From: Candidatus Iainarchaeum sp.
GTDB taxonomy: Archaea; Iainarchaeota; Iainarchaeia; Iainarchaeales; JACQJH01
Direction of reading: 5' to 3'
Length of the DNA: 32,000 nucleotides
Assembly: GCA_016205145.1 (NCBI GenBank)
Contig: JACQJH010000001.1
Location: 210,001 to 242,000 of the forward strand
Part shown: positions 1 to 32,000 of the stretch, piece by piece
Layout: each line of letters begins with the position of its first letter
How positions within the stretch are numbered: the first letter of the stretch is position 1
The notes under the pieces: generated by a model
Database searches by the model: none
Told to the model about the DNA's origin: nothing
What the model saw: only the letters and a program-made list of their open reading frames with translations
Made by a program: the position numbers and the translations under genes

Positions 1-659
1 ATCTTTTCCTTCTGCTTTTCAAGCTGCCCGGCGATTTTTTCCTTTTCCTTGTTCAGCCTGGCAAGGCAAACATTTTGAATCAGTTCGGGTGTCATGTCCT
101 TCAAAGTCAGGCTGTCAGGGTCATAGCCTGCGTCCCTCATGTCCTTTTTCTTGTCAGCAGGAATTGGCATTTTTCCTTCGCTGATCTGGCTACAGAACAA
201 CTGCGAATCAGAATCGCACGAGCTTGACTCCGCGTCTATTGTGCCGCACGCGGTTGGAGCATCCTCTTTTATCGCGCCGACAATTTCGTTTGTCAAAGCG
301 TCCCTGTCGGTTTTGCAGCCCTCAATGAACTTTGCGCTGTTTGATGCAACCCAAGTGTAGGCGGTCGTCATTGCCTTTGTGACGTCCTCTTCAGCCACGT
401 ATTGCGAGTCGGCAAAGCTTGATGAAACATAGCTGTCTATTCCCATGCCGGAATCAAAGCCGAATCCGCCAAATCCCTGCTCGTCTTGCTGTCCGCCGAA
501 GCCTTGCTGCTGGCCGAAACCCTGCTGGAAACCCTGGCCTTGGCCCTGCTGCGGAAACTGTCCCTGCTGCGGAAACTGCGCAAACGCCAAGCCGGCAAAA
601 ACCGCGAACGCGAAAAGCAATGCGATTATTCCAATGCCTTTTTTCTGCAAATTGACCAC
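1..659 (-). CDS. Secreted or membrane-anchored hypothetical protein with a Gln/Gly-rich linker. Only the N-terminal part is in the window; the ORF runs off at position 1 and is absent from the ORF track.
   Basis: Manual minus-strand translation from GTG 659 (alternative TTG 665 or 650) gives VVNLQKKGIGIIALLFAFAVFAGLAFAQ, which is signal/TM-like. It continues FPQQGQFPQQGQGQGFQQGFGQQQGFGGQQ..., then ...TAYTWVASNSAKFIEGCKTDRDALTNEIV...CGTIDAESSSCDSDSQLFC.... The frame stays open to position 1. Confidence 0.6.
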   Translation of the reverse strand, partial: MVNLQKKGIGIIALLFAFAVFAGLAFAQFPQQGQFPQQGQGQGFQQGFGQQQGFGGQQDEQGFGGFGFDSGMGIDSYVSSSFADSQYVAEEDVTKAMTTAYTWVASNSAKFIEGCKTDRDALTNEIVGAIKEDAPTACGTIDAESSSCDSDSQLFCSQISEGKMPIPADKKKDMRDAGYDPDSLTLKDMTPELIQNVCLARLNKEKEKIAGQLEKQKEK

Positions 660-710
660 TGTCAAAGCAAAGTTTAATCCCCTATTTAAGCTTTGCTTTT
701 TAGCTTTTCG

Positions 711-773
711 AACCGGCGGTTTCGTCCGCCGGGTCCGAAACCAAGGCGTATTGCTGATGCAATACGCCGAGTA
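711..773 (+). repeat. Hairpin-module repeat, locus E: CCGGCGG-TTTCGT-CCGCCGG hairpin, GTCCGAAACCAA linker, GGCGTATTGC-TGAT-GCAATACGCC hairpin, then GAGTA.
   Basis: Read directly. Positions 714-749 are an exact 36-nt reverse-complement match to 21122-21157. Confidence 0.85.
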
Positions 774-841
774 TGCCAGCATATGATGCAAAAGTGCACA
801 CTTGGCTTGTATTTGTGCCTGCAACCGGAATCGTTTTTCTT

Positions 842-2023
842 TTACCAGCCGTAGCTTTTCGCGCGCGAATACTGCAGGGCTGAGAAAACGCGGATTGTTT
901 TGAGCTTTGGCAGTTTTGGGTTTGCCAGCAGCCTCAATCCGACAAGCAGCTTGTCCGAAAACGTCAGGCTTGTCAGGTTTTCCGGCATTATGCCGCCCAT
1001 TTCGTTCAGCTTTTTCTCGTCGAAAGTGTAAAGGCTTTTCTTTCCGCCGATAATGGAACCGTAATTGGGGAACTCCTTTCTCCATTTTTCAGAGTATTCC
1101 GCGAAAGCCTTTTCCGAAAAATCGTTTTGCTTCGCCGCCTTCGCAATCGTTTCCGCGCAAAGCCTGCCTGACATGAGTGAAAGAGCCGTGCCGCCTTCAA
1201 ACATCGGGGACGTAAAACCTGCCGCATCTCCGACCAAGGCAAACCTTTCCCCGCACGTTTTCGAAACCGGCCCGGATTCCGGTATGAGCCCGCCGAAAGT
1301 TTTTGTCACCTTCTTGTCCTCGAGCCGCATTTCCCTGATGAAACCGTCAAGGAATGCCTTTGCTTTTCCCTTTTCATTCGTAACTATTCCGACATTCGCC
1401 CTGTTCCCGCTTTTCGGGATAATCCAGGCATAACCGTGCGGCGCGAATTTGGTGGAAAAAAAGAAGTCGATTAAATCCTGGTCGACCAGGCCGTGCATTT
1501 CAACCTGCACGCCAATCACTGTTTCAGGTTTCCTGTTGATTCCGGTTTTCTGCGAAAAAACCGACGTCGGGCCGGAAGCATCGACAACGGTTTTGGCAAT
1601 GAATGTTCCGCCGCTGGTCTGTATGCGCCATCCTTCCGTGTCTTTCACGAACTGTTCCGCCCGCGTGTTCAAAAAGATTTTTGCGCCGGCTGCCTGCGCC
1701 TCGCCCACAATGAACCTTTCAAACTTGTGCTTTTCGAGCACAAAGCCTTTTTCGCGCACAACGGAATTCTTTCCGTTCGGAAAAATCACGCGGATGCCTT
1801 CAACGCGCTTTGAAATCACGCTGTCGGGCAGCTTCAGGCCGATCCTGTCAACCGCCAGTTCGGAAAGGCATTCGCCGCAGTGCACGGGTTCGCCAACCGC
1901 GGGGTGCTCTTCAATCACGCAAACACTGAGGCCGAGCCTGGCGCAATGCAATGCAGTTGAGCCTCCGGCCGGGCCCGAGCCTATGACCGCGACATCAAAA
2001 ACGTTTTCAGCCAAGCAAAACAA
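842..2023 (-). CDS. Geranylgeranyl reductase family FAD-dependent oxidoreductase (digeranylgeranylglycerophospholipid reductase-like).
   Basis: 393-aa ORF with N-terminal FAD motif VAVIGSGPAGG, ...HCGECLS..., and LVGDAAGFTSPMFEGG. Length and motif order are typical of archaeal GGR. The start is TTG. Confidence 0.9.
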   Translation of the reverse strand: MFCLAENVFDVAVIGSGPAGGSTALHCARLGLSVCVIEEHPAVGEPVHCGECLSELAVDRIGLKLPDSVISKRVEGIRVIFPNGKNSVVREKGFVLEKHKFERFIVGEAQAAGAKIFLNTRAEQFVKDTEGWRIQTSGGTFIAKTVVDASGPTSVFSQKTGINRKPETVIGVQVEMHGLVDQDLIDFFFSTKFAPHGYAWIIPKSGNRANVGIVTNEKGKAKAFLDGFIREMRLEDKKVTKTFGGLIPESGPVSKTCGERFALVGDAAGFTSPMFEGGTALSLMSGRLCAETIAKAAKQNDFSEKAFAEYSEKWRKEFPNYGSIIGGKKSLYTFDEKKLNEMGGIMPENLTSLTFSDKLLVGLRLLANPKLPKLKTIRVFSALQYSRAKSYGW

Positions 2024-2143
2024 CCTTTAAGATAGAAGCCAGAAGCCCTTTTTATTATTTGTTCCAAAACGTGTTTTCGGCGCATGGCCGAAAACAAGGC
2101 ATCCGCTTCATGAGGCGTCAGGTATGCCTGTTGGCTATTGGCT

Positions 2144-3676
2144 TTAAGACCAGCAGTTTTTCACAGTGTATTCAAGCGAAGCGCTTGAGTCCGCTTCAAC
2201 GGGCACGGAGAACTCGAACGTGTACGCGTCCTTTTTCACGTACTCGAAGTTCGCCTTTGTTATCTGCGCGTTGCCGCCCGCGTTCTCGATTGCCTTCACT
2301 GTAATCTTCTCTTTCTTGTGGTTCCTTATGTCGACCTTGTACGATTGCACCGAGCAGGCCGGAAGGTTCTGCTGTTCAACCGTGGTTTTTTGCGCGGCAA
2401 TGTCGAATGCATAGCCGACAAACAGCTTCCTTTCCTCGTCTTTCGGAGTATGAGTTATGCTGTCTTCGCCCAGGAACTGCGCATTGCTTCCGTCGGCCTT
2501 GTAAACCCTCACAGTGCCGGCAGGCAATGGCATTCCGAGACTGCTTTTTTCGTCGTTCTTGAAGTTGACCATGACTTTAACGCTGTTCGCGCCATCCGAA
2601 TCGCTGCCCGTATAATAGTAGCGGTTGCCCTCGAAGACGAATTCCTTCTGCACTGCAACGCTTTTCGCGCGCAGCAGGGAAATCTGCTTCGACTCCTTGT
2701 CCAAAACGTCGGTTTTCCGGTCAAGCGTGTAAGTATGGTATTCGAAAGCGTTGGCCTGCGAAAAGCCTGGCGCGCTTCCCCCTGCGGCATCCGCTGCCTT
2801 GGATTCTGCCAGCATGGGCACAGGGTAGGCGTTTCTGCCCTGCAGATTCAGTTGTCCGGCAAGCAATGTGAGCGAGGCATTCCTGAAATCAATGCCGGTG
2901 CTGTTTGAAACAGTCACGTTTCCAGAAAAGTCCATTGCGGTCTCGTCATCATTGAGCTTTGCAACGTAGTCCGCGCTCCAGCCGAGGCCGCCGGTCAGAT
3001 AGCTGACATTGACTTTCCTGTTGCCGGAGCTTTCCGCGAAAACTTTGAGCACAAGCGTGGGCTTTGTCAGCAAACCGGGTTTCTGCCCGAACGAAACCGT
3101 TGAAACGTTCTGCAATGAAACTATGCCGTCCTGAGTTTCAAGGACTATGCCGTCGGAATGGCTCAGCAGCTTTCCGGTGTATGATTTCGCTTCCGCGCCG
3201 CCCTGCACTTCAACTGTTATGGTTTCGCCGACAAATTTTTCCAGCAAAGCCTGCCTTGACGCGGTATCATAATCGTAATTCTGTTCCGCTACGAAAGTTT
3301 CAGGGAACATGAGATCATTGAACAAAACCGTGCCCGTGTCGATGAGCTGTGAAACGTCGCTGAAGTTCACTAGATTCAGGCCCTTTTCAAGGGAAATCTC
3401 CCTTGTCTCGTTCACCAGGCCGAGATTGCCCTGGTAGATTGTAAGCGCGAGGCCTGCATTGTCCGGCAGGCTCTGGACTTCCTGTGCAAACGCCTGCAGG
3501 TAGGCTTTCGGCCTTTCCGAGGAAACGACCTTCGAATACTCGCCTATCCTGTACTGCGGTGTTTCCTTCATTCCGGGGTTGAACAGCAATGCAACCACTC
3601 CGACAATGAAAATGACCGCGATGACCGCCAGCAGCTTTTTCGCAAAACCATTTTCCAGAAAATCCTTTCCAACCAT
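2144..3676 (-). CDS. DUF4139-like membrane-anchored protein.
   Basis: 510-aa ORF with an N-terminal TM helix (LLAVIAVIFIVGVVALLF). The central motif VSYLTGGLGWSADYVAKL resembles the conserved W-x-x-Y core of DUF4139 proteins. The family call is by eye only. Confidence 0.7.
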   Translation of the reverse strand: MVGKDFLENGFAKKLLAVIAVIFIVGVVALLFNPGMKETPQYRIGEYSKVVSSERPKAYLQAFAQEVQSLPDNAGLALTIYQGNLGLVNETREISLEKGLNLVNFSDVSQLIDTGTVLFNDLMFPETFVAEQNYDYDTASRQALLEKFVGETITVEVQGGAEAKSYTGKLLSHSDGIVLETQDGIVSLQNVSTVSFGQKPGLLTKPTLVLKVFAESSGNRKVNVSYLTGGLGWSADYVAKLNDDETAMDFSGNVTVSNSTGIDFRNASLTLLAGQLNLQGRNAYPVPMLAESKAADAAGGSAPGFSQANAFEYHTYTLDRKTDVLDKESKQISLLRAKSVAVQKEFVFEGNRYYYTGSDSDGANSVKVMVNFKNDEKSSLGMPLPAGTVRVYKADGSNAQFLGEDSITHTPKDEERKLFVGYAFDIAAQKTTVEQQNLPACSVQSYKVDIRNHKKEKITVKAIENAGGNAQITKANFEYVKKDAYTFEFSVPVEADSSASLEYTVKNCWS

Positions 3677-3760
3677 TCTTTCTCACCACAAAACTCTTTT
3701 CCGCTAACACAATAAACGCGCGACTTTTATAAATCATTTTGCTTTTGTTTAGGCGAAAGG

Positions 3761-4849
3761 CTAACCGCCCAACGCTTTGAAATCGATGTTCCTGCAGACC
3801 GCGGCTTTTTTGCCGAAAAAGAATGCGTGCAGCTTTTCCTTTCCCGACAGCTTTTCCTCTATCCTTTTTTTCATTGCAAGCTGTTCTTCCTGGCCAAACT
3901 TTCCGCGCAAAACAACCTTTCCAGTGCCCAGCCTTTGGAGCGCGGGCACAAGCGCGCTTTCATCCGCGTTTTCCAGCGTTTCAAGCACCCTGAACCTGTT
4001 TTTGAAAAACGCGCTTGCAAGCTCTTCGTCTGCGGACAAAAACTTTTCGTTGAAACCCCATGCTTTTCCGCCCAGAGCTTCCAGCAGTTTTTCCTTCAGG
4101 CCTGCCTTTCCGACAATTTCATCCAGTTCGAACAGGAAACCGCCGAGCTTTTCATCCGGGGCAGAGTTTTGCGCGCCATCGCCTTCAATCCTTTCGCCTT
4201 CAGGCAAAACGACCGCGGAAACCACCGCTTTTTTGAGCTTGCCAAAATAAAGGCTTACGCAGTTCGGCTCGTGCTCCAATGAAACGAATTCCTTTTCACA
4301 GTCAGCAGGCAAATCCTTCAATGCAAGCTCATGCGAAACCTCAACGCAAACGATTTCCACCCCGGCTTTCTTCGCAAACTCTATGAGTTCGCGGGTGTCC
4401 GGCTGTGTCTTGTGCAAATCCTTTTCCCTTCTCTCCGCGCTTCTCCTTGAAGGATCGGCGAAGACGACTTCCGCTTTCAGCGCCTTCAGGTCGGCTTTCC
4501 TGTAATCCGCGCGGATGAATTCAATGTTTCTGCACCCGTATGCTTTGGCATTCATTTTTGCGCACTCTATTGCCTCGGCATCGTTGTCGAAAGCGAAAAC
4601 CCTTTTGCAGTTTTTAGCCAAGGCAATCGCGTCCATGCCGATGCCGCAGCACAAATCAACGCCAATCCCTGCCTTCAGCCTGCCTGCGCGATAGAACGCG
4701 ACCTTTTCCGGCGTCGCCTGCTCCAATGCGGCTTTTGAAGGGAAAAACATTTCCCTGGCCCTTGAAAACTTTTTCTTTGCGAAAAAGCGCAACTCCTTGA
4801 GTTCCTGCTTTGAAATTTCCGGCATGCAAGAATGCTTGTGGAGAAACAA
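3761..4849 (-). CDS. Class I SAM-dependent methyltransferase with a C-terminal extension, possibly THUMP-like.
   Basis: 362-aa ORF. SAM motif I is VDLCCGIGMDAIALA, followed by VFAFDNDAEAIECAK and a post-motif FADPSRR. The true start may be the internal Met at 4825. Confidence 0.8.
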   Translation of the reverse strand: MFLHKHSCMPEISKQELKELRFFAKKKFSRAREMFFPSKAALEQATPEKVAFYRAGRLKAGIGVDLCCGIGMDAIALAKNCKRVFAFDNDAEAIECAKMNAKAYGCRNIEFIRADYRKADLKALKAEVVFADPSRRSAERREKDLHKTQPDTRELIEFAKKAGVEIVCVEVSHELALKDLPADCEKEFVSLEHEPNCVSLYFGKLKKAVVSAVVLPEGERIEGDGAQNSAPDEKLGGFLFELDEIVGKAGLKEKLLEALGGKAWGFNEKFLSADEELASAFFKNRFRVLETLENADESALVPALQRLGTGKVVLRGKFGQEEQLAMKKRIEEKLSGKEKLHAFFFGKKAAVCRNIDFKALGG

Positions 4850-4908
4850 TTTAAAACGCGCCCAGCCGGCAACAGCCTTTTATTCACAAAAAGCAATTCT
4901 TTTTTTTC

Positions 4909-5502
4909 ATGCGCAAAATTTCACGGCCCGGAATGATTGCAATAATCCTGCTTGCCTTGGGCCTGCTGCTTTTGGGCTGTGTTTCCCCGCCTTCGACTGC
5001 GCCTCCCTCCGGCGTGCCACCGCCGGACCGCATTCCCACAAAAGAAGAGCGCGCCGCTTCGAAGTGCGTTCTCACAAATTATGGGCACATTGTTCCCGGA
5101 GAAACGGAATGCGAATTGCTTTGGGGCTATCCTTCGTACAAGCCGGTTGCCGCGGCCTGCGCCAACCTTGAAGCGCCGGATATTCCATCAGATATTGCCG
5201 GTCCGCCTGGAACAGGCAACCTTGTTGAATGCACTGATGAAGGGTTGGCGCACAAGGACTGCTGTGATTCCCTGAAAATAGTCTGGCCTGACTGGACCTG
5301 CTCGGCCGGCAGGCTGTACTGCCTTGGCTCACATGGCCTTGCGCAGCAAAAGCGCCTCTCCGGTCACAGCGCGCGCTGCGCAACGTGCGAGGACATGTGC
5401 CCGCCCAGCTTCGGCACGTGCAAGAATGGCGTGTGCTACGCGAAAAACCAGCCCGGCAACTGGACTCAGCGCGTGGACTGCAAAACCCTAAAACCGAAAT
5501 GA
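4909..5502 (+). CDS. Cysteine-rich secreted protein with a lipobox-like signal peptide.
   Basis: 197-aa ORF. The signal is MRKISRPGMIAIILLALGLLLLGC (L-L-G-C lipobox-like), followed by a Pro-rich linker. About 15 further Cys follow, including CATCEDMCPPSFGTCKNGVC. Confidence 0.7.
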   Translation: MRKISRPGMIAIILLALGLLLLGCVSPPSTAPPSGVPPPDRIPTKEERAASKCVLTNYGHIVPGETECELLWGYPSYKPVAAACANLEAPDIPSDIAGPPGTGNLVECTDEGLAHKDCCDSLKIVWPDWTCSAGRLYCLGSHGLAQQKRLSGHSARCATCEDMCPPSFGTCKNGVCYAKNQPGNWTQRVDCKTLKPK

Positions 5503-5581
5503 AATCCGGCTTCTTTGCTTCTTCGTTTACTGACGAAAACAGCAAACATATTTAAGAACGGCCGAGCCAAATTATTTACCG

Positions 5582-5812
5582 GTGATTTGTTTGGCGAGAA
5601 AGTTCACTGTTGTCGTTGAAAAGGACCAAGACGGCGTTTTTGTAGCATCGGTTCCGGAACTACCCGGATGCCATACGCAGGCAGACTCCCTGAAAGAGCT
5701 TAAGGCAAACATAAAGGAAGCGATTGAAGCCTATTTGGAATCCATGGAAAAGGATGAGCTTCCAACAACTAAATTCGTCGGAATCAGGGAAGTCGAGGTT
5801 GCGGCAAAGTGA
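5582..5812 (+). CDS. hicB: HicB family antitoxin (UPF0150-like).
   Basis: 76-aa ORF. FTVVVEKDQDGVFVASVPELPGCHTQADSLKELKANIKEAIEAYLE is the typical HicB N-domain pattern. It overlaps the downstream HicA by 4 nt (GTGA). Confidence 0.85.
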   Translation: MICLARKFTVVVEKDQDGVFVASVPELPGCHTQADSLKELKANIKEAIEAYLESMEKDELPTTKFVGIREVEVAAK

Positions 5813-6036
5813 CAGCGCTCAGGCCAGTGAAGCCTGAGCAAATACTGAAAGTCGCCAAGCTGCTCGGCTTTGAACTTGTGCATGTCAGAGGCTCCCACCA
5901 CGTTTTCAAAAACGCGGCTGGCAAGCGGATAACTATTCCGGTCCACAAAGGCAAGCTTATTGGCAAGGGCCTGCTGTTGAAAATAATCAGGGAAGACTTC
6001 GGTCTGACGAAAGAAGAATTCGAACGCTTGTTGTGA
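5809..6036 (+). CDS. hicA: HicA family mRNA-interferase toxin.
   Basis: 75-aa ORF. KPEQILKVAKLLGFELVHVRGSHHVFKN...ITIPVHKGKLIGKGLLLKIIRE is the YcfA/HicA pattern with the catalytic GSHH. Confidence 0.9.
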   Translation: MTALRPVKPEQILKVAKLLGFELVHVRGSHHVFKNAAGKRITIPVHKGKLIGKGLLLKIIREDFGLTKEEFERLL

Positions 6037-6108
6037 ATGTGCAAAATAATCATCTCATTACTGCTCACGCTTGAAATGAAGTGAAAATTTTTATTCTGCG
6101 CCGGCGTT

Positions 6109-6597
6109 GTGGTTTGCATGAACAGGCAAACGCTTTTCAGGCTCGCTGCTTCAATCGCAATCTGCGGGCTTGCCGGCGCAGTCGGCTCAATCTTCACGTT
6201 TCCCGCAATCGCTTCGTGGTATGCGTCAATCAACAAGCCTTACTTCACTCCGCCGAACTGGGTTTTCGGCCCGGTTTGGACAGCGCTTTTCCTGCTCATG
6301 GGCATAGCGCTTTTCCTTGTGTGGGAAAAAGGCTTTCAGGAAAAGGAAAACAAGTTCGCGGTAAAGGTTTTCGGCGCACAGCTCGCCTTGAACGTTTTGT
6401 GGTCACTGCTTTTCTTCGGCCTGCACAACCCTTTCCTAGCAATGATTGAAATCGTTGCGCTCTGGCTGGCGATTGCCGCGACAACCATTCTGTTCAGCCG
6501 CATCGACAGGCGCGCGGCTTTGCTGCTGCTGCCTTACCTTGCGTGGGTTTCATTTGCGGCGTTCCTCAACTATTCGGTCTGGCTTTTGAACGCCTGA
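6109..6597 (+). CDS. tspO: TspO/MBR family tryptophan-rich sensory protein.
   Basis: 162-aa ORF with five TM segments. Motifs: WYASINKPYFTPPNWVFGPVWTALFLLMG ... NVLWSLLFFG ... LLLLPYLAWVSFAAFLN. Confidence 0.92.
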   Translation: MVCMNRQTLFRLAASIAICGLAGAVGSIFTFPAIASWYASINKPYFTPPNWVFGPVWTALFLLMGIALFLVWEKGFQEKENKFAVKVFGAQLALNVLWSLLFFGLHNPFLAMIEIVALWLAIAATTILFSRIDRRAALLLLPYLAWVSFAAFLNYSVWLLNA

Positions 6598-6608
6598 AAA
6601 AAGCAGGT

Positions 6609-6964
6609 TTACTCGGCGTGTCGCGCAGCGGCACGCCTTAATCCCGACGCAGGGGGCTCCGCCCCCTTGCAAACCCCTGAAACATTTACCGCTACTTACT
6701 CGGCGGTTCACAACGTGAACCGCCTTGGTTTCGGCACACGCGCCCGAAAGCGCGTTGTCCTTTGTTAATGCAAAAGCAGATGGGTACGGCGCAACAGCGA
6801 AATATCCGTCGTCGAGCCCGCTTGTGAAATCATCGCCATCAGGCGCAGCGCTATGCGAGCAAAGCGAGCGCAGGGGTTGCACCCCTTGCGAACCCTGCAA
6901 AGCATGCGTGGTGTTCCGCAGCAGCGCGAACACCACAAAGCGCACCAGCCGGGCGTGACGGCTT
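6609..6964 (-). repeat. Hairpin-module repeat, locus A. It is the longest composite and starts 1 nt after the tRNA-Asp 3' end.
   Basis: Minus-sense order of modules:
- AGCCG-TCACGCC-CGGCTGGTGCG.
- GTGGTGTTC...GAACACCAC hairpin.
- GCAAGGGG-TGCA-ACCCCTGCG hairpin.
- A linker.
- ...CCGAAACCAAGGCG-[GTTCAC GTT GTGAAC]-CGCCGAGTAA.
- AAATGTTTCAGGGG.
- GCAAGGGGG-CGGA-GCCCCCTGCG.
- AAGGCG-[TGCCGC TGC GCGACA]-CGCCGAGTAA. Confidence 0.85.
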
Positions 6965-7125
6965 CGCCCGCACCGGGAGTCGGACCCGGCCCACGGCCTC
7001 GCTGCATTGCAGTACTCCATAAAAGAAACTTTTCTTTCTTTTTGGGGTAAAGCACTTTTTCTTTCTTCGCAAGAAAGAAAAAGGGCTTCGACAGGGCCGT
7101 ATCCTAGCCGATAGACCATACGGGC
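6965..7125 (-). tRNA. tRNA-Asp (GTC) with an approximately 89-nt intron at or near position 37/38.
   Basis: Hand fold:
- Acceptor: GCCCGTA/TGCGGGC, discriminator G.
- D arm: GTCT-ATCGGCTA-GGAT.
- Anticodon stem: CGGCC/GGCCG; loop CTGTCGA.
- T arm: CCGGG-TCCGACT-CCCGG.
- Intron: about 7000-7088. A CUGU/GCAG 4-bp helix flanked by 3-nt bulges (BHB-like) can be drawn. Confidence 0.8.
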
Positions 7126-7196
7126 TTTTTGCCGAAGTTATTTTGTCCGGCGTTTTGTTTTTATTTGTTGCGCGGCCATTTTTGCCGGACCTTTGT

Positions 7197-8036
7197 TCAG
7201 AAGTTCAATGCAATCAGGCCCAGGACAAGCAGTGCGATTGCGGCATACTTTCTCGCTTCAAGCTTTTCGTTCAGGAAGACTGCGGCGAAGACTGCCGTCG
7301 TTATGGGCAGGCCCGCGCTGATGGACGCTGTTATTGCGAGGCCGGTTTTTTGCATTAGCAGGTTGAAGGCAAGGCTGAGGTCGACTATTGCAAGCCCCCC
7401 GCCCAGCAGGAAAAAAGAATTTTGCCGCGTTGGCAGTTCGATTTTTCTTTTTGAAAGCAGAACGTATGCGAGTATGATTAATCCGATGAGCGCCTGCGAG
7501 TAGAATGCGGTGTTGTAGGGGCCGAGGCTTTTCGTCAAAAACTTCAGCATTATGTAGTAGATCGTCCAGCCTGTTGCGGTTATTGCTATGAATTTTGCGC
7601 CGTCGACGATTTTGTATCGCAATAATGATTTTTTTGCCGCGATGACCGCCGAGGACAGCAGTATTGCCGTTGCCCCAACTGCCTGCATTGCGCCCAGGCT
7701 TTCATTCAGGAACAGGGCGGAGATTGCGATTATCATGAGAACGTAGATGTTTGCAAGCGGCTGGGCTATCGCGGTTTCCATCTTGTGGTATGATTTGAGC
7801 AGTGCGACGATTGCGATTGCGCCCGCAATGCCGGCAACAATAAGCGCAATTATGTCCGCCAAGCCCGGAATTTTCGGTTCGGAGAAAAGAAAAACGCCTG
7901 CCAGCAGGAACGGAGCTGACACGGCATAGAAATAAACGAGCGCCCATTCCTCGGCCATTGACTGCATTGCCTTCTTGCTTGCAATCGGCGCAAGGCCGCC
8001 GAAAAGCAGGAGCAATGCCAGGACAAAAGTTTCCAT
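7197..8036 (-). CDS. EamA/DMT family transporter.
   Basis: 279-aa ORF with about 10 hydrophobic segments in two similar halves, the typical DMT layout. Confidence 0.75.
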   Translation of the reverse strand: METFVLALLLLFGGLAPIASKKAMQSMAEEWALVYFYAVSAPFLLAGVFLFSEPKIPGLADIIALIVAGIAGAIAIVALLKSYHKMETAIAQPLANIYVLMIIAISALFLNESLGAMQAVGATAILLSSAVIAAKKSLLRYKIVDGAKFIAITATGWTIYYIMLKFLTKSLGPYNTAFYSQALIGLIILAYVLLSKRKIELPTRQNSFFLLGGGLAIVDLSLAFNLLMQKTGLAITASISAGLPITTAVFAAVFLNEKLEARKYAAIALLVLGLIALNF

Positions 8037-8091
8037 GCTTGAGTATTGTCGTTTGACGCTTTTTTATTTTGTTTGCAGGCAATCATTAATT

Positions 8092-8823
8092 ATGCAAGTT
8101 GTGCACGGCAAACGGATTTTTCAGGCCCTTTGCGTTTTGCTCGTCGTCTTGTCTTTTGCAGTGGGCTTTTTTGCTCTGCCTTTCCTGCCTGCAAAGGCGC
8201 CGATCCACTGGAACATTGAAGGCAAGGCTGACGGCTTCGGCCCGGCCTGGATGGCGGCATTCCTTGTTCCAATAATGATTGCATTCCTCGCCGGACTGTT
8301 TTTCGTGATTCCGAAAATCGAGGTGCGCAAGGACAACATCAAAAAATTCGAGTCAAGCTACTGGCTGCTCGCGTCCGGCTTGTGCGTGGCGTTGTTCGCG
8401 ATTTTCCTTTTATCGCTTGCCTCGAATTTCGGCTACAATTTCGACATGACGTTTGCGGTTTTAGGCATAATCGCATTGCTGTTTGTCTTCATGGGCCTGC
8501 TAATGCCTTCGTTCAAGCAGAATTATTTTGTCGGTGTGAGGACGCCCTGGGCTTTGGCCGATGAAAGGGTGTGGGTTGCAACGCACAAATTTTCGTCAAA
8601 AGTTTTCATTGCTTCAGGCATTCTTTTCGGTTTATGTGCTTTGCTGCCGAAACATTTCTTTTGGCTCATTCTTGCGGCAATCCTGCTGATGGTTTTCGGC
8701 ACGTTCGGCTATTCGTATTGGATTTACCGAAAACTGCACAATGCGCAGGCAAAAGACAAACTGCCTGAAAAAAGCAAGCCTCCCGCAAAAGGCATAAACT
8801 CCGCCAAAAAAGGCAAAAAATAG
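8092..8823 (+). CDS. SdpI/DUF1648-like membrane protein.
   Basis: The track ORF is 7975-8823. I prefer ATG 8092 (MQVVHGKRIF...), which avoids overlap with the divergent EamA gene. Motifs: LPAKAPIHWNIEGKADGFG (DUF1648-like) and VGVRTPWALADERVW (SdpI-like). The C-terminal tail is Lys-rich. Confidence 0.7.
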   Translation: MQVVHGKRIFQALCVLLVVLSFAVGFFALPFLPAKAPIHWNIEGKADGFGPAWMAAFLVPIMIAFLAGLFFVIPKIEVRKDNIKKFESSYWLLASGLCVALFAIFLLSLASNFGYNFDMTFAVLGIIALLFVFMGLLMPSFKQNYFVGVRTPWALADERVWVATHKFSSKVFIASGILFGLCALLPKHFFWLILAAILLMVFGTFGYSYWIYRKLHNAQAKDKLPEKSKPPAKGINSAKKGKK

Positions 8824-8829
8824 CGTTCT

Positions 8830-8870
8830 GAAAAACTCTTTTATTTTAAGAAACAGAGTTTTTCCTTTTT
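8830..8870 (+). terminator. Hairpin plus T-run downstream of the SdpI-like gene.
   Basis: GAAAAACTCT (8830-8839) pairs with AGAGTTTTTC (8855-8864), followed by CTTTTT. Confidence 0.5.
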
Positions 8871-8912
8871 GGTTTTGCGGTTTGCTTTGTTGAGCTATTT
8901 TTTTATGCTTGA

Positions 8913-9317
8913 ATGCAGTTTCTAATCATTATGCCCTTGTTCGAGGATTTTGTCGGCATCTACGAATTCTTTTTCATGGCCCTGATTTACATTTCAATCG
9001 GCCTGCATTTTTTGGCCGCCAAGGGATGGTTCAACAAGCTCAAGCTTGTCATTGCGGTCATCGGCTTTTTCTTTTTGGTTGGAACAATCCCTTTCTTTTA
9101 CGCTTTTGTCTTCATTCTCGCATGGCTTGTCCTAATGGGCATTCCACTGATGGTTGACAGGACAACCGCTCTAATCCTGCTTGTGGTTGCGGCAATAATC
9201 GGGCCAAGGAACCCGTTTTTCCTGTTCCTCTCCCTGGGCCTTTACGCGATCATAAACTTCTGGTTCATCTATTCGGCTTTTGAAACTCTTGAAAAGAAGC
9301 CCGCCGGAAGGCAGTGA
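8913..9317 (+). CDS. Hypothetical integral membrane protein.
   Basis: 134-aa ORF with four hydrophobic helices and no recognisable motif. Confidence 0.55.
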   Translation: MQFLIIMPLFEDFVGIYEFFFMALIYISIGLHFLAAKGWFNKLKLVIAVIGFFFLVGTIPFFYAFVFILAWLVLMGIPLMVDRTTALILLVVAAIIGPRNPFFLFLSLGLYAIINFWFIYSAFETLEKKPAGRQ

Positions 9318-9355
9318 AACTTGCCGGGCGTTTTTGGCCTCGCCGGAATGGTTGC

Positions 9356-10180
9356 CTATTCTTCTATCCTGCTGAACAGGTATGCGGCGATTGCGACTGT
9401 TGCAAGCATGAACGCGGCCGTAACCGGCAGGCTCAACGCTATGCTTATGTATGACTCTCCGAACAGCGCGAATCTCATTGTTTCAACCGCGTACGTGAAG
9501 GGGTTGAATGCCGCAATTGTCCGCAGTATTGCCGGAGAACTCTCCAACGGAAAGAGCGCACCGCTCAGGAAAAACAGCGGCATTATGACCAGGTTTGAAA
9601 TTATCGGAAAGCCCTGCATGTCCTCCATCACAGAGCCGAACATCATGCCGATTGAAACGATCGAGATTGAGATTATTATGACCGCGACTGCGAGCGCAGG
9701 CAAAGCCAGCAAATTTATGTGCACGCCCAGCAGGATGGTCACTGCAAGCATCACGGCTGCCTTGAACAGCGCGTCGGTTGCCCCGCCCAGCGCCTTTCCA
9801 ATCACTATTGCCGGCCTGCTCACCGGGGCAATCAGCGTTTCTTTCAGGAAACCGAACTGCCTGTCGATGAGTATTCCCATTCCTGAAAAGAACGAGCCGA
9901 AAAGTATGGTCATCAGGATTATGCCGGGTGCCATGAATTCAAGATAGTTTGTGCCGGCGCCGCTCACGGCAAACGCCCCGTTGAGGCCGGTTCCGAGTAT
10001 CAGAAAAAACAGCAGCGGCATGCCGAACTGCGAAATCATCCTGCTTTTGGAACGCCGCATCCTCAGCATTTCCCTTTTCCACAGGAAAAAAACCGCCCTT
10101 AATTCGTTGCCCAAAACCATTCCCTTCGCCTCAGCCCCAATTGCCATTCCGCTTTTCATTTCCGCGTGCTCTTGTGCCAT
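9356..10180 (-). CDS. ABC-2 type transporter permease.
   Basis: 274-aa ORF with six TM segments. It overlaps the end of the upstream ATPase gene, the typical ABC-2 exporter layout. Confidence 0.8.
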   Translation of the reverse strand: MAQEHAEMKSGMAIGAEAKGMVLGNELRAVFFLWKREMLRMRRSKSRMISQFGMPLLFFLILGTGLNGAFAVSGAGTNYLEFMAPGIILMTILFGSFFSGMGILIDRQFGFLKETLIAPVSRPAIVIGKALGGATDALFKAAVMLAVTILLGVHINLLALPALAVAVIIISISIVSIGMMFGSVMEDMQGFPIISNLVIMPLFFLSGALFPLESSPAILRTIAAFNPFTYAVETMRFALFGESYISIALSLPVTAAFMLATVAIAAYLFSRIEE

Positions 10181-11166
10181 GCCTTCCGCAGTATCCTCAT
10201 GGAGTCCTTCGCGCTTCCTTCCTCTTCCCTTATCGTCCTGCCCGTGAAATGCAGGAACACGTCGTCAAGCGTGGGCTTCCGCACGCTGATGGAATTGACT
10301 TCAACGCCGGACTTTTCGCATTCCCGGAGAATCTGCGGAACCTTCTTGTCGGCTTCTTCCACGGAAATGTCAACGCGTCCGTCGTGGCAGGTCACGCTTT
10401 TTACCCAGGGATATGCTTCAAGCGCCGCCTTCACTTTCGCGCATTCGGGCGTTTCGATTGAAACAGAGTCGCCGCCAAGCGCGCTTTTCAGCCTTTCAGG
10501 CGAATCAAGCGCGATTATCCTCCCCTTGTCCATGATTGCAACCCTGTCGCACACCCCGTCCGCCTCGTCAAGGTAATGCGTCGTCAAAACGATTGTCACG
10601 TTGTTCTCTTTTTTCAGCCTTTTCACATATTCCCAGATTCGCTTTCTTGTCTGCGGGTCCAGGCCGACTGTCGGCTCATCCAAAAACAGGACTTTCGGAA
10701 AATGCATGAGGCCGCGCGCGATTTCAAGCCTTCTCCTCATTCCGCCGGAAAAAGTCTTGACCTCGTCTTTGAGCCGGTCCTCCAATTCAACCATGCCCGC
10801 GGTTTCCCTTATGCGGCGGCTCCTGTCATCCTTTCCGAGGCCGTACATTGCGGCGTGCAGTTCAAGGTTTTCGAATGCCGTCAGGTCTTCATCAAGGCTC
10901 GGGTCCTGGAAAACAATGCCGATGCTTTTCCTCACGGAATCCGCGTTTTGGACAACGTCAAAGCCGTTGACCTCGGCTTTTCCATCCGAAGGCCTTTTCA
11001 TTGTGACAAGCATTGAAATGAGCGTCGTCTTGCCCGCGCCGTTCGGCCCGAGCAGACCGAAAATCTCGCCTTCACTGACGGAGAACGAAACGCCGTCCAC
11101 GGCCGCAAGGCCGCCGAATTTTTTCGTCAACGCGCTGATTTCAATGGCATTCAAACGCTTCACCAA
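10156..11166 (-). CDS. ABC transporter ATP-binding protein (DrrA-like, with a C-terminal accessory domain).
   Basis: Walker A GPNGAGKTT, Q-loop, signature FSGGMRRRL, Walker B LFLDEPTVGLD, H-loop TTHYLDEA. TTG or GTG start. An AATTTAAAC TATA-like box lies in the 75-nt gap upstream. Confidence 0.92.
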   Translation of the reverse strand: MVKRLNAIEISALTKKFGGLAAVDGVSFSVSEGEIFGLLGPNGAGKTTLISMLVTMKRPSDGKAEVNGFDVVQNADSVRKSIGIVFQDPSLDEDLTAFENLELHAAMYGLGKDDRSRRIRETAGMVELEDRLKDEVKTFSGGMRRRLEIARGLMHFPKVLFLDEPTVGLDPQTRKRIWEYVKRLKKENNVTIVLTTHYLDEADGVCDRVAIMDKGRIIALDSPERLKSALGGDSVSIETPECAKVKAALEAYPWVKSVTCHDGRVDISVEEADKKVPQILRECEKSGVEVNSISVRKPTLDDVFLHFTGRTIREEEGSAKDSMRILRKAWHKSTRK

Positions 11167-11241
11167 ATCTGCTGAAAAAAAGAACCAGTATAGAAAGAAG
11201 AAGTGGTGTTAATGGTTTAAATTAGTTTTCCCAGTTTGCAT

Positions 11242-11775
11242 TCAGTCAAGCCCGGCAAAGCTTTTTTCCGCGTTCACGGCCGAAGCCTCGACAAAGGCGT
11301 TCTGCCGCTCGATGATGCAGGCTTTCATTTTTGCGAGCGCCTTTTCGCCCGGGCCAAGCGCATCCAAGTCGCAGTTCGTGCAGTTTTCGACCTTCACGTT
11401 TTCGCTCTGGCGCAGGCTGACTTTCTCGGCCTTTTCCGCGCCGGCGTTTTCGATTTCCACGACAACCTGCGAGTACTGCGGGCACGGCAGGAGCCTTCCC
11501 TCAACGGGCCTTGCCTTCAGCGCGGTCCGCCCGAGGACCTCGAAAGAAATCTGCGCGGAAACAGCCGTTGTTTTCGCCGAAGTTCCTTCCTGCGCGGAGT
11601 CTGCGCCTTTTTCGCCTGCGCTGTCCGCGGTCTTTCCGTTTGCGCTTTTCGCCGCAAGCGAAAGGAAGCCGCTCGGATTGTTCAACGCAAAAAACGCGCC
11701 CACAAAAACCAATGCGATTGCGAGCAATGCGATGCCTGAAGTTTTTGCATTTGCAGGCGAAACTTTCAGATTCAT
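11242..11775 (-). CDS. Membrane-anchored hypothetical protein with a beta-rich (CARDB-like?) C-terminal part.
   Basis: 177-aa ORF with an N-terminal TM helix (GIALLAIALVFVGAFFAL). Its start overlaps the stop of the upstream gene (ATGA), suggesting translational coupling. Confidence 0.6.
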   Translation of the reverse strand: MNLKVSPANAKTSGIALLAIALVFVGAFFALNNPSGFLSLAAKSANGKTADSAGEKGADSAQEGTSAKTTAVSAQISFEVLGRTALKARPVEGRLLPCPQYSQVVVEIENAGAEKAEKVSLRQSENVKVENCTNCDLDALGPGEKALAKMKACIIERQNAFVEASAVNAEKSFAGLD

Positions 11776-13331
11776 TCAAACCCCACTGTGGCCTCAAGGC
11801 TTGCCTCTTCCGACAGCAGTTGCGCGGAGTCCGCGGTTTCAATGCTGTCCGTTATGGTGTCGCTGGAAATCACTGCCTTGACGGAATAGCTGCCAAGGCC
11901 CTGGATTTTCGCGAAGATTTCCGCATTCTTGGTTTCGCCTTTCTTTATCGAGTCGAAAAACGTTGTCGAAGTGCCGCTGATGATCCAGCTTGCCGGAATC
12001 CCGTCCAGCGAAACGCTCACGTTTTTCGCGTCAACCCTGCCGACGTTCTTTATTGACACGATGAATTTGACTGTCGAGTTCAGGCCGACGGTCCCTTCGT
12101 TCCTGCCGCCGCTTGGAGCCTGCACGCTCAAAGGAAAAGTTTTTTTGTCCAATGCGATTGCCGCCAAAGCCGTGTCAATGGCATTTGACGAATTGCTTTG
12201 CCTGCCGAAACTGCCGTCGGCGTTCGCCTTTGTTTTCAGGCAGTCCAGTGCCTTGTCGGCTTTTTCCGTTTCATTGAATGCCCTGAATGCAATGCTGCCG
12301 AGCGCGGTCCTGAAACCGTCGCTTATGCACCCGTCGGAGTCCTGCTTTGCCGCGAGCCAGTCGATGCTTTTCTGCGCAACGCTTTTTCCTTCGCCGGCGG
12401 CACCCAACGCTATTATCGCTTCTTCCGTGAAATCAACGCTTTCCGTTTCATCCCCTGAGTTGTAGCCGAAACTGCCGTTGGAATGCATTGCGGAAACAAG
12501 GTAATCGGCGGGAGTTTCACCGCCATTTTCAGGCATGCTTTCTCCGGCCTGCGCAAACGCAACAACCGCCCAGGCTGTGGTGTCGACGTCGCTTTCACCG
12601 CTTCCGCTCTTGAAACCGCCGTCGCCCTGCTGTGAATCCTTCAGCAAATCAATCGTCGTCCTGCCGTTTTTTTCGAATGAGTTCAGGTCCTCGCCGGCCG
12701 AAATGAGCGCCATCGCCGCAAGCGCGGTGTTCAAAGAATCCCCGAAGCTTGCGTCGCTTTGCTGCTGTGCTATGATGTAGCTTTTCGCATTTCCCGGAAC
12801 TGCTGAAGCGAGCGCAATGTTGTTGTCCCGGCCCATGCCGAGGCCCATCATTCCGAACGAGTGCTGGAACAAATTCGCGCCAATCCTGCCGCCTGTTTCC
12901 TGCGAATCCGCAAGCCATTCAACTGCGTCAGCGCCCGCACCATCCAAGTAATCGAGTGAAACTGTGCCGTTGTCGTTCGGAACTGCGGCGCTTATGCCTG
13001 TCATTGAAGGCAGGTTGTTTTCGCCGAACTGCCAGTATTTCGAAAAATCGCTTGAAGCGCCCAGGCCGTTGACTGAATTGACGAACGCCGATTCCTTCAC
13101 CCCATCGCCGTCGAAATCGTAGTATGCGATGTCGAGTGCAACGCTTTTTTCCTGTGCCGCCTGCACGAACGCCGTGAATGCATTCGCGTCATCCGCAACG
13201 TTCACGCTTGCGCTCGTGTCGGCCGAAGCGTTTGCGTACGGAAAGTTGAATTTCACGTTCACGGTTTTCGCCTGCGCCGCTTGCGCGAACACGAAAAGCA
13301 GAACAAAGAACAAAAAGCCGATTTTTCTCAT
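11772..13331 (-). CDS. Secreted surface protein: DUF4430-like N-domain, prenyltransferase/squalene-oxidase-type alpha/alpha-toroid repeats, and a CARDB-like C-domain.
   Basis: - Start: track ORF begins at GTG 13340. I prefer ATG 13331 (MRKIGFLFFVLLFVFAQAAQA, a signal peptide) preceded by GGTGGGGGA.
- DUF4430-like pattern: ...AFVNSVNGLGASSDFSKYWQFGENN...
- Repeated Q-x-x-D/N-G-x-F/I motifs: QQSDASFG, QQGDGGFK, HSNGSFGY, QDSDGCIS, NADGSFGR.
- CARDB-like region: VKFIVSIKNVGRVDAKNVSVSL. Confidence 0.75.
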   Translation of the reverse strand: MRKIGFLFFVLLFVFAQAAQAKTVNVKFNFPYANASADTSASVNVADDANAFTAFVQAAQEKSVALDIAYYDFDGDGVKESAFVNSVNGLGASSDFSKYWQFGENNLPSMTGISAAVPNDNGTVSLDYLDGAGADAVEWLADSQETGGRIGANLFQHSFGMMGLGMGRDNNIALASAVPGNAKSYIIAQQQSDASFGDSLNTALAAMALISAGEDLNSFEKNGRTTIDLLKDSQQGDGGFKSGSGESDVDTTAWAVVAFAQAGESMPENGGETPADYLVSAMHSNGSFGYNSGDETESVDFTEEAIIALGAAGEGKSVAQKSIDWLAAKQDSDGCISDGFRTALGSIAFRAFNETEKADKALDCLKTKANADGSFGRQSNSSNAIDTALAAIALDKKTFPLSVQAPSGGRNEGTVGLNSTVKFIVSIKNVGRVDAKNVSVSLDGIPASWIISGTSTTFFDSIKKGETKNAEIFAKIQGLGSYSVKAVISSDTITDSIETADSAQLLSEEASLEATVGFE

Positions 13332-13385
13332 TTCCCCCACCGCCCGCAGATGTTTTTTTTCTTGCGTTCAGAATCAGTGCCGAAG

Positions 13386-13453
13386 CCTTTTAAGCAGTTC
13401 CATTTAGGATAATTATCATTAGCATTCATGGTAACGTTAGCACGCTATTAGCA
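13386..13453. promoter_or_regulatory. Divergent promoter/operator region between the surface-protein gene and the ArsR-like gene.
   Basis: CCTTTTAAGC TATA-like box (about 13387-13396). Perfect 10-bp palindrome GATAATTATC (13408-13417). Three TTAGCA repeats begin at 13419, 13437 and 13448. Confidence 0.45.
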
Positions 13454-13454
13454 C

Positions 13455-14006
13455 TTGGTTTATCATGGTGGTTTGTTGGACATACTGAAGGCTTTGGCCA
13501 ACTCCAACCGGCGCAACATGGTCCAGATTCTCCTCAAAAAGGAAACCCACATTGCCGCGCTCGCAAGGGAATTGAACATTTCCAATCCGGTTGCATTGAA
13601 GCACGCGCGCATTCTTGAGGATAACGGCCTGATTGAACGGGAAAAAGCGGGGAACACGCACATACTGCACATCCGCAAGGACGCGCTCAAGAAAATACGG
13701 CTGGCATCGGAGCTTTTTGAAAAGCCAATTTCTTTCAGCGTCGCGAAAGGCACTTTGCTTTTGGACGCGCTTTCAAAGGTCGATGGCCTCGAGATCGAGA
13801 ACACGAAACAGGGCGCGTTCATCAAGGCAATTGACGGCAAGGAAGGCTACTTTGTCTTTGAAATCAACGGCAAGTTTCCGACAAAGCCGATCGAGGAAAT
13901 CGAAATTTCCGGCAGGACGGAAATCGAGTTGAAGCGCCTTCTGCCCGTCATCGGAAAAAAAATCGTTTTCGAAACAGCCGGTTCCGTCCGGCTGGTCCGG
14001 GACTAA
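13455..14006 (+). CDS. ArsR-family winged-helix regulator fused to a DUF4430-like C-terminal domain.
   Basis: HTH region: LDILKALANSNRRNMVQILLKKETHIAALARELNISNPVALKHARILEDNGLIE. C-terminal part: GTLLLDALSKVDGLEIENTKQGAFIKAIDGKEGYFVFEINGKFPTKPIEEIEISGRTEIEL. The true start is probably TTG 13473 or 13476, after GGTGG. Confidence 0.75.
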   Translation: MVYHGGLLDILKALANSNRRNMVQILLKKETHIAALARELNISNPVALKHARILEDNGLIEREKAGNTHILHIRKDALKKIRLASELFEKPISFSVAKGTLLLDALSKVDGLEIENTKQGAFIKAIDGKEGYFVFEINGKFPTKPIEEIEISGRTEIELKRLLPVIGKKIVFETAGSVRLVRD

Positions 14007-14135
14007 GGCGTATCGTTGCAAAATCTTGGATTTTGCGACGTGCCCAGAATCTGTGGATTCTGGTGCATGCTTACGCAATACGCCGAGTAATTCTATTCCG
14101 CATTTCGGGGTTTTACGCGGGGGTGTCCCATGTGT
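14007..14135 (+). repeat. Hairpin-module repeat, locus D, an expanded version.
   Basis: The outer stem GGCGTAT...(GC)AATACGCC (14007-14084) encloses two inner hairpins, GCAAAATC-TTG-GATTTTGC and CCAGAATC-TGTG-GATTCTGG. It is followed by GAGTAA, CATTTCGGGG and a degenerate G/C hairpin. It fills the whole gap between two convergent genes. Confidence 0.8.
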
Positions 14136-15293
14136 TCACGCCTTTTCCAGCGCCTGCTTTAAGTCTTCAACCAAGTCGTCCGCGCTTTCCAAACCAACGG
14201 ACAAACGCACCATTGTCTCGGTTATGCCCGCTTTCCTGCGCTCGCTCTCCGGCAAAGCGCCGTGCGTCATCGCCCAAGGATATTCTATGAGGGATTCGAC
14301 CCCGCCAAGGCTCACTCCGAGAGTGAACAGATTGGTTGCAGCAAGAAACTTCTTCGCTGCAGCTGCGTTTCCTTTGAGTTCAATCGTTATTATGCCGCCA
14401 GTGCCTTTCATCTGCTTTTGCGCAAGGCCTTTCTGCGCAAAGCTTTTCAGGCCGGGATAAATGACGCGCTTCACTTTCGGATGCCTTTCAAGGAACTCCG
14501 CGATTGCCTGCGCGTTTTTTTCATGCTGCAGCATTCTCTGCTTCAAGGTCTTTATCCCGCGCAGGACAAGAAAGCAGTCCAAGGGCGAAGGCGTAGGGCC
14601 GAAGGCATTCTGCAAAAACTTCAGTTGCCTGTAAATCTTTTCGTCGTTGCATGCAATCGCGCCGCCGATGATGTCGGAATGGCCGTTGATGTACTTTGTC
14701 GTGCTGTGTATGACAATGTCGGCACCCAGGTCAAGCGGATTCTGGAAAACCGGTGACAGGAAAGTGTTGTCCACCGCCACAATCAGGCCTTTTTTGTGCG
14801 CGAGCCTTGAAATTTCCGCGATGTCAACAAGCTTCAGCAAAGGGTTTGTCGGGCTTTCAAGGTAAACCATTCCGGTGTTCGGCTTCAACGCCTTTTCAAG
14901 GCTTTCCGGTTCAGTCAGGTCCGCAAGCGAGTAATCAATGCCGAACTGCCTTTTGAATGTTTCCAGCAGCCTGAAAGTTCCGCCGTAAACATTGTCCACT
15001 GCAACAATGTGCCCGCCGCTTTTAAGCAGGCTCAGGCAGACCATTTCCGCGCCAAGGCCGGACGAGAACGCGAGGCCAAAGCGCGCGTTTTCAAGCGAGG
15101 CAACGCTTTTTTCCAGGGCATCCCTTGTCGGGTTTCCCGATCGCGAATAATCGTATCCCCGGTTTTTGTCAACCGAATCCTGTCTGAATGTTGACGACAG
15201 GTAAACTGGCGTCATGACCGCGCCGGTCAGGGGATCTGCGCCCGCTTCGTGGATCGCCCTGGTTTCGAAATCAAGCCGTTTGCCTTTAGCCAT
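14136..15293 (-). CDS. Cys/Met-metabolism PLP-dependent enzyme (cystathionine gamma-synthase/lyase or O-acylhomoserine sulfhydrylase family).
   Basis: 385-aa ORF. Motifs: YSRSGNPTRDALE, VDNTFLSPVFQNPL, and the PLP-lysine motif HSTTKYINGHSD. Confidence 0.9.
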   Translation of the reverse strand: MAKGKRLDFETRAIHEAGADPLTGAVMTPVYLSSTFRQDSVDKNRGYDYSRSGNPTRDALEKSVASLENARFGLAFSSGLGAEMVCLSLLKSGGHIVAVDNVYGGTFRLLETFKRQFGIDYSLADLTEPESLEKALKPNTGMVYLESPTNPLLKLVDIAEISRLAHKKGLIVAVDNTFLSPVFQNPLDLGADIVIHSTTKYINGHSDIIGGAIACNDEKIYRQLKFLQNAFGPTPSPLDCFLVLRGIKTLKQRMLQHEKNAQAIAEFLERHPKVKRVIYPGLKSFAQKGLAQKQMKGTGGIITIELKGNAAAAKKFLAATNLFTLGVSLGGVESLIEYPWAMTHGALPESERRKAGITETMVRLSVGLESADDLVEDLKQALEKA

Positions 15294-15340
15294 GGTACCA
15301 AAACCTTGTCGCTTGTTATTTAAAAAATACGCCCGACAGT

Positions 15341-15937
15341 TTAAACGTCGATTTTCTGCCTGCTTTCCATGCTTAGCAGCAGGGCTGCGCCCCTCAGCAG
15401 CAGAACAAGCAGTATGAACGCCATCGCGATCTGCCCGGTCAGCCTTGACAGGAAAACCCCGTTTTCGAGCAGGAGGATGTGCAGCAAAAGCATTGCCATT
15501 GCGACATAGCCGGTTCTCTGCAGGTTTTTCCAGTTTTCATAGCCGAGCTTTTGCACCCACTCCGCAGTCGACGTGAACGCCATGAGCGTGAAAATCATGA
15601 ACGCTATCGCCGCGACCGCCAGTGACATCACGTCCGCAAAAGAAATTTCCCGCCTTTCGGAAAGCAGGACAATGGCCGCCAATGCGACGTGCAATGCCGC
15701 AAGCGAAAAACCCCACAACCCGAACGCCTTCCTGTGCACGAGAAAGCGGTCAAAGAATTTGACGAAGCGCGCGAGCGGGCCCAAAAAGAATGCCAAGCCG
15801 AGGATGATCACTGCGGAGAACGCAACAATGGCATTCGCAAAGCCGATGCTTAAAGGCATCGCCCTGAAAACAAGATAGTACCACGCGAACGTCCCGATCA
15901 CAAGCAGGGAAACGATGTGCGGCAATTTCCTGTCCAT
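15341..15937 (-). CDS. Ferric-reductase-like transmembrane heme-binding protein (MsrQ/YedZ-like).
   Basis: 198-aa ORF with six TM segments. Conserved His lie in TM helices (HRKAFGLWGFSLAALHVALA, MLLLHILLL). Confidence 0.65.
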   Translation of the reverse strand: MDRKLPHIVSLLVIGTFAWYYLVFRAMPLSIGFANAIVAFSAVIILGLAFFLGPLARFVKFFDRFLVHRKAFGLWGFSLAALHVALAAIVLLSERREISFADVMSLAVAAIAFMIFTLMAFTSTAEWVQKLGYENWKNLQRTGYVAMAMLLLHILLLENGVFLSRLTGQIAMAFILLVLLLRGAALLLSMESRQKIDV

Positions 15938-16009
15938 GCACTACAACAACGACTTTCCGCTTTAAAAATTTTTCCGGCCTCCATCTTAGCGCTTGGCTTT
16001 GGTGGCTTG

Positions 16010-16630
16010 ATGCGCGCTTTCGGCTTTGACAAAAAAGAACTGGCGGTTTTCAGGCGCCTTGACTCCGCGCAAAAAATCCAGGACTTTCTGGACAAAAAAC
16101 TTTCGTACAACCTTGAGGAAAAAGGCGAAACCTGCTATTCGCCGAGGCTTGTCCTCCGGCACAGAAAGGCGCACTGTTTCGAAGGCGCTGCCTTCGCTGC
16201 CGCGGCCCTGGCCGTGCACGGCCACCCGCCCCTGCTAATGGACTTCCGGGCAGTGAGGGACGAGGACCATGTCGTTGCCGTCTACAAAATCAACGGCTTG
16301 TGGGGTGCGATCGGCCAGTCCAAGTTTTCCGGCCTCAAATACCGCGACCCCGTTTTTGCAAGCGTGCGCGAACTCGCAATGTCCTATTTCGACCATTACT
16401 TCAATTTGCGCGGCGAAAAGACCTTGCGCGAGTTCTCCGCGCCCGTCAACCTTTTCCGGTTCGGAAAGGCCTGGCTTGTTTCCGAACGGCCAATTGGCTT
16501 CCTTCCAGACGGAGTTGAAAAGGCAAGGCACTTCAAAATCCTGCCTTCCGCGGAACAGGAAAAGCTGCTGAAAAGCGCTTCAAGGCAGCGCATCAAGGCG
16601 GAACAGGCAGTGGTCAAACAAAAGAAATGA
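16010..16630 (+). CDS. Transglutaminase-like (papain-fold) putative cysteine peptidase/hydrolase.
   Basis: The track ORF starts at 15917 and overlaps the MsrQ-like gene; I prefer ATG 16010 (MRAFGFDKKE...). Candidate Cys-His-Asp arrangement: RKAHCFEGAAFAAAAL ... DEDHVVAVY. The family call is by eye. Confidence 0.55.
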   Translation: MRAFGFDKKELAVFRRLDSAQKIQDFLDKKLSYNLEEKGETCYSPRLVLRHRKAHCFEGAAFAAAALAVHGHPPLLMDFRAVRDEDHVVAVYKINGLWGAIGQSKFSGLKYRDPVFASVRELAMSYFDHYFNLRGEKTLREFSAPVNLFRFGKAWLVSERPIGFLPDGVEKARHFKILPSAEQEKLLKSASRQRIKAEQAVVKQKK

Positions 16631-16756
16631 CCAAACAGCTTTTTCTCCGGCCTTGCGGCTGGGATTTGAAAAATAAAACAAAAAATAGAACAAAAAAAAC
16701 TTTTTGGGAAAAAATGCTTTTCCCAAACTGAAACCTTTAAACAGCCAATTTTTCAA

Positions 16757-16915
16757 TCAGTTGTTGTCGGATTTTCTTTTCTGATAGCAGTCCCTGCAGT
16801 AAACGGGCCTTTTGCCATCAGGCTTGAATGGAACCTTTGTTTCAGCTCCGCAGTCAGCGCATACCGCATCGTATAGCTGCCTTGGGCCGCCAAAGTCCCT
16901 GTTGCCGTAAGCCAT
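16757..16915 (-). CDS. CxxC-x17-CxxC zinc-ribbon small protein (52 aa). It is not in the supplied ORF track because it is under 60 aa.
   Basis: Manual translation: MAYGNRDFGGPRQLYDAVCADCGAETKVPFKPDGKRPVYCRDCYQKRKSDNN. An AGGTGA Shine-Dalgarno-like motif lies about 9 nt upstream. The listed 72-aa ORF 16753-16971 is in another frame. Confidence 0.8.
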   Translation of the reverse strand: MAYGNRDFGGPRQLYDAVCADCGAETKVPFKPDGKRPVYCRDCYQKRKSDNN

Positions 16916-17051
16916 TTGTTTTTTTCACCTTTTTTTCTTTTAGTTTTGCGCGCAAACTCTCGCCTGCGCACACATTCTTTTTCACACGCTAAACCTTAAA
17001 AGCCCGCAGGTTTGCCTTTTTTTTGCCTTTTTTTCCCGGTTTTTTGCCCGC

Positions 17052-17069
17052 CTGAAACCTTTAAAAGCC
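17052..17069 (+). promoter_or_regulatory. BRE/TATA-like promoter (CTGAAACCTTTAAAAGCC) about 150 nt upstream of the DEAD-box helicase start.
   Basis: The same 14-mer CTGAAACCTTTAAA recurs at 16728-16741, and AAACCTTAAAAGCC occurs at 16991-17004. Confidence 0.45.
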
Positions 17070-17216
17070 TTTGTTGGCAGAACCTTCTACAGAGATTAAA
17101 GGAATAAGAACCCTATTTTTTTCTTAACTGAAAAACTTCGCTGCCCGGGCGGTTTCCGCTTTTGCAGGATAGTGTTTTTTTTGCCTTTTTCTTCTAAAAC
17201 CAAGGAGAGGTACACA

Positions 17217-18323
17217 TTGAAATTTGAAGAATTAAACATCAGCGACAGCCTGAAAAAGGCCATCAAAAGCAAGGGCTTTGAAAAGCCATCCGAAGTGCAG
17301 GAACAGGTAATTCCGGCAGCGCTTTCGGGAAAAGATTTGGTCGGAAAATCGAAAACCGGCACCGGCAAGACAGCCGCCTTCGCAATCCCATTGATTGAAA
17401 TGGTTCAGCAGGGCAAGCCGTTTTCCGCGCTCGTGGTTGTTCCGACAAGGGAGCTTTGCGTGCAGGTGAAAGACGAAATCGCTTCCATTGCCCAGGGCAG
17501 CCGCATCAACACTTTTGCGGTTTTCGGCGGGCAAAGCATTTCAGGCCAGGCAACTGGTTTGAGGAGAAAGCCGGAAATAATCGTCGGCACCCCCGGCAGA
17601 TTGCTTGACTTGCTGTCAAGGCGCATGCTCTCGTTTTCGCAGGCACAATTCCTGGTGCTGGACGAAGCCGACAAAATGTTCGACATGGGTTTCAGGTTCG
17701 ACATCGAGCGCATAGTCTCGTATTTCCCGAAATACAGGCAGACAATGCTGTTCTCGGCAACAATGCCGAAGGAAATCCTTGCGCTAGTGGAAAAGCACAT
17801 GAAGCATGACAAAATTGTTTTCGATTTGAGCGAGGACAACGCGCCCGTCGAATCGATTGAGCAGTTTTACGTCAAGGTCAGCCAGAAACAGAAGGTTGAC
17901 ACGCTGTGCAGCATTCTTGCAAAGGAAAAGGACTCGAAAAACCTTGTTTTCTGCAGGACAAAGCGCACGGTCGACTGGCTTGAAAAACTGCTTGCAAGGC
18001 ACGGAATCAGGGTTTTCGCGATTCACGGCGACAGGCAGCAGAATTCGAGAAAGCGCACGATCGACGAGTTCACGCGCTCCGAAAAAGGAATACTGCTTGC
18101 AACTGACATTGTCGCGCGCGGCATACACGTTGACGACATCGACAACGTCATAAACTTTGACTTGCCGACCGAAGCCGAAACCTACATCCACAGGATTGGC
18201 AGGACTGCAAGGCAGGGCAAGAAAGGCAGGGCAATAAGCTTTTGCACGAACCCGATGGACGTGCATGACCTGTCACAGGTTGCTGCTTACAACAACAGCC
18301 ACATCGCGGAATGGCGCTTCTGA
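17217..18323 (+). CDS. DEAD-box ATP-dependent RNA helicase.
   Basis: Q-motif region GFEKPSEVQ. Motif I SKTGTGKT, Ia PTRELCVQV, Ib TPGRLLD, II DEAD, III SAT, VI HRIGRTARQG. I prefer TTG 17217, preceded by GGAGAGG (17204-17210); the track start is 17172. Confidence 0.93.
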   Translation: MKFEELNISDSLKKAIKSKGFEKPSEVQEQVIPAALSGKDLVGKSKTGTGKTAAFAIPLIEMVQQGKPFSALVVVPTRELCVQVKDEIASIAQGSRINTFAVFGGQSISGQATGLRRKPEIIVGTPGRLLDLLSRRMLSFSQAQFLVLDEADKMFDMGFRFDIERIVSYFPKYRQTMLFSATMPKEILALVEKHMKHDKIVFDLSEDNAPVESIEQFYVKVSQKQKVDTLCSILAKEKDSKNLVFCRTKRTVDWLEKLLARHGIRVFAIHGDRQQNSRKRTIDEFTRSEKGILLATDIVARGIHVDDIDNVINFDLPTEAETYIHRIGRTARQGKKGRAISFCTNPMDVHDLSQVAAYNNSHIAEWRF

Positions 18324-18365
18324 AAAAAGCGCCTCATTTCCTTCTTTTCTTTTTCTTTGCTTTTT

Positions 18366-19295
18366 TTAATTTGCGCTTGGCTTAAGGCTTTTTTTTGCGG
18401 CTTTTTTGCCTGGAAGCAGGCATTCTTTGTACTGGTTTATGTATGCTTTGTAGAGGTATTTGACGAACGGGCTTTCCTTTTTTTTCGCGTCGACTTCCCT
18501 CAGCATCAGGTAATACAGCATTTTTTCGGAGTTGAAAATGTTCAGCAAAGGATAATTGTTTTTGAACAGCAGATGGTTCATCGCCAGCCTTGAAATCCTG
18601 CCGTTCCCGTCCATGAACGGGTGGATTCTCACGATTTTCAAATGGGCCAATGCAGCGGTTTCAAAGGGGTGCAGGGTTTGTCCGGCCTGCTTAATCCATG
18701 AGAAAAATTTGTCCAGTTCCGGCTGGACCTGTTCCGGTTTCGGCGGCAGATAGTTTCCGACAATGTTCTGCCTCGTCCTGATTCTGCCTGCTTCGGGATG
18801 GATGCCATTCATTTCGATTGCATGGAGTTTAAGCAACAGGCTTTGGTCGAATTTGCCGTTGTAACCAAACAGGAAATCAATGCATTCTTTCATGTTTTCG
18901 ACTTCCCGGACGTCGCGCTTCGCATGCCTTGCCACAGGCTTCCCTTCAAGGATATTTTTCGTTTCCTCATAGCTCAGGGAATTGCCCTCGATTGCGTTGG
19001 TGTTGTAAATGAAGCTTATTATCTGCTCTTTTTCGGTTTTCCACAGGCCTTTGCCTATTTTGCGGGTTTTCAGGTAATTTTCCCTGAGCAGGTCGATTAT
19101 TTTCATCTGCTTCAGCGTCAAAATCCTCCCGATCGGCTGGGCAAGTTCAAGCTCCTTTTCGGCCTGGGCAAGGTTCGACAGGTCGGTTCCGACATATTTG
19201 CTTATTTTTTTCCACTTGTTTTTGGAGACACGGATGTTTTTCATCAGGTAAAAATACCCGCGGCCGCCGATTTTCTTTTTCTCGATATATGGCAT
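18366..19295 (-). CDS. Fic family protein, class II, with an in-cis inhibitory helix.
   Basis: Fic motif HPFMDGNGRISR. An upstream T-N-A-I-E-G matches the (S/T)xxxE(G/N) inhibitory motif. I prefer ATG 19295; the track TTG 19316 lies inside a promoter repeat. Confidence 0.88.
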   Translation of the reverse strand: MPYIEKKKIGGRGYFYLMKNIRVSKNKWKKISKYVGTDLSNLAQAEKELELAQPIGRILTLKQMKIIDLLRENYLKTRKIGKGLWKTEKEQIISFIYNTNAIEGNSLSYEETKNILEGKPVARHAKRDVREVENMKECIDFLFGYNGKFDQSLLLKLHAIEMNGIHPEAGRIRTRQNIVGNYLPPKPEQVQPELDKFFSWIKQAGQTLHPFETAALAHLKIVRIHPFMDGNGRISRLAMNHLLFKNNYPLLNIFNSEKMLYYLMLREVDAKKKESPFVKYLYKAYINQYKECLLPGKKAAKKSLKPSAN

Positions 19296-19302
19296 GGTAA
19301 AA

Positions 19303-19355
19303 ATTAGGGGGCACAAAATTTAAAAGCATATATTAGGGGGCACAATTTAAAAATT
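19303..19355 (-). promoter_or_regulatory. Tandem duplicated promoter-like unit upstream of fic.
   Basis: ATTAGGGGGCACAA occurs exactly at 19303-19316 and 19332-19345, each followed by (AA)TTTAAAA. In minus sense this reads TTTAAA(TT)TTGTGCCCCCTAAT. The proximal TATA centre is about 27 nt from ATG 19295, implying a leaderless mRNA. Confidence 0.5.
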
Positions 19356-19365
19356 GTGTAATAAT

Positions 19366-19523
19366 TCCCTCCTCCCTGATTTGCACAGGGGATCTCACCG
19401 TTGCCGCTTTTTTCGCGGCGCAACAGCGTTCTTTCGAACCTGCTGCCCAGCCATTCAAGGCAGTGCACAAGAGCGTGCACGAAAATCTACAGCGGTGCGT
19501 GTTAGCTACTACACCAAGGAGGG
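19366..19523 (-). tRNA. tRNA-Tyr (GTA) with an approximately 85-nt intron.
   Basis: Hand fold:
- Acceptor: CCCTCCT/AGGAGGG (C1-G72), discriminator A.
- D arm: GTGT-AGTAGCTA-ACAC.
- Anticodon stem: CACCG/CGGTG; loop CTGTAGA.
- Variable region: AGATC.
- T arm: CCCTG-TGCAAAT-CAGGG.
- Intron: between loop and 3' stem, with a drawable BHB (CUGU/GCGG helix, AGA and CAA bulges). Confidence 0.85.
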
Positions 19524-19605
19524 CTCGGCATGCTGCCGAGCGTGCAGCCTTGTGGTATCGCTGACGCGATACCACGCGTGCCCGCCCAAAACAGTTCCTG
19601 CCGGC
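19524..19605 (-). other. Structured 5' leader of tRNA-Tyr (two hairpins). The TATA-like TTTAAAA is at 19629-19635.
   Basis: Minus sense: GTGGTATCGC-GTCA-GCGATACCAC, then GCTCGGCA-GCA-TGCCGAGC abutting tRNA nucleotide 1. The first hairpin is homologous to modules at 21349-21382 and 6902-6939. Confidence 0.55.
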
Positions 19606-19640
19606 TAATTATTTGTTTCACTCAATCGTTTTAAATGTTT

Positions 19641-20516
19641 TCAGGCGAGTTTTTCCGCCAAAACCGGCTGAATCAGGGAAATCCACAGGCCCGCAATGAA
19701 GAATGCTGCGGCTTTCAGGTAATAGTCTGTTATCACAAACTGGCCCGCGCCGAGCAGTGCGCCTAAAACAATGAGGCCAATAACGCTTTTGGGCACAAAA
19801 GCTTTGGCGGATTGCGTTTTTCCAAGCTCTTTCCATGCAAAGAAGCCCGCGTAAAAGCCGAGAAACGTTGTTCCCAAGGAAACGGTTTCCGAATCGCCGA
19901 GGACAATGATTGCTATTACCGCCAGAACGACCGCCGCAACAAGGCCCAATTCTTCTTCTGGCTTCGTCAGCCTGAAACCGTGTTTGAGCCACTGTTTCCT
20001 GCTCCAGGCATTGATTGTGCCAATGCAGAGGCCGAGGATAATGCCGCCCAGGACATCTGTCAGGAAATGCACGCCAAGATACATTCTTGAAACTGCCACG
20101 GCTATAACCGCGAATGCCAGGAGAAGTTTTTTCTGCCTGTCAAGGAAGCCGCGCGTGTAAGCGAAAACCGATGCAATGGTTGTGGCGTGCCCGCTTGGAA
20201 AAGACGCGGTATTGTAAGTGTCCTGCGCCACCACGCGGAAAACGCCCTGGTCCGGCCTCGGCCTTGCAACAAAAATTTTTATTATGCCTGCTGCAAGCGC
20301 GGCAAACATGACCGCATTCATCAGGAAGAACGCGTGGTTTTCCTTTCCCTTCCAGTAAACCAATGCGGCAACCATTATCCAGACAACCGGGTGGCCGAGA
20401 AGAGTGATGCCTTTCATTGCAATGTCAAGCAATCCCGAGGAAAAAGTTGCCTGCAGTGCGTGCAGGAACCACTCGTCAAAAGCCTGGATTGCAGCGGGAA
20501 AAAGCACGTTCATCAA
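19641..20516 (-). CDS. PAP2 superfamily phosphatase with an extra C-terminal TM domain.
   Basis: Motifs KIFVARPRP, SFPSGHA and SRMYLGVHFLTDVLGG match KxxxxxxRP / PSGH / SRxxxxxHxxxD. Confidence 0.88.
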   Translation of the reverse strand: MMNVLFPAAIQAFDEWFLHALQATFSSGLLDIAMKGITLLGHPVVWIMVAALVYWKGKENHAFFLMNAVMFAALAAGIIKIFVARPRPDQGVFRVVAQDTYNTASFPSGHATTIASVFAYTRGFLDRQKKLLLAFAVIAVAVSRMYLGVHFLTDVLGGIILGLCIGTINAWSRKQWLKHGFRLTKPEEELGLVAAVVLAVIAIIVLGDSETVSLGTTFLGFYAGFFAWKELGKTQSAKAFVPKSVIGLIVLGALLGAGQFVITDYYLKAAAFFIAGLWISLIQPVLAEKLA

Positions 20517-20542
20517 ACCAAAAACATTTCAGCTTTCCGCCT

Positions 20543-20983
20543 TTAAACCTTTGTTTTCATTACGCGTTTCATGCCGGGAATTTCCACGCTTGAATAGTCG
20601 ACGCTCAGTCCTGCTTTTCCAAGCGCTTTTTTGAGCGCGTAAACCTTGCAAAACCCCGCCAACTCTTTCTGCTCGTTTTTCTGCAGGCTTTCGACTGCGG
20701 TTATCTCGTTTATCACGCCGTTGACTTTTCCGGAGGACGCTGCCTTCAGGATTTCCGCGATTTCGGCTTCCGATTTTCCGGCCGGCAGTTCGGCCAGCAT
20801 TGCGTCAAGCTTTTTCAAATCCACAAGCTTTCCGAGGTTCTGCTCCACTTTCTTGTCCACGCTTATCGTCAGGCTTGCCAGGAATTCCATTACCGTGCGC
20901 GGGTCGGTTTTCTCCTCTATCTTGAGTTTCTTGATTGCGACCCAGTCATCGTAGTTTGCGATTAATTGAATGCTCTTGTCCAC
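20543..20983 (-). CDS. Hypothetical soluble protein.
   Basis: 146-aa ORF, probably in an operon with the PAP2 gene (26-nt gap). No motif recognised. Confidence 0.55.
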   Translation of the reverse strand: MDKSIQLIANYDDWVAIKKLKIEEKTDPRTVMEFLASLTISVDKKVEQNLGKLVDLKKLDAMLAELPAGKSEAEIAEILKAASSGKVNGVINEITAVESLQKNEQKELAGFCKVYALKKALGKAGLSVDYSSVEIPGMKRVMKTKV

Positions 20984-21030
20984 GCTCTCACCTTGTAAAA
21001 ATAAGTTTCTGGTGGTTAAAAATCCACATG

Positions 21031-21160
21031 CTTACTCGGCGTTTCACAACGCAGGGGCCTTTGCCCCTTGCAAACCCCCGAAATATTTGTTGTGTCCTAC
21101 TCGGCGTGTCGCATCAGCGGCACGCCTTGGTTTCGGACCCGGCGGACGAAACCGCCGAGA
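21031..21160 (-). repeat. Hairpin-module repeat, locus B, which forms the tRNA-Lys 3' trailer.
   Basis: Minus-sense order of modules:
- CGGCGG-TTTCGT-CCGCCG hairpin.
- GTCCGAAACCAAGGCG-[TGCCGC TGAT GCGACA]-CGCCGAGTA.
- AAATATTTCGGGGG.
- GCAAGGGGC-AAA-GGCCCCTGCG.
- A truncated GTTGTGAAACGCCGAGTAAG. Confidence 0.85.
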
Positions 21161-21234
21161 CGAGCCCGGAGGGATTTGAACCCTCGACACGCGGATTAAG
21201 AGTCCGCTGCTCTACCAGGCTGAGCTACGGGCCC
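21161..21234 (-). tRNA. tRNA-Lys (CTT).
   Basis: GGGCCCGTAGCTCAGCCTGGTAGAGCAGCGGACTCTTAATCCGCGTGTCGAGGGTTCAAATCCCTCCGGGCTCG. Canonical cloverleaf, loop CTCTTAA, no encoded CCA. Confidence 0.95.
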
Positions 21235-21284
21235 AATTAGGGCGGTTAAATTTCGCTGGTCATTAAACTTGTTATTAATTCACT

Positions 21285-21307
21285 TATGCCCACTGATTTT
21301 AAACTTT
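21285..21307. repeat. Exact 23-nt direct repeat, copy 1 (TATGCCCACTGATTTTAAACTTT).
   Basis: Identical to 21553-21575. The minus sense AAAGTTTAAAATCAGTGGGCATA contains a TATA-like TTTAAAA. Confidence 0.9.
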
Positions 21308-21339
21308 TGTCAATGGGCTATTGGTCTTTTGGGGTTCGT

Positions 21340-21552
21340 GTTGGGCATGTGCGGTATCGGCGGTAGCGAAGATACCACAAACAGCACTGGCTTTTGCGTG
21401 ATGGCTTGCCCGGCGTATTGCGATACGCAATACGCCTTGGTTCCGCACGCAGGGGGCTCTGCCCCCTCGCACGCCCCCGAAACATTTACTACGATCACTC
21501 GGCGTATTGCGATTAGCAATACGCCTTTGTTCGCACCAGCCGGGCGTTCGGC
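21340..21552 (-). repeat. Hairpin-module repeat, locus C, about 1.5 composite units bracketed by the 23-nt repeats.
   Basis: Minus-sense order of modules:
- AGCCG-AACGCC-CGGCTGGTGCG.
- AAAGGCG-[TATTGC TAATC GCAATA]-CGCCGAGTG.
- AAATGTTTCGGGGG.
- GCGAGGGGGC-AGA-GCCCCCTGCG.
- CCAAGGCG-[TATTGC GTATC GCAATA]-CGCC.
- GGTATC...GATACC hairpin. Confidence 0.85.
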
Positions 21553-21575
21553 TATGCCCACTGATTTTAAACTTT
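21553..21575. repeat. Exact 23-nt direct repeat, copy 2.
   Basis: Identical to 21285-21307. It lies 10 nt beyond the tRNA-Thr 3' end. Confidence 0.9.
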
Positions 21576-21584
21576 GCAGTGCCA

Positions 21585-21658
21585 AGCCTTGGGAGGGATT
21601 TGAACCCTCGACCAGCAGTTTACAAAACTGCGGCTCTACCAGGCTGAGCTACCAAGGC
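21585..21658 (-). tRNA. tRNA-Thr (TGT).
   Basis: GCCTTGGTAGCTCAGCCTGGTAGAGCCGCAGTTTTGTAAACTGCTGGTCGAGGGTTCAAATCCCTCCCAAGGCT. Anticodon stem GCAGT/ACTGC, loop TTTGTAA. Confidence 0.95.
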
Positions 21659-21741
21659 GGCTGTAGAATTGTTGTTTGGGCAATTTATTAAAAGATTGTC
21701 GGGGTTGCCCTAGCGCATTTTGTTTGCTTGTTTTGGCCGTT

Positions 21742-22290
21742 TCAGAATGACAGTTTTTCGCGCTTTCTTTTTTCGCCTATCAGGCCGAAAATGAGTTCCT
21801 GCGTTCCTTCCGGGTCGGGAACCGCAAGCAATGAGCCTTCGGCGCCGAACCTGTTGTTGTATGTTATCTGGCCGGCAAGGCTTTGGATGTGCACGCTTCC
21901 GAAGCCGAAAATGCTTTCTGCAAAGGAGCGCGAGATTATGGCGTCTGAAATCCTTTCAAGCGGAATGGAGTTTACCTTGTAGCCTATGAAGCCGCTTTTC
22001 TGGATTATTCTCTTATTGGTTATCCAATAGTGCTGCTTGTTGTAGCGCCAGAATGCTCCAAGCAACGGTATGAGGATAATGCCAACAAAGCCCAGGGAGA
22101 AAACCGTCCACAGCAGTCCGCCGGGCGAGCCCGAAAAAATGCCTCCGAATATAAGCGGAGTGAAGAAAATTCCTATTAAGAGGAACAGGATTATTCCTGG
22201 CACGAGCCAATACCAGAGCAGGCCGCCCACAGGCTTGATTTCCTTGATTATTTTTTCGCCTTCCTGCAAATTGAACGGCCGGTTTTCCAT
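21742..22290 (-). CDS. Membrane protein with a bacterial-type PH domain (YdbS/DUF304-like).
   Basis: 182-aa ORF with two TM helices, then ...HYWITNKRIIQKSGFIGYKVNSIPLERISDAIISRSFAESIFGFGSVHIQS... Confidence 0.7.
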   Translation of the reverse strand: MENRPFNLQEGEKIIKEIKPVGGLLWYWLVPGIILFLLIGIFFTPLIFGGIFSGSPGGLLWTVFSLGFVGIILIPLLGAFWRYNKQHYWITNKRIIQKSGFIGYKVNSIPLERISDAIISRSFAESIFGFGSVHIQSLAGQITYNNRFGAEGSLLAVPDPEGTQELIFGLIGEKRKREKLSF

Positions 22291-22382
22291 AATTTAATTT
22301 ACTGCTTGTTTTGGTTTAAAAGGTGTCGTTTTTCGGCTTTGGCGTTGTTTTTTCTTTTTTTCCACACACGTAAAATATCATT

Positions 22383-23804
22383 ATGTATTATCGCCCGCGT
22401 GAGTCTTTGCTGCAGAAGCTGGTTTCACGGCTGAACGGCTTTTCTTTCGAGCGCAAGTTCCTGCTCGTTTCGGCAATCGTTTTCATTGCATTGTATTTGT
22501 TTTTTTACCCGCCTTTTTTCACTTCGATTGACGAGAGCCAGTTTGTCAAGCAGGCGTGGCTGTTCCTGCACGGAAAAATAGGCGAGCAGGATCCATTGCA
22601 GGCATTCGACCTTTTCTGGAACGGCTCGTTTTTCGTTCCGCGCTATCCGCCGCTTGCGGCGTTTTTGCTTGTGCCATTCCTTTTTTTCGGCTGGCAGTTT
22701 TCCTTTCTGCTGAACCTGCTCATGCATCTCGCCGGATTTTCCGTTTTCTATCTGCTGCTGAAACGTTTGCGCATCAATCCGGCGTTTGCGGTCTTGTATC
22801 TTTTCTTTCCGGCTTCGGCTTTGTTTTCGCGTTTTGCCGTCAGCGAACCGTTGTCCTCGCTTTTGGTGCTTTTGGCAGCGTATTTTTACCTCTCGGATGA
22901 GGGTCAGGGCATTGGCTCGAAAGGCCATTTTTTGGCGGGCGCGTTTTTCGGCCTCTCCTTGCTGGCGCGCTACACTAACGTTCTCGCTTTCGCGCCCTTC
23001 CTCTTGTTCGCATTTTTTGACAGCAGGGAAAAGCTTGCAAGGCTTGTAGTCGGCGCATTGCCGTTCATTGCGCTTCTGCTTTTGTTCAACAATGCGGCTT
23101 TCGGCGGGTTTCTGGAAACCGGCTACTCCATTACCGGGGAACGCCTGAAGTTCGAATTCGGAACAGTCTTCGCGGCCAAGCTTTTCTCTTATGTTCTGGT
23201 TTTGCTTGCAGTGTTTCCGGCAATGCTTGCAGTCGTTTTCGTTGAGCGCACAAGGCTGTTCCACGAAACGGTTCTGGCTTCGGCATTGTTCCTGCTGTTT
23301 TTTTCCGCGTACTTCTGGAGCGCGAACATTCTCGGCCTTTCCGATGTGCTGACCAAGGCGAGGTTTTTTTTGCCGATAACCGGGTTGCTGCTCGTCCCGT
23401 ACGCTTCATTCCTTTCACGCATGGCCTCGAAATTTTCCGTGCCGGAAAAACCTTTTCTTTTCGGGATTCTTGCAGTGCTTGCCATCGCAACGCTTTTTGT
23501 TTTCTCCGCGCATTCCAACGCCGGCCGGGAAAAGCTTGCGTTGTTTGAAAAACTGCAGTCCTCGGTTCCGGACGGCTCGCTTGCCATTACGCAGGCAAAC
23601 TGCCTCACTTTGAAAGACCAGGCCGAGCATTCGGATTTGGGAATGTTTTTCGGCGGAATGTTCAACCAAACAAAGTCAATCAACGCTTCGCGTGGTTTTG
23701 AAAAATACGTGCCGGAATTCAGGACTGTTTTTTTGGTGAACCGCAACTGCGTTCCGGGCAACGAACCCCTGGCTATTGAACGGTTTGTTCCGAAACAGTC
23801 ATGA
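22383..23804 (+). CDS. GT-C fold glycosyltransferase (family 39/83, ArnT/PMT-like).
   Basis: 473-aa polytopic membrane protein. The first-loop acidic motif is FTSIDESQFVKQAW, followed by multiple TM segments and a soluble C-terminal domain. Confidence 0.7.
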   Translation: MYYRPRESLLQKLVSRLNGFSFERKFLLVSAIVFIALYLFFYPPFFTSIDESQFVKQAWLFLHGKIGEQDPLQAFDLFWNGSFFVPRYPPLAAFLLVPFLFFGWQFSFLLNLLMHLAGFSVFYLLLKRLRINPAFAVLYLFFPASALFSRFAVSEPLSSLLVLLAAYFYLSDEGQGIGSKGHFLAGAFFGLSLLARYTNVLAFAPFLLFAFFDSREKLARLVVGALPFIALLLLFNNAAFGGFLETGYSITGERLKFEFGTVFAAKLFSYVLVLLAVFPAMLAVVFVERTRLFHETVLASALFLLFFSAYFWSANILGLSDVLTKARFFLPITGLLLVPYASFLSRMASKFSVPEKPFLFGILAVLAIATLFVFSAHSNAGREKLALFEKLQSSVPDGSLAITQANCLTLKDQAEHSDLGMFFGGMFNQTKSINASRGFEKYVPEFRTVFLVNRNCVPGNEPLAIERFVPKQS

Positions 23805-24654
23805 GGAATGCGAGTTCAACCAGCTTTTGCGCTTCGACCGCCATCTCGAATTCCGTTGCAGCCTGCCTGAATTTTTGTTTGCGCAATCCGATGAATTCAA
23901 GCATCTGGCTGTCGAGCCTTTCCCTTATTTTTTCCGCGTCCACGTTCAGGTTTTTCGCCGCATCCTCTCTTAATTCCCTGCCCGCAAAGTCGGTCACAGT
24001 TATTGTTTCCGCGGCCAGGCCTGCGCCGTCAATGGTTGCGGCCATTGCATTGGCGTCGGACAGGTTCACTGACATGCCGTCCAGTGCCACAATGTTGAGT
24101 TCCAAGACGTAGGCTGCGGTTATTGTGAGCGCGGCCTCTTCCTCAACAAGGCTTTTCGTTTCCGGGACTGTTTTTGCGGAAACGATTTTGCCATAGTTCG
24201 CCTGTTCTTTTTCCGCAAGCCATTGCATGTCTTCAACCATTGATTTCTGGAATTCTGTGAGCGTGGCCTGCGCTATTTTGTCGTCTGAAACCGGCAGTTG
24301 CACCTGGTTTGCCTTCTGCACAAGGCCCTGGACCCTTGAATGCGAATCGTTTGCGAACGCAAGATAGAATTCTTTTTCCTGGCCCGCGGGAATGCCGTTT
24401 GCCGCCGGAGCGGACCGTGACACTTTTATCGCGACGAATGCCGCGAAAAGAAGAATGCTGATCGTTGCAAGTATCACGGCCGTCTTGTTTTCCTTCAGGG
24501 TTTGGCGAAGGCTTTTCTGCGCATGGGCGGGGCTTTTCTTCGCACCGCCGGCCTTTTCTTCGCGGCCTGGCTTTTCGGTTTTTTGGCGGGGCCAGCTTTT
24601 TTTTGCCGCCGGCTTGTGCCCATCCGCCTTTTCCCCGCGTTTTTTTCCATCCAT
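23773..24654 (-). CDS. Membrane-anchored hypothetical protein with a Lys-rich N-terminal tail.
   Basis: The track ORF extends to 24843 and would overlap the hppA start. I prefer ATG 24654 (MDGKKRGEKADGHKP...). There is a single TM helix (AVILATISILLFAAFVAI) and an extracytoplasmic domain with no recognised motif. Confidence 0.55.
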   Translation of the reverse strand: MDGKKRGEKADGHKPAAKKSWPRQKTEKPGREEKAGGAKKSPAHAQKSLRQTLKENKTAVILATISILLFAAFVAIKVSRSAPAANGIPAGQEKEFYLAFANDSHSRVQGLVQKANQVQLPVSDDKIAQATLTEFQKSMVEDMQWLAEKEQANYGKIVSAKTVPETKSLVEEEAALTITAAYVLELNIVALDGMSVNLSDANAMAATIDGAGLAAETITVTDFAGRELREDAAKNLNVDAEKIRERLDSQMLEFIGLRKQKFRQAATEFEMAVEAQKLVELAFLMTVSEQTVQ

Positions 24655-24710
24655 CCGAAAACCTGTTTTCGCGTTAGTTTTTAAAGGATAACCTACAAAA
24701 ACGGGTCTTA

Positions 24711-26771
24711 ATGGCATTCGAATTTTCGTTGTTTCACGTATTTTTGATGAGTTTATTGTCGCTTGTCTTCGTAGCCGTGCTTGTCCGCTACGTGCTAAGG
24801 AAGGACACCGGCACTGCGCAGATGCGCCAGGTTTCCGATGCAATCAAGGAAGGCGCCAACGCTTTCATGAAGCGCCAGTACACCACGATTGCAATACTGT
24901 CAATTGTGCTTGCAATACTGCTTTACGGCCTCTACCTGTTTTTGGGCAAGAGCCAGACCATTGCAATGATGACCGCCGGCTCTTTCATTCTCGGCGCGTT
25001 CTTTTCCGCTTTGGCGGGCTTCATCGGCATGTGGGTTGCGGTCAGGGCGAATATCCGCACTGCGTCTGCGGCAAAGAGAAGCCTTGGCGAGGCCCTTCTG
25101 GTTTCGTTCCGCGGCGGCGCGGTTTCAGGCATAACAATTGTTGCGTTGTCGCTTTTGGGCGTCAGCCTGATTTACTTTTTGTTCGGCGGCATTGAGCATC
25201 CGACTGAAGTGCCGTTCCTGATTGTAGGATTCGGTTTCGGGGCAAGCTTTGTGGCATTGTTTGCGCAGCTCGGCGGAGGCATTTACACCAAGGCGGCGGA
25301 TGTGGGCGCCGACCTTGTGGGGAAAATCGAGGCCGGCATTCCGGAGGACGATCCGAGAAACCCGGCGGTTATCGCAGACTTGGTCGGCGACAATGTCGGC
25401 GACTGCGCCGGGCGCGGCGCGGACCTGTTTGAAAGCACTGCGGCTGAAAACATCGGTGCAATGATTCTTGGAGTCGCCTTGTATCCTGTTTTCGGAGTCA
25501 ACGGCATACTCTTTCCCCTTGTGGCAAGGTCCTTCGGCCTGCTTGCAAGCATTGTCGGCATTCTTTCGGTGAAAAGCCTCGGCAACGAGGATCCCATGAA
25601 GAGCCTGAACAGGGGCTATTACGTTGCCACGATTCTCGCGGCAATCGCGTTTTATTTTGTCACAATGGCAATGCTCAAGAACATCTGGTTCTTTTATGCA
25701 GGGCTGGTCGGCATAGCCGCAAGCATTCTTTTCGTGTGGATTACAATCTATTACACTGAGCAGGCTTTCGATCCCGTGCGCAGCATTGCCAAGGCATCCG
25801 AAACCGGCCATGCAACGAACATCATCCAGGGCTTTGCGGTTGCGTTGGAGACAACGGTTGTCCCGGTCCTGGTGCTTTCGGCTTCGCTTATCCTGACATA
25901 CAATTTCGGCGTGTGGAGCGGAGTTCCGAACGGCGGATTGTATGGCACGGCGATTGCGACAATGGGAATGCTGAGCACTGCGGCTTTCATTCTTGCAATG
26001 GACACTTTCGGCCCCATAACAGACAATGCCGGCGGCATAATCCAGATGTCGAATGCGCCTGAATCGGTCAGGCGCATCACTGACAGGCTTGATGCTGTGG
26101 GCAACACGACAAAGGCTTTGACCAAAGGCTATGCAATCGGTTCGGCCGCTTTGGCGGCATTCCTGCTTTTCGCGGCTTACATGGATGAAGTGGCGCTTAT
26201 CACGGGCAAGGTTCTGGTCATTGACCTGGCGCAGGTGACGATTTTTGTCGGCGCATTCCTGGGCGCAATGCTCGTGTTTGCGTTTTCTTCCCTTGCAATC
26301 AGGGCTGTGGGCCAGACCGCTTCAACCGTTGTTGAAGAAGTCAGGAGGCAGTTCAAGGAAATCAAGGGCATAATGTCGGGAAAGGCAAAGCCGGATTATG
26401 CGACGTGCGTTGACATCTGCGCAAGAAATTCCCTTGCAGCAATGGTTGCGCCCGGACTCCTGGTCGTTTTCATGACTATCGCTGTCGGCATTCTTTTGAA
26501 GGCCGCGGCTGTTGCCGCTTTTCTGATGGTCGGCACAATCACCGGGATCCTCATGGCCCTGGTTTTGAACACTGGCGGAGGGGCCTGGGACAACGCCAAA
26601 AAATACATTGAGGATGGCGCGCACGGCGGAAAAGGCAGCGAAGCCCACAAGGCAGCCATTACCGGCGACACTTTGGGCGACCCGTTCAAGGATACTGCAG
26701 GGCCGAGCCTGCATGTCCTGGTGAAGCTTTTAGGCACGATAACGCTTGTGCTGGCTCCATTGTTCATCTAA
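24711..26771 (+). CDS. hppA: Membrane-bound H+-translocating pyrophosphatase, K+-independent type.
   Basis: 686-aa ORF. Motifs: GDNVGDCAGRGADLFES, DNAGGI, GDTLGDPFKDTAGPSL. The GNTTKA motif carries Lys rather than Ala. Confidence 0.95.
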   Translation: MAFEFSLFHVFLMSLLSLVFVAVLVRYVLRKDTGTAQMRQVSDAIKEGANAFMKRQYTTIAILSIVLAILLYGLYLFLGKSQTIAMMTAGSFILGAFFSALAGFIGMWVAVRANIRTASAAKRSLGEALLVSFRGGAVSGITIVALSLLGVSLIYFLFGGIEHPTEVPFLIVGFGFGASFVALFAQLGGGIYTKAADVGADLVGKIEAGIPEDDPRNPAVIADLVGDNVGDCAGRGADLFESTAAENIGAMILGVALYPVFGVNGILFPLVARSFGLLASIVGILSVKSLGNEDPMKSLNRGYYVATILAAIAFYFVTMAMLKNIWFFYAGLVGIAASILFVWITIYYTEQAFDPVRSIAKASETGHATNIIQGFAVALETTVVPVLVLSASLILTYNFGVWSGVPNGGLYGTAIATMGMLSTAAFILAMDTFGPITDNAGGIIQMSNAPESVRRITDRLDAVGNTTKALTKGYAIGSAALAAFLLFAAYMDEVALITGKVLVIDLAQVTIFVGAFLGAMLVFAFSSLAIRAVGQTASTVVEEVRRQFKEIKGIMSGKAKPDYATCVDICARNSLAAMVAPGLLVVFMTIAVGILLKAAAVAAFLMVGTITGILMALVLNTGGGAWDNAKKYIEDGAHGGKGSEAHKAAITGDTLGDPFKDTAGPSLHVLVKLLGTITLVLAPLFI

Positions 26772-26790
26772 ATCGCCGTCATCGCCCGGA

Positions 26791-26897
26791 GCCGTCACGT
26801 CCGGCTGATACGTGCGGCACGTAAAGTGCCGCTGCCTCGCTGTTGCTCGGAACCGGCGGGTGCGACGTTGAGGATTCTCACTGCATTCGAATCCTCT
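26791..26897 (+). repeat. Hairpin-module repeat, locus G.
   Basis: AGCCG-TCACGTC-CGGCTG, GCGGCAC-GTAAA-GTGCCGC, GAACCGGCGG..., and GAGGATTC-...-GAATCCTC. It lies between the convergent hppA and tRNA-Glu. Confidence 0.65.
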
Positions 26898-27090
26898 GCC
26901 TGCTTAATTAGTTTTTTTGCTCGTAGAATTTGTGGAACTTTGTGTGCAGAATGCCTTCGCCTTGTTCAGTCTTTCAGTCATTCCGGTTCAATTCCTGATG
27001 GCAATGGGCCTTTTGCAGTTCGCCACAGCCATGCCTGGCGCAACAATCGCGTTCCCGGTTTACTTTCCCAGAAACGCAAAAAATTAGGAA

Positions 27091-27236
27091 TGCCCCGGCC
27101 GGGATTCGAACCCGGGTCGCGGCCTCACCCCGCTCTTGAATTTTTTGGAAAATCCTTGAGAGGGCCGAGTGCTTTCGGCAACAGCTGCTTTTTTTTATAA
27201 AAACAAACCGTTTTAGCCGGACTACACCACCGGGGC
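27091..27236 (-). tRNA. tRNA-Glu (CTC) with two introns: about 40 nt in the D-loop/D-stem junction and about 31 nt at 37/38.
   Basis: Hand fold:
- Acceptor: GCCCCGG/CCGGGGC, discriminator A.
- D arm: GTGT-AGTCCGGCTAA-[intron about 27173-27212]-GCAC.
- Anticodon: CGGCC-CTCTCA-[intron about 27126-27156]-A-GGCCG.
- T arm: CCGGG-TTCGAAT-CCCGG.
- Length: spliced length 75 nt.
- Downstream: a T-run follows the 3' end. Confidence 0.85.
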
Positions 27237-27878
27237 ACTGCAGAATTTTTTGAACCTGTTTATGTGCTTTTTGTTGCTGAACCCGATTTCAGTGAAATAA
27301 CGCAGGACTTCTTTAGAATCTCCCATTGAGCACTGCATTGTATTCCTGTCCTTCTTTTGGGTCCATTTAGATACTCTGTAGCCCAATATTTTAAATGCCT
27401 TTGTTATGCTGCTTTGGATTGTAGGCGATGCCGTGGCGAACCAGATTGTGGGCGTTTTGTGCCTGCGCGTTTTCGGGTAAACGCTTCCGTCAGTGTCAAT
27501 CAATCCCCTGACACAGGCTTTAAGGTAACCGCTTTTTCCAAGAACCCAGCAGGGAATTGCCGCGCCATTCGTGGTTTTATTGCCGTTTTTTATGCCAAAA
27601 TGCATCAGCGTGTGCACCAAATTTTTGCTTTGCTTGAATATGACGACAGCGTTTCCGGTTTTTGGAAATTTTATGCTGAATTCGGTTCCAAACACTTTTT
27701 TGAACAGGCCCGAAGTATAATTTGTCAGATAATCAAAATCGTTCCCGCGATGGCCTATAATTCTTATTTGGTAAATGCTTTTTTCTTTTATAACCTGGCA
27801 GTTTCCGTCGCCAAGCATTATGCCGATAATTTCCGCAAGCTCCGCGCTTTTCTTTTTTGCAAGCAATTTCGGTTTCAT
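27222..27878 (-). CDS. Free-standing double-motif LAGLIDADG homing endonuclease.
   Basis: Motifs IIGIMLGDGN and VRGLIDTDGS lie about 100 aa apart. The start is ambiguous: ATG 27878, ATG 27926, or GTG 27998, which overlaps the U32 stop as GTGA. The stop TAG (27222-27224) lies inside tRNA-Glu. Confidence 0.85.
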   Translation of the reverse strand: MKPKLLAKKKSAELAEIIGIMLGDGNCQVIKEKSIYQIRIIGHRGNDFDYLTNYTSGLFKKVFGTEFSIKFPKTGNAVVIFKQSKNLVHTLMHFGIKNGNKTTNGAAIPCWVLGKSGYLKACVRGLIDTDGSVYPKTRRHKTPTIWFATASPTIQSSITKAFKILGYRVSKWTQKKDRNTMQCSMGDSKEVLRYFTEIGFSNKKHINRFKKFCSAPVV

Positions 27879-27994
27879 CGGCAAGAATTTGCCGTTCTTC
27901 CGCGGCTGCAGCCGGCAATTACCCATAATGTACTGTTGTTTTTGTGGACAAAAGGGGTTTGCCAAGTGGCTTTCCCCTGATTCTTGATTTGGCC

Positions 27995-30382
27995 TCACAC
28001 CGCCTTTTCATAGCTTGCGCGCGTGAACGGCATGTCCGCAAAGCCTTTTCCACCGCCAAGCTTTTCCTTGACGGATGCGATGATTTTTTCCGCGTCTTCG
28101 CCTGAAACGCTGCCAACATCGACCCTGACAACATCGGCAATCGCTTCGAGCTTTTCAAGCTCCGGAACCATGTTCATCGCCATAGGATTGTAGAGGTGCG
28201 TGCGCTCGCTTTCATCCAGTTCAACAGCATATTTCCACTTGTTCCTGTCGATGAGAGTATACCTGCCTTTTTTTGGCAATATTTTGGTTTCGATTATCAT
28301 TATTTCCGGAAGTTCGAATGCGACAAGCTCAATCTTTGCGTCCGTGCGTTTCCGTGTAGCGGAAAGCTGTTTGAGCGTCAGTTCCCCTGACGGCAAAATC
28401 CTTTCGACCTGCGGGTTTTTGGCGAAAAAGTTTGCGGCAATGGAATTGAACACGTTCAAGTTTTTGCCGATGATGATTTTTTCAAAGCCCTGCCCCGCAA
28501 GCCAGTGATAGAGGCCGAGGTTGTTGCATTCGATTGCCGCGCCCGCAAGCTCCGCGCTTTTGCCTTTCACTGTTTCCGACAGCTTTTTGGCGAGCGCTGC
28601 AAGCTCATGGTCCTTCATTATCACGGGCGTTGAAAGCACAAGCTGCATTGCGTGCTCGGAGCAGATTTTTTGCGCTTCAAGCAATGTTTTTTTGTCCGCG
28701 TTTTCCGGGAACGAAACCGCGCAGGGCTTTGCCTGCAGGAAAGCATTCAACTGCTTGAGCGAGGAAACCTTGACTGAGATGGCGGCCTTTCTGCCTTTTT
28801 CATGCCCCGCGTCCTTCAGCAGTTCTTTTTTCCGTTCCTCGAATTTTTTAGCATCAACGTTTTTCCTGAAACCTTCAAGCTTTTTTTTGGTGAACGCGTC
28901 GATGGCTTTCCTGCGCAGGTCGTTGAGCTTGCTGAACGGAACCATGAGGCCCTCGTCGACCTTGACGCTGATGCTTTTCAATTCAAACAATGTTTCGCCG
29001 GTCTTTGAAAGCTTTTCCTCGGCAACCTTTTCTCCGAGCGGGATTTTTTCGGCTTTTTTCGGCGTGAAATCCGAGACGACTTCCGCGGAGGTTTGCCCGT
29101 CAAAAGCCCTTATCCTGAATTCTTTGTGTGAAATTTTCGCTTCAAGGTTCACTTCCGGCTTTTTCATGGTCTTGATTGACGAGTAAGCAAGGTCGGTGAG
29201 CTGTTTGGACTGCACCTTGAAGATTGTCCACCCTTTTTTGATTTCGTGCGGAACCTCGATTTCGACTATTTCGTTTGCAAACGCGTGTTCCATTTCCTTT
29301 CCGTTTTTCAGGATTTTTTTGGCAAAAAAGTCCACTCTCTCGTCGCCCAGCTTGTGCGACAATTTGTCCCATTTCCTGACGCGCTCGAACAATTGGACCT
29401 TTATCTTGCCGTCGGCGTATTCAAGCACTTTCGCGACGCGTATTCCGACCTTTCCCGGATAATCCTTTTTTATGATGTCGTCGTTCTTGCCGTTGAAGTG
29501 CCCTGCCGAAAAGTCGCGGTTGTAGGCTATGCGCAGCTGCTTTATCTCGTCTTCCGAAACCGCTTCTTTTCCGCCGAACGCGTTATCGATTGCTTTCCTG
29601 TAAACCCTTGTCGCAATTGCAACATATTCAGTGCCCTTTTTCCTTCCCTCGATTTTGAATGCCGAAACGCCTGCTTCGGCAAGCTGTTTTATCATGGGCA
29701 CCGCGAAAAGGTCCTTCTGCGACAGCAGATAGCCTTCGTCAATCCTTTTCCCGCCTTCTTCCAAATCGTAAAACAGGCGGCAGTTCTGCGCGCACCTTCC
29801 GCGGTTGCCGGAGCGCTTGAACGAAACGCTGCTCGCAAAGCACTGCCCCGAATATGCTACACACATCGCGCCATGCACAAAGCACTCAACCTCTATTCCG
29901 GTCCCAACCCGTGATTTCATTTCATGGATTTCTTCAACCGAGTTTTCCCTTGCCAGCACCGCGCGCTTGATGCCAAGATCTTTTGCAAACAGCAGTCCTT
30001 CGGTGTTGTGGATTGTCATCTGCGTGCTTGCATGCAATCTCAGCCCGGGCAAAAGCTCGTGCAGGCTGTGCGCCAGGCCGACGTCCTGCACGATTACAGC
30101 GTCAATGCCATGCTCGTACGCACTCTTCGCCATGTCGATTGCCGCGCCGATCTCGAACTCGTTGAGCAGAATGTTCAATGTAAGGTAGGCTTTCCTGCCG
30201 TGCAAATGCAAATAGTCGATTGCTTCTTTCACCTGCTCAGGCGAAAAGTTTTGCGCGCCGATCCTTGCATTGAACGCCTGGTAGCCGAAGTAAACAGCGT
30301 CCGCGCCGTTTGCGACCGCAGCTTTCATGTGCTCAAAGCTGCCCGCCGGGGCGACAAGCTCCGGTTTGATTTGTTTCACCAT
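27995..30382 (-). CDS. Peptidase U32 family protein, long form with a C-terminal extension.
   Basis: 795-aa ORF. U32 signature region EVECFVHGAMCVAYSGQCFAS. The N-terminus KPELVAPAGSFEHMKAAVANGADAVYFG is typical. Confidence 0.9.
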   Translation of the reverse strand: MVKQIKPELVAPAGSFEHMKAAVANGADAVYFGYQAFNARIGAQNFSPEQVKEAIDYLHLHGRKAYLTLNILLNEFEIGAAIDMAKSAYEHGIDAVIVQDVGLAHSLHELLPGLRLHASTQMTIHNTEGLLFAKDLGIKRAVLARENSVEEIHEMKSRVGTGIEVECFVHGAMCVAYSGQCFASSVSFKRSGNRGRCAQNCRLFYDLEEGGKRIDEGYLLSQKDLFAVPMIKQLAEAGVSAFKIEGRKKGTEYVAIATRVYRKAIDNAFGGKEAVSEDEIKQLRIAYNRDFSAGHFNGKNDDIIKKDYPGKVGIRVAKVLEYADGKIKVQLFERVRKWDKLSHKLGDERVDFFAKKILKNGKEMEHAFANEIVEIEVPHEIKKGWTIFKVQSKQLTDLAYSSIKTMKKPEVNLEAKISHKEFRIRAFDGQTSAEVVSDFTPKKAEKIPLGEKVAEEKLSKTGETLFELKSISVKVDEGLMVPFSKLNDLRRKAIDAFTKKKLEGFRKNVDAKKFEERKKELLKDAGHEKGRKAAISVKVSSLKQLNAFLQAKPCAVSFPENADKKTLLEAQKICSEHAMQLVLSTPVIMKDHELAALAKKLSETVKGKSAELAGAAIECNNLGLYHWLAGQGFEKIIIGKNLNVFNSIAANFFAKNPQVERILPSGELTLKQLSATRKRTDAKIELVAFELPEIMIIETKILPKKGRYTLIDRNKWKYAVELDESERTHLYNPMAMNMVPELEKLEAIADVVRVDVGSVSGEDAEKIIASVKEKLGGGKGFADMPFTRASYEKAV

Positions 30383-30409
30383 AAGAATCTCTTTTTCAAA
30401 ATCAGGGTT

Positions 30410-30634
30410 TTATTCTGTTTTTCCGCTTGCCGGCAGGGATATGCGCGTGGATTTTTTTGAGTCAAACCGTTTCTCAAAGTTCAGAATGGTATACCCGACT
30501 GTTTTGCCGCTTTTGGCGTCTTTTCTTTCCAGTATGTCCTCTCCAATTTCCCCGCAGACCGCTTTTTTCGGCTTTCCGATGACTATCTCAAGTATGTCGC
30601 CTTCCTTGTCGTAGTGCAGGCTTATTTTTTCCAA
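30410..30634 (-). CDS. DUF2283-like small protein (putative antitoxin).
   Basis: 74-aa ORF. The LHYDKEGDILEIVIGKP...VGYTILNF pattern is typical of DUF2283. It overlaps the upstream gene by 13 nt. Confidence 0.7.
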   Translation of the reverse strand: MEKISLHYDKEGDILEIVIGKPKKAVCGEIGEDILERKDAKSGKTVGYTILNFEKRFDSKKSTRISLPASGKTE

Positions 30635-30927
30635 CTCGTTTCACCTGGTTTTTCAGTCTTTGAATAATATCCGGCCAGTACAAACCCGCTGTTTTCATGC
30701 GTCTTTATAACAATTATTAGTAGCCTGCCGTTTTTAACCTTTTTATGGTACAGCTCAACTTTGCCGTCAAGCCTGCTTTTTTTGATGAAGTCCGGGTTGC
30801 AGACAGTTTCCTCGATTTCCTTGAATTTGCCTTCAAGTTCCGGCCTGAACATCGTCATGTGCGAATACCTTTCAGCCGTCAGGGAAATTTTCCTTCCCAG
30901 CGGATCAGTGGCGCGGAACAGTTCCAT
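30622..30927 (-). CDS. DUF4258/PBECR-like putative RNase toxin.
   Basis: 101-aa ORF. Motifs: ISLTAERYSHMTMFRPEL ... CNPDFIKKSR ... LLIIVIKTHENSGFVLAGYY. The family call is by eye. Confidence 0.6.
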   Translation of the reverse strand: MELFRATDPLGRKISLTAERYSHMTMFRPELEGKFKEIEETVCNPDFIKKSRLDGKVELYHKKVKNGRLLIIVIKTHENSGFVLAGYYSKTEKPGETSWKK

Positions 30928-31021
30928 GCTTTTCCAAAAAGCCCCGGCTGGGAAAATTTAATAACTGTTCGAGGTTTTAGTCAATAAACGAAGGCCGATG
31001 ATGACCAGGCTGAGATTTGAG

Positions 31022-31094
31022 AGCCGCTTTCGTCCGGCTGGTTCGACGCCCCATGCCAATTTCATTCGCATGGGGCTGCGCGCTGTTGCGCGGG
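31022..31094 (+). repeat. Hairpin-module repeat, locus H.
   Basis: AGCCG-CTTTCGTC-CGGCTGGTTCG, then GCCCCATGC-...-GCATGGGGC, then TGCGCGC-TGTT-GCGCGGG. It lies downstream of asd. Confidence 0.6.
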
Positions 31095-31203
31095 AACTGC
31101 CTGAAAGCGCTTGATGAAGAATCGTTATGAGTGCCGAGGCTTTCGCTTTATTGGCGGTTTGAATGGTTCATTGGCCTGCAAGACATGATATTTTTCTTCT
31201 GAC

Positions 31204-32000
31204 TCAGCCAAGAAAGCCCTTTGCCTTAAGCAATTCCGCGTTCAGGATTCCGCCGCCGGCAGCGCCCCTGCCCGTGTTATGCGACAATCCGACGAACCTG
31301 AAGTCGAAGACCTTGCATTCGCGCAGCCTGCCGACCGAAACAGCCATGCCTTTTTCGGCATCCCTGTCCTTGCGCGGCTGCGGCCTGTTTTCCTCGAACC
31401 TGTAAATGATGGGCTGTTTGGGCGCGAAAGGCAATTTCAATTCCTGCGGCTCCGCCTTGAAATCCTGCCAGATCTTGATTATCTGTTCCTTCGAGGGCTT
31501 CTTGTCCTTGAATTCGATGCTCACGCAAGCAGTGTGCCCGTCGATTACGGGAACGCGGTTGCAGTGCGCGGAAATTTTGATGCTCTTGTCGTAAACGAAT
31601 TTGCCGTTTTCAATCTTTCCCAGAATCTTTTCAGGCTCGCACTCCGATTTTTCCTCTTCCCCGCCGATATAGGGAACGACATTGTCAATCAGGTCAAGCG
31701 ACGGCACGCCGGGATAGCCCGCGCCTGACGCTGCCTGCATTGTAGTGATAATCATTTTGCTTGCCTTGAACCCCGCTTGCTGCAACGCATGCACCGGCGT
31801 GAGATAGCTTTGCAGGGAACAATTTGGTTTGACCGCAATGAACCCCTTCACGAATCCGCGGTTTTTCTTCTGCACCGGAATTATTTTTATGTGCTCCGCA
31901 TTGATTTCCGGAATGAGCATTGGAATGTCGTCGGTATGTCTGTGCGCGCTCGCATTCGAAACAACGGGGATGTCGTGCCTCGCATACTCTATTTCAAGCG
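31204..32000 (-). CDS. asd: Aspartate-semialdehyde dehydrogenase. The C-terminal two-thirds are in the window; the 5' end lies beyond it.
   Basis: The track ORF 31204-31920 stays open upstream to 32000 (...EIEYARHDIPVVSNASAHRHTDDIPMLIPEINAEH...). Motifs: QAASGAGYPG and SAHCNRVPVIDGH. Confidence 0.9.
   Translation of the reverse strand, partial: LEIEYARHDIPVVSNASAHRHTDDIPMLIPEINAEHIKIIPVQKKNRGFVKGFIAVKPNCSLQSYLTPVHALQQAGFKASKMIITTMQAASGAGYPGVPSLDLIDNVVPYIGGEEEKSECEPEKILGKIENGKFVYDKSIKISAHCNRVPVIDGHTACVSIEFKDKKPSKEQIIKIWQDFKAEPQELKLPFAPKQPIIYRFEENRPQPRKDRDAEKGMAVSVGRLRECKVFDFRFVGLSHNTGRGAAGGGILNAELLKAKGFLG

Follow-up and report, generated by a model that had tools for sequence, protein, structure and literature searches.

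The intergenic regions of the window (i.e., the complete 32-kb stretch of DNA that was analyzed) contain eight arrays of short, GC-rich hairpin modules, which are shared between loci in varying combinations and show rapid turnover between related genomes. On balance, we are inclined to regard them as non-autonomous modular palindromic DNA repeats, comparable to REP/BIME or BOX elements, of a narrow lineage of the Diapherotrites. The occurrence of arrays in both orientations, their turnover, the module-sized indels, and a wobble/mismatch asymmetry that favors neither strand speak for a REP/BIME-like nature over that of an RNA gene. The genome is a MAG of an uncultured DPANN archaeon (Candidatus Diapherotrites); genomes of DPANN are small and streamlined, yet ca. 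4% of these 32 kb consists of a fast-evolving mosaic of hairpin repeats.

Recurrence and architecture of the arrays

A reading based on the sequence only had previously proposed a mosaic family of modules recurring at eight loci. This was borne out by pairwise BLAST and repeat finding, which revealed shared modules that connect all eight loci and have been recombined across them; loci 7 and 8 have only their first hairpin module in common with the other loci. Motif counts are far above those in shuffled sequences. CGCCGAGTA occurs exactly six times in the window (at 765, 6610, 6697, 14081, 21033, and 21098, all as listed earlier) where 0.09 copies are expected from shuffles, and a variant, CGCCGAGTG, is present at 21496. 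The full hairpin frame AAGGCG-N15-17-CGCCGRG has six copies in the window (0.02 expected) and AAATRTTTCRGGGG three exact copies.

At least eight module types are combined into arrays of 60–360 nt that together occupy 3.8% of the window. H1, M0, M1, H2, and M6 are GC-rich hairpins of 20–35 nt located outside CDS bodies. Each module consists of a short, GC-rich hairpin in which the flanks or the loop are conserved and the stem covaries freely. Within each array the modules are arranged head to tail in a single orientation. Hairpins occur at both array ends; arrays start with M0 or M1 and end with CGCCGAGTA, and start and end are not mutually inverted.

Array 1 (714–773, plus strand) is composed of M1a (714–742; hairpin CGGCGG/CCGCCG with loop TTTCGT, followed by GGTCCGAAACC) and H1 (743–773; stem TATTGC/GCAATA). 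It lies 69 nt beyond the GGR stop codon (842, minus strand) and is antisense to both neighboring genes, which are on the minus strand; ORF 445–786, which overlaps the array, looks spurious, and the genuine gene at this location is encoded on the opposite (minus) strand. The focal array 2 (6609–6964, minus strand) is 356 nt long and begins 1 nt after the 3′ end of an intron-bearing tRNA-Asp(GTC) gene (6965–7125, minus strand), in agreement with the earlier statement that it follows tRNA-Asp. ARAGORN recognizes this tRNA (72 nt) after removal of the 89-nt intron; in its unspliced form it is missed by both ARAGORN and Rfam. In tRNA sense, array 2 comprises M0 (6963–6941), M6 (6940–6902), an H2-like module (6889–6869), a unique core of 111 nt (6868–6758), M1c (6754–6727), H1 with stem GTTCAC (6726–6697), an AAAT box (6687–6674), H2 (6670–6648), and H1 with stem TGCCGC (6639–6610), with a T6 run (6602–6597) 7 nt beyond.

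Array 3 (plus strand) extends from 13976, and not from 14007 as thought before, to 14135. It contains M1b (13976–14004), an H1 with arms at 14005–14015 and 14074–14089, and a degenerate AAAT-H2 (14099–14129). M5, which consists of two hairpins, is nested in the loop of this H1 (14018–14063), which scores 26.8 bits with the H1 covariance model across the insert. All eight arrays lie outside CDS bodies, as had been claimed, but the first hairpin of array 3 does overlap the last ~30 nt of ORF 13455–14006. Array 4 (19522–19587, plus strand) starts with an M0-like hairpin (19522–19547) abutting the 5′ end of a tRNA-Tyr(GTA) gene on the opposite strand (approximate boundaries 19355–19513, minus strand; intron of ~85 nt; 95% identical in relative L093), followed by M6 (19548–19587).

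Array 5 (21031–21160, minus strand), the trailer of tRNA-Lys, contains M1a (21157–21129), H1 with stem TGCCGC (21128–21098), and a 65-nt segment (21097–21033) made up of an AAAT box, H2, and a half-H1. This segment is bounded by 9-nt CGCCGAGTA repeats, lying directly 3′ of one copy and itself ending in another, and a T5 run occurs 9 nt further on. Array 6 (~21308–21553, minus strand; boundaries revised) fills the spacer between tRNA-Thr and tRNA-Lys with M0 (21553–21532), H1 (21527–21496), AAAT-H2 (21487–21448), a second H1 (21438–21408), a degenerate M0 plus M6 (21406–21343), and a tail. Its 89-nt unit H1-AAAT-H2 represents a tandem duplication that has an H1 on either side. The array is bracketed by a 23-nt direct repeat, AAAGTTTAAAATCAGTGGGCATA (minus strand; copy 1 at 21553–21575, 10 nt after tRNA-Thr; copy 2 at 21285–21307), which includes the TATA-like TTTAAAA and of which L096/L097 have one copy only, upstream of tRNA-Lys. 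Array 7 (26790–26900, plus strand; start also revised) consists of M0 (26790–26812), a hairpin (26813–26832), and M7 (26870–26900); it begins 19 nt after the H+-PPase stop codon and is followed by a T7 run at 26912. Array 8 (31022–31094, plus strand) contains an M1-like hairpin (31022–31045) and two GC-rich hairpins (31049–31075 and 31079–31092) beyond the stop codon of Asd, to which it is antisense.

Position relative to genes and tRNAs

The arrays are located either in the gap that extends from the 3′ end of a gene to the first oligo-T tract, or directly next to a tRNA terminus, in line with the previously noted placement in 3′ regions or tRNA flanks. Four of the eight adjoin a tRNA, three of them at its 3′ end (tRNA-Asp, tRNA-Lys, and tRNA-Thr) and one at its 5′ end (tRNA-Tyr, array 4), and arrays 1, 3, 7, and 8 follow protein-coding genes with no tRNA nearby. 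An array is present within 0–3 nt of five of the 14 tRNA ends examined. With respect to the upstream gene, five arrays are sense and three antisense. None of the eight contains a run of T5+ or A5+; any T5+ run downstream of the gene end is situated past the array, at a distance of 7, 9, 14, and 15 nt for arrays 2, 5, 3, and 7, respectively. From this location between the gene end and the first oligo-T run we infer that the arrays would become part of the transcript (a 3′ trailer or a 3′ UTR), in which they may fold into harmless, possibly stabilizing hairpins.

Stem covariation and folding

The complementary stem variants reported in the sequence-only reading are all present: TATTGC/GCAATA, GTTCAC/GTGAAC, and TGCCGC/GCGACA, the latter imperfect by one C.A mismatch, and, in a second module, GGTATC/GATACC versus GGTGTTC/GAACACC. 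In H1 96% of the cells are paired and four of ten pairs have changed on both sides; for the M1 hairpin this is five of six pairs. On the small basis of four independent stem variants each for H1 and M1, no shuffle attained the observed covariation scores and every slid register collapsed, in line with the covariation noted earlier. Conserved module flanks in combination with covarying stems imply selection on both sequence and structure. Folding showed the arrays to be more stable than shuffled sequences (z -2.7 to -5.3).

The strand signal is mixed. All non-pairing cells of H1 are C.A when read in sense and correspond to G.U on the opposite strand. The M1 loop TTTCG can pair with a downstream CGAAA (97.5% paired). 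In this putative helix, a compensatory replacement has occurred once (TTTCG/CGAAA to TTCCG/CGGAA), and two cells are U.G, a combination that pairs on the sense strand only. The wobble/mismatch asymmetry singles out neither strand. The putative M1 pseudoknot would probably be sterically tight, with zero nt between the stems and 4 nt to cross the 6-bp stem.

Turnover between relatives and distribution

Comparison of orthologous sites in relatives that are 80–94% identical revealed that whole modules have been gained or lost, including within hairpin loops and beside hairpin feet, and that three arrays have been replaced outright in relatives that are ~90% identical. The tRNA-Asp trailer of 356 nt in the window is only 66 nt (M1′+H1) in L108. 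The 65-nt AAAT-H2 segment of the tRNA-Lys trailer is absent from L096/L097, and L093 carries another M1/H1 variant at the orthologous site. The 89-nt unit of array 6 is absent in L093–L095. In L093, L011, and array 3, M5 occupies the loop of a hairpin, but the corresponding hairpin of L096 is devoid of it, and the tRNA-Tyr site of array 4 holds different modules in L093/L094 and L096. Arrays 6 and 8 are 98.5–100% identical to a relative (array 8 is 100% identical in L109) against a coding background of 87–94%, which could point to functional constraint rather than selfish turnover. Identity to a relative is bimodal, i.e., either ~100% or no homology, and this suggests recombination tracts.

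Copies beyond the window, which the mosaic family proposed earlier would predict, were encountered in the tRNA-Pro spacer of L011/L012, where M1c and M0b match their counterparts in the window at every position (34/34 and 22/22). Identical modules are thus found at loci that are not linked, and also between genomes of only ~80% identity. In L011, part of the tRNA-Pro 3′ end (10 nt exact, ~19 nt imperfect) is repeated after the array, and such a repeat is present in L011 only. Nine loci were seen directly, eight in the 32 kb and that of L011. The arrays form 3.8% of the window and contain seven of the 15 short-read contig ends (p ~6e-7; three distinct sites, with three contigs ending within array 3), which would imply that there are more copies.

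The H1 covariance model matched the window and its close relatives only; it gave no match in the Diapherotrites loci L104/L106 (65–68% identity) or in ~0.9 Mb of unrelated genomes. The composite pattern CGCCGAGTR-N6-12-AAATRTTTCRGGGG had no matches in 185,579 species genomes, three pattern scans of IMG/VR yielded nothing or chance matches in coding DNA, and the modules were unmatched in BLAST searches of plasmid and phage databases. The module family is specific to one narrow Diapherotrites (DPANN) lineage. Rfam 15 provided no family for the arrays, even at E ≤ 10, in agreement with the earlier proposal; only tRNAs reached the gathering score, and the best scores within arrays (13–21 bits) were far under the threshold. 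None of the outcomes that had been named beforehand as contradicting the proposal was obtained. A six-frame translation of the concatenated arrays had no match at E ≤ 1 in a protein database. No transposase, HUH/Y1, integrase, or RT domain was detected by Pfam in the larger ORFs of the window and L011. The RAYT/IS200-type transposase that the sequence-only reading considered as a potential mobilizer was not encountered either: RAYT is missing from the 32-kb window, L011, and the relatives' contigs, and no TnpA or TnpB was detected.

Comparison with known repeat systems

Like REP/BIME/REPIN elements, the modules are imperfect palindromes, short and rich in GC, in which the foot is conserved and the stem has undergone compensatory changes. 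The arrays also agree with REP/BIME in that they are extragenic, mostly just 3′ of genes, mosaic with other short motifs, restricted to a lineage, probably co-transcribed, and not confined to one orientation. Genomes with REPs carry a cognate RAYT (TnpA_REP) gene, which often has REPs on its flanks, and tens to hundreds of REP copies; for the modules, the count stands at eight loci in 32 kb and that of L011. A REP palindrome carries a GTAG or CGTC tetranucleotide at one end (PMC3733652). The modules described here do not have such a tag; the conserved tail of H1 is CGCC-GAGTA, with GAGTA on the 3′ side, and GTAG is present in only three of ten H1 copies, as a chance extension. Their shared orientation within an array also differs from REPINs, as they form neither alternating nor inverted doublets. 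The REP/BIME-like character suggested previously is partly supported: the extragenic location, the turnover, and the occurrence in both orientations speak for it, but the tag and the inverted doublets are missing. Further differences are the at least eight hairpin types, the nesting in hairpin loops, the arrays abutting tRNA termini, and the archaeal host lacking RAYT in the sequences searched. RAYT subclasses have been reported in bacteria only, and IS200-type TnpA is the only type reported for Archaea (PMC6006769). Since REP/BIME systems with their RAYT have been described only in bacteria, an archaeal analog would need another mobilizing activity.

The pneumococcal BOX element has the structure boxA-boxB(n)-boxC, with a fixed A...C frame and a few short boxes in variable number; it is intergenic, has a stable predicted fold, and is not known to have a mobilizing enzyme. 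The arrays share with BOX the modularity, the variable number of boxes, the intergenic location, and the predicted stable fold, but their sequence is unrelated, their host is an archaeon, and they start with M0 or M1 and comprise more module types. GC clusters of yeast mitochondria are also GC-rich intergenic hairpins in which mutations spare the stems; they undergo “merger and shuffling” and are exchanged between lineages by recombination in conserved flanks (PMC4478555). Their mobilization is unresolved, although intron-encoded endonucleases have been proposed, and short target duplications of fixed length have been reported (PMC4478555). The likeness lies in the shuffling of GC-rich hairpin units in intergenic DNA, and the window does hold a free-standing LAGLIDADG gene, for which a link with the arrays is speculation. 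However, GC clusters are organellar, reside in an AT-rich genome, and have no sequence relationship to the modules.

High densities of MITEs have been reported for some DPANN genomes (PMC11602168). As with MITEs and IS200/IS605-derived palindrome-associated elements, the arrays are small, non-coding, multicopy, intergenic, and taxon-specific. Unlike MITEs, they have no element-spanning terminal inverted repeats, no target-site duplication of fixed length, and no transposase remnant, and they are modular instead of a single unit. IS200/IS605-derived (PATE-like) elements have subterminal hairpins at both ends, insert without duplication 3′ of a fixed tetra- or pentanucleotide, and have a cognate TnpA/TnpB. 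In this respect, the arrays show hairpins at either end and one segment directly 3′ of CGCCGAGTA that itself terminates in CGCCGAGTA, with no TnpA or TnpB in the sequences searched. The terminal H1 hairpin 7–15 nt upstream of a T5–T7 run (arrays 2, 5, and 7; L096 and L108) is reminiscent of hairpin plus oligo-T terminators. Arrays of up to eight hairpins exceed what termination needs, however, and some are antisense; archaeal termination requires no more than an oligo-T tract.

Several other identifications were rejected. A C/D-box sRNA or K-turn does not fit, with no conserved C box, the AAAT-box CTGA of one copy being CCGA elsewhere, and no Rfam match; the unique core of array 2 likewise has no conserved C/D-box sRNA boxes. 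Mobile introns of the tRNA-intron/BHB-related kind were dismissed, as neither the tRNA-Asp nor the tRNA-Tyr intron, both AT-rich, bears any relationship to the modules. The core motifs of attC-like or ORB-like sites are missing. The 11-mer that M1 has in common with the T-arm of tRNA-Asp is missing from the other M1 variants, and the idea of M1 as a tRNA T-arm relic was, therefore, dropped.

Origin and possible function

For repeats of the REP/BIME or BOX type, the observed gain and loss of modules may be caused by an enzyme acting in trans, encoded elsewhere in the genome, that recognizes hairpins or single-stranded DNA. Alternatively, hairpin-promoted template switching and recombination could be responsible. 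The strict conservation of module flanks at ~80% genome identity suggests that these flanks may be read sequence-specifically by some factor. The direct repeats flanking arrays or segments are of unequal length, with values of 9, 23, and 33 nt and one of 10 nt (~19 nt as an imperfect match), which does not fit a classical transposase; they could stem from recombination or slippage.

It is unlikely, in our view, that the arrays are instead cis-acting structured RNA elements in tRNA trailers and mRNA 3′ UTRs, which might block 3′-to-5′ exonucleases, aid oligo-T termination, or guide processing, with M1 as a pseudoknot or switch. Such a role would agree with the location of the arrays upstream of the first T5+ run and the absence of such runs inside them, the covarying hairpins, the M1 loop-downstream pairing with its compensatory change and sense-only U.G cells, the high conservation of arrays 6 and 8, and the sense orientation of five of the eight arrays. 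However, three arrays are antisense to their sole flanking transcription units, and the H1 mismatches would pair as G.U on the other strand, so that the strand evidence is conflicting. Furthermore, orthologous trailers of 356 and 66 nt at ~90% genome identity, the absence of the modules from more distant Diapherotrites and of an Rfam family, and the tight geometry predicted for the M1 pseudoknot argue against it.

That the arrays have no dedicated mobility and are by-products of local duplication, slippage, template switching, and gene conversion that persist neutrally seems quite improbable. The variable length of the flanking direct repeats, the tandem duplication of the 89-nt unit, the bimodal identity with its suggested recombination tracts, and the lack of a transposase in the window or L011 are all in keeping with it. 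This scenario would, however, have difficulty accounting for identical modules at unlinked loci in genomes that are ~80% identical, for conserved flanks combined with covarying stems, and for the repeated abutment within 0–3 nt of tRNA termini (five of the 14 ends examined). Finally, relics of site-specific integration at tRNA genes (att scars or miniature integrative elements) are a very improbable source, for although four arrays of the window, as well as that of L011, are located next to tRNA genes, the latter between the tRNA-Pro 3′ end and its partial copy, and a 23-nt direct repeat brackets array 6, modules are also present after protein-coding genes that have no tRNA in their vicinity (arrays 1, 3, 7, and 8), no integrase occurs in the window or L011, phage and plasmid databases and IMG/VR lack the modules, typical archaeal att sites are far longer than the 10–19 nt tRNA-Pro duplication, and module nesting and covariation are left unexplained.

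A more specific form of the REP/BIME-like interpretation, which is tempting but doubtful, is that this represents the first archaeal REP/BIME-type system, in which actively maintained modules, recognized by their conserved feet and loops, insert at tRNA termini and hairpin loops, driven by an enzyme other than RAYT. This enzyme might be a nuclease that has so far escaped recognition in archaea and targets single-stranded DNA or hairpins, or else a homing endonuclease that works in trans. The RNA hairpins, including the predicted M1 pseudoknot directly after a tRNA 3′ end, might then have been co-opted, within a reduced DPANN genome, for trailer processing or 3′-end protection. If an archaeal analog indeed exists, it would offer a natural experiment on hairpin repeats that target tRNA ends and other hairpins. 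The arrays also have practical consequences: they cause breaks when genomes of this lineage are assembled from short reads, indicate where recombination between strains is concentrated, and sit beside intron-bearing tRNA genes that are overlooked by standard tools. As a separate observation, the best match of the H+-PPase encoded in the window among the species genomes is only 64% identical.

Module Composition and Recurrence of the Arrays

Recurrence of the hairpin modules in eight loci, proposed in a sequence-only reading, was confirmed by BLAST and a repeat search, which connected all eight (arrays 1-8: 714-773, 6609-6964, 13976-14135, 19522-19587, 21031-21160, 21308-21553, 26790-26900 and 31022-31094). 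The six sites at which that reading placed CGCCGAGTA were found exactly there (six exact matches versus 0.09 expected), and the full hairpin frame AAGGCG-N15-17-CGCCGRG occurs six times in the window versus 0.02 expected. At least eight kinds of module were distinguished: M0 (AGCCG-loop-CCGGCT, then GGTGCG), M1 (a 5-6-bp variable stem with the conserved loop TTTCG(G/T), then (C)CGAAACC), H1 (AAGGCG, a variable 6-bp stem, then CGCCGAGTA), the AAAT box (AAATRTTTCRGGGG), H2 (GCRAGGGGG-loop-CCCCCTGCG, with a bulged purine), M5 (two hairpins with A/T cores, GCAAAATC/GATTTTGC and CCAGAATC/GATTCTGG), M6 (YTTGT-GGTRT(T)C...G(A)AYACC-RCRCRTGCCC) and M7 (GAGGRWTY...RWYCCTC-TGC). Arrays start with M0 or M1, those containing H1 finish, or nearly finish, with CGCCGAGTA, and module orientation is uniform within any one array. 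The longest copy, array 2 (minus strand), has the order M0-M6-H2'-(unique 111 nt)-M1-H1-AAAT-H2-H1 and does follow tRNA-Asp: with an 89-nt intron taken out, ARAGORN calls a 72-nt tRNA-Asp(GTC) at 7125-6965 (minus).

The arrays fold more stably than shuffled sequence on either strand (z-scores -2.7 to -5.3). Among ten H1 copies, 96% of cells are paired and both sides have changed in 4 of 10 pairs; the observed score was reached by no shuffle, and pairing collapsed in all slid registers. Non-pairing cells are confined to the TGCCGC/GCGACA variant, where they are C.A, equivalent to G.T on the opposite strand. The eight M1 copies have four unrelated stems (CGGCGG, AGCCGR, CGCGC and ACGCAG), all paired, with both sides changed in 5 of 6 pairs. 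In addition, the M1 loop is pairable with the downstream CGAAA, forming a helix with 97.5% pairing, a single compensatory change and two U.G cells for which only the sense strand allows pairing. The covariation of H1 and M1, based on few independent variants, points to selection on the hairpins, as had been suggested, with wobble evidence that favours neither strand.

Genomic Position and Orientation

Consistent with the claim that copies never occur inside a CDS, no array is located within a CDS body; the overlap of array 3 with one ORF is limited to the final ~30 nt of that ORF. T5+ or A5+ runs are absent within the arrays and, where a T5+ run follows a gene end, it lies past the array (7-15 nt past for arrays 2, 3, 5 and 7). 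This placement ahead of the T5+ run suggests that transcripts carry the arrays as trailers or 3' UTRs. Relative to the upstream gene, five arrays are in sense and three (1, 4 and 8) in antisense orientation. A GC-rich M0/M1 hairpin is located 0-3 nt from the 3' terminus of tRNA-Asp, tRNA-Lys and tRNA-Pro(TGG) and, in mirror orientation, equally close to the 5' terminus of tRNA-Tyr and tRNA-Pro(GGG). Array 6, in the spacer from tRNA-Thr to tRNA-Lys, lies between two perfect copies of a 23-nt direct repeat, AAAGTTTAAAATCAGTGGGCATA, with a TATA-like box (21285-21307 and 21553-21575). Upstream of tRNA-Lys in L096/L097, contigs of a relative that have neither tRNA-Thr nor array 6, the repeat is present once. 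It may have arisen by duplication of a promoter, and transcription into array 6 could be driven by it.

Comparison with Close Relatives

The window was compared with contigs from two relatives, ERZ4903072 (L093, L108 and L109; ~87-94% DNA identity) and L096/L097 (~80%). Array conservation is bimodal: for arrays 2, 4 and 5 the orthologous site lacks homologous sequence, whereas arrays 6 and 8 match at 98.5-100% identity, exceeding the coding background. The tRNA-Asp trailer comprises 356 nt in the window versus 66 nt in L108, where it consists of a new M1 variant and H1. In L096/L097 the tRNA-Lys trailer is M1a-H1 only, and the window version is longer by a 65-nt AAAT-H2-half-H1 segment flanked by 9-nt CGCCGAGTA repeats; in L093 it contains another M1/H1 variant with compensatory changes. 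The Thr-Lys spacer of the window has an additional 89-nt H1-AAAT-H2 unit. M5 is nested in the M7 loop in L093 and L011 and in the H1 loop in array 3 of the window, and is missing from the corresponding M7 hairpin in L096.

Identity to ERZ4903072 is mosaic (tracts 5550-6050, 30400-31165 and 21235-21443, compared with L108, L109 and L093): against a background of 87-94%, a HicAB pair is 99.8% identical, small CDSs with array 8 98-100%, and array 6 with the tRNA-Lys leader 98.5%, pointing to tracts of recent recombination or to strong constraint. A 101-aa ORF (30622-30927, minus) in the 98-100% tract has a weak PBECR3/RelE-like nuclease match (E 0.002, below cutoff) and may form a toxin-antitoxin pair with a neighbouring 74-aa ORF. 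L108 contains a second HicB/HicA pair (1911-2346) between TspO and the tRNA-Asp array that is absent from the window.

Distribution

The sequence-only reading had made its proposal depend on copies beyond the window, and one metagenome scan revealed the composite in L011/L012, within an array that takes up the entire spacer separating two tRNA-Pro genes. L011 and the window share identical M1c (34/34) and M0b (22/22) copies and no further DNA. An imperfect 19-nt copy of the tRNA-Pro(TGG) 3' end (10 nt exact, GGCAGCCCCA; L011 3188-3205) occurs right after the M1-H1-AAAT-H2 array and ahead of an M0 module. Of the 15 short-read contig ends in the window, seven are located in arrays, which account for 3.8% of the window's length (p ~6e-7, three distinct sites), exactly the pattern that multicopy sequence would give.

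An H1 covariance model matched only the window and close relatives, with no match in two Diapherotrites loci (65-68% protein identity) or ~0.9 Mb of unrelated genomes; BLAST with all modules was in accord. One composite pattern had no match in 185,579 species genomes, pattern scans of IMG/VR yielded chance matches only, plasmid and phage collections gave no match to the modules, and the previously suggested Rfam scan of the arrays returned no family.

Nature of the Repeats

We are inclined, with some reservation, to regard the family as lineage-specific, non-autonomous, modular palindromic DNA repeats, because of the modular shuffling, the occurrence in both orientations relative to transcription, the module-sized presence/absence, the nesting in hairpin loops, the sharing of identical modules by unlinked loci and by diverged genomes, the assembly breaks in arrays and the narrow phylogenetic range. 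Such repeats would be tolerated, and perhaps useful, because they are located between gene ends and oligo-T terminators. They would be functional analogues of REP/BIME or BOX elements. The proposed REP/BIME-like character holds for modularity, both orientations and turnover, but the modules lack two defining traits of REPs: they carry no GTAG/CGTC tag and are not arranged as inverted doublets. RAYT subclasses have been reported in bacteria only, and from Archaea only IS200-type TnpA (PMC6006769). Genes for a transposase, integrase, HUH enzyme or RT were not found in the DNA examined (window, L011), and the variable lengths of the repeats flanking arrays fit a classical transposase poorly. It seems rather unlikely that the family is a genuine REP-type system of Archaea with either a novel enzyme or an RNA role gained by co-option.

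An RNA-level trailer or UTR element, to which we give a similarly low probability, is supported by where the arrays lie with respect to terminators, by the pairing of the M1 loop and by the very strong conservation of arrays 6 and 8; the antisense copies and wholesale array turnover count against it. Passive duplication with gene conversion appears slightly less probable still, and an origin as att-site relics is very improbable. MITEs are defined by terminal inverted repeats and target duplications of fixed length, neither of which the arrays show. Automated surveys report high MITE densities in some DPANN genomes (PMC11602168), so that the mere presence of small repeats in this group is nothing new. 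The closest behavioural analogue may be the GC clusters of yeast mitochondria, which likewise merge, shuffle, keep their hairpins and have no known mobilising enzyme (PMC4478555).

The Window and Its tRNA Genes

The window has a GC content of 51% and archaeal-type tRNAs. A protein from a MAG of a Candidatus Diapherotrites archaeon matches its DUF2666 protein (20543-20983) at 100% identity, TspO and eight other proteins have consecutive NCBI accessions (MBI4052623 to MBI4052655), and short-read (Logan) contigs of SRR12113383-5 are 100% identical to portions of it. ARAGORN and Rfam did not call the intron-bearing tRNA-Asp(GTC) and tRNA-Tyr(GTA) in the unedited window; the latter (about 19513-19355, minus; intron ~85 nt) has array 4 abutting its 5' end. 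A third intron-bearing tRNA (27091-27236, minus) is an Rfam tRNA match with two inserts (48 and 33 nt). Directly upstream of it is a free-standing LAGLIDADG homing-endonuclease gene (27222-27998, minus; MBI4052651.1); for the yeast GC clusters, mobilisation by intron-encoded endonucleases has been proposed (PMC4478555). The 11-mer GCCGGGTCCGA is common to M1a (726-736) and the tRNA-Asp T-arm (6980-6990), possibly by coincidence, as it is missing from the remaining M1 variants.

In AT-rich intergenic DNA there are also three families (D1-D3) of T-rich direct repeats with the form TTTGCCTTTTTTT (16915-17192, 18345-18406 and 22338-22363), which have no relation to the hairpin modules. An ORF overlapping array 1 (445-786, plus) is probably spurious, and a secreted-protein-like gene extends on the minus strand from about 650 past the left edge of the window.

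Follow-up and report, generated by a model that had tools for sequence, protein, structure and literature searches.

Three neighbouring genes in a 32,000-nt stretch of a Candidatus Iainarchaeum sp. contig (the window) form one unit: a regulator gene, a divergently transcribed surface-protein gene and a gene for a 177-aa protein joined to the latter by an ATGA overlap. With a probability of roughly 0.6, this unit is a self-contained module for the acquisition of corrinoids (vitamin-B12-type compounds) in this Diapherotrites/Iainarchaeota (DPANN) archaeon. The likeliest role of its regulator is that of a corrinoid-responsive one-component repressor over a surface corrinoid-capture module. The evidence counted for this reading consists of the domains, the conservation of the module, the cobalt/corrinoid gene context, the predicted operator, the absence of a cobalamin riboswitch, a regulator that is not of the classical ArsR metal-sensing kind and an independent published prediction. 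The features of the region are as follows.

11242..11775, minus strand: gene for the 177-aa protein; its ATG overlaps the surface-gene stop codon as ATGA
11772..13331, minus strand: surface-protein gene, 519 aa plus stop, ATG at 13331; signal peptide, SLBB/DUF4430, alpha/alpha toroid, beta-sandwich
11808..12098, minus strand: C-terminal beta-sandwich of the surface protein, DUF11/CARDB-like, aa 412-508 (Pfam; AF2 strands 412-508)
12150..12938, minus strand: single alpha/alpha toroid of the surface protein, aa 132-394, 12 helices (Pfam, profile search, Foldseek)
12939..13268, minus strand: N-terminal DUF4430/SLBB beta-grasp domain of the surface protein, aa 22-131 (Pfam, profile search, AF2)
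13332..13475, no strand: control region shared by the divergent surface-protein and regulator genes (sequence)
13388..13394, plus strand: putative TATA-like box TTTTAAG on the regulator side (upstream alignment by eye)
13408..13423, no strand: operator-like imperfect palindrome GATAATTATCATTAGC (pattern and PWM scans)
13430..13443, no strand: third half-site region GGTAACGTTAGCAC (upstream alignment)
13476..14006, plus strand: regulator gene, 176 aa plus stop; ArsR/SmtB-type winged HTH, then DUF4430/SLBB
13758..13931, plus strand: DUF4430/transcobalamin-like SLBB of the regulator, putative ligand sensor, residues 102-159 in 183-aa numbering

A conserved three-gene unit

All three open reading frames of the original prediction are present, and the translational coupling that it proposed for the 177-aa gene is borne out by the ATGA overlap. 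The surface protein is identical to database protein P0042. The mechanical ORF of the regulator begins at TTG 13455; the true start was placed at TTG 13476 because homologues begin with MDxF, a GGTGG Shine-Dalgarno-like box lies 4 nt upstream, and independent calls give 176 aa.

Lack of conservation of the divergent pair as neighbours had been named beforehand as a refuting outcome; the pair proved to be conserved. Of 24 DPANN-type loci, 17 have a member of the surface-protein family as the divergent neighbour of the regulator, amid unrelated flanks, and the gap between the two genes ranges from 34 to 191 nt across the 17. An HMM places the small protein immediately after the surface gene in 13 of the 14 loci with enough flank, and all three genes recur in L001, L003 and L005, where the flanks are again unrelated. 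Atypical partners of the regulator are likewise secreted DUF4430 or surface proteins, and in five Iainarchaeum loci the other side of the regulator is occupied by genes for a DUF6580 membrane protein and for a further DUF4430 protein, which is small and secreted. The full-module loci (n=17) all come from related DPANN lineages. The downstream ABC-2 exporter is a separate unit, as proposed: none of the other loci contains a counterpart of its permease. Neither a membrane importer nor a B12-dependent enzyme is encoded in the window, which counts against a corrinoid module.

Domain architecture of the encoded proteins

The surface protein begins with a Sec-type signal peptide (MRKIGFLFFVLLFVFAQAAQA, then K). 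Its SLBB domain, which carries the motif YWQF...NN...G(I/V)S, scores above the Pfam cut-off for DUF4430 (PF14478; 25.4 bits, cut-off 23.8), and precomputed PF14478 matches exist in most homologues. The surface-protein profile matches the beta-domains of intrinsic factor (6e-5) and haptocorrin (2e-3). The toroid reaches 30.8 bits for Prenyltrans (cut-off 26.5) and 27.9 bits for SQHop_cyclase_C (cut-off 26.1). Its Foldseek matches include TED domains, cyclases, prenyltransferase beta-subunits, intrinsic factor and haptocorrin, and its alignment holds an invariant S-D248-V-D250-T-T motif together with invariant Cys335 and Cys364, the sole cysteines of the protein. The beta-sandwich matches DUF11 (25.5 bits, cut-off 24.6) and NPCBM_assoc (21.6 bits), whereas CARDB itself stays below its cut-off at 17.8 bits; the earlier assignment of a toroid and a CARDB-like domain is upheld in this form. 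The AlphaFold model is confident (pLDDT 88.5).

Two other identities for the surface protein were tried. Against a class II cyclase, the catalytic DxDD is incomplete, with no D.DD anywhere in the protein, and a single toroid of ~260 residues takes the place of the didomain (query 227-395 aligned to SsDMS 270-454, one domain). Against a thioester-containing protein (alpha2-macroglobulin, C3, TEP, CD109), no CGEQ-type motif is present. The Foldseek likeness to thioester proteins stems from the generic combination of toroid and beta-sandwich.

The 177-aa protein consists of an N-terminal TM anchor, a low-complexity linker and a domain of ~100 aa with four cysteines (C98, C132, C135, C153) that are invariant in the alignment. 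It has no match in either Pfam or NCBIfam.

The regulator lacks a signal peptide and is intracellular. Its winged HTH is recognized by Pfam HTH_5 (23.8 bits, cut-off 22), which matches 32 of 32 homologues, and scores 51.9 bits with NCBIfam HTH_metalloreg, slightly below the cut-off of 55. The Foldseek matches (3gw2, NolR, HlyU and CzrA; E ~4e-5 to 1e-4) superimpose with TM 0.7-0.8 (target-normalised) and rmsd 1.8-2.9 Å, in an output dominated by the HTH. The C-terminal domain also exceeds the DUF4430 cut-off (24.9 bits, cut-off 23.8), in agreement with the prediction that both proteins carry it, for which missing profile support in the regulator had been named as the other refuting outcome; as 30 of 32 homologues match individually (E <= 0.01, best 4e-9), this is not a chance match. 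Direct comparison of this domain with the N-domain of the surface protein gave P = 8e-4 (hhalign). Counting against the corrinoid reading, a PDB search with the profile of this domain alone (best E = 0.46) did not reach the beta-domains of transcobalamin and intrinsic factor. In the AF2 models (pLDDT 86.6 for the regulator, also confident), a helix is followed by a beta-hairpin in both proteins: H51-61, then E66-71 and E81-87 in the surface protein; H102-107, then E112-117 and E120-126 in the regulator. Burroughs et al. (2007) gave as the signature of the clade a beta-grasp core in which the helix is followed by an inserted beta-hairpin.

The window regulator contains no cysteine. Its family alignment shows no invariant His/Asp/Glu ligand set at the alpha5 metal site (helix 75-88), and the invariant His of the family occupy generic recognition-helix and wing positions. 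The missing cysteines and the missing conserved alpha5 site indicate that the regulator is not a classical ArsR metal sensor.

These architectures suggest how the module may work. A corrinoid would probably be captured between the SLBB domain and the toroid of the surface protein. That protein is probably kept at the cell surface by its beta-sandwich together with the co-translated, membrane-anchored protein with four cysteines. The regulator would be a one-component transcription factor. The palindrome at 13408-13423, a predicted operator that overlaps the regulator's own predicted transcription start, would be the target of its winged HTH, and DNA binding would be switched when its SLBB domain senses corrinoid inside the cell. 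For the sign of regulation, we infer repression.

Predicted operator and genomic context of the regulator family

The palindrome is kept ahead of regulator genes in both phyla, as seen in upstream alignments, with the family consensus GATAAT-N4-ATTAYC and the core TAAY-N4-RTTA. A strict pattern gave 25 matches against 7.9 expected in 503 kb, 17 of them no more than 110 nt upstream of regulator starts. A PWM scan gave 43 matches against 3.2 expected, most of them being training sites. By both methods, 13408-13423 is the only match in the window. Two sites outside the training set are associated with cbiM: an operator site 66 nt ahead of the gene in L037 and, in L028, a similar one at its annotated start. 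The GGTAACGTTAGCAC region corresponds to the conserved GRTAATA box of relatives, 5-6 nt downstream of the palindrome, and the TATA-like box aligns with TTTTAAAT(A/G)GTT of homologous loci. One observation speaks against the corrinoid module: the operator lies upstream of, and outside, the presumed surface-gene promoter. Searched at the gathering threshold, neither the window nor 14 related methanogen loci (131 kb) contained a cobalamin riboswitch (RF00174).

The regulator family extends into Methanosarcinales and relatives, a new observation: full-length relatives of ~40% identity occur in Methanoperedens, ANME-2/3, Methanosalsum, Methanomethylovorans and Methanocellales. In about 18 of 29 methanogen-type loci, Peripla_BP_2/FecCD/ATPase/CbiZ, CbiM-CbiN-CbiQ-CbiO or CobN clusters lie no more than 5 kb from the regulator; the other 11 have no obvious cobalt/corrinoid neighbour, which counts against the corrinoid reading. 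The cobalt/corrinoid neighbourhoods in methanogens and ANME lend independent support to the corrinoid idea, which had been put forward as putative. In four loci, a same-strand array opens with the regulator gene and includes btuF-type importer genes; the regulator-btuF-fecCD-ATPase-cbiZ array is complete in L032 and L041, and those of L038 and L039 end at the contig edge. Neighbours in L009 are named CbiM and CbiN by NCBIfam, CbiM with 322.8 bits (cut-off 219) and CbiN below its cut-offs. This frequency of cobalt/corrinoid genes, the conserved predicted operator, also found near cbiM, and the lack of a cobalamin riboswitch in the searched loci are likewise new.

Known systems and alternative readings

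The regulator architecture, thought undescribed in the original prediction, had in fact been reported: Burroughs, Balaji, Iyer and Aravind (2007, Biol Direct 2:4; PMC1796856) described fusions of an ArsR-like wHTH with a transcobalamin-like SLBB domain in Methanosarcina (e.g. gi 72395507) and predicted them to be one-component transcription factors answering to B12 or its precursors. The same B12-sensor prediction was thus reached independently in that work. The window regulator shares the two-domain order and ~40% full-length identity with Methanosarcinales proteins; it differs from the published examples in its DPANN host and in having a secreted SLBB-toroid protein as divergent partner. No operator, regulon or neighbourhood statistics appear in the 2007 paper, and no experiments on the wHTH-SLBB regulator family were found in the literature. 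The same authors predicted bacterial SLBB-toroid proteins to be cell-surface B12 scavengers and reported that the toroid may follow or precede the SLBB domain, being C-terminal in Bacillus (gi 42782379) and N-terminal in Desulfotomaculum (PMC1796856). The surface protein resembles these in its signal peptide, its Bacillus order and its extra Ig-like/beta-sandwich domains. In contrast to the bacterial proteins, its family is archaeal (~28 clusters) and confined to Diapherotrites-type genomes, and its module has, in place of a CbiO/CbiQ operon, a divergent SLBB regulator and a dedicated membrane partner with four cysteines.

The surface protein has two folds in common with transcobalamin, intrinsic factor and haptocorrin (PF01122 + PF14478), and in the solved carriers (PDB 2PMV, 3KQ4, 4KKI) the toroid and the beta-grasp domain enclose B12 between them. 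Foldseek retrieves these carriers (3kq4_A 9e-6, 2pmv_A 1.6e-5, 4kki 1.8e-5), with other toroid families scoring equally well or better. The carriers have an N-terminal toroid and a C-terminal beta domain, whereas in the surface protein SLBB (22-131) precedes the toroid (132-394). Pfam and AF2 agree with this swap as first proposed; it is not new, since both orders had been reported (PMC1796856). An additional beta-sandwich also sets the surface protein apart. Counting against the corrinoid reading, by sequence the toroid has its nearer kin in class II terpene cyclases (3e-18), with cobalamin binders more distant, and Cobalamin_bind is under its cut-off (15.6 bits, cut-off 25; E = 0.008, over a 50-residue stretch only). 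Ligand binding was found in the literature for no prokaryotic DUF4430 protein.

The same architecture would work alike for another soluble metabolite, namely a tetrapyrrole such as F430, heme or precursors, or an unrelated cofactor, which we consider rather unlikely. CobN-type chelatases of methanogens are not all cobalt-specific, and CbiM/N/Q/O cannot be separated from nickel (Nik) ECF transporters on Pfam alone. NikR genes are near in several loci, and the regulator SLBB domain is too diverged to match the transcobalamin and intrinsic-factor beta-domains. Burroughs et al. themselves raised a different ligand, which is possible because archaea with SLBB proteins often synthesise B12 (PMC1796856). 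Against it, at least seven loci combine the regulator with both a BtuF-type importer and CbiZ, an adenosylcobinamide amidohydrolase specific to corrinoid salvage; L009 encodes proteins named CbiM and CbiN, and NikR, where present, adjoins a separate second transporter set; moreover, cobalamin is the only known ligand among SLBB domains of this clade (PMC1796856). The CbiZ/BtuF contexts also favour corrinoid over free metal, and direct sensing of cobalt or nickel ions, with the beta-grasp domain serving only oligomerisation or partner binding, is held to be improbable. Clear ArsR/SmtB membership (the HTH_metalloreg score; Foldseek matches to CzrA, CadC and SmtB) and the cobalt ECF transporters among the neighbours would suit such a sensor, but not the cysteine-free sequence, the lack of a conserved alpha5 set, the generic invariant His or the retention of the C-domain as DUF4430 in 30/32 members.

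There is a similarly small chance that the toroid is a terpene-cyclase or prenyl-binding module that binds or processes isoprenoid lipids, as in host-lipid scavenging, with SLBB as an accessory. Lipid synthesis is commonly absent in DPANN archaea, the best toroid sequence matches are class II cyclases (SsDMS 3e-18, squalene-hopene cyclase ~2e-11; Foldseek 1.6e-7), and S-D248-V-D250-T-T aligns with the cyclase DxDD, D250 falling on the SsDMS general acid D303. The final Asp of that motif is, however, replaced by Thr, and the surface protein has a single toroid where a beta-gamma didomain makes up the active site of class II enzymes. It is also a secreted protein, its toroid fold matches intrinsic factor and haptocorrin as well, and the domain common to regulator and surface protein is SLBB, not the toroid. 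Regulator relatives adjoin cobalt/corrinoid genes and, in the loci examined, never isoprenoid genes. It is very improbable that the divergent order reflects clade inheritance only, with the regulator target elsewhere and the surface protein a generic S-layer-associated adhesin or protease-inhibitor-like (alpha2-macroglobulin TED-type) protein. The top Foldseek matches are CD109, A2M and TEP1, and the restriction of the 17 full modules to related DPANN lineages would agree with this. However, the thioester motif C.EQ is absent, the three genes stay together while their flanks differ completely, the predicted operator sits within the shared intergenic region, and distant regulators pair with other secreted DUF4430 proteins.

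Self-regulated corrinoid scavenging, by a module of a kind predicted computationally in 2007 (PMC1796856), appears most likely. Like the surface protein, BtuG and BtuH (DUF4465) of Bacteroides are surface-exposed, and they take cobamides ahead of a membrane transporter. Their folds are unrelated to it (a beta-propeller in BtuG, a DUF4465 domain in BtuH) and, unlike the window module, they belong to a Gram-negative outer-membrane setting under riboswitch control. The targets of the bacterial cobalamin riboswitch (RF00174) are reportedly cbiMNQO, btuFCD and chelatase genes. The regulator resembles it in similar target genes and in an end-product feedback logic, a functional analogy only, the sensor being a protein in the regulator loci and an RNA in the RF00174 regulon. 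If the corrinoid reading is correct, the regulator of this module would be a protein counterpart of the bacterial cobalamin riboswitch.

Genes of the module and their domains

The window is archaeal, and the three ORFs that the original prediction had placed in it are all present. Where homologues of the window proteins carry a name, their source is Candidatus Diapherotrites / Iainarchaeum (DPANN) MAGs. The module comprises:

11242-11775 (-): small protein, 177 aa, whose start overlaps the stop codon of the surface-protein ORF as ATGA
11772-13331 (-): surface protein, 519 aa
13476-14006 (+): regulator (ArsR-type winged HTH plus DUF4430), 176 aa

The surface-protein start is best read as ATG 13331 (-), giving a 519-aa product; a database protein (P0042) and genes called in three sequencing runs have the identical sequence. 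For the regulator, TTG 13476 was favoured over the mechanical start, TTG 13455, because the N-termini of all homologues read MDxF and align at residue 8, GGTGG stands 4 nt upstream, and independent gene calls give 176 aa. The neighbouring ABC-2 exporter (9356-11166), already suspected of being a separate unit, was rejected as a module member, since it has no counterpart beside the module in any other locus.

Elsewhere in the window, a TspO/MBR family protein (6109-6597, +; 178 bits), from a family known for tetrapyrrole binding, is encoded ~7 kb from the module, and an SdpI/DUF1648 membrane protein lies at 7975-8823 (+). The regulator matches NCBIfam SdpR weakly (34 bits, cut-off 100), which probably reflects generic ArsR similarity only. 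An Rfam tRNA match at 27091-27236 (-) spans 146 nt and was missed by ARAGORN, and is therefore read as an intron-containing archaeal tRNA; an overlapping ORF (27222-27998, -) has a weak LAGLIDADG_3 match.

Pfam matches of the regulator and surface protein (score in bits, cut-off in brackets)
Regulator: HTH_5, 23.8 (22); DUF4430, 24.9 (23.8)
Surface protein: DUF4430, 25.4 (23.8); Prenyltrans, 30.8 (26.5); SQHop_cyclase_C, 27.9 (26.1); DUF11, 25.5 (24.6)
Surface protein, under cut-off: CARDB, 17.8 (22.7); Cobalamin_bind, 15.6 (25)

The marginal scores of the window regulator are backed by its family: when 32 homologues were scanned singly, HTH_5 was found in all 32 and DUF4430, the transcobalamin-like SLBB domain, in 30 (best E 4e-9). 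The family is small, with only 19 clusters at 50% identity with E <= 1e-30 among 1.84 billion representatives. AlphaFold models of the regulator and the surface protein, built on family alignments, are both confident. The regulator model (pLDDT 86.6) consists of a winged HTH (7-73), a helix (75-88) and a beta-rich domain in which a hairpin comes after a helix. Foldseek searches with the whole model returned ArsR/SmtB winged-HTH proteins only, because the HTH dominates such a search. A profile of the C-terminal domain alone found no transcobalamin or intrinsic-factor match among PDB sequences (best E = 0.46), and hhalign gave a modest P = 8e-4 over 42 columns between this domain and the surface-protein N-domain. 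The same C-domain profile also matches giant proteins with 4-10 tandem DUF4430-like repeats (P0114, 1553 aa; P0119, 2038 aa; P0129, 511 aa).

The surface-protein model (pLDDT 88.5, pTM 0.72) consists of a signal helix, a beta-grasp domain (21-129), twelve helices (132-394) forming the toroid, and a beta-sandwich (412-508). The family profile matches the beta-domain of gastric intrinsic factor (6e-5) and haptocorrin (2e-3) via residues 57-127, and class II terpene cyclases (SsDMS, 3e-18) via residues 227-395. In Foldseek the model is close to every branch of the toroid superfold, including the TED domains of CD109, A2M and C4b, SsDMS and squalene-hopene cyclase, prenyltransferase beta-subunits, and intrinsic factor and haptocorrin (~1e-5); the predicted fold would thus fit a transcobalamin-like binder without singling one out.

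An invariant S-D-V-D-T-T motif (residues 246-251; window 12579-12596, -) aligns with the DxDD of class II terpene cyclases, and D250 falls on the SsDMS general acid D303, here in a secreted single-toroid protein. The protein lacks a defining feature of each of the eukaryotic transcobalamin family, the class II cyclases and the thioester proteins. A class II cyclase was rejected on the single toroid domain and on DVDT in place of DxDD, and a thioester protein on the absence of the thioester motif.

Conservation of the module in DPANN archaea

Three regulator homologues (P0007, P0031 and P0005) are encoded in wholly different surroundings (purine genes; PcrB and an epimerase; histidine genes), each divergently beside a 489-544-aa DUF4430+Prenyltrans protein whose gene is followed by one for a 163-170-aa protein without a Pfam family. 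Relatives were then sought in one genome per species, with 12 closer sequences as query; this yielded 52 loci. HMMs from our own alignments, run over all fetched loci, placed the surface family divergently adjacent to the regulator in 17/24 DPANN-type loci, 34-191 nt apart, bearing out the divergent pair that had been predicted. Among the 14 loci whose flank reaches far enough, 13 have the small protein next in line; it is split into two separate ORFs in L021 and absent in L011. A membrane anchor at its N-terminus, a low-complexity linker and four invariant cysteines characterise this protein.

Other DPANN partners of the regulator are likewise secreted proteins of the surface: a small DUF4430-only protein, with a DUF6580 membrane protein next in L007 and the partner ORF truncated by the contig end in L008, a DUF4430 protein in L044 and a beta-propeller-CARDB protein in L025. 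The divergent partner in L058 (3794-5902, -) carries its toroid (140-286) ahead of DUF4430 (380-422), the order of transcobalamin, and is followed by a second DUF4430 protein (2800-3774, -); an ABC ATPase gene with an operator-like site upstream comes after the latter. The partners in L022 and L026 have no Pfam match, those of L026 being two paralogous proteins of ~200-220 aa. On the other side of the regulator, five Iainarchaeum loci have two further genes convergent with it, one for a small DUF4430 protein and one for a DUF6580 protein.

Small secreted DUF4430-only protein (143-153 aa) and DUF6580 pairs next to the regulator
L007: 5737-6940
L012: 1735-2726
L013: 6510-7506
L014: 4739-5823
L017: 6507-7387
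L018: 3710-4677

Searches with DUF6580 gave no PDB sequence match at E <= 10, no NCBIfam match and nothing in the literature; as a presumed transporter, it is a candidate for the membrane component of the uptake route.

Regulator relatives in methanogens and a candidate operator

Outside DPANN, the same scan recovered full-length regulator relatives (both domains covered, 38-44% identity) in Methanoperedens, other ANME-2 and ANME-3, the cultured strain Methanosalsum natronophilum AME2, Methanomethylovorans, Methanosarcinaceae and Methanocellales. Neighbouring ORFs were clustered by BLAST and representatives of each cluster annotated. A cobalt/corrinoid gene set stands beside the regulator in ~18/29 methanogen-type loci.

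Genes near the regulator in methanogen-type loci
Peripla_BP_2 (BtuF type), FecCD, ABC ATPase and CbiZ: L032, L038, L039, L041, L042, L046, L052, L054, probably L051
CbiM-CbiN(PDGLE)-CbiO-CbiQ: L009, L028, L029, L037, L042, L043
CobN with DUF2149, ExbB and DUF2162: L047, L048, L050, L057
NikR, a few kb from the regulator: L028 9771-10265; L029 10197-10619; L043 6-425; L053 3028-3450

In L032, L038, L039 and L041 the regulator heads a same-strand array with the btuF-type importer genes; the regulator-btuF-fecCD-ATPase-cbiZ array, ending in an adenosylcobinamide amidohydrolase (CbiZ), is complete in L032 and L041, and the arrays of L038 and L039 are truncated by the contig end. In ANME-3 and Methanosarcinaceae the cluster of CobN (~1350 aa), DUF2149, MotA/ExbB and the predicted transporter DUF2162 (~0-5900, -) lies divergent to the regulator and may be a cobalt or corrinoid uptake/chelation unit. 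NikR lies directly beside a second CbiM/CbiQ/ATPase set in L028 and L029 and ~1 kb upstream of the single such set in L043; L053 has none nearby. This arrangement suggests that paralogous ECF transporters are under separate control, nickel by NikR and cobalt/corrinoid by the HTH-SLBB regulator.

Neither the window nor the 131 kb of archaeal cobalt/corrinoid loci scanned yielded a cobalamin riboswitch. In bacteria the same gene sets are reportedly typically under cobalamin riboswitches; to our knowledge archaea generally lack these, and we know of essentially no experimental work on how archaea regulate cobalt/corrinoid uptake and salvage. A fluoride riboswitch (57 bits; L028 11433-11493, -) on a Methanosarcinales contig is unrelated to the module.

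Alignment of upstream regions gave three related operator forms with the common core TAAY-N4-RTTA. The DPANN form is TTTTAAAT(A/G)GTT (TATA-like), ~10 nt, GATAAT-N4-ATTAYC, 5-6 nt and GRTAATA; the Methanoperedens-type form is GCAACAATTGTTAYC, 3-20 nt ahead of the ATG; and the Methanosarcinaceae/ANME-3 form is GATAACAATTATGAC, overlapping the start codon, then GRTAATAA. A strict-pattern scan of 503 kb found 25 sites against 7.9 expected from shuffles, 17 of them no more than 110 nt upstream of where a regulator starts. A PWM scan gave 43 sites against 3.2 expected, most being training sites and five lying outside the training set; among the latter are GGTAATAATTATTATC, which precedes the L037 cbiM by 66 nt, and a site in L028 at the cbiM start. 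L026 carries two tandem identical operator-like 16-mers (GATAATAATTAATATC, 22 nt apart; 5957-5994) upstream of its regulator. As the organism is archaeal, promoter elements in the window were read by eye:

13388-13394: TATA-like TTTTAAG
13408-13423: palindrome GATAATTATCATTAGC, the only such site in 32 kb
13430-13443: third half-site region

The palindrome, ~20 nt downstream of the TATA-like box, would overlap the regulator transcription start; hence, by analogy with other archaeal repressors, we infer autorepression. Relative to the divergent surface gene, the candidate operator lies upstream of the likely promoter.

A proposed corrinoid model, its alternatives and its meaning

The SLBB superfamily goes back to Burroughs, Balaji, Iyer and Aravind (2007; PMC1796856), as does its transcobalamin-like clade, whose bacterial members are mostly secreted and whose genes adjoin CbiO and CbiQ genes in organisms without B12 synthesis. 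The regulator family was predicted in one paragraph of that paper, which names Methanosarcina species, so the original prediction was mistaken in taking this architecture for undescribed; on those descriptions, both the regulator and the surface protein belong to described, computationally predicted classes. Our literature search found no experimental work on either family, including follow-up to that paper. The Bacteroides BtuH domain is DUF4465, not DUF4430. New with respect to PMC1796856 are the DPANN three-gene module with its four-cysteine partner, the quantified regulator link to BtuFCD-CbiZ, CbiMNQO and CobN loci across Methanosarcinales, the candidate operator common to two archaeal phyla, and the absence of cobalamin riboswitches at regulator loci.

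The shared domain, the module's conservation, the operator and the cobalt/corrinoid neighbourhoods support a corrinoid model, to which we assign a probability of roughly 0.6. The observed domain identity and gene linkage are joined in it to a presumed ligand and binding mode: external corrinoid would be captured by the secreted SLBB-toroid protein, which its own beta-sandwich and the four-cysteine membrane protein would presumably keep at the cell surface. The cytoplasmic HTH-SLBB protein would sense the internal corrinoid level and adjust transcription from the shared control region, where operator and context are observed and the direction of regulation is presumed.

The window encodes no importer and no B12-dependent enzyme, and 11/29 methanogen loci, several of them 2-4 kb contigs, have no obvious cobalt link; both are weak points of the corrinoid model. 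Another tetrapyrrole or cofactor as the ligand is unlikely in our estimation. A third weak point is that the toroid sequence is nearer terpene cyclases, with its invariant S-D-V-D-T-T aligned to their acid motif; an isoprenoid-binding toroid seems improbable. Direct metal sensing by the regulator could be imagined from its ArsR-type HTH and cobalt-importer neighbours, but it has neither a cysteine nor the conserved alpha5 metal-ligand set and, judged by its sequence, does not resemble the classical ArsR metal sensors; we consider this reading improbable. That the surface protein is generic and its pairing with the regulator coincidental is very improbable beside the recurrence of the pair in wholly different surroundings.

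Beyond the corrinoid model for the module itself, we give even odds to the HTH-SLBB family doing in archaea, as a protein, what the cobalamin riboswitch does in bacteria. It would sense corrinoid through a transcobalamin-type beta-grasp and act as a repressor, at TAAY-N4-RTTA palindromes, on CbiMNQO cobalt import, BtuFCD-CbiZ corrinoid import/salvage and chelatase clusters in methanogens and ANME, and on the surface capture apparatus of SLBB-toroid protein and four-cysteine anchor in DPANN.

Control of archaeal corrinoid/cobalt acquisition, a long-standing gap, is now directly testable through a candidate operator that is conserved, a candidate regulon (the DPANN surface module as well as the cbiMNQO, btuFCD-cbiZ and cobN clusters) and cultivable hosts (Methanosalsum natronophilum AME2 and the Methanosarcina species named in PMC1796856). 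Corrinoid binding by the surface protein, if shown, would make it the first prokaryotic relative of transcobalamin and intrinsic factor to have been tested. DPANN archaea rely on other cells for cofactors, and for them the module suggests a concrete path of vitamin capture at the cell surface. If the riboswitch-equivalent reading is true, the fold would have in this regulator its first B12-sensing transcription factor that is not a photoreceptor, and vitamin dependence in DPANN symbionts could be approached through it.

Follow-up and report, generated by a model that had tools for sequence, protein, structure and literature searches.

The GC-rich hairpin modules that trail tRNA-Lys and tRNA-Asp in this genome are probably copies of a lineage-specific, non-coding and mosaic family of mobile hairpin elements, and would be passengers rather than a dedicated tRNA-processing signal. 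On this reading the family is a selfish one, and it inserts head-first at the ends of tRNA genes.

By the window we mean the whole 32,000-nt stretch of DNA analysed here (C1:210001-242000). It is part of a genome (G000) of two contigs, C1 and C2, with a size of 1.25 Mb, a GC content of 51% and a completeness of 97.8%. The host is an archaeon, judging by its intron-bearing tRNAs, its archaeal RNase P and SRP RNAs, and its archaeal CCA-adding enzyme. Genes for tRNA processing are present in the genome, namely those for RNase Z (348 bits), the CCA enzyme (389 bits) and RNase P RNA (122 bits). The RNase Z gene is located at C2:508514-509410.

Modules at the tRNA genes of the window

As claimed in an earlier, sequence-only reading, tRNA-Lys lacks an encoded CCA and runs into a trailer with the order hairpin, GAGTA, G-run, GC hairpin and 5'-truncated second unit. 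The sequence bears out this order, and Rfam and ARAGORN agree with it on the tRNA. The same reading placed a 7-bp hairpin next to the discriminator; a hairpin does start there, after 3 nt, with a stem that we read as 6 bp. The parts of the trailer are listed below (R1 is a covariance model of the A-B unit; L016 is a metagenome contig).

21234-21161, minus strand: tRNA-Lys(CTT), 74 nt, discriminator G at 21161, without encoded CCA (Rfam RF00005, 68.2 bits; ARAGORN; sequence)
21160-21158, minus strand: TCT between the discriminator and hairpin A (sequence)
21157-21140, minus strand: hairpin A (the head), 6-bp GC stem, loop TTTCGT
Between hairpins A and B, minus strand: linker GGTCCGAAACCAAGG
21135-21131, minus strand: CGAAA, possible pseudoknot partner in the A-B unit, which also contains the linker AACCAAGG
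21126-21103, minus strand: hairpin B
21102-21098, minus strand: GAGTA, followed by a spacer
21157-21098, minus strand: whole A-B unit, starting 3 nt past the discriminator (R1, 79.1 bits; identical unit in L016)
21083-21075, minus strand: G-run TTTCGGGGG
21071-21051, minus strand: GC hairpin C
21050-21031, minus strand: GTTGTGAAACGCCGAGTAAG, the 3' half of a B hairpin, ending GAGTAAG at 21031
21097-21033, minus strand: C unit, 65 nt, made of TTTCGGGGG, hairpin C and the B-hairpin 3' half (A1 alignment, motif positions)
21022-21018, minus strand: first T5 downstream of tRNA-Lys, likely terminator

The B hairpin that is halved in GTTGTGAAACGCCGAGTAAG stands whole at 6728-6699. The direct repeat ACGCCGAGTA is found on both sides of the 65-nt C unit. 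The T5 run is the likely terminator of tRNA-Lys, shifted by about 136 nt by the inserted modules. A larger block separates tRNA-Lys from the neighbouring tRNA-Thr.

21658-21585, minus strand: tRNA-Thr(TGT), without a T4 run within 450 nt downstream
21552-21308, minus strand: module block of 245 nt separating the two tRNAs, in the order head, B, C, B, D-type hairpin

Exact 23-nt direct repeats (21575-21553 and 21307-21285) bracket the 245-nt block, which contains two R1 matches (C1:231493-231557 and 231404-231471). In view of the missing T4 run, a single transcript may extend over tRNA-Thr, the block and tRNA-Lys.

The tRNA-Lys(CTT) gene (window 21161-21234) is 95% identical over 111 nt to the tRNA-Lys(TTT) gene (G000 C2:634485-634595). 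The likeness takes in the TCT and the whole head, which is identical in the two loci, and the bodies beyond it differ. The pattern suggests a gene-conversion tract that would end at the junction of head and body.

The other module copies of the window are the following.

7125-6965, minus strand: tRNA-Asp(GTC) with an 89-nt intron, discriminator G at 6965 (ARAGORN intron mode; acceptor stem by eye)
6964-6600, minus strand: tRNA-Asp trailer array, 365 nt, about seven modules (sequence; BLAST locus C1:216600-216966)
19523-19366, minus strand: tRNA-Tyr(GTA) with an intron (anticodon loop CTGTAGA read in the sequence)
19524-19600, plus strand: head and D-type module on the strand opposite to tRNA-Tyr, the head adjoining the 5' end of the tRNA
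711-775, plus strand: solo A-B unit, antisense to both flanking minus-strand protein genes, top R1 match (87.1 bits)
13973-14135, plus strand: A-B unit with a nested two-hairpin insertion of about 54 nt in hairpin B, then a degenerate C unit

The earlier claim that tRNA-Asp is arranged like tRNA-Lys, with a module right behind the discriminator, is confirmed. The discriminator is followed by AA and the head GCCG-TCACGCC-CGGC-TGGTGCG, so that the gap is 1-2 nt. The array then continues with D-, C-, F- and E-type hairpins, a full A-B unit (6759-6697), a C unit and one more B unit. Its end is marked by a T6 run, and 2 nt separate the array from the stop codon of a convergent ORF. For tRNA-Tyr, the earlier reading had placed modules in the 5' leader. 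There is indeed a module at this place, but it is inverted, lying on the opposite strand with its head towards the tRNA 5' end.

The nested insert at 13995-14075 (GCAAAATCTTGGATTTTGC... CCCAGAATCT..GGATTCTGG) is present inside the hairpin-B stem of about nine A-B units, and is an insertion into the repeat itself. The intron of tRNA-Asp is filled by an AT-rich palindromic element (window 6999-7087), which consists of CTTTTTCTTTCTTGCGAAGAAAGAAAAAG and a second A/T-rich arm. This element recurs in a tRNA-Trp intron (G000 C2:336280-336360) and, in a relative of the same order, in the spacer between tRNA-Glu and tRNA-Thr (L002:280-366). It looks like a second small repeat family that is associated with tRNA genes. 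Finally, a pair resembling a C-box and a D-box (ATGATGA ... CTGA) directly precedes a head-like hairpin, AGCCGCTTTCGTCCGGCTGGTTCGA, at window 30993-31045; this could be a small-RNA gene or a further variant of the module.

Standard tRNA annotation is defeated here by large, repeat-filled introns. Rfam misses both tRNA-Asp and tRNA-Tyr in the window. ARAGORN in intron mode labels two of the five tRNAs of the window wrongly, calling tRNA-Tyr(GTA) (19366-19523) 'Asp' and a tRNA-Glu with two introns (27091-27236) 'Trp'.

A structured repeat family

Iterated BLAST searches from the window copies define a family of about 124 loci, which together make up 16.2 kb or 1.3% of the genome. The modules are not a product of chance: ACGCCGAGTA has 7 copies in the window, where 1.05 are expected, and 30 in the genome, where the expectation is about 2.5; model R1 finds 75 copies of the A-B unit in the genome; and hairpins are more frequent at tRNA 3' ends than at random positions (see below). 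The units are 58-71 nt in size, with about 60-70 nt for a head plus body and about 58 nt for separate C units. The head consists of hairpin A and GGTNCGA. The bodies are interchangeable, and comprise B and at least four other hairpin types. C units also stand alone in the genome, some of them flanked by target site duplications (TSDs). The arrays are mosaic and extragenic, are made up of imperfect palindromes, and contain some truncated units.

An alignment of 40 A-B units (A2, 70 columns) supports the hairpins. The A2 structure is 92% paired, compared to 78% in shuffled alignments and to 30-47% when the partners are slid against each other, and it contains 117 double-sided changes, compared to 34 in the shuffles. 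Covariation is seen for five of the seven pairs of hairpin A and for six of the ten pairs of hairpin B. The pairing of the loop UUUCG with the downstream CGAAA, which would create a pseudoknot, is 95% formed. As only one of its pairs covaries (UA in 31 units, CG in 4), we regard the pseudoknot as plausible rather than established. The single-stranded linkers CGAAAC, YAAGG and GAGTA are invariant in the A-B units.

The modules do not resemble a catalogued RNA. In a search of the window with Rfam 15, which includes the self-cleaving ribozymes, only tRNA reached the gathering score, and a permissive scan of 20900-21750 gave no other credible match. Readings as a kink-turn, loop E/sarcin-ricin motif, hammerhead, HDV-like or pistol ribozyme, or T-arm-like structure were rejected, as the conserved positions do not fit and Rfam is blank. 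A full-text search of the literature returned no description of such tRNA-docked hairpin elements; a MITE-like C/D-box element (PMC6009581) is unrelated to these modules.

Docking on tRNA genes

Our detector looks for a GC hairpin that starts within 5 nt of the gene end, and was also applied to 4000 random positions as background. It reports such a hairpin at 27 of the 47 tRNA 3' ends, in 23 cases together with the pseudoknot partner. The background frequencies are 7.8% for the hairpin and 3.1% for the hairpin with partner. By eye, heads are present at 29-30 of the 47 tRNA 3' ends, including two tRNA-Arg genes, whose last five bases serve the hairpin. At the 3' ends, the head starts at a near-constant distance of 1-4 nt past the discriminator and is always in the sense orientation. 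At 10 of the 47 tRNA 5' ends, a head is found on the opposite strand. When all tRNA flanks were read, the docked modules turned out to be head-first in all but one case. The modules dock on tRNA genes in a single orientation, with the head 0-4 nt beyond the acceptor helix, sense at the 3' end and antisense at the 5' end.

Docking is not universal, since about 17 of the 47 tRNA genes, or about a third, are without modules. Heads are also found at tRNA introns, at the 5' splice site in tRNA-Gly CCC and tRNA-Arg CCG, and at the 3' exon, in antisense, in tRNA-Trp. The ends of the RNase P RNA, SRP RNA and 5S rRNA genes of this genome carry no heads. Docking on stop codons is not supported in this genome: heads within 10 nt of the 3' end were found for 30 of 946 CDSs, which equals the detector background. 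On the gene map used here, which is a crude ORF map, the loci in spacers of tandem protein genes are oriented in sense in 26 cases and in antisense in 30. On the same map, a further 21 loci lie between convergent and 17 between divergent genes.

Three tRNA-Gly genes carry a different element of about 71 nt on their 3' ends (G000 C2:460162-460245, C2:600797-600870 and C1:450420-450505). It consists of a AGCCCATCG...GATGGGCT hairpin and a TTTTGATAAAACTTTT...AAAAGTTTT palindrome. At two of these genes, it has duplicated the last 10-12 nt of the tRNA.

Insertion footprints

The units insert into DNA with long and variable target duplications. Four solo units have direct repeats on both sides, which are 20, 20, about 31 and 35-47 nt long, compared to a longest control repeat of 14 nt in 2480 comparisons. 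At tRNA genes, a copy of the tRNA's own 3'-terminal 12-mer (with at most one mismatch) is found just past the inserted array for 5 of the 47 tRNAs, but only in 7 of 940 controls. Downstream of tRNA-Arg(TCG), at a distance of 131 nt, the 3' end of the tRNA is repeated over 16-17 nt, with an older head behind this copy, and tRNA-Pro(TGG) has the same layout. In tRNA-Gly(GCC), it is the different 71-nt element that parts the tRNA from the copy of its own 3' end, and the original T6 run comes next. The tRNA-Thr of a relative (L037) shows the same footprint, with a repeat of 13 nt. The duplications of tRNA ends imply one junction at the mature tRNA 3' end and another 10-20 nt inside the gene. Taken together, the duplications observed are 10-12, 13, 16-17, 20, 20, 23, about 31 and 35-47 nt long. 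No target duplication was found for the trailers of tRNA-Lys and tRNA-Asp.

The ends of the TSD-flanked units have no inverted repeat in common and no conserved termini; the palindromes are internal. There is microhomology at some junctions. At tRNA-Arg, the 3'-terminal GCCCG of the tRNA also serves as the head's 5' arm, and at tRNA-Pro the arm ACGCGC is part of the repeat. We considered that the 3' arm of the head might be templated from the target at the tRNA-Arg and tRNA-Pro junctions. This is ruled out by the TSD-flanked solo inserts, which hold both arms.

Two of the four long duplications contain a palindrome that ends exactly at the start of the element, TTTTCA-CT-TGAAAA (G000 C1:160827-160846) and CATGA...TCATG (C1:74132-74155). 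These two cases hint that the insertion point may follow a hairpin.

Relatives and turnover

Comparison with close relatives shows that single units are gained and lost. The metagenome contig L016, which has 87% amino-acid identity in a neighbouring 146-aa ORF, shares the promoter region, tRNA-Lys and the TCT, and its A-B unit is identical. Absent from L016 are the 65-nt C unit (window 21097-21033) and the 245-nt block, in place of which it has a single copy of the 23-mer. A T6 run stands directly behind the single A-B unit of L016, at a place equivalent to that of the T5 run of the window. The A-B unit of tRNA-Lys is kept in both close relatives examined. In another relative (L031), tRNA-Thr is 65 nt away from the same neighbouring ORF, with no module between them.

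Beyond the closest relatives, the family is lineage-restricted. Among 60 genomes of the same order, R1 gave seven weak matches, in three genomes. Of the 41 loci with the neighbouring ORF that were collected in a metagenome scan, L016 is the only one with an R1 match. When the GTDB species genomes were scanned for the motif, 82 single matches came up in unrelated bacteria, where about 65 would be expected by a rough chance estimate. A source of the elements was also sought in viral contigs and other GTDB genomes, where there are only scattered single matches, at about the chance level by estimate. In the loci obtained from relatives within the order, tRNA-Lys is mostly followed by a plain trailer, which is AT-rich or a T-run; in two of them, tRNA-Lys is followed by a head-like hairpin of different sequence.

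Transcription and processing

The sequence-only reading took the modules to be probably co-transcribed with the tRNAs. No run of four or more T's lies between tRNA-Lys or tRNA-Asp and their modules. Downstream of tRNA-Lys, the array reaches to +134 and the first T5 is at +136; for tRNA-Asp, the array reaches to +365 and the first T5 is at +362. In both cases, the T5 or T6 run stands just past the array and not inside the modules. Genome-wide, the median position of the first T5 is +177 for the 28 module-bearing tRNAs, compared to +40 for the 19 tRNAs without modules. Since T-runs are missing ahead of the modules and each array has its first T5 where it ends, co-transcription is likely for tRNA-Lys and tRNA-Asp.

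The modules are probably transcribed and then trimmed off with the tRNA. Each insertion settles between the tRNA and its oligo-T terminator, and the pre-tRNA would therefore be transcribed through the array up to the displaced T-run. RNase Z would cut at the discriminator, and the CCA-adding enzyme would complete the tRNA. The module RNA, removed by RNase Z and RNase P, would be a by-product.

According to the earlier reading, the modules could also act as determinants for RNase Z or RNase P. This is not supported by their distribution, since they are mostly absent from the tRNA-Lys genes of relatives, absent from about 17 of the 47 tRNAs of this genome, and randomly oriented between protein genes. 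They are also missing between tRNA-Thr and the ORF in L031, vary by single units among close relatives, and in some cases have target duplications on their flanks. A dedicated 3'-processing determinant would be expected at all orthologous tRNAs and at all tRNAs of the genome itself, and the modules are found at neither. A role of the RNA from the sense strand is further disfavoured by the base pairing. Among mispairs in the stems, G-U (11) is not in excess over A-C (17), and both strands of the tRNA-Lys trailer fold equally well (z-scores of -2.9 and -4.7). Together with the random orientation and the blank Rfam search, these data argue against such a role. The minimum-energy fold of the whole precursor does not recover the cloverleaf and is uninformative.

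A broader version of this idea is that selection maintains the head, or the entire A-B unit, as an RNA element of the pre-tRNA. It might aid RNase Z by keeping the trailer off the acceptor stem, block exonucleases, or be released as a pseudoknot-capped small RNA with a 5' end made by RNase Z. The head-first rule, the near-constant distance to the tRNA and the conserved linkers could indeed also result from selection for a function of the RNA at tRNAs. Such selection would account for a sense head at 27-30 of the 47 tRNA 3' ends, 1-4 nt away from the discriminator, for the 92% pairing and the 117 double-sided changes (34 when shuffled) of hairpins A and B, for the loop-CGAAA pseudoknot that is 95% paired, and for the invariant linkers. 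It would also fit the likely co-transcription and the unit that is kept at the tRNA-Lys of L016. However, the unit is missing at the orthologous tRNAs of most relatives and at about 17 tRNAs of this genome, it occurs in either orientation between protein genes, and it is antisense at tRNA 5' ends. The lack of a G-U excess, the single covarying pair of the pseudoknot and the absence of an Rfam match also count against it, and the target duplications point to insertion, not to a conserved gene structure. On balance, we consider a selected pre-tRNA element distinctly improbable.

The earlier suggestion that the modules are terminators fares worse. In its general form, it would have the modules of this compact genome serve as terminators or insulators at the 3' ends of its tRNA genes and protein genes. 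The modules are GC-rich hairpins that are often followed by T-runs, with a T5 no more than 40 nt from the array end in 12 of 28 tRNA arrays, and many of them occupy gaps at the 3' ends of convergent genes. However, archaeal RNA polymerase terminates at oligo-T and does not need a hairpin. A T-run directly follows the tRNA in relatives without modules, which indicates that it is older than the insertion. Several arrays end in A-runs or are not followed by a T5 for more than 200 nt. The random orientation to protein genes and the 17 loci between divergent genes are also at odds with termination, which appears very improbable as the function of the modules. The interpretation of the trailers as passengers of tRNA transcription is retained as the probable one.

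How the modules may spread

The genome was searched for enzymes that could mobilize the modules. Neither the Y1 transposase (PF01797; RAYT, TnpA), which was detected in control genomes, nor a reverse transcriptase (PF00078) nor Cas1 (PF01867) has a match in the genome, and the best score for TnpB (PF07282) is 16.7 bits, below the cut-off. As no gene for a transposase of the Y1 type or any other type, TnpB, reverse transcriptase or Cas1 was found, the case for mobility is made by the footprints. The only genes of recombinase type found in the genome are those for two tyrosine recombinases.

A weak tyrosine-recombinase-like ORF (404 aa, 28.8 bits) is located about 500 nt from tRNA-Leu(GAG) in locus L015 (G000 C1:503511-506975). 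It lies among several module-bearing tRNAs and may be the remnant of an integrated element.

Our proposal for the mechanism is tentative, and we would put its chances somewhat below even. The units may represent an undescribed class of structured insertion elements without terminal inverted repeats, which would recognize the ends of tRNA gene segments, namely the mature 3' end, the exon borders at introns and, on the opposite strand, the 5' end. Long staggered cuts would duplicate 10-47 nt of the target, and the machinery would be unlike any known transposase, reverse transcriptase or Cas1. Since heads are also found right at splice sites, archaeal tRNA introns may be seeded or enlarged in the same way.

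Alternatively, no dedicated enzyme may be involved, and the units may be spread by template switching during replication or by gene conversion. Forks would stall at the hairpins or at the heavily transcribed tRNA genes, the nascent strand would copy a unit elsewhere via microhomology, and its return upstream of the exit point would create a long and variable duplication. This scenario has the attraction that it would explain the lack of a transposase-like gene and of terminal inverted repeats or conserved termini, the duplications of 10-47 nt, the junction microhomology at tRNA-Arg (GCCCG) and tRNA-Pro (ACGCGC), the mosaic arrays with truncated units, and the identical heads with different bodies at tRNA-Lys(CTT) and tRNA-Lys(TTT). 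By itself, it leaves unexplained that the polarity at the two ends of tRNA genes is strictly head-first, and that the ends of RNase P RNA, SRP RNA and 5S rRNA genes are headless, and in the sequence its products would look the same as those of a trans-acting integrase. We consider template switching unlikely, though not markedly so.

If homing to tRNA gene ends is true, the consequences would reach beyond this genome. Pre-tRNAs of DPANN archaea would routinely carry 60-365 nt of folded passenger RNA, with which RNase Z and RNase P must cope. The annotation of tRNAs and the calling of introns would be affected in such genomes. There would be an archaeal integration mechanism without a known enzyme and with long target duplications, which may bear on the origin and spread of tRNA introns. 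The points of interest are the docking rule and the mobilizing mechanism. As a caution, covarying hairpins beside tRNAs are no proof of RNA function.

Comparison with known systems

Casposons and Cas1-mediated spacer integration (PMC5137440, and otherwise general background) resemble the system described here in integrating at tRNA 3' ends and in the unusual length of the target duplication. However, this genome lacks Cas1, and the elements are non-coding, only about 60 nt long, without inverted termini, and with duplications of no fixed length. Elements derived from IS200/IS605 (PATEs, omega-RNA ends) differ in their enzymes, since there is no TnpA(Y1) here and TnpB is below the cut-off. Likewise, SINE-like elements that spread by target-primed retrotransposition would need a reverse transcriptase, which was not found in this genome.

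Bacterial and archaeal MITEs are similar in being small, non-coding and multi-copy, in generating target duplications, and in their reliance on a factor in trans. Unlike MITEs, the modules have no terminal inverted repeats or conserved termini, their duplications are variable (10-47 nt) instead of short and fixed, and a cognate transposase was not found in this genome. The bacterial REP/BIME (REPIN) sequences are also short GC-rich palindromes in mosaic intergenic arrays, many of them at the 3' ends of genes. They are lineage-specific and strain-variable like the modules, and are co-transcribed, as the modules probably are. In contrast to REPIN-RAYT systems, this genome lacks the RAYT/Y1 transposase (PF01797), and the modules differ from REP/BIME sequences in their long target duplications, their head-first docking on tRNAs and their head with a possible pseudoknot.

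GC clusters of yeast mitochondria and the double-hairpin elements of Allomyces mitochondria are mobile GC-rich hairpins that are found between genes, beside tRNAs and in introns, and that are transcribed and then removed during tRNA processing. We know of no description of a docking rule at tRNA ends, or of a duplication of the tRNA 3' end, for these elements. Their sequences are unrelated to those of the modules, and the host here is an archaeal free chromosome instead of a mitochondrial genome.

Follow-up and report, generated by a model that had tools for sequence, protein, structure and literature searches.

Between a tRNA-Thr gene and a tRNA-Lys gene of an archaeal genome, one 23-nt sequence with a TATA-like core is found twice, on either side of a short non-coding block. 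What is this block, and why does the same sequence stand at both of its ends? Two answers were given in the initial annotation: either the copies are tRNA-type promoters, one of which drives the block as an independent non-coding gene, or they are the junctions left by a duplication or insertion. Both answers are considered here with the help of the window, that is, the whole 32-kb stretch of DNA that was analysed, and of related contigs. The host is an archaeon of DPANN type; proteins homologous to those encoded on either side of the locus are named after Diapherotrites, Micrarchaeota, Nanoarchaeota and similar groups.

Layout of the tRNA-Thr/tRNA-Lys Locus

Two exact copies of the 23-mer TATGCCCACTGATTTTAAACTTT are present in the window, one at 21285-21307 and the other at 21553-21575, and no third match is found there even with three mismatches allowed; the number of copies expected by chance is 0 (100 shuffles). 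The exact direct repeats described in the initial annotation, bracketing 245 bp (21308-21552) between the two tRNA genes, are thereby confirmed. Both tRNA genes lie on the minus strand (hereafter the tRNA strand), on which the order is tRNA-Thr, 9 nt, copy A of the 23-mer, the block, copy B, 50 nt and tRNA-Lys.

The intronless tRNA-Thr(TGT) occupies 21585-21658 (ARAGORN; 67.9 bits with Rfam), and its TATA-like box TTTTAATAAA (21684-21693) has its centre about 30.5 nt upstream of where the mature tRNA begins. Copy A (AAAGTTTAAAATCAGTGGGCATA, 21553-21575) starts 9 nt past this tRNA and has its TTTAAA at 21566-21571; no annotated gene follows it within 120 nt. Copy B (21285-21307) has its TTTAAA at 21298-21303, centred 66.5 nt before tRNA-Lys, from which it is separated by the leader AAGTTTAATGA (21235-21284), so that the annotated distance of about 50 nt holds. 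This leader contains a TATA-like box of its own, TTTAATGA at 21260-21267, centred at −29.5. The tRNA-Lys(CTT) itself lies at 21161-21234 (ARAGORN; 68.2 bits with Rfam), its ends differing slightly by tool (21159/61-21234/5), and is followed by a trailer (21030-21160) composed of H0 (21130-21158), H1 (21100-21128), H2 (21050-21083) and a second CGCCGAGTA (21033-21041), the hairpin modules being described below. In a scan for T runs, the tRNA strand has no run of at least four T between tRNA-Thr and 21022; the first T5 run after tRNA-Thr, at 21018-21022, is likely the terminator of the whole tRNA-Thr/tRNA-Lys unit.

In composition, the 23-mer consists of an A-rich upstream flank, the TATA box TTTAAAA and 12 further nucleotides. 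Its edges are sharp: the copies agree in 23/23 positions and are little alike outside them, which would be expected of a conserved module and of a junction duplication alike.

The Block and the Dispersed Hairpin Modules

Of the block, 142 bp belong to hairpin modules (H0, H1 and H2), which are short and GC-rich, and the remaining 103 nt form a unique part (U103). It begins with the H0-type module GCCGAACGCCCGGCTGGTGCGAACA (21528-21552), whose core CCGGCTGGTGCG recurs at 6941-6952(-) within another H0-type module that begins directly after tRNA-Asp. Next comes an 89-nt insert (21439-21527), seen as an alignment indel against the relatives L086-88 and containing an H1 hairpin (21498-21527), a spacer and an H2 hairpin (21448-21482); it is flanked by a 33-nt direct repeat of H1 with a spacing of 89 nt. 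A second hairpin of the H1 type, H1′ (AAGGCGTATTGCG-TAT-CGCAATACGCCGGG), lies at 21409-21438. U103 (21308-21410) closes the block; at its end, GCCCATTGA (21310-21318) repeats TCAGTGGGC of the 23-mer in inverted orientation. No second copy of U103 is present in the window or in 17 relevant loci. On the tRNA strand, H1 has the layout AAGGCG, a 10-bp stem-loop and CGCCGAG, while H2 reads TTTCGGGGG...GCGAGGGGGC-AGA-GCCCCCTGCG.

The repeat modules that the initial annotation had seen in the block are real, but they are not private to it, since the window has four other sites: 21030-21158, 713-775(+), 6608-6960(-) and 13975-14125(+). All five loci are intergenic, the last of them overlapping the final ~30 nt of a mechanically listed ORF (13455-14006). 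The H1 stem is maintained by compensatory changes: in this family, 4/10 stem pairs are changed on both sides, pairing is kept in 96% of the cells, and the covariation score is not attained by any shuffle. Logan contigs assembled from this species break off within the block, as expected of a dispersed repeat. Searches with Rfam 15, both on the window and permissively on 20900-21800 (E ≤ 10), gave no match in the block; in the latter region the two tRNAs score, and everything else is below threshold with E ≥ 0.03.

For comparison, the bacterial repetitive extragenic palindromes (REP) and their mosaic clusters (BIME) (PMC2817692, PMC3733652) are likewise short GC-rich imperfect palindromes with conserved flanks (CCAAGGCG / CGCCGAGTAA in the present family), found only between genes, at several loci and in mosaic arrays, with stems kept by compensatory changes and with copy numbers that vary between close relatives. 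The differences are that the present host is an archaeon, that the units of an array share one orientation (H0-H1-H2-H1) instead of alternating, that no clear GTAG or CGTC tag is seen, and that three of the five module arrays directly follow a tRNA gene or a 23-mer. There is no IS200/RAYT-like ORF in the window. The modules belong to a dispersed family of REP/BIME-like repeats, confined to intergenic DNA, whose gain and loss between relatives is still going on. The literature search returned papers on REP/BIME and on archaeal MITEs, none of them on such repeats in Diapherotrites or DPANN.

Several further observations concern these repeats. At 14005-14087 (+), an H1 hairpin has small hairpins nested in its loop (CCAGAATC..GATTCTGG and AAAATC..GATTTT), and the same nested types occur at another locus in relatives (L086, ~3540-3620); this suggests that several palindromic repeat families may be interleaved. 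The tRNA-Asp(GTC) at 6965-7125 (-), at whose 3′ end an H0-type module starts directly, contains an 89-nt intron; it was missed by default ARAGORN and by Rfam, and was found by intron-tolerant ARAGORN with manual splicing. An attempt to assign the strand of the modules by asking whether the hairpin mismatches are G·U or C·A was abandoned, the cases being too few and in conflict with the array orientation.

Promoter-like Character of the 23-mer

In archaea, BRE/TATA promoters serve genes of stable RNAs, and tandem promoters ahead of tRNA and rRNA operons are among them. The 23-mer resembles such promoters in its TTTAAA(A) after an A-rich stretch, and the locus resembles them in the related TTTAAT box found ~30 nt before both tRNAs and in the three related boxes standing in tandem ahead of tRNA-Lys. 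It is unlike them in that copy B lies at −66 and not at −30, and in that no annotated gene stands behind copy A.

The window itself provides the standard by which the 23-mer can be judged. Although the listed genes cover 78% of the window, 14 of its 16 TTTAAA hexamers are intergenic, and six of the 16 are centred about 28 nt (26.5-32.5 nt) before a start codon (the gene starts at 15293, 15937, 19316, 20516, 22290 and 24711). Because of this spacing, the mRNAs of the host genome would mostly be leaderless. The core of the 23-mer, AAAAG-TTTAAAA, matches the genome's own promoter signature, its flanks are like those of gene promoters in the window, and the same motif stands upstream of window genes such as PAP2 (AACAAAGGTTTAAAGG). 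The claim that the 23-mer contains a TATA-type core thus agrees very well with the standard of the host, and by that standard it is reasonable to call the sequence promoter-like. The hexamer TTTAAA reads the same on both strands, however, and its direction is not fixed by the bases around it.

The more specific claim of a tRNA-type promoter at copy B is not supported. The copy B hexamer (−66.5) is not at the distance of a tRNA promoter, the boxes proper to the two tRNAs being at −29.5 (tRNA-Lys, TTTAATGA) and −30.5 (tRNA-Thr). Copy B lies ~36 nt further upstream than the canonical tRNA TATA box, and it is not needed for tRNA-Lys, because this gene already has such a box. A transcript with a long leader, or one of the spacer, is still conceivable. 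As for copy A, a start about 28 nt past it would land within the H0 hairpin.

Related motifs are found elsewhere in the window. The sequence AAGTTTAA occurs four times, three of them in the tRNA-Thr/tRNA-Lys spacer on the tRNA strand and the fourth ahead of another H0-H1 array. The fourth is part of AAAGTTTAAT at 669-678 (+), about 35 nt upstream of the same-strand H0-H1 array at 713-775 (+), and the layout of 669-775 (+), with AAAGTTTAAT first and the array behind it, echoes that of copy A followed by H0. Another duplicated promoter-like motif, CTGAAACCTTTAAA, is found at 16728-16741 and 17052-17065 (+), 324 nt apart, in a T-rich and largely gene-poor stretch around a small zinc-ribbon gene.

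Relatives of the Locus and Their Conservation

Relatives were obtained by an exact scan of JGI metagenomes with the 23-mer, which gave one contig (L085), and by look-ups of the neighbouring DUF2666 protein, which gave more. In a collection of species-representative genomes, a tRNA-Thr pattern had 0 matches and no close relative was found; a pyrophosphatase query of the same collection returned only relatives of ≤64% identity from many phyla, without synteny.

Three contigs (L086-88) are ~89-91% identical to the window overall, with 22% divergence at fourfold sites. They have the same duplicated arrangement, copy A with one mismatch (TTTAAAC) and copy B with 23/23, and they are without the 89-nt H1-spacer-H2 piece. 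The contigs L085 and L089 form a sister lineage, ~80% identical to the window overall, which has a single 23-mer upstream of tRNA-Lys and no block; here too the sequence of copy B is conserved (23/23). The order in L085 is tRNA-Thr(UGU) with a 32-nt intron, a LAGLIDADG_3 ORF of 351 aa on the opposite strand, the single 23-mer, the same leader as in the window (48/50), tRNA-Lys, and H0-H1 only. The contig of L089 starts inside the LAGLIDADG region, short of tRNA-Thr, and from that ORF on agrees with L085 in its arrangement; L085 is the only sister contig that includes tRNA-Thr, and no 23-mer stands directly after it. The tRNA-Lys trailer of the window is ~65 nt longer than that of the sister lineage, the additional part being H2 and the second CGCCGAGTA. 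In distant relatives (65-71% protein identity), the neighbourhood of tRNA-Thr and DUF2666 is kept, and tRNA-Lys, the 23-mer and the modules are missing, for which reason footprinting with these sequences was dropped.

The initial annotation had proposed to look among relatives for an empty site with a single 23-mer. Relatives with one copy and relatives with two both exist. A single-copy relative without the block is present in the sister lineage, with the right flank conserved, and the duplicated arrangement is shared by L086-88. A clean empty site would have intact flanks and read tRNA-Thr-TGGCACTGC-23mer-AGTGAATT; in L085 and L089, the left flank of the 23-mer is the region of the LAGLIDADG gene, whose similarity to the window is marginal. 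As the two copies are common to lineages ~10% apart, the duplication is no fresh accident and predates this divergence. The hairpin modules, for their part, are gained and lost at the locus, and direct repeats of module sequence stand on both sides of every such indel. A possible homology between U103 and the sister DNA upstream of its 23-mer was also considered and set aside as marginal: the anchored score was attained by 11-28 of 1000 shuffles, and local alignment gave p ~0.09.

The distribution of identity along the locus is uneven. Between the window and L086, it is 22/23 in copy A, 25/25 in H0, 28/28 in H1′, 103/103 in U103 (as in all of L086-88), 23/23 in copy B, 49/50 in the leader and 73/74 in tRNA-Lys, and it falls to 70% in the tRNA-Lys trailer; the tRNA-Thr cassette has 75%, the flanking genes 75-91% and other intergenic pieces 92-96%. 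From copy A through tRNA-Lys there are 3 mismatches in 326 nt with respect to L086-88, and directly upstream of copy A the identity falls to 75%. At a divergence of 5%, the probability of at most 2 mismatches in the 252 non-tRNA nucleotides is 2.5e-4. Against L089, the 210 nt starting at the 23-mer are 98% identical, and the leader is identical in 48/50 positions. In the comparisons with these two relatives, it is with the first bases of the 23-mer, at its 5′ edge, that conservation becomes high. A pairing of leader and trailer around tRNA-Lys (AACCGCC/GGCGGTT) was tried as well and rejected, not being kept in L086.

This identity of 99-100% fits selection on a unit beginning at the promoter, and a recent recombination tract could equally give it. 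Such a tract is conceivable because the locus is a mosaic: tRNA-Thr(UGU), compared over window positions 21576-21680 (-), has three very different alleles here (that of the window, that of L086-88 with many compensatory changes, and that of L085 with the 32-nt intron), and the neighbouring bPH_2 gene is, like the tRNA-Thr cassette, 75% identical to L086, against ~90% for other genes. The 61 nt upstream of the tRNA-Thr cassette are again 96.5% conserved. Since there are only two alleles of the block, identical in U103, selection and a recombination tract are inseparable in this comparison. What the relatives do indicate is that the block is dispensable, because it is absent in the sister lineage and an insertion of 89 nt within it is tolerated.

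A Proposed Duplication of a Promoter Module in One tRNA Unit

The reading that we prefer, with a probability of about one half, is that the two 23-mers are paralogous promoter modules in a single tRNA-Thr–spacer–tRNA-Lys transcription unit, situated at a recombination hot spot. The 23-mer would be the promoter module of the tRNA-Lys gene unit, and in the lineage of the window a second, paralogous copy would have come to stand 9 nt after tRNA-Thr, at the head of the 245-bp non-coding spacer. One transcription unit would then have several starts: at the tRNA-Thr TATA box, at copy A (predicted near 21540), at copy B (predicted near 21272) and at the proximal TATA box of tRNA-Lys. Because no oligo-T run is found before tRNA-Lys, any transcript begun at copy A would continue through that gene; and because no oligo-T terminator precedes 21022, the spacer would be made as the 3′ trailer of tRNA-Thr and the 5′ leader of tRNA-Lys and be removed by RNase P and RNase Z.

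The second 23-mer would most likely have arisen by local segmental duplication or by recombination at a tRNA hot spot, and not by transposition. That the locus is such a hot spot is indicated by the three tRNA-Thr alleles and by the LAGLIDADG gene in the same gap of the sister lineage. LAGLIDADG_3 ORFs directly beside tRNA genes are seen in the window at 27222-27998 (-) and in L089 at 90-1145 (-): the first abuts the tRNA at 27091-27236 (-), which has a long intron, and the second, 30% identical to it, fills the tRNA-Thr/tRNA-Lys gap of the sister.

On this reading, the block is a variable spacer composed largely of dispersed hairpin repeats, with no demonstrable stand-alone gene. The initial view of a separate transcription unit of 200-250 nt is not supported: no run of at least four T occurs before 21022, 142 of the 245 bp belong to dispersed modules, of which 89 bp are missing in the close relatives, and Rfam has no match.

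Alternative Explanations

The insertion reading of the initial annotation takes the 23-mers as TSD- or att-like junction repeats, produced when the block was inserted upstream of tRNA-Lys as a non-autonomous element or as an ectopic patch copied in during break repair, so that copy A would be without function. We regard it as unlikely, though a good deal of the locus speaks its language. The repeat is exact with sharp edges; in the sister lineage the block is missing and the 23-mer is single; the first module of the block is of a type that adjoins the 3′ ends of tRNAs at other sites; the other indels of the locus are also flanked by direct repeats (33-nt H1 repeats for the 89-nt piece, CGCCGAGTA for the 65-nt one); and LAGLIDADG endonuclease genes, which adjoin tRNA genes in this clade, could supply the breaks. 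Against this, 23 bp is very long for a target-site duplication, those of usual transposases being far shorter. The block is without terminal inverted repeats, its left end being GCCGAACG... and its right end ...CCCATTGACA; neither of the two inverted pairs inside it joins its ends, and the right end pairs only with the 23-mer itself. U103 is single-copy in the window and in the fetched loci, where only the short modules recur, and a Pfam scan of 20 window ORFs found no integrase or transposase. An att site would not overlap the tRNA, as the repeat starts 9 nt after tRNA-Thr. Scans of viral contigs gave 0 matches for the 23-mer and for U103, and the module pattern had three chance matches within coding sequence.

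The flanks of the repeat tell against an insertion as well. The single-copy relative does not offer a clean empty site, since a LAGLIDADG gene lies to the left of its 23-mer. The 13 nt next to that 23-mer on this side (GCCGCATTTGGCA) are no less similar to the flank of copy B (GCCCATTGACA), where the supposed insert ends, than to the flank of copy A. In addition, the copies are identical or 1 nt apart across ~10% divergence, whereas the adjacent arm bases differ (Fisher p=0.007, hand alignment).

Among known elements, prokaryotic MITEs with target-site duplications have been described in Sulfolobus, Halobacterium and Haloquadratum (review PMC10969869). The block is like them in being short, non-coding, set between identical direct repeats, and present or absent among relatives; it is unlike them in having no terminal inverted repeats, a duplication that at 23 bp is too long, and a U103 that is single-copy in the DNA searched. 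The att sites of archaeal integrative elements are similar in their direct repeats of some twenty-odd bp beside a tRNA gene and in the variability of the locus between relatives. Here, in contrast, the 23-mer and the tRNA do not overlap, the copies enclose no more than 245 bp of host-type repeats, and neither an integrase nor a viral match accompanies them. In summary, the exact flanking repeats and the single-copy relative favour the att/TSD alternative, and the missing integrase and terminal inverted repeats count against it.

The preferred reading, that of paralogous promoter modules in one unit, must also be weighed against an independent functional ncRNA gene, with copy A as its promoter and with U103 and the hairpins as its mature RNA. 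A consensus TATA box does stand directly upstream, U103 is more conserved than the neighbouring tRNA (103/103 across ~10% divergence), and the predicted fold is far more stable than that of shuffled sequences (z=-5.0 in the window and z=-4.1 in L086). The low folding energy comes largely from the repeat hairpins, however, and the two available alleles are identical in U103, which leaves no covariation test possible. No Rfam family matches even at E ≤ 10; no signature of C/D, H/ACA, RNase P, SRP or tRNA halves was seen by eye on either strand; no terminator precedes tRNA-Lys; the sister lineage does without the block; and the 89-nt indel lies inside the supposed gene. The proposal of the initial annotation that the block is an independent non-coding gene is thus quite improbable.

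A different ncRNA candidate lies at ~19365-19604 (-), between PAP2 and Fic. It is conserved, apparently structured and without an Rfam match, and shows compensatory changes relative to L086 and L089, e.g., CCCCTG..CAGGG versus CCCCAG..CTGGG. A TTTAAA box is found at 19630-19635, and just upstream the hairpin modules differ between the window and its relatives.

A more far-reaching idea, for which we see little chance, is that the 23-mer is the head of exchangeable cassettes (23-mer plus block, and 23-mer plus leader, tRNA-Lys and hairpin trailer) that would move or be homogenised between diverged DPANN lineages through recombination at the 23-mer. The LAGLIDADG endonucleases whose genes adjoin tRNA genes in this clade might set off such events, and U103 would be a new, strongly constrained RNA made together with tRNA-Lys. 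The idea would account for the near-perfect identity that starts exactly at the 5′ edge of the 23-mer in both comparisons.

Finally, it is very improbable that a ~35-bp palindrome (GCCCATTGA-N13-TCAGTGGGC) stands here with the 23-mer as its loop and 3′ arm, serving as a regulator site around the TATA box or as another hairpin module: a 9-bp inverted arm does stand directly upstream of copy B, with a hairpin more stable than shuffles (z=-3.5), and partial arms are found upstream of copy A in the window and L086, but at copy A the hairpin has little stability (z=-1.6 for the window and -1.1 for L086), the only three TCARTGGGC sites of the window are all at the tRNA-Thr/tRNA-Lys locus, and the operator was dropped as a candidate, being neither conserved nor predicted as a hairpin in the sister L089 (z=0.03).

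Significance of the Locus

All the elements of the locus are of known kinds, namely archaeal TATA promoters, REP/BIME-like repeats and the plasticity of tRNA loci, and it opens no new class of system. Its value for annotation lies in the leaderless promoter geometry, in tRNAs with long introns that standard tools miss, and in conserved non-coding segments. The one feature worth pursuing is the puzzling identity of 99-100% that the non-coding block shows between relatives. If the reading of two paralogous promoter modules in one tRNA unit is true, the locus would be a compact natural example of promoter copying and hairpin-repeat expansion in the tRNA clusters of a reduced DPANN genome, and such genomes would carry a REP/BIME-like family that breaks short-read assemblies.

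What the first reader, a model, noticed from the sequence alone, without database searches (positions are those of the whole stretch)
27222..27998. Free-standing LAGLIDADG homing endonuclease whose stop codon lies inside tRNA-Glu
The ORF ends ...TGC AGT GCC CCG GTG GTG TAG, so its last 15 nt are nucleotides 1-15 of tRNA-Glu. Its longest version starts with a GTG that overlaps the U32 peptidase stop (GTGA). The endonuclease gene is therefore wedged exactly between a housekeeping gene and a doubly intron-bearing tRNA, with no spacer on either side.

The gene also looks compositionally foreign. Hand counts of five 60-nt lines inside it gave 35, 57, 45, 35 and 35 % GC, against 57 % for a line in the adjacent U32 gene.

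Archaeal LAGLIDADG enzymes are normally encoded in introns (rRNA) or inteins. A copy abutting a tRNA 5' end could be:
- a relic of an intron or mobile insertion,
- a domesticated enzyme,
- or an element that uses the tRNA gene as its homing site.
Basis: partly seen in the sequence, partly recalled or inferred. Interest (0 to 1): 0.65.

Follow-up and report, generated by a model that had tools for sequence, protein, structure and literature searches.

The report
Homing endonuclease gene docked on tRNA-Glu
A selfish DNA-cutting enzyme gene sits flush against the start of a tRNA-Glu gene. Its relatives occupy the same spot in front of specific tRNAs in tiny archaea and in three bacteria checked, which points to a previously undescribed way for such genes to settle in a genome without breaking anything.

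Summary
ORF 27222-27998(-) encodes a two-motif LAGLIDADG protein, and its last 15 nt are nt 1-15 of a two-intron tRNA-Glu(CUC) at 27091-27236(-). Homologues support the ATG at 27926, not the GTG that overlaps U32, so about 70 nt of spacer remain on the 5' side. The gene is moderately GC-poor: 44% against 51% for the window.

The arrangement is family-wide.
- In 73 of 81 related DPANN loci, a co-oriented tRNA starts within -93..+21 nt of the ORF end. Six more loci show the same tRNA 5' sequence there.
- Endonuclease clades track the isoacceptor: Glu-CUC, Glu-UUC, Gln-CUG, Gln-UUG, Asp.
- Three bacterial homologues end inside tRNA-Ser.
- Syntenic empty sites exist (RpiA-tRNA-Met-tRNA-Glu without the gene), and homology resumes at tRNA +1.
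- Catalytic Asp residues are almost always intact, dN/dS is about 0.07-0.16, and a few copies are decayed.
- D-loop bulge-helix-bulge (BHB) introns are enriched in endonuclease-adjacent tRNAs (41/73 against 2/21).

Best reading: a free-standing homing endonuclease lineage specialised on the 5' edge of particular tRNA genes, a neutral landing site. It may spread together with the D-loop intron. Cleavage, target site and tRNA promoter are inferred, not shown. I found no description of this in the searchable literature.

The parts
27222..27926 (-). LAGLIDADG endonuclease gene, 234 aa from the ATG at 27926. The longest ORF extends to the GTG at 27998.
   Evidence: ORF list; Pfam LAGLIDADG_3; identical 234-aa protein on record, P0001; AF2 model with pLDDT 93.3; Foldseek top hits PI-PfuI, I-Tsp061I and I-DmoI.
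27801..27839 (-). First LAGLIDADG motif, LAEIIGIMLGDGN, with the putative catalytic Asp in GDG.
   Evidence: Read. D40 is at least 90% conserved and G39/G41 are invariant in 44 homologues. LGDG is intact in 74 of 78 loci.
27483..27512 (-). Second LAGLIDADG motif, VRGLIDTDGS, with the putative catalytic Asp in DTDG.
   Evidence: D144, T145, D146 and G147 are invariant. DTDG is intact in 77 of 78 loci.
27091..27236 (-). tRNA-Glu(CUC) gene, 146 nt, with two introns. The anticodon is at 27158-27160.
   Evidence: Rfam RF00005 at 38.5 bits, model positions 1-71, with two large inserts. Fold z-score -3.98. My acceptor/T-arm finder also recovers it.
27222..27236 (-). Overlap: the last four sense codons plus TAG of the endonuclease ORF are tRNA nt 1-15.
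   Evidence: The same -14 register occurs in 36 related archaeal loci and in two bacterial loci (L116, L117).
27176..27215 (-). D-loop intron of about 40 nt, with boundaries good to about 2 nt. It forms a bulge-helix-bulge: central helix CGGC/GCCG, flanked by 3-nt bulges UAA and AAA.
   Evidence: Insert placed by the Rfam alignment and by my reference alignment. The helix and bulges were read by hand and are consistent with the centroid fold.
27125..27155 (-). Anticodon-loop intron of 31 nt, compatible with the canonical 37/38 position.
   Evidence: Rfam insert of 33 nt. Hand parse: stem CGGCC/GGCCG, loop CUCUCAA. Fold.
27258..27272 (-). Candidate (inferred) tRNA promoter inside the ORF 3' end: AAAAAGCACATAAAC at -36..-22 from tRNA +1.
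   Evidence: The two other tRNAs in the window have TTTTAATAAA and GTTTAATGA at about -35..-26. Across 72 endonuclease-adjacent tRNAs, a G-poor, A-rich box sits at -29..-25, where 55 control tRNAs have their T/A-rich box. Not demonstrated.
27078..27083 (-). Oligo-T run just after the tRNA 3' end; a likely transcription stop.
   Evidence: Read. Inference from general knowledge of archaeal termination.

Best explanation
The gene encodes a free-standing, monomeric two-motif LAGLIDADG homing endonuclease. It belongs to a large lineage whose members live at one particular genomic address: the position immediately 5' of, and co-oriented with, one specific tRNA gene.

Inferred mechanism:
1. The enzyme recognises the conserved 5' part of its cognate tRNA gene, here tRNA-Glu(CUC), in an allele that lacks the endonuclease gene, and cuts there.
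2. Repair from the occupied allele copies the endonuclease gene in, flush with tRNA nucleotide +1.
3. The site is harmless to the host because the mature tRNA is untouched. Only the 5' flank and native promoter are replaced.
4. The tRNA is then expressed by read-through from the endonuclease gene, by a TATA-like box in the last codons of the ORF, or by both.

The stop codon inside the tRNA is a by-product. The element carries no stop of its own, so translation ends at the conserved UAG triplets of the tRNA (nt 8-10 or 13-15).

In many archaeal members, the window included, a bulge-helix-bulge intron sits in the D-loop about 20 nt from the ORF end. It plausibly splits the recognition site, giving self-immunity, and travels with the endonuclease gene.

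Shown here: the fold and motifs, the family-wide address, isoacceptor-specific clades, empty and filled syntenic sites with the boundary at tRNA +1, purifying selection, occasional decay, and the intron association.

Inferred: cleavage activity, the target site, homing, the source of tRNA transcription, and the protective role of the intron.
For: Identity:
- Pfam LAGLIDADG_3.
- PDB profile hits to intein and intron endonucleases and to I-DmoI.
- AF2 model with pLDDT 93.3 and pTM 0.90.
- Foldseek hits at E=1e-10 to PI-PfuI and I-Tsp061I, then I-DmoI.
- Both acidic motif residues are conserved.

Address:
- Homologues in L001, L003 and L005 all end at the TAG of nt 13-15 of tRNA-Glu(CUC), with different upstream genes.
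- 425 GTDB species genomes encode a relative.
- In 73 of 81 loci a co-oriented tRNA starts -93..+21 nt from the ORF end: 36 at -14, 14 at -9, 66 overlapping.
- Six more loci show the same tRNA 5' sequence at the ORF end.

Specificity: the NJ tree splits into Glu-CUC, Glu-UUC, Gln-UUG and Gln-CUG clades, a second Glu-CUC clade nested within Gln-CUG, and deep Asp branches.

Bacterial relatives (about 30-33% identity) end inside tRNA-Ser GGA, UGA and CGA.

Mobility:
- RpiA-tRNA-Met-tRNA-Glu(CUC) occurs without the gene in L094, L095, L098, L100 and L102/L103, and with it in L003, L005 and L011.
- Homology resumes exactly at tRNA +1 (L011 vs L098) or within 5 nt of it (L005 vs L100).
- In tRNA-Gln/tRNA-Glu tandems the gene sits either before Gln or between Gln and Glu.

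Selection and decay:
- dN/dS is 0.07-0.16.
- Decayed copies: L005 (truncated), L039 (frameshift), L024 (internal stop), L025 and L084 (GGG in motif 1), L048.

Intron link:
- D-arm inserts occur in 41/73 adjacent tRNAs against 2/21 endonuclease-free Glu/Gln tRNAs, Fisher p=1.3e-4.
- L005 (endonuclease plus D-loop intron) and L100 (neither) have nearly identical exons.
- Fourteen D-loop introns in four isoacceptor types begin GGYC-AAATTCT.

Composition: the gene is GC-poor for the window.
Against: - No cleavage, target-site or transcript data exist.
- No empty site was found for the window's own locus. The closest U32 homologues (61%, 61% and 49% identity) are not syntenic downstream.
- The filled and empty pairs are different species (RpiA 46-56% identical to the query alignment). 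The polymorphism could therefore be deletion as well as insertion.
- Isoacceptor-specific clades could also arise if endonuclease-tRNA modules were ancient and vertically inherited.
- dN/dS well below 1 fits a host function as well as recurrent homing.
- Eighteen adjacent tRNAs have no intron while their endonucleases keep intact motifs. The intron therefore cannot be the general immunity device.
- The upstream flanks of the empty sites are not conserved, so where a 20-bp target would lie is unclear.
- The promoter signal is weak in an AT-rich background, and the window's own box (ACATAAAC) is a poor TATA match.
- The tree is a simple NJ tree without support values.
- The intron counts are not corrected for phylogeny, and intron positions come from a rough alignment.
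Confidence: 0.68

Rival explanations
1. Domesticated LAGLIDADG protein with a host function tied to the tRNA. It would be a WhiA-like DNA-binding factor controlling the adjacent tRNA gene, or a gene kept because its 3' end supplies the tRNA promoter.
For: - Placement and co-orientation are strictly conserved.
- dN/dS is 0.07-0.16.
- WhiA appears among the structural neighbours (ranks 10 and 43), and there are weak WhiA-type Pfam hits in relatives.
- A TATA-like box lies at -29..-25 inside the ORF.
- Many members carry an N-terminal extension of about 90 aa.
Against: - Both catalytic Asp residues are kept almost everywhere. WhiA has lost them (my knowledge).
- Syntenic relatives express the same tRNA from a 41-nt spacer without the gene.
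- Truncated, frameshifted and stop-containing copies exist.
- Distribution is patchy: 425 of 185,579 species genomes matched the two peptide patterns used.
- Promoter capture would conserve the DNA, not the whole protein.
Confidence: 0.13
2. Inactive relic. An old insertion, or the remnant of an intron-borne ORF, that is now decaying and merely tolerated in front of the tRNA.
For: - The window's copy lacks the N-terminal extension present in its closest long-form relatives.
- Some family members are visibly decayed.
- GC3 (0.54) sits at the low end of the host genes' range (0.54-0.69), so any foreign signature is small, which could mean a long residence.
Against: - The window's ORF is uninterrupted, and both motifs and all invariant residues are present.
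- Short forms of 230-238 aa recur, and they share the N-terminal LQPR motif.
- The model is confident throughout.
- The family is under purifying selection.
- No duplicated tRNA fragment or intron remnant lies around the ORF.
Confidence: 0.1
3. RNA-directed helper (maturase-like). The protein would assist folding or splicing of the unusual D-loop intron of the adjacent pre-tRNA, as LAGLIDADG maturases do for group I introns.
For: - D-loop introns are strongly enriched next to the gene.
- Maturases bI3 and I-AniI are among the structural neighbours.
Against: - Eighteen adjacent archaeal tRNAs, and all three bacterial tRNA-Ser genes, have no intron at all.
- The D-loop insert forms a standard bulge-helix-bulge motif, which the archaeal splicing endonuclease should handle unaided (hand parse; my knowledge of EndA).
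- The catalytic DNA-cleavage residues are conserved.
Confidence: 0.04

Closest known systems
Archaeal monomeric LAGLIDADG homing endonucleases: I-DmoI, I-Tsp061I (rRNA-intron encoded), PI-PfuI and the TliVMA intein endonuclease domain
   Same: - Two LAGLIDADG motifs in one chain, with acidic residues in both.
- These are the closest sequence matches (profile E about 1e-6 to 1e-4) and structure matches (Foldseek E about 1e-10 to 1e-8).
- Archaeal hosts.
   Different: - The gene is not inside an intron or an intein. It is free-standing, 5' of a tRNA gene and outside both tRNA introns.
- The presumed target is a tRNA gene, not rRNA or a protein gene.
- Only 13-21% identity to the solved structures.
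Phage T4 SegB, a free-standing GIY-YIG homing endonuclease in the tRNA gene cluster (PMC2330249)
   Same: A free-standing endonuclease gene embedded among tRNA genes. It promotes preferential inheritance of the tRNA region.
   Different: - Different nuclease family (GIY-YIG vs LAGLIDADG).
- Phage rather than cellular genome. IMG/VR holds only weak relatives of this family.
- I do not know of, and did not check, a flush tRNA +1 abutment, an ORF/tRNA overlap, or a family radiated by isoacceptor for SegB.
Collaborative homing or trans homing of a free-standing endonuclease with a nearby intron: F-CphI/psbA in cyanophage (PMC6083498), mobE/I-TevIII in T4 (PMC2790892), reviewed in PMC3984707
   Same: A free-standing endonuclease gene lies next to a gene interrupted by an ORF-less intron. 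The intron is proposed to split the target site and to be co-converted with the endonuclease gene. Here the D-loop intron lies about 20 nt from the ORF end and is statistically associated with it.
   Different: - The intron here is an archaeal bulge-helix-bulge tRNA intron, not a group I intron.
- The association is not obligatory: 18 intron-less cases, plus the bacterial tRNA-Ser genes.
- Cleavage at the intron insertion site is untested.
WhiA, a domesticated LAGLIDADG transcription factor
   Same: Free-standing LAGLIDADG fold in a cellular genome; a structural neighbour.
   Different: WhiA lacks the catalytic acidic residues and is universally conserved in its clade (my knowledge). Here the residues are retained and presence is polymorphic.

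Membership tests
LAGLIDADG homing endonuclease (monomeric, two-motif) | Two LAGLIDADG motifs, each ending in an acidic residue before Gly | tested here: met
   The motifs are LAEIIGIMLGDGN and VRGLIDTDGS. These residues are invariant or at least 90% conserved in 44 homologues. They are intact in 74/78 and 77/78 loci.
LAGLIDADG homing endonuclease (monomeric, two-motif) | Curated family model matched above threshold | tested here: met
   PF14528 LAGLIDADG_3 at 25.4 bits against a cutoff of 22.5, on the second domain only. LAGLIDADG_2 is below cutoff on the first domain.
LAGLIDADG homing endonuclease (monomeric, two-motif) | Pseudo-dimeric alpha-beta-beta-alpha-beta-beta-alpha fold resembling solved enzymes | tested here: met
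   AF2 model with pLDDT 93.3 and two repeats of helix plus strands. Foldseek hits: PI-PfuI 1.4e-10, I-Tsp061I 2.1e-10, I-DmoI about 5e-8.
LAGLIDADG homing endonuclease (monomeric, two-motif) | Site-specific double-strand DNA cleavage of a long target | not testable with these tools
   Needs purified protein and substrates.
LAGLIDADG homing endonuclease (monomeric, two-motif) | Mobility: occupied and empty alleles of the same site | tested here: inconclusive
   Met for the family. RpiA-tRNA-Met-tRNA-Glu occurs with and without the gene, with the boundary at tRNA +1. In tRNA-Gln/tRNA-Glu tandems the gene takes alternative positions. But these are between-species comparisons, and no empty allele of the window's own locus was found.
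Free-standing (not intron- or intein-borne) homing endonuclease gene | ORF not embedded in a self-splicing or BHB intron, nor in frame within a host protein | tested here: met
   There is no Hint/intein domain and no intron RNA family in the window. The ORF lies between the U32 stop and tRNA +1, outside both tRNA inserts.
Intron-encoded archaeal LAGLIDADG (I-DmoI type) | Gene located inside a BHB intron of an rRNA (or tRNA) gene | tested here: not met
   The two tRNA inserts are 40 and 31 nt, and the ORF is 5' of tRNA nt 1.
Collaborative homing pair (free-standing endonuclease plus ORF-less intron) | Endonuclease gene adjacent to an intron-bearing target gene, with intron presence linked to endonuclease presence | tested here: met
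   41/73 against 2/21, p=1.3e-4, not corrected for phylogeny. L005 vs L100 is a matched pair. However, 18 adjacent tRNAs are intron-less.
Collaborative homing pair (free-standing endonuclease plus ORF-less intron) | Enzyme cuts the intron-less allele at or near the intron insertion site, and the intron protects the site | not testable with these tools
   Needs cleavage mapping.
Domesticated LAGLIDADG regulator (WhiA-like) | Loss of catalytic acidic residues and uniform presence in the host clade | tested here: not met
   The residues are retained, and empty sites and decayed copies exist.

The most novel reading that the evidence does not exclude
The endonuclease gene, the first 20 or so nucleotides of the tRNA, and the D-loop bulge-helix-bulge intron form one composite mobile unit. 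The enzyme would cut intron-less tRNA-Glu/Gln genes in the D-arm, and repair would install both the intron (which then shields the site) and the flanking endonuclease gene. Occasional target switches would carry the same intron (GGYC-AAATTCT...AGAAGG) into other isoacceptors. This would be the first DNA-level mechanism for the gain and spread of short non-canonical tRNA introns in archaea. It would also define a general class of homing endonucleases, found in DPANN archaea and in some bacteria, that use the processed 5' edge of tRNA genes instead of an intron or intein as their harmless landing site.
Probability: 0.3. Interest if true: 0.85.

Novelty: new variant of a known kind. Interest (0 to 1): 0.72.

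Why it matters
Homing endonuclease genes are thought to persist in conserved genes only by hiding in self-splicing introns or inteins, or, in phages, between genes. This family suggests a third option in cellular genomes: dock exactly at the 5' boundary of a tRNA gene. There the target is highly conserved, yet the insertion is removed from the product by ordinary tRNA transcription and processing.

The family is large (970 clusters at 50% identity with E<=1e-30). It is spread over DPANN archaea, and three bacterial homologues, at least one from the CPR, show the same arrangement. It is split into lineages that track single isoacceptors.

This has three practical consequences:
- It explains a recurrent annotation oddity, namely ORFs running into tRNAs and tRNAs missed by standard finders.
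- It offers ready-made candidate meganucleases with predictable targets.
- Through the link with D-loop introns, it makes the old question of how non-canonical archaeal tRNA introns arise and move directly testable.

Tried and rejected
- U32-anchored empty-site search. The three closest U32 homologues (L088, L089, L090) have unrelated genes downstream, so they say nothing about the site.
- Viral origin. IMG/VR holds only seven weak relatives, none convincing.
- Displaced tRNA fragment. I looked for a duplicated tRNA 5' fragment upstream of the ORF, as an integrating element would leave. The 15-mer occurs once in the window even at 3 mismatches.
- 'tRNA-like' motifs upstream of the gene in L003, L005 and L001. 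These turned out to be a small conserved ORF on the opposite strand, also present at the empty site L100. It is host synteny, not part of the element.
- Group I or other intron RNA around the ORF. Nothing passes Rfam gathering thresholds. The paper on archaeal group I introns reports rRNA hosts only.
- ARAGORN with intron mode. It mislabels most D-loop-intron tRNAs (wrong anticodons). I replaced it with an acceptor/T-arm finder plus alignment to intron-less references. My D-stem classifier was too permissive, so I used only the listed sequences from it.
- Test of whether endonucleases next to intron-less tRNAs have lost catalytic residues. They have not, so the intron is not the only possible immunity device.
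- The sigma-70 promoter scanner was not used, because the host is archaeal.
- Literature. Seven searches found no description of LAGLIDADG genes abutting tRNA 5' ends.

Full report
**1. What is in the window**

The minus strand carries an ORF from 27998 (GTG) to 27222 (TAG), 258 aa.

- Pfam matches LAGLIDADG_3 above its gathering score, with sub-threshold hits to two other LAGLIDADG families.
- Both motifs are present: LAEIIGIMLGDGN (27801-27839) and VRGLIDTDGS (27483-27512).
- Rfam's tRNA model matches 27091-27236(-) end to end at 38.5 bits, with two long unaligned inserts, one in the D-loop and one in the anticodon region. ARAGORN misses this gene.
- Parsed by hand, the gene is a tRNA-Glu(CUC).
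- The first intron is about 40 nt, in the D-loop. Its ends form a textbook bulge-helix-bulge: central helix CGGC/GCCG, bulges UAA and AAA.
- The second intron is 31 nt, compatible with position 37/38. The fold of the precursor agrees.
- The last 15 nt of the ORF (GCC CCG GTG GTG TAG) are tRNA nt 1-15.

The central observation is therefore correct.

**2. What is not correct**

The GTG start that overlaps the U32 stop is only the longest ORF.

- The protein on record begins at ATG 27926 (P0001, 234 aa).
- The 24 upstream codons align with nothing.
- The residues after the ATG (LQPR..K.G) recur at the N-termini of other short-form homologues.

About 70 nt therefore separate U32 from the gene.

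The compositional claim holds in a mild form:
- GC is 44.1% against 51.2% for the window, in the lowest 2.6% of equal-sized windows.
- GC3 is 0.54 against 0.54-0.69 in 17 other long ORFs.

**3. The protein**

- A profile of 44 homologues hits intein- and intron-borne archaeal endonucleases and I-DmoI in the PDB.
- An AlphaFold model built on that alignment is confident (pLDDT 93.3, pTM 0.90).
- Its best structural matches are PI-PfuI, I-Tsp061I, the TliVMA intein endonuclease and I-DmoI. Maturases and WhiA appear further down.
- The acidic residues of both motifs are invariant or nearly so.
- Many relatives are about 300 aa, with an extra N-terminal region of about 90 aa that matches no Pfam family. 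The window's copy is a short form.

**4. The arrangement is a property of the family**

The first three homologues whose contigs I fetched are 50-65% identical to the window's protein. All end, in the same register, at the TAG of nt 13-15 of a tRNA-Glu(CUC), although their upstream neighbours differ from the window's.

The C-termini of most of the 120 listed homologues read like translated tRNA 5' ends: APVV, APIV, SPVV...VA, APSSSGQ....

A scan of one genome per species found relatives in 425 genomes. Nearly all of the top 80 carry DPANN or unclassified-archaeon labels, and a few carry other labels that may reflect mis-binning.

I located each ORF end and searched for a tRNA by T-arm and acceptor pairing.

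- In 73 of 81 loci, a tRNA on the same strand starts between -93 and +21 nt of the ORF end.
- The offset is -14 in 36 loci and -9 in 14.
- In 66 loci the ORF overlaps the tRNA. In 7 it has its own stop 1-21 nt before the tRNA.
- Six of the remaining eight loci show the same tRNA 5' sequence at the ORF end.
- L016 is a true exception, and L074 is unclear.

All three reading frames occur. The frame with no early UAG reads far into the tRNA. The in-tRNA stop is therefore a by-product of a flush junction, not a conserved feature in itself.

The tRNAs are Glu(CUC), Glu(UUC), Gln(CUG), Gln(UUG) and, twice, Asp(GUC).

An NJ tree of the endonucleases separates cleanly by isoacceptor. A second Glu(CUC) clade is nested inside the Gln(CUG) clade. 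The window belongs to a Glu(CUC) clade of Iainarchaeota-like genomes.

One genome (JAFGOX01) carries two members, one at tRNA-Glu(UUC) and one at tRNA-Gln(CUG).

Three bacterial homologues, about 30-33% identical, end inside tRNA-Ser(GGA), tRNA-Ser(UGA) and tRNA-Ser(CGA). Two of them use the same -14 register.

The family has 970 representatives of 50%-identity clusters at E<=1e-30.

**5. Evidence that it is an insertion**

The window's U32 neighbour was uninformative. The closest U32 homologues are not syntenic downstream.

In L003, L005 and L011, however, the gene lies in a conserved block: RpiA, tRNA-Met, endonuclease, tRNA-Glu(CUC). I anchored a metagenome scan on RpiA.

- Six loci have tRNA-Met followed directly by tRNA-Glu(CUC), with spacers of 41-543 nt and no endonuclease gene.
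- Aligning L011 with L098 shows shared sequence through tRNA-Met and its trailer. An insertion of about 1.1 kb follows, and homology resumes exactly at tRNA-Glu +1.
- L005 and L100 share a 90-aa ORF and a small antisense ORF. L005 then has about 606 extra nt, ending within 5 nt of +1.

A second case comes from genomes labelled Nano-, Woese- and Pacearchaeota that have a tRNA-Gln(CUG)/tRNA-Glu(CUC) tandem.

- In L042, L080 and L066 the gene sits in front of Gln.
- In L050, L087, L086, L052 and L049 it sits between Gln and Glu.
- In each case the other tRNA is unoccupied.

These comparisons are between species, so direction (gain or loss) is not proven. Even so, the element has a sharp right-hand boundary at tRNA +1 and is dispensable.

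**6. Selection and decay**

- For pairs with unsaturated dS, dN/dS is 0.07-0.16.
- LGDG is intact in 74 of 78 copies and DTDG in 77 of 78.
- Decayed copies exist: L005 (first motif truncated), L039 (frameshift), L024 (internal stop), L025 and L084 (GGG), L048 (DTDD).

This mixture is what the invasion, decay and loss cycle of homing endonuclease genes predicts. On its own, it does not exclude a host function.

**7. The D-loop intron**

- D-arm inserts at about position 20/21 occur in at least 41 of 73 endonuclease-adjacent tRNAs.
- Among 21 endonuclease-free Glu/Gln tRNAs in the same loci, I saw two. Fisher p = 1.3e-4.
- Within the window's clade the counts are 7 of 9 against 0 of 5.
- Other tRNAs in these loci often have anticodon-loop introns but almost never D-loop introns.
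- L005 (endonuclease plus D-loop intron) and L100 (neither, but with an anticodon intron) have nearly identical exons.
- Fourteen D-loop introns from four isoacceptor types begin with the same GGYC-AAATTCT.

This resembles the 'collaborative homing' described for phage free-standing endonucleases and ORF-less introns (PMC6083498, PMC2790892, PMC3984707).

Caveats:
- The counts are not phylogenetically corrected.
- Intron positions come from a rough alignment.
- Eighteen adjacent tRNAs are intron-less while their endonucleases look intact.
- The three bacterial tRNA-Ser genes checked were called as uninterrupted genes.

**8. How the tRNA is expressed**

At empty sites the short spacer carries an obvious TATA-like box. 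At occupied sites that spacer is gone.

- Relative to tRNA +1, and independent of reading frame, the 72 occupied sites show a G-poor, A-rich box at -29..-25. This is where 55 control tRNAs have their T/A-rich box.
- The window's two other tRNAs have TATA-like boxes at about -35..-26.
- The window has AAAAAGCACATAAAC at -36..-22, a weak match.
- Strict co-orientation also allows read-through from the endonuclease gene.
- An oligo-T run follows the tRNA.

All of this is inference.

**9. Comparison with what is known**

By fold and motifs the protein is a member of the LAGLIDADG family. It is not a member of the intron- or intein-borne classes.

The nearest functional analogues are:
- T4 SegB, a free-standing GIY-YIG enzyme in a tRNA cluster (PMC2330249);
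- the collaborative-homing pairs cited above.

Seven full-text searches found no report of LAGLIDADG genes docked on tRNA 5' ends. The library is incomplete, so prior description cannot be excluded.

**10. Verdict**

The best-supported explanation is a free-standing homing endonuclease lineage specialised on the 5' edge of specific tRNA genes. The in-tRNA stop codon is a side effect, and a D-loop intron is a frequent travelling companion. I rate it a new variant of a known kind, with high interest for mobile-element and tRNA-intron biology. Activity, target and transcription remain to be shown.

Noticed in passing
L005:850-1926(-), L093:97-996(-), L095:5-562(+): A more distant LAGLIDADG_3 paralogue (about 25-35% identical) lies flush against the 3' end of tRNA-Thr(GGU) in convergent orientation. 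Its ORF runs on through the antisense of the tRNA. Syntenic loci L003 and L091 have tRNA-Thr followed directly by RpiA without it. This looks like a second tRNA-edge-docking endonuclease lineage, at a 3' end.
   Followed up: partly
L108:2501-3178, L116:2501-3511, L117:2501-3496: Bacterial homologues also end inside tRNA genes, here tRNA-Ser GGA, UGA and CGA. They come from a Ca. Vogelbacteria MAG, an unnamed Logan contig, and a MAG labelled Deltaproteobacteria. L116 and L117 use the same -14 register as the window; in L108 the overlap is 23 nt.
   Followed up: partly
window:21285-21307 and 21553-21575; window:21411-21443 and 21500-21532: Between tRNA-Lys and tRNA-Thr there are two exact copies of a 23-nt motif (TATGCCCACTGATTTTAAACTTT; on the minus strand it reads AAAGTTTAAAATCAGTGGGCATA, which is TATA-like). 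There are also two copies of a 25-nt perfect-palindrome hairpin (GGCGTATTGCGAT.AGCAATACGCC). These may be small RNA genes or promoter and terminator units. Rfam reports nothing there.
   Followed up: partly
L066:3738-3905, L056:4931-5098, L047:4337-4509, L070:3616-3785, L086:3628-3800, L087:3613-3782: tRNA-Glu(CUC) genes of loci labelled Nano-, Woese- and Pacearchaeota carry conserved anticodon-loop introns of 95-100 nt (up to 132 nt in L051) that share sequence blocks such as GTCGTTGAGA..ATA. An intron of this size and conservation might encode a small RNA, for example a box C/D guide. Not examined.
   Followed up: no
L003:3840-3900(-), L005:3905-3965(-), L001:3650-3790(-), L100:1335-1455(-): A small conserved ORF lies on the strand opposite to the endonuclease gene (MKNRLS...DDYEF in L003). 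It is present at both occupied and empty sites, so it belongs to the host. Its function is unknown.
   Followed up: partly
L089:585-1769: An IS605 OrfB/TnpB-like gene sits directly upstream of the closest U32 homologue. This fits the broken synteny around U32 in this lineage.
   Followed up: no
L094:1006-1123, L095:4801-4921, L091:961-1060: The tRNA-Met genes in several RpiA-anchored loci carry an insert of about 26-44 nt before the anticodon (around position 30-32). This is another non-canonical intron position in these archaea.
   Followed up: no
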